Shown one piece after another: positions 1 to 64,000 of a stretch of DNA of 64,000 bases (its first letter is position 1; every line of letters starts with the position of its first letter). The stretch is taken from positions 127,596,001 through 127,660,000 of the forward strand of contig NC_043001.1 in the NCBI RefSeq assembly GCF_006345805.1, written 5' to 3'. A program made the translations under genes and the position numbers. Below the pieces are notes generated by a model, which worked only from the letters and a program-made list of their open reading frames with translations, was not told the DNA's origin and did not search any database. The DNA is from Octopus sinensis. Lineage: Eukaryota.

Positions 1-2668
1 CGATAGAATAAGTACTGGGCTTACAAAAGAATAAGTCCCGGGGTCGAGTTGCTCGATTAAAGGCAGTGCTCCAGCATGGCCGCAGTCAAATGACTGAAAC
101 TAATAAAAGAGTAAATGCATAAAAACTTATATTTGCAAATTGATTTTTACAGACACAGACCGCCATCATCATCTTCAGATTCTGGAGTGTTCCCATAATT
201 ACCCTTTCACAACAGGATGGTTGCTTGTAACATTTGGCACCCCTCACTTGCAATGCTTTTACATTCTAACTATAAAACCTGTTTTGCCTACAACTATATG
301 TTGGTTGTGAAGTCAGATATTTCTATTTCCAACATTAATAGTGAGAATAAATTTATTCCCAAAGCACAATGGAGTGAAAACTTTTTTTAATATTTCTCTT
401 CGACATTTATATTTTTAAATTTTTTTCTAACTGAAATTCTCCAAATGATAAACATCAAAAACAAATGGTTTATTTGTTTCTGCAATCATCATTCTTACAC
501 CATACAAGTCTCACTTGATGATTTGTTTTTTGGTTTAGTTTTTATAGTAAGATGTCTTTCCTAATACCAACCTATTTCTTTATTACCCACAAGGGGCTAA
601 ACATAGAGGGGACAAACAAGGACAGACATAGGTATTAAGTCGATTACATCAACCCCCCCCCCCCGTGCCTAACTGGTGCTTAATTTATCAACCCCGAAAG
701 GATGAAAGGCAAAGTCGACCTCGGCGGAATTTGAACTCACAACGTAACGGCAGACGAAATACCGCTAAGCATTTCGCCTGGCGTGCTAACGTTTCTGCCA
801 GCTCACCGCCTAATACCAACCTGTTAGAGAGCACCAGGTGCATTTGATCATGGTTACCAACCACAAAGAGGTTGTCTTATTCTTGAGAACACTACTAAAG
901 TTCCTCCTAAACCCACATTGTCCTTGCCCATTTGCCAATCATTTCATATAGTGTAGTGGGGCATTTTATCATAGCATGGCACCAGCACTAATTATGCTGC
1001 CTTTCCGTCCTGAAAGACAACAGAGTCCTAATTACTCTTATGACATACTCCTTCACTTAATGTGACATAACTAAGAGAGTAAATAGCAGATAGGATAAGG
1101 AAATAAAGTGAACTATAGTATGGTGATAGAAATAAAGTGATTAGAATGAGACAGTGGTCAAACCTGAAGTGAGATGGGTTTTGCCAAACCAAAATAGAAG
1201 ACTCAGCATGTCACAACAGTGTCCAGACAATTCCATCAGGAGTGGAAGGCTCAAGATACAAAGAGCAAAGGCCATAATAGGATCAATAGGAAAGGTAGAG
1301 AGAGGAGAGGAAAGAGATATAGTAAAGAAACAATTAATAAGGGAAAAAAAGACATAATGAACATACCTTCTTGAATGATTGAATCTGGTAAGCCAGGCCA
1401 GCTTTGATGTCAAGCACATGGGCTTCTGTCCAAGTGGGAAAAAGAAAAAAAGAAAAGAGCTTGTTAATGGCATAATGATCCTTTTAGGAAGTTAACAGAA
1501 AGCATCATCATCATCATCATCGTTTAACATCCGCTTTCCATGCTAGCATGGGTTGGACGGTTCGACCGGGGATCTGGGAAGCCAGAAGGCTGCACCAGGC
1601 TCCGGTCTTATCTGGCAATGTTTCTACAGCTGGATGCCCTTCCTAACGCCAATCACTCCGTGAGTGTAGTGGGTGCTTTTTACGTGCCACTTGCACTGGT
1701 GCCAGGCGAGGCTGGCATCGGCCACGGTCGGATTGGTGCATAGTTTCTAAGTAAAAGGAAATGTCTTGCCCAACTCTTGGCCATTCCTGAAGCATCAGCA
1801 ATGCATGAAAAATATCAATGTCTATGGTAAGAGATTTGAAACAATTCAAAGATTTAGCTGCCTAGCATGGCTTTTACTAAACCTCTAAAGTAGTGGCTAA
1901 TGCAAGAAATGAGGATGAGTGATGCCTATAGGTGAGAAGTTTTCGTAGGAGATTTGCATGCCAGATATGACCAAAAGTTTTCTGATGTGATAAGCAACAA
2001 CATTGCTTTTACCAAACCTCTAGAACAGAGCCCAGTGGTGAGTGACATAAGAGAGTAGATCACCAAAGGAACTAGTTCTTCAGAAGCCACAATTATGGCC
2101 ACTGAAGAAAGCGAAATAGTGACACTAGGTACTGGAGAACAGCATTTTTTATGGGGTTCTTCATCCTACTTTATCTTAACACTTTAGCATCCAAACCGGC
2201 CTTATCCAGCCAAAATATTTAACCTGTTTTATGTATATAAATGGCCAGATCCAGCTTCTCACCTCAATCCTACAATGCCATTCTAAAACTAAATCATATT
2301 GTTGAAATCTCAAAGCTATGAGATAATGCAGGATTAATTCAAAACAATAGAAATAAATAAGCATTATATTTGACAGAGTAATCTGAATACTAGAGTTAAA
2401 GATGTTAAAGGTGACGGCAATAGGATAATAGTTTGCTGGGTCAGAGGGGATTTCTTTCTTTGGAATGGGACAGTTTTGGGAGTGGGTGGGATTCTGTAGG
2501 CATTGTTGGTAATGTTAATTGTGGTGACAAAGGCAATGGTTATGATTCAAACCATAATTAGTATGAAAAACTAGAAACTAGAGAATGGGAACTGAAATTT
2601 TAAAAAAAGGATGAGTTAAAAGAAATTAAATTCACAAAACATATATATATATATATATGTTCATTTAC

Positions 2669-2797
2669 CTTTTGATTCATGTCCCCTGATATTGGTCTCT
2701 ACTATTGGGTAGAAATGAACAGGTAATGATAAAGCTCTGTTTGTACGAATATATAACCCCTTTTGGGTTTTAAATGCTGCTGCTACCTTGCCATTAC
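2669..2797 (-). CDS. KIAA2013: Coding exon 4 ((G)NGKVAAAFKTQKGLYIRTNRALSLPVHFYPIVETNIRGHESK); gene continues left of the window
   Basis: Acceptor tttctctttcttctag|, donor AAG|GTAAAT; 129 nt, phase 1 to 1; GNG...LYIR..RAL.LPV.F.P.V pattern resembles DUF2152 (recalled, not searched). Confidence 0.88.
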
Positions 2798-4974
2798 CTA
2801 GAAGAAAGAGAAATATGACAATCATCATTATCATCAAAATCACCATAGTCTACAATTCAATGTAAATTTTCCTAAGCTGTCATGAGACTGAATAAAAAAT
2901 ATATATATAAACACCTCATAAAATGAGAGACTTTTAAGGATTAGTGCTTAGCTCTAATTCCATGGTTAAGCAGATGAGATTATTCACACAAACACTCTCC
3001 ACCTCCTACTAAGACAAGACACTGGTCTATCACAGGTAGCATTCCCAGCCTCAGGTATGTCTGCAAGAGTGTGTAAAGAGAGTGGCAGGTGGATAGAGAT
3101 GAAGACAAAAAAATTATTTAACCCTTTGGTATTTAATCCATCCATATCCAGCCCAAATATTCTACTTGTTTTATGTCAAAATGACCAGATCCAACCTCTC
3201 ACACCTACCCTACAATATCAATATCATTCTGAAAATATACAAACACACCATTTTGAAGCTAGAGTGGGGTGCTTTGGGTAATACAAAATACAGGAGGATC
3301 AATTAATTGTGATTTTATTCAACATATTCCCCTCTCAGATCCACACACTTATTGCAGTGGCCCTTCAGTTTTTCTAAGCTCTGTAAAAGAACTCAAAAGG
3401 TTGGGCCTCCAACCAGGCCTTTCGCAATACCCCGAAAGCCAGGATCTTTTCAGCACCCCCTCATACAAAATGTGATTAATTCAAAGCAATGTGAATAAAT
3501 AAACCTAAATGCTAAAAGGTTAAATAAAATAAGTTAAAGTGGTTTGTTGTTTAGTCCAAGTCAAACTGACCTGTGTTCAAATGAATTCCAACCATGACCA
3601 TCCTGCCATTTTCTGGAGGAGAATAGTCTATCTAAAACTACAATATCCAATGTGTCTTTCCACTTTTGGGGGGGGGGGATGATAAGGTGCAATTTTAGGG
3701 AGACTTGTCTAACCAGTGGCTAAACAACAATACCACTGACCTGAGTCAATGACAAAATTTATACATGATCCCCCAGTTTGCCCCACCCAAAAAAAAAATT
3801 ATCATCATCAGTTTAACATCTATTTTTCCATACCTGCTTGAGCTGGACAGAATTTTATTGAGGTGAATTTTCTATGGCCAGGTGCTCTTCCTATTGCCAA
3901 CCCTCTCCTGGTTCCAAGCAAGGTAATATGACCCTTTGACCAGACATCATGTGATGTCAAAGCAAAGAGACACTAACATTCACAAGACACTGGTCGACCT
4001 GGGGTTATAGTAGAAGACACTTGCACAAGGTACTACAGAGGGACTGAACCCGGAAACTTATGGTTAGAAAGCAAGCTTTTCACCACACAGCCACCAAATC
4101 ACAATTTTCTGTCTTATAGCAGAGAAGAAACACTGGATAATATAATCATAGCTAAGTGCCTGATACAAAGACAAAATGGCTGATCATAAGGTTCTCAAAC
4201 AGGGATAACCTGAGACTAAACAATATTTCACTTTTATCATCAGCATTTACATCGGTTTTTCTATGCTGGCATGGGTTGAACGGTTTGACAGAAGCTGACC
4301 AGGTGAAGGCCATTCAGGTTCCATGCCTGTTTTGGCATGGTTTTCCATGGCTGGATGCCCTTCTTAATGCCAACCATTTTACAGTGCTTACTAGGTGCTT
4401 TTACGCAGCACCAGTATGTGGTACCAACCCTTACAAACTTATGAGATTAGGGGTGCTCTGCTGGAGAGGATTGCAAGGGTCCAAAAAATACAACTTTGAT
4501 CATCATCATTATTTTTAACACCCCATTTCCATGCTCACATGCATCAGACAGTATTTGCTGAGGCAGATTGTTACAACCAGATTCCATTCCTGTCACCTAA
4601 CACTCACCTGTTTCCAAGTAAGGCAATACAGGTAATATTTCCTGATGACCAGACATCTTTTCATAGAATATTGGAAATCAAGGATGCTGCATGCATGACA
4701 GCCACACTCGTTAGCATCATGTGATGTCAAGACATGGAGACAGTAACATGCACATGGCTGTATGGTAAGAAGCTTGCTTCACAACCACATGGTTCTGGGT
4801 TCAGTCCCACTACATGGCACCTTGGGCAAATGTCTTCTAATATAGCTTCGGGACAACCAAAGATTTGTGAGTGGATTTGGTAGACGGAAACTGAAAGAAG
4901 CCCATCATATATATATATATATATATATATCATCATCATTTAGCGTCCGCTTTCCATGCTAGCATGGGTTGGAC

Positions 4975-5012
<38 letters not shown>

Positions 5013-5530
5013 TTATATGTGTCTTTGTATGTGTACATACATTTATATGTGTCTTTGTATGTGTTTGTCCCCCTCCACCACCACCATCACTTGACAACCG
5101 ATGTTGATGTGTTTACGTCCCTGTAACCTAGTGGTTCAGCAAAAGAAACCAATAGAATAAGCACTTGGCTTACAAGGAATAAATCCTGGGGGTCAATTTC
5201 TTCGACTAAAACCCTTTTAAAGTGGTGCTCCAGCATGGTCGCAGTCAAGTGACTGAAACATATAAAAGAATAAAACAACATGCATGCGCACGCACACACA
5301 CAGCAAGTTTCTTTCAGTTTCCGTCTGTCGAATCCACTCACAAGACTTTGGTCCGTGCAGGGCTATAGAAGATAACACTTGCCATGCAGTAGGGCTGAAC
5401 CTGAAACCCATGTGATTGGGATGCCATCTTCTTATCACACACCGAAGCCTGTGCATGTTAAAAAAAAAAAGAAAGAAAAAAGAAAAAACAAAGCAAAACC
5501 AAATAAACCGTAAAAGAGAGTGTGACTTAC

Positions 5531-5650
5531 CAACATAAGGCAAATAGGTCTCACTATCAACTGGCTCTGGAAGGATAACAATTGCATCATCGGATTCTAT
5601 AGAATGCTGGAATATGGAAAGTTTCTCCTCAATACAACCAGATATGGAAT
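5531..5650 (-). CDS. KIAA2013: Coding exon 3 ((N)SISGCIEEKLSIFQHSIESDDAIVILPEPVDSETYLPYV)
   Basis: Poly-T acceptor ttttatttag|, donor TTG|GTAAGT; 120 nt, phase 1 to 1; joins exon 4 to form LPYVGNG, a motif I recall from invertebrate KIAA2013/DUF2152 proteins. Confidence 0.88.
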
Positions 5651-5721
5651 CTAAATAAAAAAAAAGGACAATGTCAAAAAATTACAAATGTTACAAAAAT
5701 AGAAATAAATAAAATACAGGT

Positions 5722-6212
5722 ATCATCATCATCATCATCATTATTTAACGTCCGCTTTCCATGCTGGCATGGGTTGGATGGTTCAACTGGGGTCTGGGAA
5801 GCCAGAAGGCTGCACCAGGCTCCAGTCTGATCTAGCAGTGTTTCTACAGCTGGATGCCCTTCCTAACGCCAACCACTCCGTGAGTGTAGTGGGTGCTTTT
5901 TATGTCCCACCGGCACAGGTGCCAGACGAGGTTGGCGAACGCCACGCTCGGATGGTGTTTTTTTTTGTGCCACCGACACAGGTGCCAGACGAGGCTGGCG
6001 AACGACCACGCTCGGATGGTGTCTTTTATGTGCCACCGGCACTGGTGCCAGGTGAGGCTGGCGAACGGCCACGCTCGGATGGTGTTATTTTTGTGCCACC
6101 GACACAGATGCCAGACGAGGCTGGCAAACGGCCACGATCGGATGGTGTTTTTTTTGTGCCACCGACACAGATGCCAGACGAGGCTGGCAAACGGCCACGA
6201 TCGGATGGTGCC
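5722..6212 (-). mobile_element. 5'-truncated RTE 3' UTR with five ~60-bp tandem units; shorter tails at ~1503-1740(-), 24460-24758(+), 25197-25427(-), 33343-33656(-), 33991-34311(+), 53906-54139(-), 58305-58505(+)
   Basis: (CAT)n followed by the conserved TTTAACGTCCGCTTTCCATGCT..CTGGATGCCCTTCCTAACGCC block shared with 28139-29000. Confidence 0.85.
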
Positions 6213-6787
6213 ACAATAAAAAATGGTGGATTTTGATACTGTTATTTTGATAAAAGTAGGACACCTAACTAGGGTGACGTTCATATTTTATGCTTACTTT
6301 TCCATGCTGTATGTGTTAAATAAATTTTCATATAATTTCTAACACAAAGCTATTTGTGCATAAAATATTAACACACACACACATATATCACACCGAACAA
6401 TATATCATTGATTACAGCATATAACTGATCAATATGTTATTGTTAGTTCTATGCCAACTGTTGCATATACTGATGACTTTTCAGACATGATGTCTGGTAG
6501 TAGCATGTCTGAAGAGTTGTCAGTATTGCCTGATACAAAAGTCAACACAAAACAGATGGCAACACTCTGACCAGTTATAAAACATGACCAGTAATATACT
6601 GCTGAATGAGATATAAAAATACAACAGCTCTATTATTTATGTTGAGAGTGGACAGCTATCCAATAGTGTCTATGTGTGTGTGTGTATGTGTGTGTATGTG
6701 TATGTGTGTGTATGTGTATGTGTGTGTGTGTATGTGTGTGTGTGTGTGTAGAATCTATCCAATAATGTATGTAAGTATATATGTATA

Positions 6788-7174
6788 CCTATTTCTTTAT
6801 TACCCACAAGGGGCTAAACAAAGAGGGGACAAACAAGGACAGACATAGGTATTAAGTCGATTACATCGACCCAGTGTGTAACTGGTACTTAATTTATCGA
6901 CCCCGAAAGGATGAAACGCAAAGTCGACCACAGCGGAATTTGAACCCAGAACGTAACAGCAGACGAAATACCTATTTCTTTACTACGCACAAGGGGCTAA
7001 ACAAGGACAGACAAACATCGACCCCAGTGCGTAACTGGTACTTAATTTATCGACCCCAAAAGGATGAAAGGCAAAGTCGACCTTGGCGGAATTTGAACCC
7101 ACAACGTAACGACAGACGAAATACGGCTACGCATTTCGCCCGACGTGCTAACGTTTCTGCCAGCTCACCGCCTT
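6788..7174 (-). mobile_element. SINE family B dimer
   Basis: Two bodies joined at GAAATACCTATTTC (6965-6978); TAAGTATATATGTA on both flanks. Confidence 0.85.
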
Positions 7175-8036
7175 AAGTATATATGTAAGTATATGTAAGT
7201 ATATATGTAAGTATATATGTATACCATGATCATACTAGCAAGAGTCAAAAAGGTATTTTAAACAGTACTCTAATGCCTGTACATCTGGTGGTGGTGGTGT
7301 GTGTGTGTGTGTGTGTGTATGAACGCACTGCATTTATATGTATAATGAAATAATTCCACACTACCGTCTTAAAAAAAAGGGGCTGGAGGTACTTTACATA
7401 GAGTAATATCAGATACACAATATCTGAAAAACAAAGAAGAAAGCATTGTCCACAGGTGGAATGCCTTTAATTATAGGTCTACTCGGGCTAAACTATAATG
7501 TTCTTTTCTAATTTCAGCACAAGGGCAGCAATTTTGAGAGGAAGAGGCAAGTCAACTGCATTGACCCTAGTGTTCAAATGGTACTTATTTTATTGACCCC
7601 CAAAAGGACGAAAGGCAAAGTTGGCCTCAGTGGATAAAGAGCTGAAAGAAATACCACTAATCATTTTGTATAGCTTGGCAACAATTCTGCCTGCTCACCA
7701 CCTAAGTTATAATATCAGTAATTAACAAGGGCTCTTACAGTTAATAACAGCTTTTTTTAACTAAAAATTTTGTTGAACACAGTATTATTATTTGTATAGG
7801 AACAACACTGTGTTGACTACAATCCCTGTATTTCTCTATCCAAGTTGCTATCATACCTACGATTCTTGACTTCAAGCTGACACCAGATGGTCATAAAACT
7901 TATTTCTTTACCCCTACTTGACATCAAGTAGCTACAATAATGGTTTTTTATGTTCATTTTGATACATAAGTGTGAAAAACTTGTTCAATTAACATACAGA
8001 GCAGTTGAATACTCCATAAACACATAATTTTCAGAT

Positions 8037-8424
8037 GGATGGATGGAAGCACTCCGTCGGTTACGACGACGAGGGTTCCGGTTGATCCGATCAACGGAAC
8101 AGCCTGCTCGTGAAATTAACGTGTAAGTGGCTGAGCATTCCACACACACGTGTACCCTTAACGTAGTTCTCAGGGATATTCAGCGTGACACAGAGAGTGA
8201 CAAGGCCGGCCCTTTGAAATACAGGTACAACAGAAACAGGAAGTAAGAGTGAGAGAAAGTTGTGGTGAAAGAGTACAGCAGGGATCACCACCATCCCTGC
8301 CGGAACCTCATGGAGCTTTAGGTGTTTTCGCTCAATAAACACTCACAACGCCCGGTCTGGGAATCGAAACCGCGATCCTACGACCGCGAGTCCGCTGCCC
8401 TAACCACTGGGCCATTGCGCATCC
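8037..8424 (-). mobile_element. SINE family C, full length
   Basis: Reverse complement of the 21919 copy; 11-bp TSD AATTTTCAGAT. Confidence 0.92.
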
Positions 8425-9439
8425 AATTTTCAGATAGAGCCAATATGACAAGACCGGTCCATTGAACTGGTACAGTCTATCCAACGAGCTTTATATAGTT
8501 TCATTCATTCACAAATGAATGGGTTGACCTGAGATTATGGTAAATACACTTGCCCAAGATGCTTCACAGTGCTATTGGAGGAATGATTGGGCCTGGCTGT
8601 TTGGACACTCGTGGTTTAGTACAACTGACTGACCATTCGGGTTGTTTTGGCACTGGAGGGAAAACACACACAAACACACATGCATGCACATACTGAAATA
8701 TACAGATAAATGTAAAGAGACACATACAAACGTAACTAAATGCTCAAACACTTATCAAGAATTGATCGGTGATAACACAGGTCAATGATCATCAAAACTT
8801 CTGCTTGAACCACAAAAGCACACCCCAGCAACCATCCATAAAGCTCAGGACAATTTGGGCTCACAAAATGGGACCTATTTTGTTGGGTGGTGTGCAAATA
8901 GAAAGTGCAGTTTGCATAAAATGTTATACATTGATCTTTGTTTACTAGGGTGTTAAATGAACCAGTGATAAATGTATAATAGAAAATAAGAGGGGGAGAG
9001 AGAGAGAGAGAGAGTGTGTGTGTGTGTGTGTGTGTTTTTATCATTTTAATATCCACACTTTTCCATGCTTGTATAGTTGGTAGCAGAAAGAGTTGTCCAA
9101 AGTAAAATCCTACTTCAGGTAAAGTTCATCCAACCCTATACTGGCATGGGGAAATGGACATGAGTGAATGAGTAATTGCCTGAGTACATTGTGGAACTGA
9201 AAGCAATCTGTGACATTGCTCAGGGGTGATAGAAGCTCAGGTGGTTTTGACTAGCTTCTTTTTTAACAAAACTCCGCAGGAGTGGCTGTGTGGTAAGTAG
9301 CTTGCTTACCAACCACATGGTTCCGGGTTCAGTCCCAGTGCGTGGCATCTTGGGCAAGTGTCTTCTGCTATAGCCCCAGGCCGACCAATGCCTTGTGAGT
9401 GGATTTGGTATACGGAAACTGAAAGAAGCCTGTCGTATA

Positions 9440-11337
9440 TTTTTTTATAGGGATATTTATATTTATTTATTTGTATGGGTGTGGGAGTGAATATTTTGAT
9501 GTATATATCGAGGTTTGTACGTATGTATATGTATGTGTGAGTGGAGTGGGTATAGGTATATGTAGTGGGTGTGTGTTTTACGTGTGTGTATTTGTGTGTG
9601 ATAGGGGGATTGCTATATAGGTATGTTATAGTGTTTAGTAAAGGGAGATTTTATCGTTATATGTATATATGAGTTTTCGTTTATCATGGTAGTTTTATTA
9701 AAGAATTTGTAGTAATTTCTGTCTGTTTAAGTGTTTAACTTATTATTCCATTTATTCCATTCATAATTTTAAATAACGTTCGTTCTCCACGCACAAAGAA
9801 TTTTATAATTCCATTCTGTTCCATTCATAATTTTAAATGACGTTCATTCACCGAGCTAAGAATTTTTATAAATATGTTCGGTTTCTATGGTAACGTAATT
9901 TTGTTTAAAGTTATAACAGCTAGAGTTTGAATTCACTTCATAAATTAAAACAGATTAGGAGGTATGTATTTTTTTCTCCTTATGTTAATCTTGTTACTTA
10001 TGATAATCTGGTTACTTATGGAGTATTTTATATATCGTATTATGTGTAGATATGTTGTTTTTCTTTTGAGTGTTTATGTATGTGTGAATGTGTGTGTGTG
10101 CGTATTTGGTTGTGTAATTTATTTATCTATATGGGTGTGGGTGTGAATATATTGTTGTATATATCGAGTTTAGTACGTATGTATATGTATATGTGAGGGG
10201 GTATATGTATATGTTATGGGTGTGTGTTTTACGTATGTGTATTTTTGTGTGTGAATGTATTATGGGGATTGCTATATAGGTATTATTGTGCATGGTAAAG
10301 GGTGTTTTATCATTATATGTATATATGGGTTTCATTATCATGATTGGTTTATTAATGATTTTGGAGTAAATTCTGTATATTTACGTTGATTAAATATTAT
10401 TCCATTCTTTCCATTCATAATTTTAAAAAAAACCTTCGATCACCATCCGCAAAGAATTGTTTATTTTTCTTTTGAGTGTTTATGTATGTGTGAATGTGTG
10501 TGTGTGTGTGTGATTGTTTGCATAATTTATTTATCTGTATGGGTGTGGGTGTGAATATATTGGTGTATATATCGAGTTCTGTATGTATGTATATGTATGT
10601 GTGAGCGGGTATATGTATATTGTTTATGACTGTGGGTTGTATGTGTGTGTGAGGGAGTATGAATAAGTCATGTGTTGAAGTATTTGGCTATTTTATTAAT
10701 TTATTAATTTATCGTTGCCTAGACGTTTTTATGTGTGTGTATAGAGATATATATATTGGTGTGTGAGTTAGTGTATGTATTTAGATATGGTTATATATAC
10801 TTAGTTATATGTGTATGAGCATGTGTGTATATATAGTTTATTTTTATTTTGTTTTTGTTTTTGTTTGTTTTTGTTTTTTGTCTTTTGTTTTTTGTTTTTG
10901 TTTTTTTTGTTTTTTGTTTTTTGTACATCTTTAAATATGAGAACTTTAATAATAGGTTTCTTTATATTCAATTGTTTATAGGGTTTATTTTAGATTATAT
11001 ATTGATTATATATAGATTATATATAGATTATATATAGATTATATATATTTATATTTTTCATTGATAATTTTATTATTTTAAACTTATATTTTAATATATT
11101 GATATTTTAGATCGAAAATCCACCTGACGAATGTCATTGAAGACATGAAACGATTGTAGTGGCGGTTTATTTCTTTATATTAAAAATTTTTATGTATTGA
11201 TTAAGTCTTTCCTTGTTTGTTTTGCAAAATAGTGGTTTTGTCTCTAATAATATTTTATAATATTTTACTATAAAATTGGATTTAATCCTATATCTGATTT
11301 TTTCCCTGTAAATTTGGATTTCTTCCCTAATATTTAT

Positions 11338-11340
<3 letters not shown>
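9440..11340 (+). mobile_element. ~1.9-kb non-coding hammerhead-carrying insertion (Penelope-like or retrozyme-like) inside the (TA)n of a SINE
   Basis: Splits a family A SINE into a 5' half (to 9439) and a 3' half (from ~11342); internal ~400-bp degenerate direct repeats; hammerhead ~180 bp from the 3' end, then (TA)n. Confidence 0.65.
11120..11162 (+). ncRNA. Minimal type I hammerhead ribozyme with intact core
   Basis: CCAC-CTGACGA-ATGTC-attgaa-GACAT-GAAAC-gatt-GTA-GTGG: stem I CCAC/GTGG, CUGANGA box, 5-bp stem II, GAAA box, 2-bp stem III, GUA cleavage triplet. Confidence 0.85.
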
Positions 11341-11393
<53 letters not shown>

Positions 11394-13093
11394 GTGTGTA
11401 TATGTTTGTGTGTCTGTGTTTGTTCCCCTAGCATTGCTTGACAACCAATGCTGGTGTGTTTACGTCCCTGTCACTTAGCGGTTCGGCAAAAGAGACTGAT
11501 ATAATAAGTACTGGGCTTACAAAAGAATAAGTCCCGGGGCTGATTTGCTCCACTAAAGGCGGTGCTCCAGCATGGCCGCAGTCAAATGACTGAAACAAGT
11601 AAAAGAGTAAAGAGAGATTCTCTGTGGGGGTTCAAGCTGGGTGAGTTACCAGACCATAGAAGTATGTGATAATTAATAAATCAGGCAGTGGTTGTTTTGG
11701 CAGTTGTTTTCAAGTGTCAGATGCTAGGGGAAGAAATTCCACAATTCCAAATAATTTACTGGTCGAAAGAAGCATGAAGTACTCCAAGATCACATACAAT
11801 GACAGCATCCTGAAGGAACAGAGGTCCAATACCTACATCTGACATGGCATCACAAACTAACACTATCTGTAGGAACTTGATGCTGAACTTCAAACAGAAT
11901 GGATTGCAAGCTTCACCAAGCCTTCCTTCAAACTCTGCAGTCTTAGCTTCCAAAATTTTATTGGATCAGAAAACACTTTAGACCTCTATTCTACATGTCA
12001 CTTCCTTAGCACAAGTTGAAACCACTTGTGATACTCTCTACCATTGCTGGTCACTTGGCTGTTGTACCCTATTTCTTGAAACTGTCTGTAATAGTTGGTT
12101 CTTGATGCACTAATTCCAACAGCTGTCCTCTTTTTAAGGATTTCTCCCACATTGCCAAACCTGCTCATTTTCATGGTTCTTTTGAGAATATTGTCAAACC
12201 TCTTGATGCAACATCTCTGTCTGCCACATCATGTTCTTCTAAGATGATGTTCCAAAGAGATACTTTCACAAAGAACTCTGAAAACAAACTGCTTTTTTTC
12301 AAGAAAAACCTTCTGTGTCTTCCTCTTTTAATAGAGTGCATCAAAAACTACATAAAAGTACTGGCTGAATAAGTATTACTCAAATAAGTTCAGATAATAT
12401 CACTGGAACATTTTGAGATAAGCAGAAGCCTCATATTTGTTTGTACTGTTGTTAGTATAATCAACCTAGAAATTAGCGGAATCATTCACTAAAGGAAATG
12501 AAACACTTCTGCTGCATCATTTACAGATAAGAATAATTTTTCTGAATATTCATTTATCTTTATTTTTTTTTTTTGTTTTTAATATATATTTCTTTACTAC
12601 CCACAAGGGGCTAACCACAGAGGGGACAAACAAGGGCAGACAAACAGATTAAGTCGATTACATTGACCCCAGTGCGTAACTGGTACTTAATTTATCGACC
12701 CTGAAAGGATGAAAGGCAAAGTCGACCTCGGCGGAGTTTGAACTCAGAACGTAACGGCAGACGAAATACAGCTATGCATTTCGCCCGGCATGCTAACGAT
12801 TCTGCCAGCTCGCCGCCTTTTGTTTTTAATATACGTTACTGAGACCCACATATATTCTAGACAACAGATGTAGCGCTAAATAAAATCAAAAACAATAAAA
12901 CAAACCCCTCAATAAAGAAGAATAGATGTAACATGCAAACACCATTCTACACCTATAAAATACAAGACTACCAACACCTCAGCAGCACAGAGGTGTGTCT
13001 GCTGGTACACCAACAGCTCACACAAAACTGATGAAAACAACTAATAACAACTTTCAAATTTTGGCACACGGCCTAGTAGTTTAGTGGGGAACC

Positions 13094-13641
13094 ACTCGCA
13101 CCGTGAAGGGAACTGACCTCTAACTGTAGAAGAAAACCTGTGGAAGAGGTAGACCCAGGAAGATGTGGATGAGGTGGTAAAATATGATCTTCAGATGTTG
13201 AGATGATGACAAGTGACTGAGATTTTTGGTGATTTGCTGTGCATGAAAAGACACATCAAGCTATGTGAAATCATAGTTGTGGACAGTGTCACATAAAAGG
13301 CACCTGTGCCGGTGACACGTGAAGGACACCCATGCCGGTGACTCGTGAAGGAGTAAAAGACACCAATTTTGGTGACACATGAAGGACACCCATGCTGGTG
13401 ACACATGAAGGACAGCCATGTTGGTGACATGTAAAAGGCACCTCAGCTGGTAACACATGAAAGGCACCCGTACTGGTGACACATAAAAGACACTTGTGCC
13501 AGTGACACGTAAAAGCACCTGGTACACTCTGTGGAGTGGTTGGCGTTAGGAAGGACATCCAGCAGTAGAAACCAAGCCAAAAGAGATTCCAGTCAAACCA
13601 TCTAAACCATGGAAAACAGACGCTACATGATGATGATGATG
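13094..13641 (+). mobile_element. Older RTE LINE 3' portion with ~28-bp tandem units
   Basis: GGAAGAGGTAGACCCAGGAAG (GRGRPRK), tandem GGTGACAC(A/G)TGAAGGACACC units, (GAT)n tail. Confidence 0.75.
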
Positions 13642-13898
13642 AAGAGGTTAGTTAATTACATCAATCCCAGTACTTGACTAATGACTCTAAAAGGGAGGAA
13701 AGGAAAGTTGATCTTAGCAGTATTTGAATGCAGAACATCAGAACCAGAAGAAATGCCACTAAGCATTTAGTCTGATGCAGTAACAATTCCTCGAGCTCAC
13801 TCTTTAGCATTTAAACCAACCACATCCAACCCAAATATTCTATCTGTTTCATGTTCAAATCAGCCATATCTGGCTTGTCACACATACTCTACTATGTC

Positions 13899-14506
13899 TA
13901 TTTCTTTACTACCCACAAGGGGCTAAACACAGAGAGGACAAACAAGGATAGACAAACGGATTAAGTCGATTATATCGACTCCAGTGCGTAACTGGTACTT
14001 ATATTTATCGACCCCGAAAGGATGAAAGGCAAAGTTGACCTCGGCAGAATTTGAACTCAGAACGTAACGGCAGATGAAATACCTATTTCTTTACTACCCA
14101 CAAGGGGCTAAACACAGAGAGGACAAACAAGGACAGAGACAAACGGATTAAGTCGATTATATCGACTCCTGTGCGTAACTGGTACTTATATTTATCGACC
14201 CCGAAAGGATGAAAGGCAAAGTCGACCTCGGCAGAATTTGAACTCAGAACGTAACGGCAGACGAAATACCTATTTCTTTACTACCCACAAGGGGTTAAAC
14301 ACAGAGAGGACAAACAAGGACAGAGACAAACGGATTAAGTCGATTATATCGACTCCAGTGCGTAACTGGTACTTATATTTATCGACCCCGAAAGGATGAA
14401 AGGCAAAGTCGACCTCGGCGGAATTTGAACTCGGAACGTAACAGCAGACGAAATACCGCAAAGCATTTCGCCCGGTGTGCTAACGTTTCTGCCAGCTCTC
14501 CGCCTT
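13899..14506 (-). mobile_element. SINE family B tandem trimer inserted as one unit
   Basis: One head plus three bodies with 185-187 bp period; single 15-bp TSD ATACTCTACTATGTC (13884-13898 and 14507-14521). Confidence 0.92.
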
Positions 14507-15126
14507 ATACTCTACTATGTCATTTACCTTAATACTGCACTGGTACTTTATTTTACAAACCCCAAAAGGATGAGAGGCAAAATTAACCTCAGCAGGGGAT
14601 TGAACTCAAAATATGAGCTCATAAAAATACTGCAAAACATTTCTTCCGATGTTCTAATGATTCAGCCAGCTCCTCACCACCACCACCACCACCACCACCA
14701 TCATGAAAGGTAAAGTTGATCTTGGCAAAGTTGGAACACTATTCAACACTAATGACAGCCAATTGACCACCTTCATAATACTAATAATGATGATGATGAT
14801 GATAAAAATAATCCTTTCTAGAAGGCCTGAAATTTGGGGAGAGGGAGCTAGTCATCTGATACTCATTTCATCAACTATGAAATAGTGAAAGGTAAAGGTG
14901 ATCTTGGTGGAATAATAATAATAATCGTCTGTACAATAGGCACAATTTTGTGGGAGAAGACTAGTCACTTACACTGACCCCAGTTCTCGTCTGATATTTA
15001 TTTTAATGACCCCAAAAGGATGAAAAGCAAAGCCAGCCTCAGCAGCATTTGAACTTAGAATGTCAAGCCAAAAGAGATGTCACTAAGCATTTTGTCCACT
15101 GCAGTAACAATTCTGCCACCTTACCA

Positions 15127-15897
15127 CATCATCATCATCGTCATAGTTTAACATCCGCTTCCCATGCTGGCATGGGTTGGACGGTTTGATTGAAGACTGG
15201 CGAGCTAGATGGTTGCACCAGGCTCCAATCTGATCTGGCAGAGTTTCTACAGCTGGATGCTCTTCCTAACGCCAACCACTCCGAGAGTGTAGTGGGTGCT
15301 TTTACGTGCCACTGGCATGAGGGCCAGTCAGGTGGTACTTGCAACAGTCACGCTCAAATGGTGTTTTTTACGTGTCACCTGCACAGGAGCCAGTCCAGTG
15401 GCACTGGCAACAACTTTGCTCAAATGTTGTTTTACACGTGACACCGGCATAAGTGCCAGTACGGTGACGCTGGTAACAATCACATTCAAATGGTGCTTTT
15501 TACATGCCACCGGCACAGAAGCCAGTCAGCGGCCCTGGCAATTATCACGCTCAGATGGTGCTCTTAGTGCTCCACTTGCACGGATACCAGTCATGCGGTG
15601 CTGTCATCAAATTTGATTTTGATTTCACTTGTCTCAACAGGTCTTCACAAGCAGAGTTTAGTGTCCAATGAAGGAAAGGTATGCATAAGTGGGCTGGATA
15701 CACCATGGAATAGGCCATGGGTTATGATCTCACTTTGCTTGCCAGGTCTTCTCAAGCACAACATATTTCCAAAGGTCTCAGTCACTCGTCATTGCCTCGG
15801 TGAGGCCTAATGTTCAAAGGTCGTGCTTCACCACCTCATCCCAGGTCTTCTTGTGTCTACCTCTTCCACAGATTCCCACAACCGCTAGGGTGTGACA
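15127..15897 (-). mobile_element. RTE LINE 3' portion
   Basis: Reverse complement of the same ORF end, repeat array and (GAT)n tail. Confidence 0.85.
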
Positions 15898-16301
15898 ATA
15901 ATAATAATAAGAGGAAGAAGAATTCTTTGGGGTTTGGATAATTCACCTTTGGAAACATGGGTGTTTCATTCAAAATTCTTAAACAACACTTATTCAGGGA
16001 CCCTTTGAGCAGAATGGGCTACTCGACCTGATAAAGATTCTAACAGGGTCCCACCTGCAAGGTCATGCGCTGTTTATCTTGATATAAGATCACCATGTTG
16101 CGTACATATGGTTATAATGTATATGCTTGCTGTACCGTTATCAAACGAGTAGTCATGATGAGTATACTGAGCTTCGTATATTTTACTCCAGTGTCACTTT
16201 GATGTCAATAATGATAAAATAATAATAATAAATCTCAATAATAAAAGTAGTAGTGGTAGTAGTAGTAGTTTCTTTTGTTAATAATAAAGCTTCTTACTTA
16301 C

Positions 16302-16399
16302 TTGCTGAAAACTTAGATCTTGAGAAATCAAAATTGAAAGGTACAAAATATGCGATGATAATAAGGAGGAGAATTACAACCACAACTGTCCGTTTCGAT
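16302..16399 (-). CDS. KIAA2013: Coding exon 2, signal-anchor TM segment ((R)SKRTVVVVILSLIIIAYFVPFNFDFSRSKFSA)
   Basis: Acceptor tcgtctttttcag|, donor CAA|GTAAGT; 98 nt, phase 2 to 1; only one frame open; basic residues followed by a hydrophobic helix. Confidence 0.85.
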
Positions 16400-16974
16400 C
16401 TGAAAAAGACGAAAATATGGGAAAATTAAAAATTTTATTTCATCTTACTTTTCTTGAAAAAAAAAATGAAGTGTTTAAAGTTTAAATAATTCAAAACTGT
16501 TTGACACATAAAAAAGGAGGGAAACCAGAATCTGATTAATGTTAACCTACTTAACGCATGGAGCATTAAAAAGTTGACTATAGATATAAAAACCACAGCC
16601 GCATGATTGAAACGAGAGAGAGAGAGAGTGTGTGTGTGTGTGTATACACATAGTAAGTAAAACCAGACATAAATGACAAATATTATTTTCATTTGTCCAC
16701 CAATTACAAAAGATAACTCCAAATTCTGAGTCATATGATGGTATGATAATATTTCTCTAAATAACTATGGCCTTCATTCCCCAATTCCATTTTATCTCGT
16801 CTTTTAAAACAAGCTAATAACCTGAAGGTTGCTAGACTAAGTTGAGTGAACAAGAAATTCTTTTGGATGCCTTTTTCAAAGATGAGATAAATTCCAGTAC
16901 CAAAGGAAATTGGTGATGTTCTGCATTTATAACAATTAGTGAGAAGAGTTTGATAAGTTCAACAGCAATTAACT

Positions 16975-17204
16975 TTAACCCTTTCATAACCATATTTATT
17001 TTGAGGTGCTCTGTGTTTCTTTCAATTAATTTTAAATATAATACAGAATTTTGTAAAATAACTTTGTTATCATTAAGCTAATTTTAGGGACATAAATTGT
17101 GACTAAGGTTTGGTAGAAGATTTTAATTCAAAACTCATGAAAACAAGACATTTGTACCACAGAATCAGAAGCAGTTTCAACCAGGTTGGTATTGAAAGGG
17201 TTAA
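16975..17204. mobile_element. TTAA-flanked MITE, second family
   Basis: TTAACCCTTTCA...TGAAAGGGTTAA inverted termini. Confidence 0.7.
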
Positions 17205-18634
17205 TGAACTTAGCTATGAGCTCTCTGTTCTGAAAAAAGATTTTATAAACCTTCTACAAACCTTTAGAGCTTGTCGCTAACTCTTGGTCTCCATAGCATG
17301 AAGCAGATGAGAGACAAGCATCTCATGGATAGCAAAATTTTCCAAGAAGCTTGGTCCCTAATCCTAAAAGCTAGGAGAACAAATTTAGAGTAAAATGTCC
17401 TTTCCAGAAATACAACAAAATGGTTAGTGTATTTAGACTAACTTATGAGCTGGAGGTAATTCTACTGTTTAATACACACAGATCTTCATTAATATATAGA
17501 CTAATTAATAAAGAAAAAAGGTTGATGACTACCATTATATACAAGTCTTTATTACAGCCTTATTATATTACACAGAAATAATCAGCAATTAACTTGTTAA
17601 AAAGAATGATTTCAAAAATTTAAGGAGATGCCTTTTGAAGACATTGGTTAACTTGTAGTACAAGTAATTAGGAAGGAAATTAGCTTAGATGAAATGTAGT
17701 TCAGGTTTCACCAGGACGAGATGTTACCAATACCCTTTTTCTTGTAAGCCAACTGCAGAAAAAATTCTTAGCAAACAGACACACACACACAAATTTTGTA
17801 AAAGGTAACTAAAAGGGTTGACATCTGGAAAGACATCTAACCTTAGAACAATGCCTCAAAAAACCCTATCCAACACATGCTAGCATGGAAGAGTAAACAT
17901 AAAATATCAATGATGTCACTCAAGTTAAGTGGGATCTTTGTGGTTTTCATGGATATGCATCAGCATATCAAAACATTAAACCAGTTACAGTAAACAGTGA
18001 AAATTATGAAAACATTCATGAGCAAATTAAATACTTAAAAGCTACAAACAAACCAACGGGAGTTGCTAGAAATGACAGTCAAAACATTGTTTAACACAGA
18101 CATTTATTAGTTTAAAAAATTCAAGAACGAAAGTTTGCAATACACTCTAGGATCTTGTAAAATAAATTATCTTTCTCAAATCTCCTTCTCCACATAGGAA
18201 AGGTTTAAAGCTGTGGCCATCATTCTAGAATAGAATTCCTTCTGTTATGAAAATAAACAATTATAGAACACATTGTGGTTACACACCTTGTGCGCATGCA
18301 CAGCATCTTTGATTACTATGGAAACAGAGTTCCTTGCAATCAGCTATGCAACATGTGGTGCTTGTTCACTTTGGTTACTATGGAAACAGAGTTCTTAGCC
18401 ATGGTAATGTGTAAAATACTCGCTTCTGATTGACTAAAATACGTCCCTAAATTTTGAAAATTTTAAAGGCTAATAACTTTTTAATTATGGATTTATAGGG
18501 AAAATGAATTTCATATTCATAATTAGTATACAAAACTTAATCCATATACCAAATTTGAAAACAACTGAAACAAAATTGTAAACAGTGAAGAAAACCTCAA
18601 AAATCTGTTAAGTGTTCTACTTTCATTAAAATTA

Positions 18635-19020
18635 GCGTACATGAAATGCAGTTCAGGTTTTACCAGGATGGGGTGTCACCAATGCTCTCTTTATTGCGAG
18701 ACAATTACAGAAAAAAGTCTTAGCAAATAGCAGGTCACTATACTTAGTATTCAATGACTTGGAAAAAGCTTTTGAAAGGAAACACACTCTGCAGGATTGA
18801 CGGTTGCTGAGAAAATTAGACACATAAAATAAGTGTGGGAACCTTGCAAGCCAAGTACAAAAATGTTGTTAGCAAGGTGGTGCTCAGAAAGTAGTTTACT
18901 TTGAAATGTACGCTATGCAAGTCAAGAGTCCACTAGGACTTTGTTCTTAGTCTCCTTCTTATTTATCATAGTTCTCTGAGTAATAACAGAGAAGTTTAAG
19001 AATGGCTAACCTGGGATAAC
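18635..19020 (+). pseudogene. Decayed RTE reverse transcriptase fragment; related piece at ~17660-17775
   Basis: Frameshifted EMQF...ALFIARQLQKKVLA..RSLYLVFNDLEKAF, corresponding to the QFGF and DLEKAFD RT motifs. Confidence 0.75.
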
Positions 19021-19049
19021 CATTCTTAAAACACTATGTAGCAATGACT

Positions 19050-19470
19050 AGTTATTATACAGACATGCACTGAAACTGCGACATCTCCAGTGCTTCATAG
19101 ATGATGGTGAACAGGTGTGATCGCCGTTTGCAAGATGCACTTTTCCGCAGCTCGTCTCATTGCTGAAATGCAATCCTGGATCAAGCAGAGACCAAGGCTG
19201 GGCAAATGGCACCACAAGTGCCGCCATGTGCTCAAGCAGCTCTGTCATTCGGGTTTAAACTTGTGCAATTTCAGTTCCACCAAGGCATTCTATAGAGGAT
19301 TAGTGGAGGGCAAGTGCAACAAAGTTCTTGGGGAGACTGAGCATCAACAGGGAATATTTGACTCGCCTTTTTCAGGACCACTTTCAGGTCAGGACCTATG
19401 GAAAATTTCCAGAGATCACTGGCCTGGCAGTGCTATTGGGGAATATTGCCCATTCAAGATAAAGTCTACA
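19050..19470 (-). mobile_element. Possible highly decayed RTE C-terminal region
   Basis: Weak residual resemblance across frameshifts; no intact ORF. Confidence 0.3.
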
Positions 19471-21918
19471 GAAATGGATTAAGAAATACCAACCTATATA
19501 CAGAAAGAGAGAGAGAGAGAGAGAGATGTTTTAGCCATTCACAAACATACAAAACTTATTAACTTCACTTAAACCGATTACTATTTGGTGTCAAGATATT
19601 CACCATGCTAAATGCAATTTGTTCACTGACAGTTCTACAACAGGTCTAAGATGAGGCTATTGGCCAGTACATACAAGTCTCAAGGTTTTAAATATTATTT
19701 TAAATACATATATTTAACCCTTTATTCTGTCAAAATCATGCATTATCTTGTAACTTTGAGATTTTGATGAGATAACTGTTACTTTTTAAAATGATATTGT
19801 AGGATTGTTGTGCAAGACCAAATCTAACCAGCTTGAGCATAAAACAGGTAGAATATTTTGGCCAGATGTGACTGATTTAAGTGCTAAAAGGTTAAAACCC
19901 TGAAACCTGTATGCAGTGACAAGGAGTCTCACCTGAGACTAGTTGCAGTAGAACTATACCAGTGAACAGGTGGCAGTTGGTGTGACAAAAATTTTGATAC
20001 CAAATAATAAATGTTTAAGTGAAGTTAAATTTTTTTGCATCTTCAGTGCTGTAATTGTCATAGCTTGAAAACATGGCCTTAGATCAAATCACTTGCCAGA
20101 GATATACATCGCCAAAAACAATGAAGTGATTTATCCAAAATCACAATAGCAGCCCTAATATCGCATCCACATAGGCTATATTAACCTACAACATACAGGT
20201 AATTAAGCAAGTGCTCAGCAGTAGCCCACAGAACCACAACACCAGATATACAAGCATGTATAAGCTTTGTCACCAAACTTATGACTATAATTCTAGCCAT
20301 AAGCATGCCATATTTGAGCATATTTATCTCGAAATTTCATCTGTAAATTGATTTCCAAGTTTGGGAAAAATGATAATGACCTTCAAGAAGTTAATAAGGG
20401 CTTAGATTAATTTTCTGACATCAAATATGATATAAATCTTTCCCTGAACAGGACACCAGTATGTTACAGCTAGCATTCACACAAGATCCAATACCTGTTT
20501 CCACCAGTTAGGTGAACAGAAGTGCATGGAATTAAGTGTAATGCTCAAATACCTAACAGAATGTCCACAGTGGATTTGAACTCCAAAACTAAGAGGTGGT
20601 AATAGCCTAATACCATGAATGCTCATTTTTTCCAGTTTGATTCTAGATTTTCTATATTTAAAGATGAAGGCACACTAACATTGGTGACGTTAGCTGCTGT
20701 GTTTTCAGATTCAAACAAGCATGTTTGGACACATATAACAAACTGTATCTATTATCTTAAACAGGTCAACACATCAGAAAATATATTATTTCATTACAGA
20801 TAAATCATTGAATAATTTTCTCAATACATAGATTTTTCTTTCTCTAAAGAGAAACAGATCTTGTTGACTTTAATGCATCACTAGGAATCCAATTTCATCA
20901 AACCTTGTGGGATTAAGGGCAATGTTTACCTCAGTAATGTCAAATCAAAAAACAGATATTATAGACTAGACTATTACAAATACCAACCACAGAGCCAAAT
21001 CAATAAATTTCTCATCATCCTTGGACTGAAAATATCAATACACCTCTCGTTAAATATTGATTATTATGTCCCTACTAACATTACAAAACAGAAATGTTAC
21101 TAATATATCACAACTGGTGCACAGTTTTCCATAGCCAGTTAAGATATCCTACCAGTTGGCGCATGTCTGCATAGCAGTTTAAATGTGAGATGGTCTGTTA
21201 CCAGCCATACAATGCAGATTGAATCAAAACTGATCCGAATACTAGAGACTCTGATCTGAGCAGGAGTTCTGAAGTGGTTTCCTCTTAATGTATCCAAACC
21301 TATGGGACTAAGTACTGTTATATAATGTTGAAATACTGTTCACTCCTCATCCTAGGTGTTGGCATCCTATCAACTGTGTCAGTTACAATTCCATCTTCAA
21401 ATCTTTTATTAATACTAACAGTAACACTAAATCGCTCTGAACTCAGAGCTAGCTCTCACCATAAAAACAGTATACTTGTACATGACTTGCACAGCTCTAA
21501 TATTCCATTCATTCACACATAGTTGTCTTAGCAACTACCAAACTAAAAAACACAGTACCCTGTCAAAAATTTCTTGAGATCAATGAATGCTAGGTACAAT
21601 GGCTTATGTTGAATAATGAGCTTCACATTAAGAAGAGGTTATTGGTGATAGCCTTCCTGGAACACTCATCAACTGCATCTCCTCTAAGCTGATGTTTTTT
21701 TTTTTTGTTTTGGTTTATCTAATTACTTGTACAATAATTAGTATTATAACTTGATTCATTAGTCTCATACCAGTCTAATTCCCTTTCTAAAGCATCTTGT
21801 CTGTAGCCTCGGGAAGTGAAGTGTTGTTAACATGCATAACTGCAGCTTTTATAGTAAGCAAATGTGATTTTAGAAATAAAGGCTACTCAAATGACACCCA
21901 CCACATATAAAACAGCCA

Positions 21919-22305
21919 GGAGGCGCAATGGCCCAGGGGTTAGGGCAGCAGACACGCAGTCATAGGATCGCGGTTTCGATTCCCAGACCAGGCGTTGTGA
22001 GTGTTTATTGAGCGAAAACACCTAAAAGCTCCACGAGGCTCCGGCAGGGGATGGTGGTGATCCCTGCTGTAGTCTTTCACCACAACTTTCTCTCACTCTT
22101 ACTTCCTGTTTCTGTTGTACCTGTATTTCAAGGGGCCGGCCTTGTCACTCTCTGTGTCATGCTGAATATCCCCGAGAACTACGTTAAGGGTGCACGTGTC
22201 TGTGGAGTGCTCAGCCACTTACACGTTAATTTCACGAGCAGGCTGTTCCGTTGATTCGGATCAACCGGAACCCTCATCGTCGTAACCAACGGAGTGCTTC
22301 CATCC
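21919..22305 (+). mobile_element. tRNA-derived SINE family C, full length
   Basis: A/B boxes (TGGCCCAGGGG, TTTCGATTCC); 12-bp TSD ATAAAACAGCCA. Confidence 0.92.
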
Positions 22306-22897
22306 ATAAAACAGCCATTTACACACACTACTAATATGCCAAATCCTTAAGCCTTTTCCAAAAATAGAAATTCTTCAATTATAATATTCACAGAAATTCA
22401 AAGCCACTGAAATCAGTGGCATATTCAGGCAAAAGCTTATTCCAGACAATCTCAGGCAGATGGATTTTATTTCTTTCCATGAATAATTGTTTTTCAAATT
22501 GTATGCTAATTATTAAAATTCTTCTAAAATTTTTAAGTGTATTAGCACCTTCTCTAGGTCGTAACTTCAACTGCTTCTGCAAAGTACTTCCAAAAAAATA
22601 AATCATAAAAAAAGAATTAACACGCTCACCAATAAGCCATAAGAATGAAATTGCAATTATTAGTAAGAAAAAAAAAATAAAATTTTTCACTATCATACAA
22701 GTGATTTTGGATGTCCAGAAGGATTGTTTTGAAGCAAAACAGCTTTGTACAAGTGCAGTACAGCCAGCAACCACTCACAAATGAGGGCTGCTTGGTAACA
22801 TGTAGCACACTTTCAATAATCATTTTAGATATCTATGTAATTGAAAGCAACCCACTAGAACATACATGATGTGATAGCTGACAATACAAATGTGTGT

Positions 22898-22899
22898 GT

Positions 22900-22986
<87 letters not shown>
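22898..22986. repeat. (TA)n microsatellite
   Basis: Read directly. Confidence 0.95.
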
Positions 22987-22992
<6 letters not shown>

Positions 22993-25423
22993 CTTTTATT
23001 CTTATTCTTTTACTTGTTTCAGTCATGTGACTGTGGCCATGCTGGAGCACTGCCTTTAGTCGAACAAATCGACTCCAGGACTTATTCTTTGTAAGCCGAG
23101 TGCTTATTCTATCGGTCTGAACCACTAAGTAACAGGGACACAAACACACCAACATTAGTTATCAAGTGATGGTGGTGGGACAAACATATACACATATCAT
23201 CATCGTTCAAAGTCCGCCTTCCATGTTTGCATGGGTGGGACAGTTTCACAAGAGCTGGCCAGGCAGAAGTCTGCACCAGACTTCTGTGACTGTTTTGGCA
23301 GTATTGCTACAGTTGGAGGCCCTTCCTAACACTAACCACTCAGCAGAGTGGACTTAGTGCTTTTTACACAGTACAAGCACAGGCGAAGTCAGTTTTAGCA
23401 AGGTTTTTATAGTTGTATGCCTTACAACCACCAACAGTGTGGACTGAATGCTTTTAAGTGGCACCTGCACTGACAAGGTCACCAAATACATACAAGACAA
23501 AAAAAATTTTTAAGAGGAGGTGATTTGTGTCGAATGATGAAAGGTAAAAGTAAGAGAGAGAGACAGAAACAGGTGTCTTGTAGAGGAAGAACAAGGTTAC
23601 CCAGCCGGAGAGAGAGAGAGATTAGGAATAAAGACAGAAACAGGTACGCTACTACAAAGGAAATACAAGGTTACCCAACTTGAGGGAAGTGCAAGAGGAG
23701 GGAGAGAGAGTGGAAGACAGCATGATAGAGATGGTGGCAAAATGCAAAGCATACTCAGAATATAAACGGGATGGTTGAGTAAAGGAAAAGAAAGATATAG
23801 ATGGTGGCAAGTACCAGGGCATACCCTTGATGTTCAAACACCATAATAGAAGTGGCAGGATATTGCAAAGGAAGTGTGATTCAAGTGTGCGGAGTGGCAA
23901 AAACCTGGGTATATTATAGAGGCGAGATGCACTCTGAGTGCTCAAATTGGTATGCCACTAAAATTCTGGTTTAAAATGCAGCTGAACATGTGATTTTGTG
24001 ACTGCCTTTCTAAAGCAGCTAGAAGTGACTTCCCCTTGAGTCAGTAGGTATAGATTAAAGCAGAAATGAAAAGGCATCCAGTTCAACAAAACTTGACACG
24101 ATCATTTAATATAGATATATAATAATAAAAATATATTGTTATAAATAGGAGGTATTCTAGAACAGCTGTTAGAGACTATGTATATACCTTTTTATTAATG
24201 TATAGCTAAATTAAATGTCCTTGTCAAGTCTTGCCAAACCATTTGTCTTTTCACACATGTATTTATGTATGTATGTAGAGCCAGATAGTGGAAATTAAGA
24301 TAAACACCAGTATTTAGTTTCTACACTTCCCCATTACGATTATTTGGGATTCAGCATTGGATGTTCCAAGAGTATTTGAATGCCTAACTGCAATGGGTCA
24401 CCAGGGAAACACTTTTTTGTATTCCATTAGCAATCAAATACCAGATACATGCTGAGTTCAAGCATGATCATTACCAGCATTGCCTTACTGGCACCTGTGC
24501 CGGTGGCATGTGTAAAATATTTAAGCGAGGTCGTTGCCAGTACCGCCTGATTGGCCCCCGTGTCGGTGGCACGTAAAAAGCAACCACTACACTCTCGGAG
24601 TGGCTGGCGTTAGGAAGGACATCCAGCTGTAGAAACTCTGCCAGATCAAGATTGAAGCCTGGTGCAGCCATCTTGTTCACCAGCCCTCAGTCAAATCGTC
24701 CAACCCATGCTAGCATGGAAAGCGGACGTTAAACGATGATGATAATGATGATGATGATGTACATAATGATACCTACAAACTCATGTTCAAGTATTATCAT
24801 CGCCTGATCAAAAGTCCCACACATGCGAAGGCTACGACCAGCCATTTTTGTGATTGGTCTTACTTTTTTTTCAAGCAGTGCCTGTGCATGATGATTTTTT
24901 TTATAGTAGGGAGAGGATTTGCACAAATTCAATCTCACTCTCTGAACATGGACAACATAAAATCAGAAGCGCTCATGAGCAGTCAATGGTCATCCAATAA
25001 TGTGTACATGTGTATGTATGCATGTATGTAGACACGGAGACGTGGAAATACCTGGATTTGTGTCCAGGCGTGAGTTGGCCCAGTGGGAGGCTCCTGTTGT
25101 TGTTACATCTCTCTAGGAGAGGATTTCTTTGAGGGGAGACATGGAGTGACCAGCAAGGTCACCAGATTTAAGCACTTGTGACTTTTCCTTTTGGGGATCA
25201 TCATCATCATCATCATCGTTTAACGTCCGCTTTCCATGCTAGCATGGGTTGGATGGTTCAACTGGGGTCTGGGGAGCCCGAAGGCTGCACCAGGCCAGTC
25301 AGATCTGGCAGTGTTTCTACAGCTGGATGCCCTTCCTAACGTCAACCACTCCGAGAGTGTAGTGGGTGATTCTATGTGCCACCGACACAGGTGCCAGACG
25401 AGGCTGGCGAACGGCCATGCTTG

Positions 25424-25720
25424 GATACCTAAAGGAAAAAGCTTTCCAACATCAGCCTCGAACTCTTGAGGATTTGAAAGAAAGGATTCATGAGGAAATC
25501 AACACAATACCACCTGAGATGACACAGAGTCATGGAGAATTTCCAGGAACAGCTACATCAATGTATTGCCAACAATGGCCACCATTTGCCTAATATAGTT
25601 TTTAAAACCCAGTAAAATAAACTGTTTTTTATATATTTTTCAGAAACATATTTTTCCCCGGATGTTTATGTTTTCTTTTTATATTCATTCACAATGTAGA
25701 TCTTTATCTCCACCCTGTGT
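25424..25720 (+). mobile_element. C-terminal fragment of a Tc1/mariner transposase with a probable right end
   Basis: GYLKEKAFQHQPRTLEDLKERIHEEINTIPPEM matches the post-catalytic region of these transposases; ends ...caccctgtgta. Confidence 0.65.
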
Positions 25721-25953
25721 ATGTGTGTGTGTGTTTGTCCTACTATCACTGTTTGACAACTAGTGTTGGTGTGTTTACAGAACCATAACTTAGTTCAGCA
25801 AAAGAAACCAATAGAACAAGTACTAGGCTTGAGATATAAGTCCCAGGGTCAATTTGTTCAGCTAAACCCCTTCAGAACAAGTGCTCCAGCACGGTCGCAG
25901 TAAAATGACAAACAAGTAAAAGAATAAAAGAATATATATATAAATACACATAC

Positions 25954-26350
25954 AGGCGCAGGAGTGGCTGTGTGGTAAGTAGCTTGCTTACCAACCACAT
26001 GGTTCCGGGTTCAGTCCCACTGCGTGGCATCTTGGGCAAGTGTCTTCTACTATAGCCTCGGGCCGACAAAGCCTTGTGAGTGGATTTGGTAGACGGAAAC
26101 TGAAAGAAGCCCGTCGTATATATATATATGTGTGTGTTTGTGTGTCTGTGTTTGTCCCCCTAGCATTGTTTGACAACTGATGCTGGTGTGTTTACGTTCC
26201 CGTCACTTAGCGGTTCGGCAAAAAGAGACCGATAGAATAAGTACTAGGCTTACAAAGAATAAGTCCTGGGGTCGATTTGCACGACTAAAAGGCGGTGCTC
26301 CAGCATGGCCGCAGTCAAATGACTGAAAAAAGTAAAAAGTAAGTAAAAAG
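25954..26350 (+). mobile_element. tRNA-derived SINE family A with central (TA/TG)n; other copies at ~1-115, 4753-5275, 9276-11617 (split), 22990-23190(-), 38880-39305, 46652-47057, 47681-48090, 49488-50215, 52750-53150, 53703-54480, 56055-56429(-), 57150-57910
   Basis: Head GGCGCAGGAGTGGCTGTGTGG..GGTTCAGTCCC; tail GGTGCTCCAGCATGGCCGCAGTC..TGAAACAAG(TAAAAG)n repeated through the window. Confidence 0.9.
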
Positions 26351-26647
26351 TATATGTACGCACGCACACACACACACACACACACACGGATGGATGCCCC
26401 CCCCCCCACCTGTCATAAATTATTGCTGAACAATCTGCACAAATTATTTGTTTGTAGTGATCAAATATTCGTGCTGTACATTATTAGCCCATTCTCTCCA
26501 TATGGCAGATGTCAAAGTGATTGCAGAGCAACATGAAATGAAATGTTTGATCAAGAACTCAATGCACCATCCAAAACCATGATCATGCAATCATGAGTAC
26601 AACACTCTGTTCCAACAGAACATAAAATGTGTGTGTGTGTGTGTTTC

Positions 26648-27028
26648 AGGCGCAATGGCCCAGGGGTTAGGGCAGCGGACTCGCGGTCATAGGATCGCGG
26701 TTTCGATTCCCAGACCGGGCGTTGTAAGTGTTTATTGAGCGAAAACACCTAAAGCTCAACGAGGCTCCGGCAGGGGATGGTGGTGATCCCTGCTGTACTC
26801 TTTCACCACAACTTTCTCTCACTCTTACTTCCTGTTTCTGTTGTACCTGTATTTCAAAGGGCCGGCCTTGTCACTCTCTGTGTCACGCTGAATATCCCCG
26901 AGAACTACGTTAAGGGTACACGTGTCTGTGGAGTGCTCAGCCACTTACACGTTAATTTCACAAGCAGGCTGTTCCCTTGATTCGGATCAACCGGAACCCT
27001 CATCGTCATAACCGACAGAGTGCTTCCC
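26648..27028 (+). mobile_element. SINE family C inserted in (TG)n
   Basis: Near-identical to the 21919 copy. Confidence 0.9.
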
Positions 27029-27471
27029 GTGTGTGTGTGTGCGCATGCGCATGCAAGGGAGACGTACCTATATATCTGCTGCCCTTGACTTTGTTTCCTC
27101 ATAACGTCAAGGTAAATGGATATGTTTTTATGAAAATTACAAAATATGCTTCAGATAGTGTAGATTCTGATTATGTAGGAATTTATGGTGAAAATTATTT
27201 TTCAGATGGTGAGGTGAGGAGTTTCGAAAAATTTACAATAGTCAGCTTTGAAATTTTCTACACACAACTTCCAGAATGTGGCCATTCCAATTATATCAAA
27301 ATTTAATATTAAAAAAAACTTGGTGGGTTCATACACATACATACTGACACACATCATGTCTACAAAATGAAACTAGAAATTTCAAAAAAAATATTGTGAT
27401 ATGTATCAAAAAGTATATGTACAAGTCCATTTCCTTTTAATATTAAATTCTGGTATAATCATAATCTACAC

Positions 27472-27650
27472 CAGTGGTTTTCAACCAGGGTTCTGCAAGA
27501 AGTTACAAAACTGCTAAAATCGGCAGTAATTTTTCATTCTCCTGTGCAGATATGTGTGCATAAGACTATTAAATTATTGCACAGGGGTTCCTCGAGCCAG
27601 TGGAATGTTTCCTTGGGGTTCCGCTCCAGCAAAAAGGTTGAAAAGCACTG
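27472..27650. mobile_element. hAT-type MITE
   Basis: TIRs CAGTGGTTTTCAACC / GGTTGAAAAGCACTG; 8-bp TSD ATCTACAC. Confidence 0.9.
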
Positions 27651-28138
27651 ATCTACACACTCTCTGACCCGTCACTAAGCCCCTGCAACCCCTGTGGTCG
27701 CAGGGGGCCTCTGCAGTCGAGGGGCCCCATGTTTAGATAAGTACATAGATGAGTCATCTATTTACTTTGGTTAAGATGTTGAGCAAGAATTAAACTATGT
27801 TAACTGAAAATTTCAAGAAATAAAATGGTAATACATTGTACCTGCAAAAGTTCTTGCAAAAATATTACATTGTACCATTAACGTGTACCAGACTTTGTGG
27901 ATTGTCTATGAAATCTATTGAACATGAACTTAACAATCAGCTTGATTATTCTGAACTGAATGATGATTTCACTAAGTGAAAAGTGCACCGTATTTGTCTT
28001 TGAAAGTTGCCTGGATTATAAAAGTGTTCTTTATTCATATCTGGAAGTTTTACTTGTTGAAATTTGTAAGTGACCTAAATAAATTTAACATGTTGTACTT
28101 ATAAAGATGTTCTTTAGGATAACGAGAAATATTGAACT

Positions 28139-29000
28139 TCAGAGGTGTGTGAAAAAGTGCCAATGCCTAGCAGTAGAGGGAACCCATGGAAGAGGTAGAC
28201 CCAGGAAAACCTGGGACGAGGTGGTGAAGCACGACCTTCGAACTTTAGGCCTCACCGAGGCAATGACCAGCGACCGAGACCTTTGGAAATATGCTGTGCG
28301 TGAGAAGACCAGGAAGGACAAGTGAGTCCAGCCCACTTAAGCATGTCTTTCCTCCCTTGGACACACAAAGACCTATTGAAGCAAGCAAAGTCGAAATCGA
28401 ACCTCATCTGATGACAGGCACCCATGCCAACCTCACTTCATTGTACACTAAACTCTGCTTTCGACCCTGTGTTTGAGGAGATCCATTGAGTCAAGTACAC
28501 CGACATCAAAATCAATGGAAACTGCAGTTGTGATCCCTGAGCTGGTGGCACGTAAAAAGCACCATCTGAATGTGGCCGATGCCAGCGCTGCCTTGACTGG
28601 CTTCCGTGCCGGTGGCACGTAAAAAGCGCTATCCGAATCGTGGCCGATGCCAGCCCCACCTTGACTGGCTTCGATGCCGGTGGCACGTAAAAAGCACCAT
28701 CCAAATCGTGGCCGATTGCCAGTGCCGCCTTGACTGGCTTCTGTGCCGGTGACACGTAAAATGCACCAATCCGATCGTGGCCGTTGCCAGCCTCGCCTGG
28801 CACCTGTGCAGGTGGCACATAAAAAGCACCCACTACACTCACGGAGTGGTTGGCATTAGGAAGGGCATCCAGCTGTAGAAACACTGCCAGATCAGACCGG
28901 AGCCTGGTGCAGCCTTCTGGCTTCCCAGATCCCCGGTCGAACCGTCCAACCCATGCTAGCATGGAGAACAGACGTTAAACGATGATGATGATGATGATGA
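28139..29000 (+). mobile_element. RTE-clade LINE 3' portion (ORF C-terminus, 3' UTR repeat array, (GAT)n tail)
   Basis: VEGTHGRGRPRKTWDEVVKHDLRTLGLTEAMTSDRDLWK is a typical RTE C-terminus; five ~57-bp UTR units; ends GACGTTAAAC(GAT)n. Confidence 0.9.
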
Positions 29001-29179
29001 TAGCTATGAATAAGAGGTGCATAGGTTATGAATTTTGATTGAAAGGGATGGGACCTCAAAACAAAAAGTTGCAGGTAGCCTCTAAAAGACATGTAATGGA
29101 GTTGCATACTCTGAAAGGTATTTGTAGAGAATTACATTAATATATACACTTTTTGTTATTGTTGTTTTTTGGGGTTTTT

Positions 29180-30350
29180 TTAAGCAATAAGGAATCAAAG
29201 CCAACTCATGAGAATTTTTCCCTAAACTCCTCACCCACCTTTAATTAAATTGGAACTTCTCACCACAAATTCCAATATAATCATAATCAATACCATCCGA
29301 AGCGTATCTGTAGTAAATTTTATCTAAAAAATATACATTTTTCTAGAAGTTATGAGGAAACAAAGTTGGATGCACAATTGAGTAGGTATACCATATATAT
29401 GTACATACACATGCACATTATTATTTACTATTTTATTTACCTATTATACTTATACACACACACAAAAATGAGCATTTCCTACAAGTGTGCCTCCCCACCA
29501 CCGACTTTGTTTCCTCACAACTCAGAAAAATGAAATTTTTATTTATTGAATTTTTCTATAAATATGCTTCAGACGGTGTAAATTCTGATTATATCGGAAT
29601 TTATTACAAAAATAGTTTGTTTGTTTTTCCTATGGGTCGGAAGAGGAGTTCCGGAAAATTCACACGAGTTGGTTTTGTTTCCTCATAACTTTCAGAAAAA
29701 CAGGTATTTTTTTAATAAAATTTTCTACAAATACTTTTCAAAGTGTGTAAATTACGATTCGACTTTGCCTTTCATCCTTTCGGGGGGTCGATAAATTAAG
29801 CACCGGTTACGCACTGGAGTCGATGTAATAGACTTAATTCATTTGTCTGTCCTTGTTTGTCCCCTCTGTGGGCAATATCTTTGTGCCCCTTGAGGGCAAT
29901 AAAGAAACATATATCGGCATTTGATGTGGAAAAAAAATAATGAACACACACACATACATACATACTAACAAATACCACAACTGTTTTAGAAATTTCAAAT
30001 TACATTTCGTCTATAATATTATGTGACGTGTGTCAGTATGTATGCGTATGATGAGCCCAACAACCTTTTTTGTTGTTTTTCTTCTTTTTCCATATTAAAT
30101 TCCGATATAATTGTAATCTAACACTGGAAAGTATTTATAGAACATTTCATTGGCGAAATTACCCATTTTTCTGAAAGTTATGAGTCAAGAAAGCCGTCTC
30201 ATATGAATTTTCAGAAAACTCCTCGCCCCATATCTTCGAAAAACTTTTTAACCACATATTCCGATATAATCAAAATCTAGACCATCTGACGCATATCTGT
30301 AGAAAATTTAATTTAAAAAATTTTAAATTATCCATTTTTCTGACACATGT
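29180..30350. repeat. Unclassified foldback-like repeat cluster, related to ~27088-27470
   Basis: GAAGTTATGAGGAAACAAAGT (~29346) is inverted relative to ACTTTGTTTCCTCACAACT (~29504); the module recurs in both orientations. Confidence 0.55.
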
Positions 30351-30592
30351 GTAGGAATGCCCCCCCAAAAAAAATCAAGAATTTCAAGCGGAGTGAATAA
30401 GCTAAAAATGTAGACTGAAAGCGGATCAACACTTTTCCTGAATATGAGCTGCGTTTAATATGTCCACGGGCCTTTTGTCACTAAATATCGGGTGTTTGTT
30501 TGCTTGTATATATATATATATGTGTGTGTGTGTATATAAATGTTTATGTATATGTGATTATGTGTCTGTGTATATATATATGTGCGTGTGTG

Positions 30593-30632
<40 letters not shown>

Positions 30633-31249
30633 TACATTATATAATTAGGGCTTAGTAAAATAAATTACTTAGCCACATAAATTAATAACTAATTAATTTT
30701 ACCCTCAATTACTGATATATATATATATATATATATATACACTGATTTGTTCTGCTTTTTATATTTAACCCTACAGTCTCTTATGTGGTGGTTTAATAAA
30801 GTATGTGATTGAGTATTATCTGGTAATTGATATTTGATTTAGATGTATTTCTCCATTTTCTTATCTTGTATATATATATATACTTACACACGTACATATA
30901 TATTATAGAGAGTGTGTGTGTGTGTATGCATGTATGTGTAATTATTCTACTAGTAAAGGCTTCATGAAAACAACACAAATTCATAAAAACTAAACATACA
31001 AAACACCAAGCCAGTACAGCAACCCGCGGGGTGGGCTGCGCTAGCGCGCGCACGCACCTACGTGTAGGTGCGTGCGCACACACAAACTTAAAAGAGAATC
31101 GTGAATTAACAGTATTCAAAAAAACAAAGCAAAGCAAAACTTTGAAAACGAAAACATAGCAACAAAATACGTGACTAAATACAAAAGTTATACAGCAAAA
31201 AAAAATAATACACTGAAAATAAATTTTGCGTTGTTGTTGAAAACTATAC

Positions 31250-31302
31250 CTAATTTTCTCATAAACAAAGGTTTGAATATTACCCCAGGCAGCAGTGAAC
31301 AT
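31250..31302 (-). CDS. KIAA2013: Coding exon 1 of a KIAA2013/DUF2152-like type II membrane protein (MFTAAWGNIQTFVYEKI+AG)
   Basis: ATG at 31302 (gacATG context); donor AG|GTATAG; 53 nt, phase 2, which matches the only open frame of exon 2. Confidence 0.75.
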
Positions 31303-31336
31303 GTCCAACCTGACATTAGATTGAATGTGAATGAAA

Positions 31337-31382
31337 GACTGAAGTAGTGTGTGAGTGAGTCATTACGTCACACACACGGAAG
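31337..31382 (-). promoter_or_regulatory. Candidate core promoter of the KIAA2013-like gene
   Basis: Inr-like TTCAGTC (minus, 31343-31337), AP-1 TGAGTCA 31356-31362, CRE-like TTACGTCA 31363-31370 and ETS core CGGAAG 31377-31382, all within ~80 bp upstream of the ATG. Confidence 0.5.
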
Positions 31383-31659
31383 CATTCACACGATCTGTGT
31401 ACAAATACACATTACGTACATAGGCGCAAGCGTGGCTCTAAGATAAGTTTGTTTCCCAACCAAACAGTTCTTGGTTCAGTTCCACCGCGTGGCACCTCTA
31501 CCTTTATTATAGCTCTGGACCGACTAAAGCCTTTTGAGTGAATTTGGTGAACGGAAACTGAAAGAAGCTCTGAGTGTGAGAGTGTGTGCGTGTATGCTTG
31601 CGTAAATGTATATGTGTGTGTATATATAAGTGTGTGTGTGTGTGTGTGGTGTGTGTGTA

Positions 31660-31946
31660 CGATCGTGAGGTTGTGAGTTCGAATCCAGGACCGAGCTGCG
31701 TGTTGTGTTCTTGAGCAAGACACTTTATTTCACGTTGCTCCAGTTCACTCAGCTGTAGAAATGAGTTGCGACGTCACAGGTGCCAATCTGTATCGGCCTT
31801 TGCCTTTCCCTTGGATAACACTGGTGGCGTGGAGGCCGGTATGCATGGGCGACTGCTGGTCTTCCATAAACAACCTTGCCCGGACTTGTGCCTGGGAGGG
31901 TAACTTTCTAGGTGCAATCCCAAGGTCAGTCACCGAAGGGGGTCAC
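31660..31946 (+). mobile_element. SINE family D with CORE/V-like central domain; inverted copy at ~40288-40625
   Basis: B-box GTTCGAATCC followed by GTGTTCTTGAGCAAGACACTT..CAGCTGTAGAAATGAG; second copy on the minus strand. Confidence 0.75.
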
Positions 31947-31951
31947 AGCAG

Positions 31952-32013
<62 letters not shown>

Positions 32014-35000
32014 TATATAAGGCAGTGAGCTGGCAGAACTGTTGGCACGCCGGGCGAAATGCTGGACGTTATTTCGTCTGCCGTTACGTCTTCAGTTCAA
32101 ATTCCGCCGAGGTCGACTTTGCCTTTCATCCTTTCAGGGTCGATTAAATAAATACCAGTTACGCCCTGGAGTCAATGTAATCAACTTAATCCCTCTGTGT
32201 TTAGTCAGGCTAAATTTGACAATTTCTGTGTGCCTTCCTTTTTTCTGGAACATCTTGGTATACTGGTGAACAGTCAACAGCATTGGAGAGCATAAAGATT
32301 AAAACGTATAGTTGAGAACATGGAGGACTGGAGGCCTGCCAAATTTTGGAAAACAGCTACCTGTATCAAATTTGGGACGATAGAGTCACATGGCACTATG
32401 TACTTGTTCTTGACAAGTTCTAATTGTTGAACTCTTACCTGTATTTACCTGATGAAAACAGTTATTTTGTATGATGCAGCACTTCTGTTCACAATAACAA
32501 AAGAAAACTTCTGAAACAGCTGTAGTGAACTACTATCCATTAGTTATTTGTTTGTGTGTGTATATATGTGTGTGTCCACCACCACCTGACAACCAGTATT
32601 GGCTTGTTTACACCCCTCTAACTTAGTGGTTCAGTAAAAGAAACCATTAGAATAAGTATCAGGCTTAAAAGGAAAAAAAAGAAATAGGTACAGGGATTGA
32701 TTTGTTTGACTAAAATATTTCAAGACATTGCCCTTCATTGTGGCAATTCAATGAAAGCAACAGGTTACAAATACATATATAGGGAGATGGCTAGCAAGGA
32801 CCGATCCAGAGGGGTGGGCAAAAGGGCACGTGCCCTCCTCAAGAAAAATGTTATTATGCCCTTTTCTCCCAGAATTGTATTTCCGTCTGACCTGGCGCTC
32901 TCCCTTCGAAAAATTTCAGGGACTCCACCTGGTCAGATAGATGTAAACAAAAATAAATGCTGGAAAAAATGTGCATCCATTAAAAGAAAAGGATTTAGTT
33001 CTAGAGTGTTTTAAAAATTTATATTAGTAAGTTACTAAGTCATATTAGTAAGTTATTAAATCTTAATATGTACACCCATTAAAACAGAATGAAACTCCCC
33101 ACACAATAAAATATGTATACAATCACACACACACACGTGATGTTCATTCATCAAGTACAAAGAACTTGAAATAACCACCATGCTCTCTCTTATTAGCTGA
33201 TATGCTATCAGCTAAATTACTTGGGCACTTGCTTAAGGACATCCCAAGCCTATCACCATTTCTGGTGGTAGTAGGAGGTCTCAAAGAGCCCTCTCTATTC
33301 TATTTTGCTGGTGACAAGAGGTAGAATTTGAACTCAATGTCACCATCATCATTTAACATCCATTTTCCATGCTGGCATGGGTTGGACGGTTTGACTGAAA
33401 AGTGGTAAGCTAGGGAGCTGCACCAGGTTCCGATCTGATTTGGCAAGGTTTCTACAGCTGGATGCCCTTCCTAATGCTAACCACTCCGAGAGTGTAGTGG
33501 GTGTTTTTTTTTTACATGCCACCAGCACAGGTGCCACTGACCTGACACCGACATCGGCCACAACTGCAGTCTCACTTGGTCTGACAGGTCTACACAAGCA
33601 CAGTATATCGCCAAACATCTTGGGCACCTATCACTGCCTCCATGAGGCCCAATGCTTTAACGGTGTATAAAGTCAAAACAGATGTTGCAAGGCATGTTGT
33701 CTGATGCCCTGACATCCCAACGCTGCATCACTAAAATCTGTCACTTTATCATTCCAGAAGGAATGAAAGGGAAATTTGGAGTAGGTTAGATTTGAATTCA
33801 GCATGCAGAGAACCAGAACAAGTTCCACAAGGTGTTCAAGTTAATGCTCTAACAACACCACACATTTATGTGCTTGCTGCCCAACCACGCAGTTTCAGGT
33901 TCAGTCCCACTGCATGAGACTGAACCTGAAATCAGGTAGTGTGTATGTGTGCATACACACACACACACTTATACACATACACACAATATATGGCTTCTGT
34001 GCCGGTGGCACATAAAAATCACCATCTGAACATGGCCAATGCCAGCGCCGCCTTGACTGGCTTCCGCGCCGGTGGCACGTTAAAAGCAACAACCAATCGT
34101 GGCCGCTGCCAGACTCCCCTGGCACCTGTGCCAGTGGCACATAAAAAGCACCCACTACACTCGCGGAGTGGTTGGTGTTAGGAAGCGCATCCAGCTGTAG
34201 AAACACTGCCAGATCAGACTAGAGCCTGGTGCAGCCTCCTGGCGTCCCAGACCCCGGTCGAACCGTCCAACCCGTGCTAGCGCGGAAAACGGATGATGAT
34301 GATGATGATGACATCAAAAGTTAGCCAATGAGTTCAGAGTTATAAAAGTGTTTGCTACAATATTTTCAGGTATTTAATCCTTTTCTCTGCACTCTTAAGA
34401 TCAACCCTGTCTTTCATCCTTTCAAGATCAATAAATAGTATATCAGTCTACAGCAATGAGCTATCAGAACTAGCAAAGTAGCGGACAGGATGCAATATCG
34501 CGTATTTTGTGCACGAGTACCATATAATTCACATTATAGTCAAAGAGAAATTCTTTTTGCAACCATCAGAAGTAATAGATTTCTGAACTTTTTTCATCCC
34601 AGTCTTACTCTGGCAATTAATTTATCAGAATATCTATTAAGTGGTCAGGAGAAAAGACACTTTCTGGTCAGTACTCATGACTTCCCTCCAGGACAGAGGT
34701 CACTTGAGTACCACATGTACACACAAAGTGACAAAGAAATGCACACACACACACACACACACACATTACTTTTAATTGGATTGGCAGAATCATTAGAGTA
34801 TCAAATATAAAGCTGTGCAGTATTTAGTTACACCCTTTCTGAGTTCAAATCCTGCTGAGGTCAGCTTTTCATTCTTTCAGGGGGTCAATAAAATAAAGTA
34901 CTGATCAAGTTCTTAGAACAGTTTAATTGACTGTACTCCTGCCAAATATTTGAGACTTTGTGCCTCAAAAAGTTGGACTGTGTGTAGCCAATTTGTGGCA

Positions 35001-38000
35001 AGCTGGCAGAATTGTTAGCATGCCAGGTAAAATGCTGAGTGTTATTTTGTCCACCTTTACATTCTGAGTTCAAATTTCACTGAGGTCAACTTTGCTTTCG
35101 TCCTTTTGAGGTTGATAATATAAGTACTATTTGAGCACTGGGGTTGATGTAAGCAGCTTATCCCCTCTTACAAACTTGCTGACTGTGCCAAAATTCTAGA
35201 CCAATATTTAATATAACCAATCGTTATATTAAAACTAAAACTCAGTAAGCTTACATGAATACACAGTAATACTTTAAAAAGGAAACTTCAGACTATACAA
35301 TAAATATTAATATTCTCTGATGAAAATACCAGCAAGGAAAACAAACAAACCATATCAGATGATAAAAGGAGAAGGCCAAAGTCCAAAAGTCAGATAATAT
35401 AGTTTGAAATGAACTGTTCACTTAAGTGAATGAGAGGGAGGGATACAAAAGTTTAAAACTGCTGTACTCACACCATCAGTGCACACACACATACACACCC
35501 CAGCATGTACACAAACACACACACAGGTAGACGTGAATAAAGTGATGCAGGTATAGATTCACAGAGCCATACAATGACTAAGGAGGGACACAATGACAAG
35601 CACACACACACACATATTCAATTAGAAATGCCACAGTTAGCATTGTAACAAGACAATTATGAGAATAAAATACATTACAAATTCCAGGACAATGAAGACA
35701 AACAAAAGGATTTTCCCATCTGTTTTTGTTACATTTCTTAGTAATGAGATAAAATCTAATTTCCCTTGGGTCTTTTCACTAAATGTTGGGGTTTGTAAGG
35801 AGAGAAAACAATTTTTTTTTTCTTTTTCAGGTAGCTTTTAATTCTATGGAGTGATGAAAGAAGGTTGCCCCTGGTGGGACATCAACTCAAAATATCAAGG
35901 AATATCGCAAAACACTGTAAGACATTTCAACTACTCAAACTACAGAAAAATATAATAACCTTTTTTATTTCTTTTTCTTTTCTTTTTTTTTTGTATTTAT
36001 TTACTCATTCATTGTTTTAACTTGTTTTAGACATTGGACTTCAGCCACGTTGGGGCACTGCCTTGAAATCTAGTACTTATTCTGTTGGTTTCATTTTTCC
36101 AAACTGATAACTTATAAGGATGTAAACATCCCAAGAATGGTTATGGACAAATGAGAGACAAAGACATGCATTACATACATACACACACACACACACATAC
36201 AACATAGCTTCCACTTAACTAAACAAGTATGACTTGATAATATGCACCACACTTTCACTAATCATTTTAGGAGTTTGTTTAGTTGTGAGCAGACAGTCAC
36301 CTCCTTCCCAGTCACCTTCTCAGCCTTCCCATGGTCAACCCAGTAGAACATCTTGGATGTGACAGCTAAAGGAAAGAGGGCTGATACCCAGCTTCAGTCA
36401 AGTAGAGTGGAGCTGCATGAAATGAAGTGCTTTGCTCAAGGACATCTCAGGATTCTGTATAGTTTCTGTCTTCCAAACCAAAATCCCACATAGAGCATTG
36501 ATTAGCTCAGAGCTATAACAGAAAGCACACCTGTCCAAAATACGGCACATTGGGACTGAAATTGAAACCACATGATTGCAAAGCAAACTTCTTGGCCACA
36601 CAGCCATGTCTGCACCTGTGTGGTTTTGATTATATATTTTTGAAACGAACTATGAACTGGGTTTTTTTTAAAGGAGCTGATCTGGATATTTGAATGGACC
36701 TGGTTCGCTGTAAAGCATTTTACTTTGGACCCATCAAGTAATTGTAATAAATACCTTTATTTTGTAAATGACCATATGGATTCCTTTTGTATAGCTCCTT
36801 TAAAAGATCTTAAAGTAATTCTTAACTGGATTATCTTTTGAAAAATGTTGGTTTTTATTCCAGTTTTACAAATGTAACACTTTTGGCTGATCTGAGAGGT
36901 TTTTTTTTTTCTTTTTTTTAAACAAAACACAGCTTCAATATGCTCTCAGAAAAGGAGCTGGAGCAAATTGCGGTCAATGTGGAATAGGATATGTGCTCCA
37001 TCAACCAGAACAGACAATCTGAAAATGCACACTTGCTTTTAAAACCAAGGATCACCTATTATCAAATATCCCAGTGTACAGGGAAAAGAACTACAGGGGC
37101 TACAACTAAAGATAATGGTAGTAACGTTGACAGCTTACTATCACCACTGCAGCACTGTGCCAGCAGCAAATCCAAGGCACTCAGTTTGCAGGTGAGGTTC
37201 ATGGGCTGCTTTCATCCTACAAAGTGGTAATTACTGCATCTTATGTGGGGTAGGTAGCTCTTCTTTGCATTCATTGTGTATAGCAAATTTTTAACCTGTC
37301 TTAGTATATTGTGTTTTTGCTTCTGTTTATTCCACAGATACATGTCTTTTTAACATAATTTATTGGTAAATTAGTGTGACAGCATGTAAGAAGGCAGGAC
37401 ATTTTAATTACAAGTTCAATCCATTTACAGTTACCTATTTCTTTATTACCCACAAGGGGCTAAACATAGAGAGGACAAACAAGGACAGACATAGGTATTA
37501 AGTCGATTACATCGACCCCAGTGCGTAACTGGTACTTAATTTATCGACCCCAAAAGGATGAAAGGCAAAGTCGACCTCGGCAGAATTTGAACTCAGAACA
37601 TAGCTGCAGACGAAATACGGCTACGCATTTCGCCCGGCATGCTAACATTTCTGCCAGCTCGCCACCTTATCCATTTACAGTTACCATCTACAGTTTTACT
37701 CACAAAGTACAAGTTGACCTGAAGCTATGGTTCACACATCTTCAAGGCCTCTTGAGCCCAATAAAATAGATAAGCATAATTGTTGATCAATATCATTATT
37801 ATTATCAACAAATAAATACAATTGATTATCAGCAAAGATAACTTCAGCAATCAGGACTAGTATGTATATTGATTTGAAGCCATATAAATAAGTGAAACAA
37901 AGTTTAATCATAAGGAGACAGATAAGGGCCCAAAGTAATCCATAACGAGTAACCTTGGCAGCAAACTAATCCATATAGAGCATCTAAGACGGTGACCTGG

Positions 38001-38227
38001 CAGAAATGTTAACACGCCAGTCCAAATGGCTAGCGGTATTTCATCTGCCGTTACGTTGTGAGTTCAAATTCCGTCGAGGTCGACTTTGCCTTTCATCCTT
38101 TCAGGGTCGATAAATTAAGTACCAGTTACGCACTGGGGTCGATGTAATCAACTTAATACCTATGTCTGTCCTTGTTTGTCCCCTCTGTGTTTAGCCCCTT
38201 GTGGGTAATAAATAAATACATATAGAG

Positions 38228-38493
38228 CAGTGGTTCTCATCTAGAATTTATATGACCCGGGGTGGGGTGGGGGTCCATACAAGACTTTGTTGCTAAAATT
38301 TCATGTGCAATAAACTGGTTCTACTTCTATAATAAACAAAATATTTTAACCATCTTTTAGTACAATTCCTTATGATATTGAAGTATAAAAATAAAATAGG
38401 GTTTTTTTTAAACATCAAATGGCTATAAGGATCCACCTGTGTAAAATGGGAATCAAAGGAGTTCACAAGCACAAAAACGGTTGAGAACCACTG
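38228..38493. mobile_element. hAT-type MITE, second family
   Basis: TIRs CAGTGGTTCTCA / TGAGAACCACTG; 8-bp TSD ATATAGAG. Confidence 0.85.
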
Positions 38494-39057
38494 ATATAGA
38501 GCACTGGCAGTTCTTCATATATACATAAACATACATACACACACTCTCACAACAAGAATGCTCACAAGGGTATATGCTTAATCCCATGCACAAAATACAT
38601 ACACTAGGCTCTTTGTCTGAGATGCCATACAATGGGATCAAACCAAATCACACAGTTATGAAGCAAAATCTTTAATGACTTGGCTATGCCTGTGCCTCCC
38701 CCCCCCACACACACACACACATCATCATCATCATCATTTAATGTCCCTTTTCTCATGCTGTCATGGGTTGGATGGTGCAGCATGAACAGGCAAGCTGGAG
38801 GGCTGCACCAAGCTCCAGTGTCTGATTTGGCATGGTCTTTATAGCTAGATGTTCTTCCTAATGTGAACCACTTCACAGAGTGGCTGTGTGGTAAGTAGCT
38901 TGCTTACCAACCAAATGGTTCCGGGTTCAGTCCCACTGCATGGCACCTTGGGCAAGTGTCTTCTACTATAGCCTCGGGCCGACCAATGCCTTGTGAGTGG
39001 ATTTGGTAGACGGAAACTGAAAGAACCCCGTCGTATATATGTGTGTGTGTGTGTGTG

Positions 39058-39090
<33 letters not shown>

Positions 39091-42000
39091 CGTGTGTCTG
39101 TGTTTGTCCCCCTAGCATTGCTTGACAACCGATGCTGGTGTGTTTATGTCCCCGTCACTTAGCGGTTCGGCAAAAGAGACCGATAAAATAAGTACTGGGC
39201 TTACAAAAGAATAAGTCCCAGGGTCGAGTTGCTTGACCAAAGGCGGTGCTCCAGCATGGCCGCAGTCAAATGACTGAAACAAGTAAAAAAGAAGAGTAAA
39301 AAGAGTGTACTGGGTGGGGTTTTTTGTGTGTGTGATACCAGCACCAGTGAAGTGACCAAGTACCTACAAGACAAGGCCCCCTACTAAATAAGGTTCAATA
39401 CTGAGGAGAAAGGTGCTGAAGTGGTAAATACATGGCTTACCCATAAGAAAGAAAGATAGAGAGAGGTGTTAGGTCATGGTACAAGGTAAATATGAAAGAA
39501 CAAAACAGGATAGAGGAACAGGAGAGGCAGATGGGTAGGTAAGTGGAGTAGAGTGATAGATGACTAGAGATAGAGAATGAGTTGGACACAGAGAATATCA
39601 GTTCAGTGGTGGGGGAGGAAAGAAGGAAATAGGGTACTACTGAAAAGGATCCCTCACCATTAGCTAAATGCATACTCCATTCACCCAGGTTCATCCAACA
39701 GTCCCATTTCTTGTCATTTACTATTGTGCTTCACCTCACGGATGATGGCAGTTTCTTTGTGTCTGAAGATCATGAAGAAGAGCACCATGCCCTCCAGTGA
39801 CTATATAAACCAATCCTTAACACTGCAGGGGTTTTCTTTATGCCTGCACTTAGTAGTTTTAAACTGAGATTCAGTCTGTACAATCTGATCCCATTCCTTA
39901 GGCTTGGAAGCCTCCTCCTAGGTGAATTGCCTTGCAGGGCTGGAGAGCTCCACCTACCCTACAGTTGCCAGAAAACACTGAACCACCTGAGGTATTCCAC
40001 TCCTTCACTTACAGCCAAGGTTGATTCCCTTAACCTTTTCCTATCACAAGACACTCACAAAGCAGTGAGGGTTTGTGCTTGGAGTTTCTTCCATAACATG
40101 CTAATTAACCCATAGCTAGGACCCTGACAGATGCTGCTACTCTGTGTCAGTAGACTTAGGAACCATTGTAACTAAAGGGTGGTTCCACACTCCTCAAAAC
40201 CCTGAAGTCCTGAACCAGTGCCCCACTCCTGGATGCAGTTTAAAATCATGCCCAGGAACTCCCATCCCCAGATAAGATAAAAAGTAAAGACCCCCTTTGA
40301 TCATGAATGACCATGGGATTGCACTTAGGAAGTCCTCCTCCAAAGCACAAGTCTGGGCAAGGTTGTTTGTGGAAGATAAGCAGTTGCCCATGCATACCAG
40401 TATTCCCTCTACATACCATGCCACTGATGTTGTCCAAGGGAAATGCAGAGGCCAGTACAACTTGGCACCAGTGGTGTCACAACTCATTTCTACAGATGAG
40501 TCAGCTGGAACAATGTGAAATAAAGTGTCTTGCTTAAGAACACAACACACAGCCCAATGCAGAAACTGGGCTCACAACCACACGATTGTAAACCTGATGC
40601 CCTAACCACAGAGCCATGTGCCTTCAACCACTCAGATACAGCACTAAATACTACCCAAGCCTACCATACCAGAGCTTCAGACTGAGATTCCTTTCCTGCC
40701 AATGCTTTTACTAAAACAGTATATCTTAAACCTGTACATTTTCAAACTGAATATCAATGACAGGAATCTTATCAGTTTGGGAGGATCTGTGAAGAACATG
40801 TGACCTACACCCCCACTAATTAATTAATTAAAAAATACAATCTAAAATAAAAGATTTTAAAAATTATCAAATTACAGTGGCTGAACAACCCAATAAACTA
40901 TATCAAATTTAATAAGTCACTATAAATTGTTAGATGATCTGTGTTTTATCAATCAGATAGGAATTAAAAGCAAATGAGAGATACGTTAGCAGGTCACTTT
41001 CATTTAACCCAAGTTACATCTGACGATATACAAAGATTAAGAACATTTGGCCTCAATCATTTCATATTTTATATATATCCTGACTACATCACCCAATGTG
41101 CTTAGAGTTTTTTTTTAAGATGGTAGAGTGTGATATGAAGAAATAAGACCGTTATTTCCAGCAGGTGGAATGACTGCATAGAAACTTTACCTAGCTTGAT
41201 GCTGGTATGTTGATATGATTAGAGATTAACATATAAGGTGGAGCCATTCATACAAGAACTACAACAGAATGTACCCTGGTATCTCAAAGATCAACAAAAT
41301 TCAGATAAGTAATGTTACATCTAATTTATGATGCCAAATTTCATTTATATTTATGCTAATAGCAATACAGTAGTTTAATGAAGGTAAGACATTATAGACA
41401 AGTTTGAATGAAGTGGTAGATAGCTGATCCAGTTAGAAGTGAAGTAATTAAGAATTACAAAATCTCTGCTCAAAATTAACTGACTTCCTGTATGAATCTT
41501 AAACCATTTAGCATTGAGATTACTGTCAAATGTAATGCCTATTTATTCATGTTGTTTTGAATTAATCATGAACTATTCTGTACCTTTGAGATTTCCATGA
41601 TGTGACTTTATTTTTAGAGCGACACTGTAAGGTCAGTGTGAAAGGCCAGTTTGAACATAAAACAGGTAGAATATTTGAGGCAGATATGGCCAGTTTAAAT
41701 GCTAAAAGGTTAAAATAGGTGCTCCGAAAGTGAGATGTGGCATTTCATGGGGTGAAACGAAGAGGAAAAGTATATGCATTATTAAAATCACTTTTCAGAA
41801 TGAAACTTAACTCTGAAAAATAACACATGTAGATTCAACCTTTAATAGATTATGACCAAGAACTTGGTCCCGATTCCATTTGCAACATACTTAGTCCTCT
41901 TTTGTCAATGAACACAAAATCTCAGGACTGCTTGTATCACAATCAGCAAGAAATGTCCACATTTTAATAATGCTATGAATAAAAAATAGAAACAAAGAAA

Positions 42001-42461
42001 TTATTGAATTTTATGTTCATGACTTTCGGAAACATTTTTTCACGCTCAGGGTTGCTGAAGCGTGGAATAAACTGCCTGCATCAGTTGTTGACTGCCATGA
42101 CACTGCATCCTTTAAGGCCCTCATGCTTCCCGAAATCCGTCGAAACTACACCTGATTATATATACACTTTAGATGAGTTGTAGTGCACCTGAGCACTGTA
42201 CACAATTATTATTATTATTATTATTATTATAATTGTGATTGTTTTCACTGTTTACAGTATTTGTTTTGTTTTGTTTTGTTTTCTAATTTATAAACATTTT
42301 ATACACTGGGTCAAAAGCTTATTTTTTGAGTCAAATTTGTTCAACAGTACAGTATGTGGTTCAATTTCTTAAGAAATTAGTTAGGAGAAAATTGACATTT
42401 TCATCTTCATATGTGGTATTGTGTAAAATCACATATGAATATGATTTAAAAGAAATCTTGT

Positions 42462-42688
42462 TTAACCCTTTAGTATTTAAACCAGCCTTATCCGGCCAAA
42501 ATATTTAATCTGTTTTATGTTCAAACTGACCAGATCCAGGCCCTCACACCTACCCTACAATGTTATTCTACATTAAGTAATTACACCATCAAGATCTTGA
42601 AGATATGAAATAATGCATGATTAATTCAAATCCATGAGAATCAATAAGCATTATGTTTGATAGAATAATCTGAACACTAAAGGGTTAA
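42462..42688. mobile_element. TTAA-flanked MITE (piggyBac- or Kolobok-like); related copies at ~2176-2399, 3118-3523, 13803-13898, 19714-19895, 41501-41713
   Basis: TTAA-CCCTTTAG...CTAAAGGG-TTAA termini and a shared ~225-bp internal sequence. Confidence 0.75.
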
Positions 42689-43702
42689 ATCCTTGCTTTG
42701 TGAAAGATTTGAATCACAAGTTAATATCATAAAATGGAGGATAATTACAAACAAAATTATTTTTGTTCTTTTTTTTAAAAGAGCTCACACACATTCCAAA
42801 CATTAATTAAACAAATCACCGGAAAGTTGAAAAAAAAAAAAAAAGCTGTGTGAACTATTAAAAAACAAGCAACATCTCCAAAACAGATTCTTTAGCTTTT
42901 TTATTGAAGAACCATCCATTTTATACATTTCTAACATTCTTAACTATTTGTTTAAAATATTTAAACTTAAATATTTGACCTCCTCTCTTTCTTAAGCACA
43001 TACAAACATCTCATATCTCCCCTTCCTGAAACATATTCAAAAATTTGGTGCCTTCTTTCACAAGAGTTACAGTCTCTATTTTGGGACTATTAAACACTTA
43101 TGCTCCACTTTAAGGTGGCTTTTTTTTTACCTTCTACAAACAAAAGAAATCCACAGTTCTACTGAGAAAAAAAGCAATCCTCAGATCTACAATCTGGCAA
43201 ATACAGAAAAGGTTATGCTTTGCTGAGGAAGTCTAACAAGACAGAAATATATCTGGAGTTGTTACTTGTACTAGACAACATCAGGTTGAAATAGTACTAG
43301 TCACCAAACTAACATTTTCATCCCCTCACCACATAAATATTATTAACTATTTTTTTCCTTGCTACATTTAATGTGACACTAATTTATCTTACTCTTTTGT
43401 ACAGACAAGTAATTTCTCTCAATCATTACACAAAGGAAGTATTTTACAGACACAGTTTTTGCAAATGAAAAGAAAAGGGGAGTAATAAGCATTAAAAACA
43501 ATATCCTGACCTAACCATCTGTGAAGGAGATTATCATCTCATTTATTTTCGAGTCAGTTGAATTATATATACTGACTCACATATCTGATGTTAAGATTGA
43601 AACTAAAGTTAGGTCATTGTTATGGAAGTAGTAGTGGTGGTTGTGTGTATGTGTGTGTAATTCAGGAATAGCAAGGTATAGATAAGAATATAACAGAAAC
43701 AC

Positions 43703-44042
43703 TGTTTACATAATTTACCTTTGACAGATATTTGTCCTCATTTTGTTTGTTGTTAACACGTTTCAGCTGATATGCATTCCAACCTTCATCAGGTGTCTTG
43801 GGGAAATTTCGAACCTGGGTTCTCATTCCTAAGGTATTTTTCAATGTTTTATTATTATTATTATTATCATTTTTATCATCATCATCATCATTATTATTAT
43901 TCAGGTCACTGCTTGGAATCGAACTTGCAATTTTGTAGTTAGTAGCCCGCGCTCTCAACCACTACGACATGCGTGTGGCATAGTGGTTAAGAGCATGGGC
44001 TACTAACCCCAAGATTCGAAGTTGGATTCCAGGCAGTGACCT
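43703..44042. mobile_element. tRNA-headed SINE-like element with a hammerhead tail and an inverted duplicate head
   Basis: Head-to-head ~67-bp arms (43903-43969 and 43976-44042) with A-box TAGTGGTT and B-box GTTCGATTCC; the minus copy continues through (AAT/GAT)n to the hammerhead motif. Confidence 0.6.
43755..43797 (-). ncRNA. Degenerate hammerhead motif at the 3' end of a tRNA-headed element
   Basis: Minus strand GACAC-CTGATGA-a-GGTTG...CAGCT-GAAAC-GTGTT; both core boxes and stems I/II present, but no room for the NUH cleavage triplet. Confidence 0.55.
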
Positions 44043-44545
44043 CATCATCATCATCGTTTAACGTCCGTTTTCCATGCTAGCATGGGTCGGACGGTTTGAC
44101 TGGGATCTGGGACACAGGAGGCTGTACCAGGCTCCAGTCTGATCTGGCAGTGTTTCTACAGCTGGATGCTCTTCCTAACGCCAACCACTCCGCAAGTGTA
44201 GTGGGTGCTTTTTACATGCCACCGGCACAAGGGCCAAAGGACTGGCAACGGCCACGATCGGTTGGTGCTTTTTATGTGTTACCGGCACAGAAGCCAGTCA
44301 AGGCAGCACTGGCATCGGTCACGTTCGGATGGTGCTTTGTACATGCCACGGGCACGGGAATCACAACTACAATTTCCATTTGATTTTCATTTTGATGTTG
44401 ATGTACTTGATTCAATAGGTCTCTTCATGTACAGCACGTCGCTGTTATGCACCTCTTATATATCCATAGCTTACACTGGGTACATCTTATGGAGTTTCTA
44501 CCTACACCTTTTCTACAGATCGAGCAGGTGTCATTAAAATATCTT
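44042..44545 (-). mobile_element. Internally deleted RTE copy
   Basis: RTE 3' tail joined directly to the Cys-rich RT insert CSICRKGVGRNSIRCTQCKLW. Confidence 0.75.
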
Positions 44546-44559
44546 TCCCATGTGTGTAG

Positions 44560-45420
44560 GTGTATTGAGGTGGAAGTGAAAAGAATCGAGATCTCTGCTC
44601 TCCTGCATGAAGGCCACAAGTCCAACATCACCAAGCGACTCAACATCAGTTGGATGACTGTCCACAGAGTCAGAGAGGCTCGAGAACAGGAAAGACCTTG
44701 AGCTGTGAACCGTTTGGCTGTGAGAAAGACTTTCAAAAGTGCTCCGAAGCTCAAAATGACTGCACTCACGAAGAACAACATCTCAGTAGCCACTATATCC
44801 AGGGCCATCAAGGAGGAGGGTGGCAAGAGCTTGAGGTGTGTGGAAAGACCTCTGCTCACCAACCATATGCAAGAACAATGTTGGGAGCACTGTCATAGCC
44901 TTCTCAATGATTTGAAGTGCCATGGCAATCAAATTCTCATTTTTTCTGATGGAAAAACTTTCACAGTCAATCTGATCATCAACAAGCAGAACGACTACAT
45001 GGTCAGCTTTGGCCAGGACATCTCCAAGGTCCACTACATGTCCACAACTAAGCACTTGGCCTCCATGATGATGCTCACTGTCACGGCTTCAAATGGCAAG
45101 AAGATGCCACCAGTGTGGTTCGCAGCTGACTACAGGGACATCTTGGCCATGAAAGTCCTGTCCTGGATGAGAAAGATCACAAAGAAGACAGACTACATCT
45201 TTCAGCAAGACAGTGCCCCTGCCCACACAGCCAAGGCCATGCAATAGTGGTTGGGGTCAAACATGAACTTTTGGTCAAAGGATTTTTGGCTGCCACAGTT
45301 TCCCAACCTCAACCCCCTCAACTGCAGTATGTGAGTGCATGTTGAGGGCAAGGCCTGCAAGGTCCATTATAACAACATCGACGAGCTGAAGTCTTCCATC
45401 AACTGTGAATGGACCAGCAC
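44560..45420 (+). pseudogene. Tc1/mariner transposase relic, maT (DD37D)-like
   Basis: ORF 44705-45247 with FSDGKTFTV..NKQND and YIFQQDSAPAHTAK; continues past a stop as FWLPQFPNLNPLN (SPDLNPLD-like); no TIRs seen. Confidence 0.85.
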
Positions 45421-45616
45421 GGATTTTTGTCAGTGAACAGGTCGCAGATTTTAGCGCCGAAAATATTTTGACAAATTAAACTTAAATGTTGAAGTGAATC
45501 GAACGGCTTTTGTGTGTTTCTTTAATGGCTTACAAACACCTTCCACACTGCAATTGTTTTCGTTTCAGCACACGATTTCAGATCAAATCACTTGCTATGC
45601 GAGTACATCTCCGTAA

Positions 45617-46001
45617 TCTCTCTCTATATAAACGGCAGTTTGTCTGTGTGTGTTTCTGTGTGTCTGTTTGGTTGTACCCTCACCCTGACCACGGCTTTCA
45701 ACCGATTCTGATGAAACTTGACACACACATAGCCCAATGTCATAATTCAAAACTAACGCAGCGAAAATTTTGAAAAGTTCCCCCAGTTCTGAAAAAGATC
45801 GATAAATTCGACATGGGGTCGACAATCAGAAACACAAACCACAGATGGTCTAGGGGACGCAACTCGACCTTTTTAACTATCAAAAAAAATTTACCATCAT
45901 TTTTTTTCCCATTTTTTTGCTATTTTTTGGCTATAACTCTCTAAAAATGCTTTATAGTTATTTCCCTTACAAACCCGAGCAACGCCGGGCGATACTGCTA
46001 G
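45617..46001 (+). mobile_element. Non-autonomous Helitron
   Basis: 5' TC start, subterminal hairpin CCCGAGCAACGCCGGG, 3' CTAG end; inserted between A and T with no TSD. Confidence 0.75.
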
Positions 46002-46008
46002 TATATAT

Positions 46009-46061
<53 letters not shown>

Positions 46062-48560
46062 TCATACATATGCATACATGTATACACACACATGTATAGC
46101 CCATAACGTGTACCTTCCCAAAACTTGTGACATTTCTGCAGTTGCTGAACAATTTACATTATAACAATAAGCTTTATATTGATACCTTCTAAAGCTTTGT
46201 GGTGTGCAAGCAAGGTGGGACAGCAGACAGTCTCGTTGACCTGTATAGTAATTGTGTCTCGTTGAGGGGAAAATAAGTTGTCAAGTTTTCATTGAATGGT
46301 GATCTCAAAGACTCTGTCACAAAGTTAAAGCAAGTGTAATGTAGAGCATTTATTCTGTGTCTGGCTGACACCTGTACATGCAAAAAGTTTAAGTGGAACG
46401 AAAGGCAATATGATCTGCTTGGGAATGTGAATATGGTTAGGAGTGAGAGTAAGCTGGTCGTTAATGCACAATAGAAAAAATGTTATAGCAAATCCTTATA
46501 ATATGGTGAACCGACAGAGTTATTGTGGAATGAGTCAGTATGTTTTTTGCTATTTATTCCACTCTCAGAAGTCTTGAGTTCAAATCCCACTAAGATCAAC
46601 TTTACCTTTCACTTTTAAAGGGCTGATAAAAAAAAAAAAAAGCTACCAATCAGGCGCAGGAGTGGCTGTGTGGTAAGTAGCTTGCTAACCAACCACATGG
46701 TTCCGGGTTCAGTCCCACTGCGTGGCACCTTGGGCAAGTGTCTTCTGCTATAGCCCCGGGCCGACCAATGCCTTGCGAGTGGATTTGGTAGACGGAAACT
46801 GAAAGAAGCCCGTCGTATATATGTGTATATATGTGTGTGTGCGTGTATCTGTGTTTGTTCCCCTAGCATTGCTTGACAACCGATGCTGGTGTGTTTACAT
46901 CCCCGTTACTTAGCGGTTCGGCAAAAGAGACCGATAGAATAAGTACTGGGCTTACAAAAGAATAAGTCCCGGGGTCGAGTTGCTCGATTAAAGGCAGTGC
47001 TCCAGCATGGCCGCAGTCAAATGACTGAAACAAGTAAAAGAGTAAAGAGTAAGAGTAATCAAGGGCAAAAGATTAGAAGGAATTGTAAAGAATATTGGAC
47101 TGCAAGCTTTGTTGTATTTGTTCCAATTCACAGCGTGGCCTACTTGGATAATAGATTTAACCATTCACCCAGCTTAACAGCAGCACCTGGTCCTTGGATG
47201 TCTTTAGCAGTTCCCACTCTGTAACAAGCATTTGGGTCGGGTCTCAAGTTTAGGGATATCTTCCTCCCTTCGTCCCACCAGATGCCTTTTAAAGGGTCAT
47301 GAACACTAAAAGTTTTTAAAAAATACAAAACCACCCATCATACCTCATGGTCCCAAGTTACAAACCCATTCTTAACCAGTCCATATCACAGTGTTTATTT
47401 CTTAAACATAAGATTTCAGCTAATCAAAACCCTTTAGTTTATTTATGTAAAGAAAAAATACTTTGCGTTCCATATATCAGCTTAACCCACCAGCCTATAA
47501 ACAAAAAAGCTGGTTATTTTATTAAAACTGGTCCAAAGTTCTCATATTTACAAATGATTCAAAGCAAACAGGTTGTCTACTCTTGTTAGAAACAGGGTCA
47601 TGAAGCAGTATTAATTCTAGGTCATCAAGTTTTCTTTCATTTGTTCATACAATTATGTAATAAATGATAAGCTGAGAATAGGCGTAGGAGTGGCTGTGTG
47701 GTAAGTAGCTTGTTTACCAACCACATGGTTCCGGGTTCAGTCCCACTGCGTGGCACCTTGGGCAAGTGTCTTCTACTATAGCCTCGGGCCGACCAAAGCC
47801 TTGTGAGTGGATTTGGTAGACGGAAACTGAAAGAAGCCCGTCGTATATATGTATATATGTGTGTGTATATGTTTGTGTGTCTGCGTTTGTTCCCCCAACA
47901 TCGCTTGACAACCGATGCTGGTGTGTTTACGTCCCCGTAACTTAGCGGTTCGGCAAAAGATACCGATAAAATAAGTACTAGGCTTACAAAGAATAAGTCC
48001 TGGGGTCGATTTGCATGACTAAAAGGCGGTGCTCCAGCATGGCCACAGTCAAATGACTGAAACAAGTAAAAAGTAAAAAGTAAAGTAAAGTATACCTGAC
48101 CTGCTTAACATGGAATGCCTTAATATTTTAGTAGATAAATAAAATATATAAGGTTTGCTCACATGAGGCCCTAACTATATTTGAAAGAAGGCCAGTAGGA
48201 GTATCATTGTCACGAATGAAACTAACAACAACAACATTCAACAGAGGGTGGTAGCTGTTTCAGCACTTAAATCAACCCTTAGTGCATTACTAGCCCATAT
48301 TTTAGTGACTGTGGGAGGATGAAAGGCAAAATCGATCTGAAAAGAATGAAAGGTTGGATATGGATATTTTGGTTGGATATGGCCAGTTTAAATGCTAAAG
48401 GGTTCAGGCATTTTACCAGGTTCTTTAATCAAATCTACCATCCATTGCTGTGATAATAATAGTAACAATGATAGTTATTTATTCAATGCTTCAGTCCAAT
48501 AAATATAGCAAATTCTTTATCGTATCATGAAGTGAGAGGCTCTTGTGAAACTGAGGAGTG

Positions 48561-48941
48561 GGAAGCACTCCGTCGGTTACAACGACGAGTGTTCCAGTTG
48601 ATCCGATCAACGGAACAGCCTGCTCGTGAAATTAACATGTAAGTGGCTGAGCACTCCACAGACACGTGTACCCTTAACGCAGTTCTTGGGGATATTCAGC
48701 GTGACACAGAGAGTGACAAGGCCGGCCCTTTGAAATACAGGTACAACCAGAAACAGGAAGAAAGAGTGAGAGAAATTGGTGGGGAAAGAGTACAGCAGGA
48801 TCACCACCATCCCCTGCCGGAGCCTCGTGGAGCTTTAGGTGTTTTCGCTCAATAAACACTCACAACGCCCGGTCTGGGAATCGAAACTGCGATCCTACGA
48901 CCGCGAGTCCGCTGCCCTAACCACTGGGCCATTGCGCCTCC
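48561..48941 (-). mobile_element. SINE family C
   Basis: Reverse complement of the family C sequence. Confidence 0.9.
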
Positions 48942-49897
48942 ACCTGTCTTTCCAAAGCGAAGTGGCAGAAAGGTAAACTTAATCCATCACCCAGTTTAAC
49001 ACCACCATATGGCATCTTGGATGCCTTTAGTCGACTCCAGTCTGTTACAAGCATTTAGGCCAGGTTTCCAGATATTCCCTCCCACCCGGAAATTTTGGAG
49101 GCCCTGTAAAGGGTCACGTGCACTGCTTCTCTCTAGACTAAAAGATAGAAAGACTACACTGAATACTTACAAGAATCAAACATGGAGAATAACAGATTTT
49201 GTTTACCAGTATTTTAACCCTTACACAACAATGTTCGCCAGTTCAAAACCAGCAAATGCACAACACTGGCTTTCTACAAAGCTGTAAATAGTAAATGAAA
49301 GAGCCACTACACAGCCACCTTAATAAAAGTCAATAAGCCTTGAAATGTGGATATTGGAGTTGTCACCCTTGATTTAAACATTTTTAGAACACTGAGCTTG
49401 AAAGCATGTTAAATAAGCCCTATTCCTGACAAGCAAGGAATACTGAGTTGATATAAGATTATATTCTAGAGTCAACATATATATATAGGCGCAGGAGTGG
49501 CTGTGTGGTAAGTAGCTTGCTTACCAACCACATGGTTCCGGGTTCAGTCCCACTGCGTGGCATCTTGGGCAAGTGTCTTCTGCTATAGCCTCGGGCCGAC
49601 CAATGCCTTGTGAGTGGATTCGGTAGACGGAAACTGAAAGAAGCCTGTCGTATGTATATATATATATATACATGTATGTGTGTGTATATGTTTGTGTGTC
49701 TGTGTTTGTCCCCCCCCACCATCGCTTGACAACCAATGCTGGTGTGTTTACGTCCCCCGTCACTTAGCGGTTCGGTAAAAAGAGACCGATAGAATAAGTA
49801 CTGGGCTTACAAAAGAATAAGTCCCGGGGTTGAGTTGCTCGACTAAAGGTGGTGCTCCAGCATGGCCGCAGTCAAATGACTGAAACAAGTATATATG

Positions 49898-49930
<33 letters not shown>

Positions 49931-50719
49931 TTGTGTGTCTGTGTTTGTCCTCCTAGCATTGCTTGACAACCGATGCTGGTGTGTTTATGTCCCCGTCACT
50001 TAGCAGTTTGGCAAAAGAGACCGATAAAATAAGTACTGGGCTTACAAAGAATAAGTCCCGGGGTCGAGTTGCTCGACTAAAGGGCAAAAAGAGACCGATA
50101 GAATAAGTACTGTGCTTACAAAGAATAAGTCCCGGGGGTCGATTTGCTCGACTAAAGGTGGTGCTCCAGCATGGCTGCAGTCAAATGACTGAAACAAGTA
50201 AAAGAGTAAAAGAGAATATAACAAAACATATTCAGCAGCTTCTTATAACCAAGTAGACGCCAATGACGAACATGAGAAATATAAATCTGTAACAGAGGCT
50301 TTATAGTAAAACTACAGTAATTGTTAGCAAAAAAGACCAGCTATAATAAGCATTAATAGAATAATAGCAGAAGCTTGGACTTTATTGGTAATTAGTGATT
50401 ATTAACAGTTCAAAAGTGGAATAAATTGGTTTGCTTTGAGGAAATAGAACACATCTAACATTAAATCAATTTATTCCATTTTCAAGCTAATTAGTGTTAA
50501 CATGCGTGCGTGTGTGTGTATGTGTGTGTGCGTGTGCGTATGCGTGTGAGTATGCGTGTGTGTGTGTGTGTGTGTGTGATTCACATATTTCTATGCATCT
50601 TTTTTTCCCTTATAATTCGTTAATTTCAAATTCTAATTTATCTTGCCTATTATTATAAAATGATTATCTCCCTTGTAAGTATTAGAGAAACTGAGCAGAC
50701 CTTTTTGTAGACCTTAGTG

Positions 50720-50920
50720 CAGTGCTTTTCAAACTTTTTGCTGGAGCGGAACCCCAAGGAAACATTCCACTGGCTCGGGGAACCCCTGTGCAATAATTTA
50801 ATAGTCTTATGCACACATATCTGCACAGGAGAATTAAAAATTACTGCCGATTTTAGCAGTTTTGAAACTTCTTGCAAAACCCCTGGACTGTACTGGCGGA
50901 ACCCTGGTTGAAAACCACTG
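50720..50920. mobile_element. hAT-type MITE, same family as 27472-27650 in opposite orientation
   Basis: CAGTG TIRs; 8-bp TSD CCTTAGTG; internal sequence matches the reverse complement of the 27472 copy. Confidence 0.9.
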
Positions 50921-53853
50921 CCTTAGTGCTTTCATTGGTATTTATATTTGTCAAACTCAGGGAAATGAAAAGCAAAGTAGACTTGGGAGGGTTTGAACTC
51001 AGACCATTAAAGGATGTAAGCAAACACTACATGCTATTTTGTTTGACACTTTCAATTTGGACTTCCAGCACTGTTGCCAAACTGCAAATGAATTGGATAA
51101 GTCTAAAGGCATTCTACAGCCAGATACTCTTCCATTATTCATTTTCATGTAAACTACTAAATCCCATGCCTTCAGGCTGGAAATGAATAAATACCACTGC
51201 CCAAGCAATGTCAATGAAAAGATGGACTTCTATACAGCTACAGTATCAAATTCCACTCATATAGTATTGACCTAAAGCTATTAGAAGGTACTTGCCTAAG
51301 GTGCCATGGAGTGGGATCAAACCCAAAACCGGAAGGCTACAATGTAAACTCCTGAACTTCCAAGCTATTTATTATTTGTAAATAATAAATTGAGCATTTA
51401 AGTTCAAAGAGTCCATCAAGCCAATCAATGGTTCACTACATTTAGGAATGTTAGCATGACAAAAATTGTTTGTACACTTTGTACACTTAGCCTTTAGAAG
51501 GTTGTATTTCTGTCTGCTGAGACAGCTCAAACTAACAATTGAAAATTTAGGCACATGCAAATTGTCAAACAAACTGCACTGAAATACATACATTCATGCA
51601 TACATACATACACATCTTTGGTGAAATACACTTATGTGTGGCAGATTTGAACTTCCCTTAAAAGGATGTATGTCACAAACTCAACCTTTAGCAACAAACA
51701 TAACTGTGAATTCTACAAATTACAAAAGAAAAAAAATATGGCTTTGTAACTTTCAAAGAAGATAATATTAAAAGTAATATAATAATAATAATAATAATGA
51801 AATTATTGTATACAGTGCTCAGGTGCACCACAACTTGTCAGAGTATATGCAGTAATGTACAAATGTCTGGAAAGCGAACAATGCATGAGTCAGATACATG
51901 CTTGTGTGTGTATGGAGGGGATTGTCATTGTAAACATGCCACTCAGTTCAATACATCTATCAATGTCATCAGTTTGGGAAAGCAAGCAAATGTCATAGGT
52001 ACTGCTTCTCCTCTTTTGACTAAGTTATAAAACAGACACACATACATAATTTTAAGGTATCACAAAGGGCACCTCAAAACACTCACTAAGCAGAAAGAGA
52101 GAGGAGATCAAAAGAAAAACATTGAGTCAAAACAAAGGTACTCTAACAGACAACAAGTAATACATAATATTCATCATGAATAATTCTAACTTACTGCATA
52201 CCAAACACACCTATCAGCCCCATATCAGCTAAACAAGAACTTACTTTATAAAAAGTAGTACACAGGCAATATCAAAAGTGGTTGCACATACATAATATTA
52301 AAAAAATGTTCATGGACTTTCTATGCAGCAAAATAATAAAAACTACGAGAACATGTCTAAAGTTACACACAGTGGGACTGAACCCAGGACCATGTGGTTG
52401 GGAAGAAAACTTCTTACCATACAGCCACGCCTGCAATTGTATGTAAAATTAATGCTATGCAAAGTGTCCTTTTTTTTAATAAAAAATAAACATATAATAG
52501 AATGTGATTTGAGGAAGATTTGGCAATTATTGTGCATCAAATCTAGTGAGGAATCTCTCATTGATTCATAGGAGTTGTGTGTTGATCTCAGATGTCAATT
52601 CAGCAAATTTCATGCCAGAGATCTATTTGATCCCCTGAATAGAACTACACCATTAACAAAAATGAATGGTCAAATTCATAACAATAATGACAATGACCAC
52701 CGAAGGGGATCACTTTTATAGTTACAATTATGTTGCCAATAAAATAATAGGCGCAGGAGTGACTGTGTGGTAAGTAGCTTGCTTACCAACCACATGGTTC
52801 CGGGTTCAGTCCCACTGCGTGGCACCTTGGACAAGTGTCTTCTACTATAGCCTTGGCCGACCAAAGCCTTGTGAGTGGATTTGGTAGACGGAAACTGAAA
52901 GAAGCCCGTCGTATATATGTATATGTGTGTGTGTTGTTTGTGTGTCTGTGTTTGTCCTCCTAGCATTGCTTGACAACCGATGCTGGTGTGTTTACGTCCC
53001 CGTCACTTAGCAGTTCGGCAAAAGGAGACCGATAAAATAAGTACTGGGCTTACAAAGAATAAGTCCCGGGGTCGAGTTGCTCGACTAAAGGCGGTGCTCC
53101 AGCATGGCCGCAGTCAACTGACCGAAACAAGTAAAAGAGTAAAAGAGAGAGTCCAGCGGTTGTCTGGAAATATGTAACTGATATAGAAACAGTTTAGTCT
53201 AAGGGAGATAATCAGGAAAATTGATGATAGTAACTACAAGTTAGGTTTTCCCTCTCCCCGCAGGAACGTGTGTGTGTCTGCACGCGCGCGTAATGTCCTG
53301 AGAGACTCTGGGTGTACCCTTAATTACCGTTATGCATTTATCCCAGACAGTCATTTAAGAACCTGTCCAGTTCCTGAGTTCTTGGCAATGTTGGAAATAG
53401 GTGCATCAGTTTTACCCAAGTCCAAGAGGAGATCAAAAGCAGAATGTGTTATATACCCCCAGTCCACCCGAGAAAGAATTGTGGCAGTAATACTTGAAAA
53501 AACAACTGTAATAGCTATATCTTTATACTGGGGAACTTCGGCAAACAACACGACTAAATAAGAGAGCCCTTCCTGTTCCATTATAAGTAAATTCCAGTCT
53601 GTTGTTGCTGAACCTGGTTAAAAATATGAGTAAAAGACTTGATTGTTAGTCTGCAATAAGTATGGGTACATTGTCGTTGTTATACACTATTAATGTATAA
53701 ACATGGCTGTATGGTAAGATGCTTGCTTCCCAACCACATGGTTCCGGGTTCAGTCTCACTGTGTGACACCTTGGGCAACTGTCTTCTACTATGGCCTTGG
53801 GCCAACCAAAGCCTTGTGAGTAGATTTGGTAGACGGAAACTGAAAGAAGCCTG

Positions 53854-53909
<56 letters not shown>

Positions 53910-54984
53910 TCATCATCATCATCATCATCGTTAGTGTCCGCTTTCCATGCTGGCATGGGTTGGACGGTGCAACTGGGGTCTGGGAAGCCAGAAGGCTGCA
54001 CCAGGCCCAGTTTGATCTGGCAATGTTTCTACGGCTGGATGCCCTTCCTAACGCCAACCACTCCATGAGTGTAATGGGTGCTTTTTACGTGCCACCGGCA
54101 CAGGTGCCAGACGAGGCTGGCAAACGGCCACGATCGGATATATGTATATATTTGTGTGTGTGATCGCTTGACTTCCGATGTTGTCAAGCGATCACACACA
54201 CAAATATATACATACATATAGATACATATATATATACATATATATATATATATGTATATATATATGTATGTATATGTATATATTTGTGTGTGATTGCTTG
54301 ACAACCGATGTTGGTGTGTTTATGTTCCCATAACTTAGGAGTTCAGCAAAAGAGACTGATAGAATAAGTACTAGCCTTACAAAGAATAAGTCCTGGAGTC
54401 GATTTCTTCGACTATAATCCTTTAAGATGGTGCTCCAGCATGGCTGCAGTCAAATGACCAAAACAAGTAAAAGTACAAAAGCAATGTCTCTATTATTAGA
54501 TGACAAAATTGTTGTGTCGAGATGAACGCAGCTCTATTCTTGCAGTTCTTAACTATTTATATCTTTGAGCTTGTCAATGACCGTGGCATTGAAGGTGTCA
54601 TTTGTGTGCACTATTTCCAGACTAAATCTGTTGAGCATGATACTTGAAATCTTGGACAAGTTTATCAGGATACTTAGAACAAAGCCGAAGTGGCACACAA
54701 AAAGTTAACTGTATGTTGAAAAAACGCCCCAAGACTCTTAGGTTTCTGTATTGCATCCTACTGGGCATCATTTTCCGGTAATCCAAGTATAAGGACTGTC
54801 TCTCAGTTAGTAGTGCAAATTTTACCATTGATTTTTCAAAGAACTTAAAATAAACTTGAACTTAACACTATGTATAGAAGACACAGAAAGTAGTAGTCAA
54901 GTTGACTGGAGTGTGCAGTATAGCATCTCCTATTGATACTGTTACAACTTCTGTCATGTTGGCCTTCAGCAGGGAAACCTTCCT

Positions 54985-55560
54985 TTCTTCATCCTGGAAC
55001 CCATATCTTGCCCAGGATATCAATCGTCTGGAAGCCATTCAGCGACATGCAACCAAAAGAATACCCTCCATCAGGCATTTGCCATATTCTGAATGCCTTA
55101 CTTCCCTGGGCATGGACACATTGAAACTCCGACGTCTGGCAGCTGACTTGGCAGACACCCATAAAATTATCAACCATCTTACAAACAATAACTCTGAGCA
55201 CCTTTTCGAACTCCACCCGTCTAACACCCGTGGACATATTTACAAAGTCAGAAAACAGCACAGTTCCCATGACTTTTGGAAAGATTTTTTCATGCTGAGA
55301 GTTGCTGAAGCATGGAACAAATTGCCGGCATCAGTTGTTAGTTGTCGGAGCACTGCATCCTTCAAAACTTCCATGCTTTCTGAGATTCGCCAACACTACA
55401 CCTGATTTTCTCCCCTCCATACACACACAAGCATGTATCTGACTCATACATTGTTCGCTTTCCAGACATTTGTACATTACTGCATATACTTTATACGCAC
55501 TTTCTGACAATTTGTGGTGCACCTGAGCACTGTATACAATAATTTCATTATTATTTATAA
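54985..55560 (+). mobile_element. CR1/L2-group LINE 3' end; shorter copies at ~42010-42230(+) and ~51780-51920(-)
   Basis: WNPYLAQDINRLEAIQRHATKRIP...LRRLAADL...NTRGH...FFMLRVAEAWNKLP; 3' GTGCACCTGAGCAC hairpin and ATT-rich tail. Confidence 0.9.
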
Positions 55561-58500
55561 TATTTATAACTTTTTTGTTCCATGTATAACAGGATGGGAT
55601 GTTATGGTACAGAAATGTTTCTGCAAAAGGAATGATACTTGCTCAGCTTGGAAAAAAGACTGGAATTGTTGTGTCCCTTGGACCGTGTACATGGCTTCTT
55701 CATGTAAGTATGTAAATGTAAGTGCAGGTGTGGCTGTGTGGTAAGAAACTTGTTTCCCAACCACATGGTTCTAGGTTCAGGCCTACTACGTGGCACCTTG
55801 TAGTAGTTGCTTCAATGTAGTAAATCCACTGGCAATTTTCCGAAGTAACAAGTTATTGAATGCTGAAGTATCTTCCTGAATGGGAAATATGAAAAAGCAC
55901 CAGAAAGCCTGATTGCTGCTGATGTGTTGTCCCTGATGGAACTGGGTAACTTCATTTCAGCTGTTCACTGCATCAGAGCAAACACAATAGTGTCGAATCT
56001 CTTGAAGATGATTTGCAGACATATTTCATGAACTTTACTGCATTGCAAGCTCTCTCTTTACTCTTTTACATGTTTCAGTCACTTGACTGCGGCCATGCTG
56101 GAGACCCCGGGACTTATTCTTTGTAAGCCCAGTACTTATTCTATCGGTCTCTTTGCCGAACCGCTAAGTGACAGGGACATAAACACACCAGCATCGGTTG
56201 TCAAGCAATGCTAGGGGGACAAACACAGACACACAAACACACACACACACATATATATATATATACGACAAGCTTCTTTCAGTTTCCGTCTACCAAATCC
56301 ACTCACAAGGCTTTGGTCGGCCCGAGGCTATAGTAGAAGACACTTGCCCAAGGTGCCATGCAGTGGGACTGAACCCGGTACCATGTGGTTAGTAAACAAG
56401 CTACTTACCACACAGCCACTTCTGCGCCTATGTATGCATTAAATGTCTTGGTCAGGAGTGGGTACTAGACAACTATCTACCTGTTGCCAATTTCAAGCTG
56501 TCTGACAAACACTTGTAAACTGCCGTTCTCTGTAGCTCTTCAGTAAAAGATGTAGTCATCTTCACTTGTCTAAATCTTTTTGACAAATGGCCTTGGAAAA
56601 TAAATATATTGTCTTCGATGCAAGATGAATTTCTGTTGACAACACCACATGGACCCATGAACCATCTCATTAAAATTATACTGGAAGCACAATTAATATG
56701 ATGATAGTAATTTGATTGGAGTGAATGTTGTTGTTTGTTAACTAGGTCTATGTACACATAGAAAAGACCAATATTCGGCACTTAGTTAAATCCACCATTT
56801 TTCTCAGTTTTAATGTGAGATCATACCCAGTCAATGTTTGTTTACCCAGGAATGACCACTTTGTGAATTCCTTTCCACTTGGAGTCACAAATGAAAGTAA
56901 TGAAGTTTTATGAACTGCCATTCATCACTTTACATCTGCTTTCCATGCCGGCATAGGAAGAATGGGTCATCAATGACAGTCCTTATTTAGAGTTACTAAC
57001 CTCCTAGACAGGCAAGAGAAGATTTGATAGACAAAATTTAATGAAAGAAACCCATTGTATGTATTTACATATGTGTGTATGTGTGATTACATCTGCACTT
57101 TTCCAAAAATCACTTTGCTAGAAATACTATCAGATGATTTAAACTGTAACTGTGGTTAAAAAGCACACTCTGGAACCATATGGTTTCCGGGTTCAGTCCA
57201 CTGCAAATCTACTACAGCCCCAAGATGAGCAATGCCTTGTGAGTGAATTTGGTAAACAGAAACTGTGCAGAAGCTTGTTGTGCATGTGTCTCTCTTGCTT
57301 TCTGTTTGTCCTCCCACCACTTAACAACTGGTGTTGGTTTGTTTGCATCCCATACTTGGTGGTTCAACAAAAGAAACTGACAAAATAAGTACCAGACAGT
57401 AAAAGGGTAGATACTGGGGCTGATTTGTTCAGGCCCTTCAAGGTGGTGCCCATCACAGCCACAGTCCAATGACTGAAACAGGTAAAAGATAAAAGACATA
57501 CATGGTGATTCAAAAGTCTATTTAGCATACAGATGTAGTTGTGTGGTTAAGAAGCTTGTTTCCCAAATACATGTTTTCTGGTTCAATCCCAGCATGGCAC
57601 CATGGATAAGAGTCTTCTACAATAGCCCCATGCTGACAAAGCCTTGTGAGTGGATTTGGTAGATGGAAACTGAAAGAAGCTCATTGTGTGCATGTGTGTA
57701 TGTTACTGTCTCCTTGTCTTAAAATCACGTGATATTTGTAAATGGTGTTGGTGTGTGCCCTCATAACTTGGTGGTTTGGAAAAAGAGAACAGTAAAATAA
57801 GTATCAGACTTAACAAAAAAATAAGTACTAAGGTCAATTCATTCAGCTAAAAATTCTTTAGGTGGTGGCCCAGCATGGCTGCAGTCTAACAACTGAAACA
57901 AGTACAAGGTAAATGACACCATTGTACAAATTGTATCAACTATATCCAATCTTCCACGGAACATGCCTGTTTGTGGGGGGAAAATATTACCCAAGTGTGG
58001 CTGTGGTAAGAAACACACACACACACACATATACGATGGGCTTCTTTCAGTTTCTATCTACCAAATCCTTGCACAAGGCTTTGGTTAGCCCAAGGCTATG
58101 GTAGAAGACATTTGCCCAAGATGCCACGTAGTAGGCCTGAACCTAGAACCATGTGGTTGGGAAACAAGTTTCTTACCACACAGCCACACCTGCACTTACA
58201 TTTACATACTTACATGAAGAAGCCATGTATTCACCTCTTCAACAAAACACTTGCTCCTATTCTTCTATTATATTTTCATCTCCCTCAGTAGGCTTGAAAG
58301 TATTTGGTGACCTCACCAGTGCTGGTGGCACATAAAAAGCACCCAGCATACTCTGTGAGGTGGTTGGCATTAGGAAGGGCATCCAGCTGTAGAAGCCTTA
58401 CTAAAGCGGACACTGAAGTTTAATGTAGCTCATCAGTTCATGTCAATCTATCCAACACATGCCAGCATGAAAAAAGTGATGTTAAATGCTGATAATGATG

Positions 58501-58898
58501 ATGATACAGGTGTATGGTATTATATTTACATATACACATGTACATATACTCAGGTGAGATACATGTAAGAAACATAACTATTTGCCATGTAATTAGGATA
58601 TCTTCAATCTGAAATACAGAAAACATTAGAAACTCAGATGAGTGAACAATGATGGAAAGCAGAGTGGAGAGAACGTGGGAGTGAGTGATATAATGATGAT
58701 GATGATGGAAAGATTAACTACTAGGAAAGATAACAACCCTGTGGTAAAAAATATACAGGTCAACAGCTGGAGATATGCCAGTGTCACAATAACAGATTCC
58801 AAAATTTAAAAAATGCACTGACGCTTCAGTAAAATTAAAAGCACCATTGCAGCTAGTCTTGGCATTTTGGAATTTCCACATGGATTCTTCTTACAATA

Positions 58899-59131
58899 TA
58901 TTTCTTTACTACCCACAAGGGGCTAAACACAGAGGGGACAAACAAGGACAGACAAACGGATTAAGTCGATTACATCGACCCCAGTGCGTAACTGGTACTT
59001 AATTTATCGACCCCGAAAGGATGAAAGGCAAAGTCAACCTCGGCAGAATTTGAACCCAGAACGTAACGGCAGACAAAATACGGCTACGCATTTCGCCCAG
59101 CGTGCTAACGTTTCTGCCAGCTCACCGCCTT
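58899..59131 (-). mobile_element. SINE family B monomer; others at ~572-810(-), 12587-12820(-), 32018-32200(+), 37434-37668(-), 37986-38218(+)
   Basis: tRNA-like head with B-box GTTCAAATTC; central GCCTTTCATCCTTTCGGGGTCGATAAATTAAGTACCAG resembling the Meta-SINE domain (recalled); TSD TCTTCTTACAATA. Confidence 0.9.
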
Positions 59132-61169
59132 TCTTCTTACAATAGTTTATACACACATGTACATATCATATATATACACACACACAAGCATGAGTATGTG
59201 GATATGAAATTCGTTTTGCAACCATGTTTTCAGATTAAGTCTCAATGTGCGACACCAGTGACTTCTTTACGATAGCCCCAGGCAAAGCAATGCCATGCAA
59301 CTGAATTTGGTACACAGCAGCTGCGCATGTCTGCAAATGTGCATGAATGTTAATGCACTATGTTTGTCATTGCTCGAGTCAAACGGTGAAGCTTTTGAAG
59401 TTCCTTGTTGACATTAGACAACTGGTCATTGTGTGCTTTTAAAGAGCTCATCATCATCATTTTAACATCCGCTTTTCCATGCTTGCATGAGGTGGACAGA
59501 GTTTATTGAGGCAAATTTTCTATGACTGAAAGCCCATCCTGGTGCCAACCTCCATCTCTGATTTCAAGCAAGGCAATATTTCTCCATGGCCTGATATCCT
59601 TCTGCAAAATATGTGGAACAAGTGACACTGCTTGTAAGCACAGTGGCACTTACAAGTACTGCATAAGATCAAGACAAGGAGACATGCACACACATACACA
59701 AAGTCACAGGCTTCTTTCAGAGTCTGTCTACCAAATTCACTCACAAGAACTTGCTCAGCTTAGGGCTATGGTAGAAGGTGCCATGCAGTGAGACTTTAGC
59801 AGGAACTATGTAGTTGGGAAGCAAACTTCTTAACCACACAGCAACATCTGCAACTCTGGATTAAAAATCAGGTAAAGTTTAGTGATAAGACAAGAATCTA
59901 GCAGTAAAATCTTGCCTCAGATAATAACTCTTCATGTAACCCATGCTAGTTTCAAAAAACATATTAAACAAATATATACCAAAACAAATCTATACAGAAA
60001 CAAATATATACAGATAAGACAGTTCTCAAGCTGTAATGACTACAATGATGCTAAATAAAAGGCAGAAAACACTCTGCACATTTATGACACAATACTTAAT
60101 GCATTTTGGAACTACACTGATGGAACATGGTTTAACATCATCACATGTTAGCATGTATATTTGAAAGATGATGGGGAAATAGTCTCACATCAAAACATTA
60201 ATCATTTACTGCATTATACACTGAATTATATTTCAATATTTGAATTGGAATTTACTTTTTAATCATCATCATCAACAGTCAACATTCATTTCCATGCTGG
60301 CATGGGTTGGAGAGCTTGACAGAAACTAACAAGGCCAGGGCCCACACCAGGTTCCATAGTCTGTTTTGGATTGATTTTTACAGCTGGAAGCCCTTCCTAT
60401 TGCCAACCACTCCACAGAGTGTACTGGGTGCTTTTTACACGACATCAGCACCCACACCAATGTTTTTTACATGACACCTTGGTTTTAGGATCTTAATTCT
60501 GAAGTGGTTGGCGGGTCTTCTCAAGTACAATAATACACCAATATCTCAGTCCTCTGTCATCTCAGCATTTTGAGATCGAAATAATATTTAGCCCCAAGCC
60601 ACCAAAGCCTTGTGAGTGGATTTGGTAAACAGAAACTGAGAAAAGCCCGTCATGTGTGTGTGTGTGTGTGCATGCGTGCATATTTGCGTCCCCTTGTTTT
60701 GACGCTGTGAGATAGTTATTTTTTTTAAATGATCATCGCTGTCATATAAGCAGTGTCAATCATTTCCAATATTCTGCAATAACATGTCTGTCCTTGCTTG
60801 AAAACAGGTGGTGATTGGCAAGAGGAATGGCATTCAGCCACAGAAAATCTGCCTCAAGAAACTCCATCAACCCATACAAGCATGAAAAAGTGGGCATTAA
60901 AATGATGATGATGAATACTTAAAATCTTCCACTGTATAGGCACTGTCTACCTTGTTTTAAGGTAAGAAATACATTTTCCTCCAGAGTCCTTGAGCTGTTA
61001 CTTATCTCTCACTGTTATTCAAATGAATCAGTCTAGCTTTCAGTGTCATCTGACACGCTGATTAACTTTCAGGAATTTAGATGACTTAAAGTGAAGTCTG
61101 TTTGCATTCTTTGTAATACAAATGAACTGCAAAGAATGGAAACAGAAGGCACATTTCTGAGTATATATA

Positions 61170-62439
61170 CAGGGGCTGGACAGAATAATGGAAACACCTT
61201 AAAATTTCAAACAAATTTATTTTAATATCGGGTAGGACCACCTTTAGAATTCAGCCTGAATTCTACGAGGTATGGACTCGTACAAAGTCTGAATTGTTTC
61301 CAAAGGAATTTTTGTCCATTCTTCAGCTAAAACAGTCTCCAGTTCTTGTAGTGATGATGGTGGAGGATATCAATTGACTCCTTACTTGTTTTTCTATAAT
61401 GCACCATAAACATTCAATAATATCGAGATCTAGGGACTGTGGTGGCCAGATAAGATGTTCAACTTCACTAGAATGTTCCTCGTGCCATTCACTAACAACT
61501 TTAGATGTGTGAATTGGTGCATTATCACCCTGAAAGATTGTTTCCCTCCGGAAACAGTTCTGCAACCATTGGATGAATTTGAGAAGATAAAATACTTAAA
61601 TAGTCCTGACTATTAATTCTACCATGAAGGGAAACCATTGGGCCGGCAGATCTCCAAGATATAGCCCCACTAGATCATCACAGATCCTCCTCCATGTTTA
61701 ACAGTTGGAAGAAGGCAGTCTGGGTTAAATGCTTCTTTTGGCTGTCTCCACACGTATACTTCGCCGGTGGTAGGAAATAAGGCAAAGGATGATTCGTCCA
61801 ACAAAATAACATTCTTCCACTGCTCTAGGGACCAATTCTGTAGGTTTTTACTCCACTCTAAACACTTTGCAACGTTTGTTTTTGAAAGTAGTGGTTTTCT
61901 GATTGCAGCCCTCCCATGAAATCTGGCTTTGTGCAGCTCCCAGCGAACAATTTTTGTGGAAGCTGGGTTCTCGAGGTAGTCATTAAGATCTGCAGTATTT
62001 TGGGAGCTTTACTTTTGTGATCCGTTGTAGCAATTCGCGTAAGAGTCCAACGGTCCCTACCTGAAAGTTTTCATTTTCTTCCAGAGTTTTGTTTCGACAA
62101 AGAAGTTTTTCCTTCTTTCTCAAAGGCTGTCATTACTCTCAAGACAGTACTTCTTGATACACCAAACATTTCAGCTGTTTTCATTATGCTAGCACCCGCC
62201 ATACAAGCACCAACAATCTGACCTCTTTGAAAGTCTGATAGATCTGTCATTTTAATGAATTTTAATTACCTTTCTCTGATGATATCTGAAAAGAAACAGC
62301 AATTTTAGCAAAACATATTAAGCAACACTAATAATAAATCAAAAAACATAAAAATAAACAAGCTTTTGATGATTTTATAGATATTTCAAAATTCTGATGC
62401 TATGATGCTAGGTGTTTCCATTATTTCATCCAAGCCCTA
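61170..62439 (-). mobile_element. Full-length decayed Tc1-family transposon with DD36E spacing
   Basis: 30-bp imperfect TIRs (CAGGGGCTGGACAGAATAATGGAAACACCT) flanked by TA; ORF starts MTDLSDFQRGQIVGA at 62250; FQGDNAPIH...WPPQSLDLDIIE; frameshifts and stops present. Confidence 0.92.
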
Positions 62440-62674
62440 TATATACATCTATAGGCATGGCTGTGTGGTTATGACATTCATTTCAGAACCATGTGGTTTC
62501 AAGTTCAGTCCTGTTGTGTGGAACCTTGGGCAAGTGTCTTCTATAAAACTTTGGTCTGACTAATGCCTTAAAAAGAAGACAATTAAGGGTTGATAAGAAA
62601 AGTGTCCAGCCTTTGCCAAACCCATGCCAACATGGAAAGCACGAAACATAAAACAATAATAAGGATACTATTTC

Positions 62675-62779
<105 letters not shown>

Positions 62780-63201
62780 TTATGAATTTGTTTTGCAAGA
62801 TTCTTGATGTGAAATCATGTGTTGAAACAGATATTGTTATATTTCAAGATGGTCGTTTTTTATTTATTTATTTTTTTGCTTGCCAAATAAACACATGCAC
62901 TATATATTCAATTTTCACCCATTTATTATTGGTCTCATTTTATCTTATGTCCACTGTCTAGAAATCATCACACACCTGTGACCTCTAGAAAGACAGAATG
63001 GACTAAACAGAACGGGAGGAGACATGTGGGATGCAAGAGTCACTGAACAGGTCACAGGTGTGCGACGAAAGATTTCCAGGCAGTGGCCATAAGAAAAATA
63101 AGAAAAATAATAAATGAGTGAAGAATGAATATATTGTGTATGTATTTATTTGACAAGAAAATATATTCTTTTAATTTTAAAAATGAGCACGCCGAAATAT
63201 A

Positions 63202-63205
<4 letters not shown>

Positions 63206-63248
<43 letters not shown>

Positions 63249-63519
63249 TGGTGTGTGTGTGTGTGGTGTGTGTGTGTGTGTGTGGTGTGTGTGGTGTGTG
63301 TGTGTATGGTGTGTGTGTGTGTGGTGTGTGTGTGATGAGTGTGTGATGTGTGTGTGTGTGGTGTGTGCGTGATGTGTGTGTGTGGTGTGTGTGTGTGTGT
63401 GTGGTGTATGTGTGTGATGTGTGTGGTGTGTGTGTGTGTGTGGTGTGTGTATGTGTGTGTGGTGTGTGTGTGTGTGTGTGTGTGTGGTGTGGTGTGTGTG
63501 TGTGTGTGTGTGTGTGTGT
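63206..63519. repeat. Long imperfect (TG)n microsatellite
   Basis: Read directly; source of the His/Thr and Cys/Val spurious ORFs. Confidence 0.95.
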
Positions 63520-63586
63520 CAAATAAAATGAGGCAACAAAGCAAAGGTTGTGTGGAATTTTCAGGACATTTATATAGAGATAGTTA

Positions 63587-63634
63587 GTCTTATAGTTGTA
63601 TCTGGGATATTAGGGATATCCCTTCATCAGAAAC
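63587..63634 (-). ncRNA. Degenerate minimal hammerhead ribozyme
   Basis: Minus strand GTTT-CTGATGA-a-GGGATAT-cccta-ATATCCC-a-GATAC-aact-ATA-AGAC; perfect 7-bp stem II, stem I GUUU/AGAC; GAAA box mutated to GATA. Confidence 0.65.
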
Positions 63635-63828
63635 GATGCGAGGTGGTTAAATGGATAGAAATGTGAGAGTTCAACATAAGGAATTATATTGGAAAAGGAA
63701 GCAAATAAGGAGTATATAGGGAAATAGGAGAATGAATGTAAAAATAAAAATATATAAAGATTAGTTTTTGTGTGTGGCAGATGCACAGAAGTAATAAACA
63801 CTGAAGATGTACAGAAAATAGGTTCCAT

Positions 63829-64000
63829 CACACCGGGGGATAAAACTAGAAGTAGTTAAAAGCTTTCGCTACCTAGGCAACCAAGTCTGTAGTGGGGGGG
63901 AGGGGTTGCTCTGAGAGTGTAGCAGATAGAATAAGAATAGCTAGCGCAAAGTTCAGGGAGCTCCTACCTCTGCTGGCAACTAAGAGCCTCTCGCTCAGGA
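63829..64000 (+). mobile_element. RTE LINE RT-thumb fragment, truncated by the window edge
   Basis: Frameshifted KLEVV..FRYLG.QVCSGG..CSESVADRIRIASAKFRELLPLLATKSLSLR. Confidence 0.85.

What the first reader, a model, noticed from the sequence alone, without database searches (positions are those of the whole stretch)
9440..11340. Microsatellite-associated, non-coding, hammerhead-bearing 1.9-kb element
Seen: the element sits in the central (TA)n of a family A SINE and splits it cleanly. It has no meaningful ORF, is strongly G/T-skewed on the plus strand, and has ~400-bp degenerate direct repeats (~9455-9830, ~10058-10464, partial ~10465-10625) ending in the hammerhead-containing terminus. Inference: a non-autonomous Penelope-dependent or retrozyme-like family that targets (TA)n tracts, possibly uncharacterised in cephalopods.
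Basis: partly seen in the sequence, partly recalled or inferred. Interest (0 to 1): 0.72.

Follow-up and report, generated by a model that had tools for sequence, protein, structure and literature searches.

The report
Unspliced end of Hydra-type Penelope retrotransposon
This 1.9-kb insert is the cut-off, intron-keeping end of an abundant protein-coding jumping gene of a known type; hundreds of short sister copies lack exactly that intron while all 24 gene-linked copies checked keep it, so the family likely records which RNA such elements must copy in order to spread.

Summary
9440-11343 is a 5'-truncated copy of a 5.4-6.1-kb Penelope-like element (PLE) with one ~830-aa ORF (telomerase-like RT, C-terminal GIY-YIG) whose motifs fit the Hydra clade. 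It sits in a SINE's central (TA)n; 29 of 30 copies end in (TA)n. The 'non-coding' body holds an inferred start site (9935), a 27-nt exon, a 1,149-nt GT-AG intron (9962-11110) and the hammerhead exon. Hundreds of short genomic copies are precisely spliced and stop at or inside exon 1 (189 exact junctions; 383 of 413 lack upstream bases). All 24 ORF-linked repeats checked are unspliced, and 0 of 49 classifiable two-armed insertions mix states. Spliced mRNA thus likely yields dead-end stubs; only unspliced, over-unit-length RNA propagates the gene. The element is about twice the length of listed Hydra families. This scan reported spliced-leader copies before, on other DNA of this genome. Cleavage, expression and circles were not tested.

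The parts
9275..9439 (+). 5' half of an abundant SINE (host of the insertion)
9440..9934 (+). Distal 3'-UTR / likely promoter region of the PLE; 9440 is the 5' truncation point (T-run, 1-nt microhomology); holds repeat unit 1 (9461-9810) and a 64-nt duplication (9740-9871)
   Evidence: promoter role inferred from where spliced copies stop
9935..9961 (+). Inferred transcription start (9935) and 27-nt non-coding exon 1
   Evidence: 23 of the first 30 spliced arms that reach this motif stop exactly at its first base
9962..11110 (+). 1,149-nt spliceosomal-type intron (GTATGT ... TTTTAG), retained in this copy; holds repeat units 2 and 3, a (TTTTG)n tract and an 11-nt tandem array
10055..10466 (+). 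Degenerate repeat unit 2 (in the intron)
10461..10650 (+). Partial repeat unit 3 (in the intron)
11111..11263 (+). Exon 2 up to the 'short' terminus (pLTR end); 38 of 112 mapped ends fall at 11259-11263
11120..11162 (+). Type I hammerhead motif: stem I 4 bp, stem II 5 bp, near-palindromic stem III; predicted cut after 11158
   Evidence: activity untested
11264..11343 (+). ~80-nt 'tail' up to the second terminus; in full-length copies the ATG follows 277 nt after the start of stem I
11341..11385 (.). (TA)n target tract
11386..11614 (+). 3' half of the SINE

Best explanation
The insert is a 5'-truncated, intron-retaining copy of the 3' end of a protein-coding Hydra-type Penelope-like retrotransposon, likely written into the SINE's TA repeat by the element's own endonuclease and reverse transcriptase from an unspliced RNA. 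Shown: full-length units of 5.4-6.1 kb read terminal repeat - ORF - 2.6-3.6 kb non-coding region - terminal repeat; copies end at two fixed sites ~80 nt apart, both abutting (TA)n; the non-coding region carries an exon and a GT-AG intron that is exactly missing in hundreds of short copies. Inferred: (1) an RNA polymerase II promoter just upstream of 9935 makes an mRNA whose first intron is spliced; (2) the GIY-YIG domain nicks (TA)n and reverse transcription starts inside the RNA at the two fixed sites, which lie 5' of the ATG; (3) started in the spliced leader, it reaches the RNA's 5' end after 180-260 nt and leaves one- or two-armed stubs with neither promoter nor ORF; (4) started in the downstream repeat, it runs through the intron, which is rarely spliced in that position, then promoter, UTR and ORF; the window copy stopped after 1.9 kb; (5) ORF-bearing copies come from unspliced RNA longer than one unit (read-through of tandem copies or a hammerhead-released circle; not told apart here).
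For: ORF link: tandem array with 5.57-kb unit; L043 and L059 join the window's own subfamily to the ORF; at least 150 RT-region matches in the genome (capped). Protein: model pLDDT 85, top four fold matches are telomerase RT; C-terminal domain best matches I-TevI GIY-YIG, Z 9.6, rmsd 2.5, 90 aligned; Hydra motifs. Ends: of 112 mapped ends 59 run through the tail and 38 stop at 11259-11263; 48 of 54 head-to-head pairs have one short and one tailed arm, as the two RT start sites of Poseidon predict (PMC11167929). Intron: exon 1 and a GTA(T/A)GT donor in each subfamily's long copies, each subfamily's own exon 1 joined to exon 2 in short copies; 189 exact spliced junctions against 267 exact hammerheads in the window's subfamily. 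Position effect: among plus-strand arms that keep 7 bases upstream of the start, 381 matches are unspliced and 19 spliced; the 30 spliced ones reach at most 360 nt upstream, the ORF being ~1.7 kb away. ORF-upstream repeats: 12 of 12 and 12 of 12 unspliced; their 5' ends are scattered, 1 of 24 stops in exon 1 and 6 carry exon 1 with upstream bases.
Against: No copy with a complete, uninterrupted ORF was seen: 9 of 9 ATG-containing copies translated stop early; L063 is open for 799 aa but lacks its start. No RNA evidence: start site, splicing and promoter are read from genomic copies only. Pfam found no RT or GIY-YIG and Foldseek gave no significant match for the endonuclease. Hammerhead covariation is weak: one compensatory pair, 131 of 500 shuffles as high. 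30 spliced arms do extend past the start, so position-dependent splicing is a bias, not a rule. The 381 is inflated because subfamily B repeats exon 1 two or three times per element. Loci for the pair counts were picked for one arm's state or for short spacing. Of 40 ORF loci, 28 were uninformative.
Confidence: 0.85

Rival explanations
1. The 1.9-kb unit is a non-autonomous or retrozyme-like family of its own that borrows a Penelope enzyme.
For: No ORF in the window copy; hammerhead and (TA)n ends are shared with retrozymes; short ORF-less copies outnumber ORF-bearing ones.
Against: 5' ends of 30 copies are scattered; longer copies run on into the ORF; the ~400-nt repeats carry no hammerhead, whereas retrozymes have one per tandem unit (bioRxiv 10.64898/2026.07.22.740005).
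Confidence: 0.03
2. The short 'spliced' copies are an independent SINE-like family amplified from one intron-less master, so they say nothing on the template of the autonomous element.
For: They are many and uniform in length; no RNA-level proof of splicing.
Against: Each subfamily's stubs carry that subfamily's own exon 1 and donor, subfamily B using a donor 4 nt upstream, which needs repeated independent splicing; most lack the DNA upstream of the start, so they likely have no promoter of their own.
Confidence: 0.06
3. Long, intron-keeping copies such as this one are copied from antisense RNA, which cannot be spliced (hypothesis of PMC3846280), and only the stubs come from sense mRNA.
For: Explains 24 of 24 unspliced ORF-upstream repeats and extension past the start site; head-to-head inversions could supply antisense transcripts.
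Against: Spliced and unspliced copies share the same two 3' termini and two-arm layout, which is simpler if both start at the same sites on sense RNA; 30 arms are spliced yet extend upstream of the start, so sense read-through RNA is copied.
Confidence: 0.06

Closest known systems
Hydra clade of C-terminal EN+ Penelope-like elements, including Hydra-1_Obim (Craig et al. 2021, PMC8557442; read: part 2 of 10, section 11, passages, supplement passages and part 2 of 59)
   Same: Single ORF, RT then GIY-YIG; DKT, CxCX5C linker, CxxC and CxH, no CCHH; type I hammerhead of the layout in File S2; (TA)n insertion; 5' truncation, partial tandems, inverted arms, tail.
   Different: Unit 5.4-6.1 kb against <3 kb (listed 1.1-3.0 kb); 2.6-3.6 kb from stop codon to hammerhead; ~100-aa Asn-rich insert; KWK for RWK; ~80-nt tail against 30-40; a 1.15-kb leader intron, not mentioned for Hydra in the passages read. 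By eye, Hydra-1_Obim has another N-terminus and hammerhead; no alignment to it could be run.
Penelope of Drosophila virilis (PMC2377424 passages; PMC4209133 part 1 of 4 and passages) and Chlamys-3_cRei (PMC8557442 passages)
   Same: Start site in the terminal repeat, short first exon, 5'-UTR intron retained on transposition; in D. virilis the intron ends at hammerhead helix I, here 9 nt before it.
   Different: Intron 75 nt (Penelope) or 398 nt (Chlamys-3) against 1,149 nt; the passages read report spliced transcripts, not hundreds of spliced genomic copies; different clades.
Poseidon PAc of Anolis (Frangieh et al. 2024, PMC11167929; parts 1-2 of 4)
   Same: Two adjacent termini defining a tail; AT-rich targets; hammerhead in the terminal repeat.
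   Different: PAc start sites lie inside the ORF, here upstream of the ATG; PAc was tested in vitro (hammerhead not needed there), this family was not.
Adineta vaga Pen1-Pen4 (PMC3846280; parts 1-2 of 5 and passages)
   Same: Asn-rich ORF inserts; long variable spacer between ORF and 3' repeat.
   Different: Their 0.9-1.5-kb spacers are unrelated captured DNA in rare copies; here shared modules are duplicated and inverted, and hold the start site and intron.
Metazoan non-LTR retrozymes (bioRxiv 10.64898/2026.07.22.740005; part 1 of 5, supplements not seen)
   Same: Type I hammerhead, PLE association.
   Different: Retrozymes are short non-coding tandem units with one hammerhead each; this is part of a coding element with one hammerhead per 5.5 kb.

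Membership tests
EN+ Penelope-like element | Single ORF with telomerase-like RT | tested here: met
   YRDD and motifs A/B; top four fold matches are telomerase RT, E 1e-9 to 8e-9; Pfam blank
EN+ Penelope-like element | GIY-YIG endonuclease | tested here: met
   VVY...YIG, R, H, E, N conserved; I-TevI Z 9.6, T4 EndoII Z 7.0; Foldseek not significant
EN+ Penelope-like element | pLTR/partial tandems, inverted truncated 5' copy, optional tail | tested here: met
   (13 of 30 loci with an adjacent inverted arm)
Hydra clade | C-terminal EN, no N-terminal EN or IFD | tested here: met
   motif A to B spacing 64 aa against 65 in Hydra-1_Obim, counted by eye
Hydra clade | DKT in place of DKG; RWK motif | tested here: met
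   SDKT present; RWK reads KWK, a conservative change
Hydra clade | CxCX5C linker, CxxC and CxH, no CCHH | tested here: met
   the last H reads N in L063 and H in L035, L064, L069
Hydra clade | Canonical hammerhead and (TA)n insertion | tested here: met
   cleavage not tested
Hydra clade | Phylogenetic placement with named Hydra references | tested here: inconclusive
   the tree (quick search, 60 of 71 rows) has no named references; it only groups the four families of this genome with five unnamed proteins (SH-aLRT 95)
Hydra clade | Generally short (<3 kb); a described trait, not a diagnostic | tested here: not met
   units of 5.4-6.1 kb
Naiad/Chlamys | N-terminal EN, DKA, no canonical hammerhead | tested here: not met
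   EN is C-terminal, DKT, hammerhead present
Non-LTR retrozyme | Non-coding tandem units, a hammerhead in each | tested here: not met
   the repeats lack hammerheads (scan: one core in the insert); copies are ORF-linked
Non-LTR retrozyme | Abundant circular RNA | not testable with these tools
   no raw RNA reads were listed

The most novel reading that the evidence does not exclude
The intron and hammerhead sort the element's RNAs: spliced mRNA makes protein and only dead-end stubs, while paired hammerheads cut out and close an unspliced ~5.5-kb circle, dropping the 5' leader, that is the sole template for gene-carrying copies. This would explain at once why PLEs keep their intron, form partial tandems that run past their own start site, and keep a hammerhead that is dispensable in vitro. 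The circle idea is from PMC4209133; the spliced/unspliced sorting seen here would be its genomic footprint.
Probability: 0.3. Interest if true: 0.75.

Novelty: new variant of a known kind. Interest (0 to 1): 0.5.

Why it matters
The copy itself is an ordinary truncated insertion. The family matters because intron retention by PLEs is stated as unexplained (PMC8557442), with antisense versus unspliced-sense templates left open (PMC3846280). Here spliced and unspliced products of one element lie side by side in hundreds of young copies, map the likely start site and splice sites without RNA data, show that spliced sense RNA is copied, and show that ORF-linked repeats are unspliced. That gives a direct test of the template question and of what the hammerhead is for. 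It also doubles the size range of Hydra elements and warns that such ends get misread as retrozymes.

Tried and rejected
Rfam: no hammerhead hit. Pfam on the ORF and relatives: nothing. Solved-structure sequence search: nothing; profile gave only retron RT at E 0.011. First guesses Naiad and Nematis (recalled) were dropped. Empty-site and expression test: no RNA holder listed; reads could be laid only on the left part of the locus, where short contigs from three runs cover the element but none shown bridges the left junction, so presence or absence of this insertion elsewhere stays open. Cap-derived extra G: 12 of 21 arms have G before the start, but most can be templated by the partner arm; not claimed. 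Special targeting of the SINE: both SINE halves flank 4 of 30 copies, while 18 of 46 TA runs in the window lie near SINE halves; read as ordinary (TA)n choice. A target-site duplication cannot be read in (TA)n. G/T skew as a functional trait: it flips in inverted UTR blocks of other subfamilies. 5' ends piling at the predicted cut site: not seen. Careful tree did not finish. Look-up of earlier notes by sequence and near the window found nothing. Paper searches listed no description of this family or of spliced genomic PLE stubs; subscription papers, Repbase/Dfam and the O. vulgaris repeat library were not searchable, and bioRxiv supplements were not seen.

Full report
Observation. The insert runs from 9440 to about 11343 between the two halves of an abundant SINE. 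It has no real ORF, strong G/T skew over its repeats, degenerate repeats at about the stated places and a complete type I hammerhead core at 11120-11162 with the cut predicted after 11158. Rfam missed the motif. Its stems pair in 96.7% of cells across 10 distinct rows, with only one compensatory pair and no excess over shuffles; the better support is 3,592 exact genomic matches with loop II free and 0 control matches. The host is likely an octopus (inference; a fragment of the ORF matches an Octopus bimaculoides protein at 79%).

It is a truncated coding element. The terminus is multi-copy. 29 of 30 copies end in (TA)n against 1.9% background; their 5' ends are scattered and 13 of 30 have an adjacent inverted arm. 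Of 112 mapped 3' ends, 38 stop at 11259-11263 and 59 run through an ~80-nt tail. Five longer copies continue upstream of 9440. A tandem array has a 5.57-kb unit: terminus, ORF, 2.8 kb non-coding, terminus; other units are 5.4-6.1 kb. The window copy is 95% identical to the distal 1.65 kb of the post-ORF region of L043 and differs from five near copies by 1.6-3.5% substitutions, so it is young. The ORF spans 2,444-2,556 nt. None of 9 ATG-containing copies translated is intact; L063 is open for 799 aa but 5'-truncated.

The protein. Pfam finds nothing. A model of the L063 frame (pLDDT 85; residues 458-560, Asn-rich, disordered) matches telomerase RT best, and its C-terminal domain matches I-TevI (Z 9.6; Foldseek not significant). 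DKT, KWK, CxCX5C, CxxC, CxH and no CCHH fit the Hydra clade as defined in PMC8557442, whose hammerheads have the same layout. Hydra-1_Obim is a different 2.5-kb family (compared by eye). The tree lacks named references.

The hidden anatomy. The pattern search listed many hammerheads as close head-to-head pairs. An earlier scan note on intron-less copies (e1-10097286, seen) was a lead here. Of 40 loci fetched, 37 held a pair and 36 of these join window 9935-9961 (or the subfamily's equivalent) directly to 11111 (picked for short spacing). The skipped 1,149 nt begin GTATGT and end TTTTAG. Exon 1 and donor are conserved in the long copies of each subfamily. Genome-wide there are 189 exact spliced junctions of the window's subfamily against 267 exact hammerheads, and 592 exact unspliced acceptors across subfamilies. 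413 spliced arms reach the first base of exon 1; only 30 keep 7 upstream bases, by 7-18 nt in 12, 42-125 nt in 12 and 295-360 nt in 6; 23 of the first 30 of the 413 stop exactly at that base. That marks a likely transcription start at 9935 (inference). The layout matches D. virilis Penelope, whose 75-nt leader intron ends at hammerhead helix I.

Which RNA is copied. Of 54 head-to-head pairs, 35 are spliced on both arms, 14 unspliced on both, none mixed, 5 unclassified; 48 have one short and one tailed arm. None of 24 spliced arms without a hammerhead partner has inverted intron beside it. Independent RNAs would mix about 40% of the time at the subfamily's spliced share, so both arms likely come from one RNA; loci were picked for one arm's state. 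All 24 repeats upstream of an ATG are unspliced (28 of the 40 loci were uninformative); their 5' ends are scattered and 6 carry exon 1 with upstream bases. Among plus-strand arms with upstream bases, 381 matches are unspliced and 19 spliced (the 381 is inflated by repeated exon 1 in one subfamily).

Mechanism. By analogy with PAc, where RT starts inside the RNA at two sites that define the tail, the enzyme likely nicks (TA)n and starts at the two termini. On the spliced leader this gives promoter-less, ORF-less stubs. On the downstream repeat it runs through an intron that is rarely spliced there; the window copy is such a product. ORF-bearing copies need unspliced RNA longer than a unit: read-through or the circle proposed in PMC4209133. 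The antisense model is not excluded, but spliced copies show that sense RNA is used. Nothing was tested at RNA or enzyme level.

Verdict. New, unusually long family of a known clade with a large leader intron; the window copy is ordinary, the family is a useful natural experiment on PLE intron retention. Subfamilies 94-97% identical in the ORF have rearranged non-coding regions with inversions. An O. vulgaris annotation lists 329 recent Penelope insertions over 1,795,539 bp (mean 5.5 kb by my arithmetic), so the family may already sit unnamed in that library. Earlier scan notes report spliced-leader stubs on other DNA of this genome; they are unchecked and not counted as support. Interest 0.5.

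Noticed in passing
L083:2283-4808, L084, L085: Another Hydra-type family with an open 842-aa frame (34% identical to the focal one), 1.66-2.0 kb from stop to hammerhead, and a hammerhead with a ~45-nt insert in stem-loop II; groups with the focal family in the tree.
   Followed up: partly
L086-L088, L091; L089-L090: Two more Hydra-type families with open frames of 727 aa (1.0 kb to the hammerhead; the CxC linker cysteine is altered) and 717 aa (short 3' end; catalytic motif reads YKDD).
   Followed up: partly
L074, L068, L063, L073 (post-ORF regions): Subfamilies 94-97% identical in the ORF have non-coding regions reshuffled by inversions and duplications; subfamily B carries exon 1 with its donor two or three times, which may give alternative starts.
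   Followed up: partly
L239: A relative of the focal family whose hammerhead has a much longer loop II.
   Followed up: no
window 43750-43800 (minus strand): Hammerhead-like core downstream of a tRNA-like stretch and an (ATG/ATA)n run; similar to a motif in L078; likely the end of another PLE family.
   Followed up: no
window 4642 (+) and 32095 (-): Further CTGANGA...GAAA cores from the motif scan; not examined.
   Followed up: no
L050:1313-1505: A terminus followed directly by a spliced exon 1-exon 2 junction, i.e. a head-to-tail repeat of spliced leaders.
   Followed up: no
window 44702-45247 (+) and 54878-55405 (+): Open frames that look like a Tc1/mariner transposase fragment and a CR1/L2-type RT C-terminus (names recalled, not searched).
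   Followed up: no
window 13898-14457: Three near-identical 187-nt tandem copies, 97% alike.
   Followed up: no
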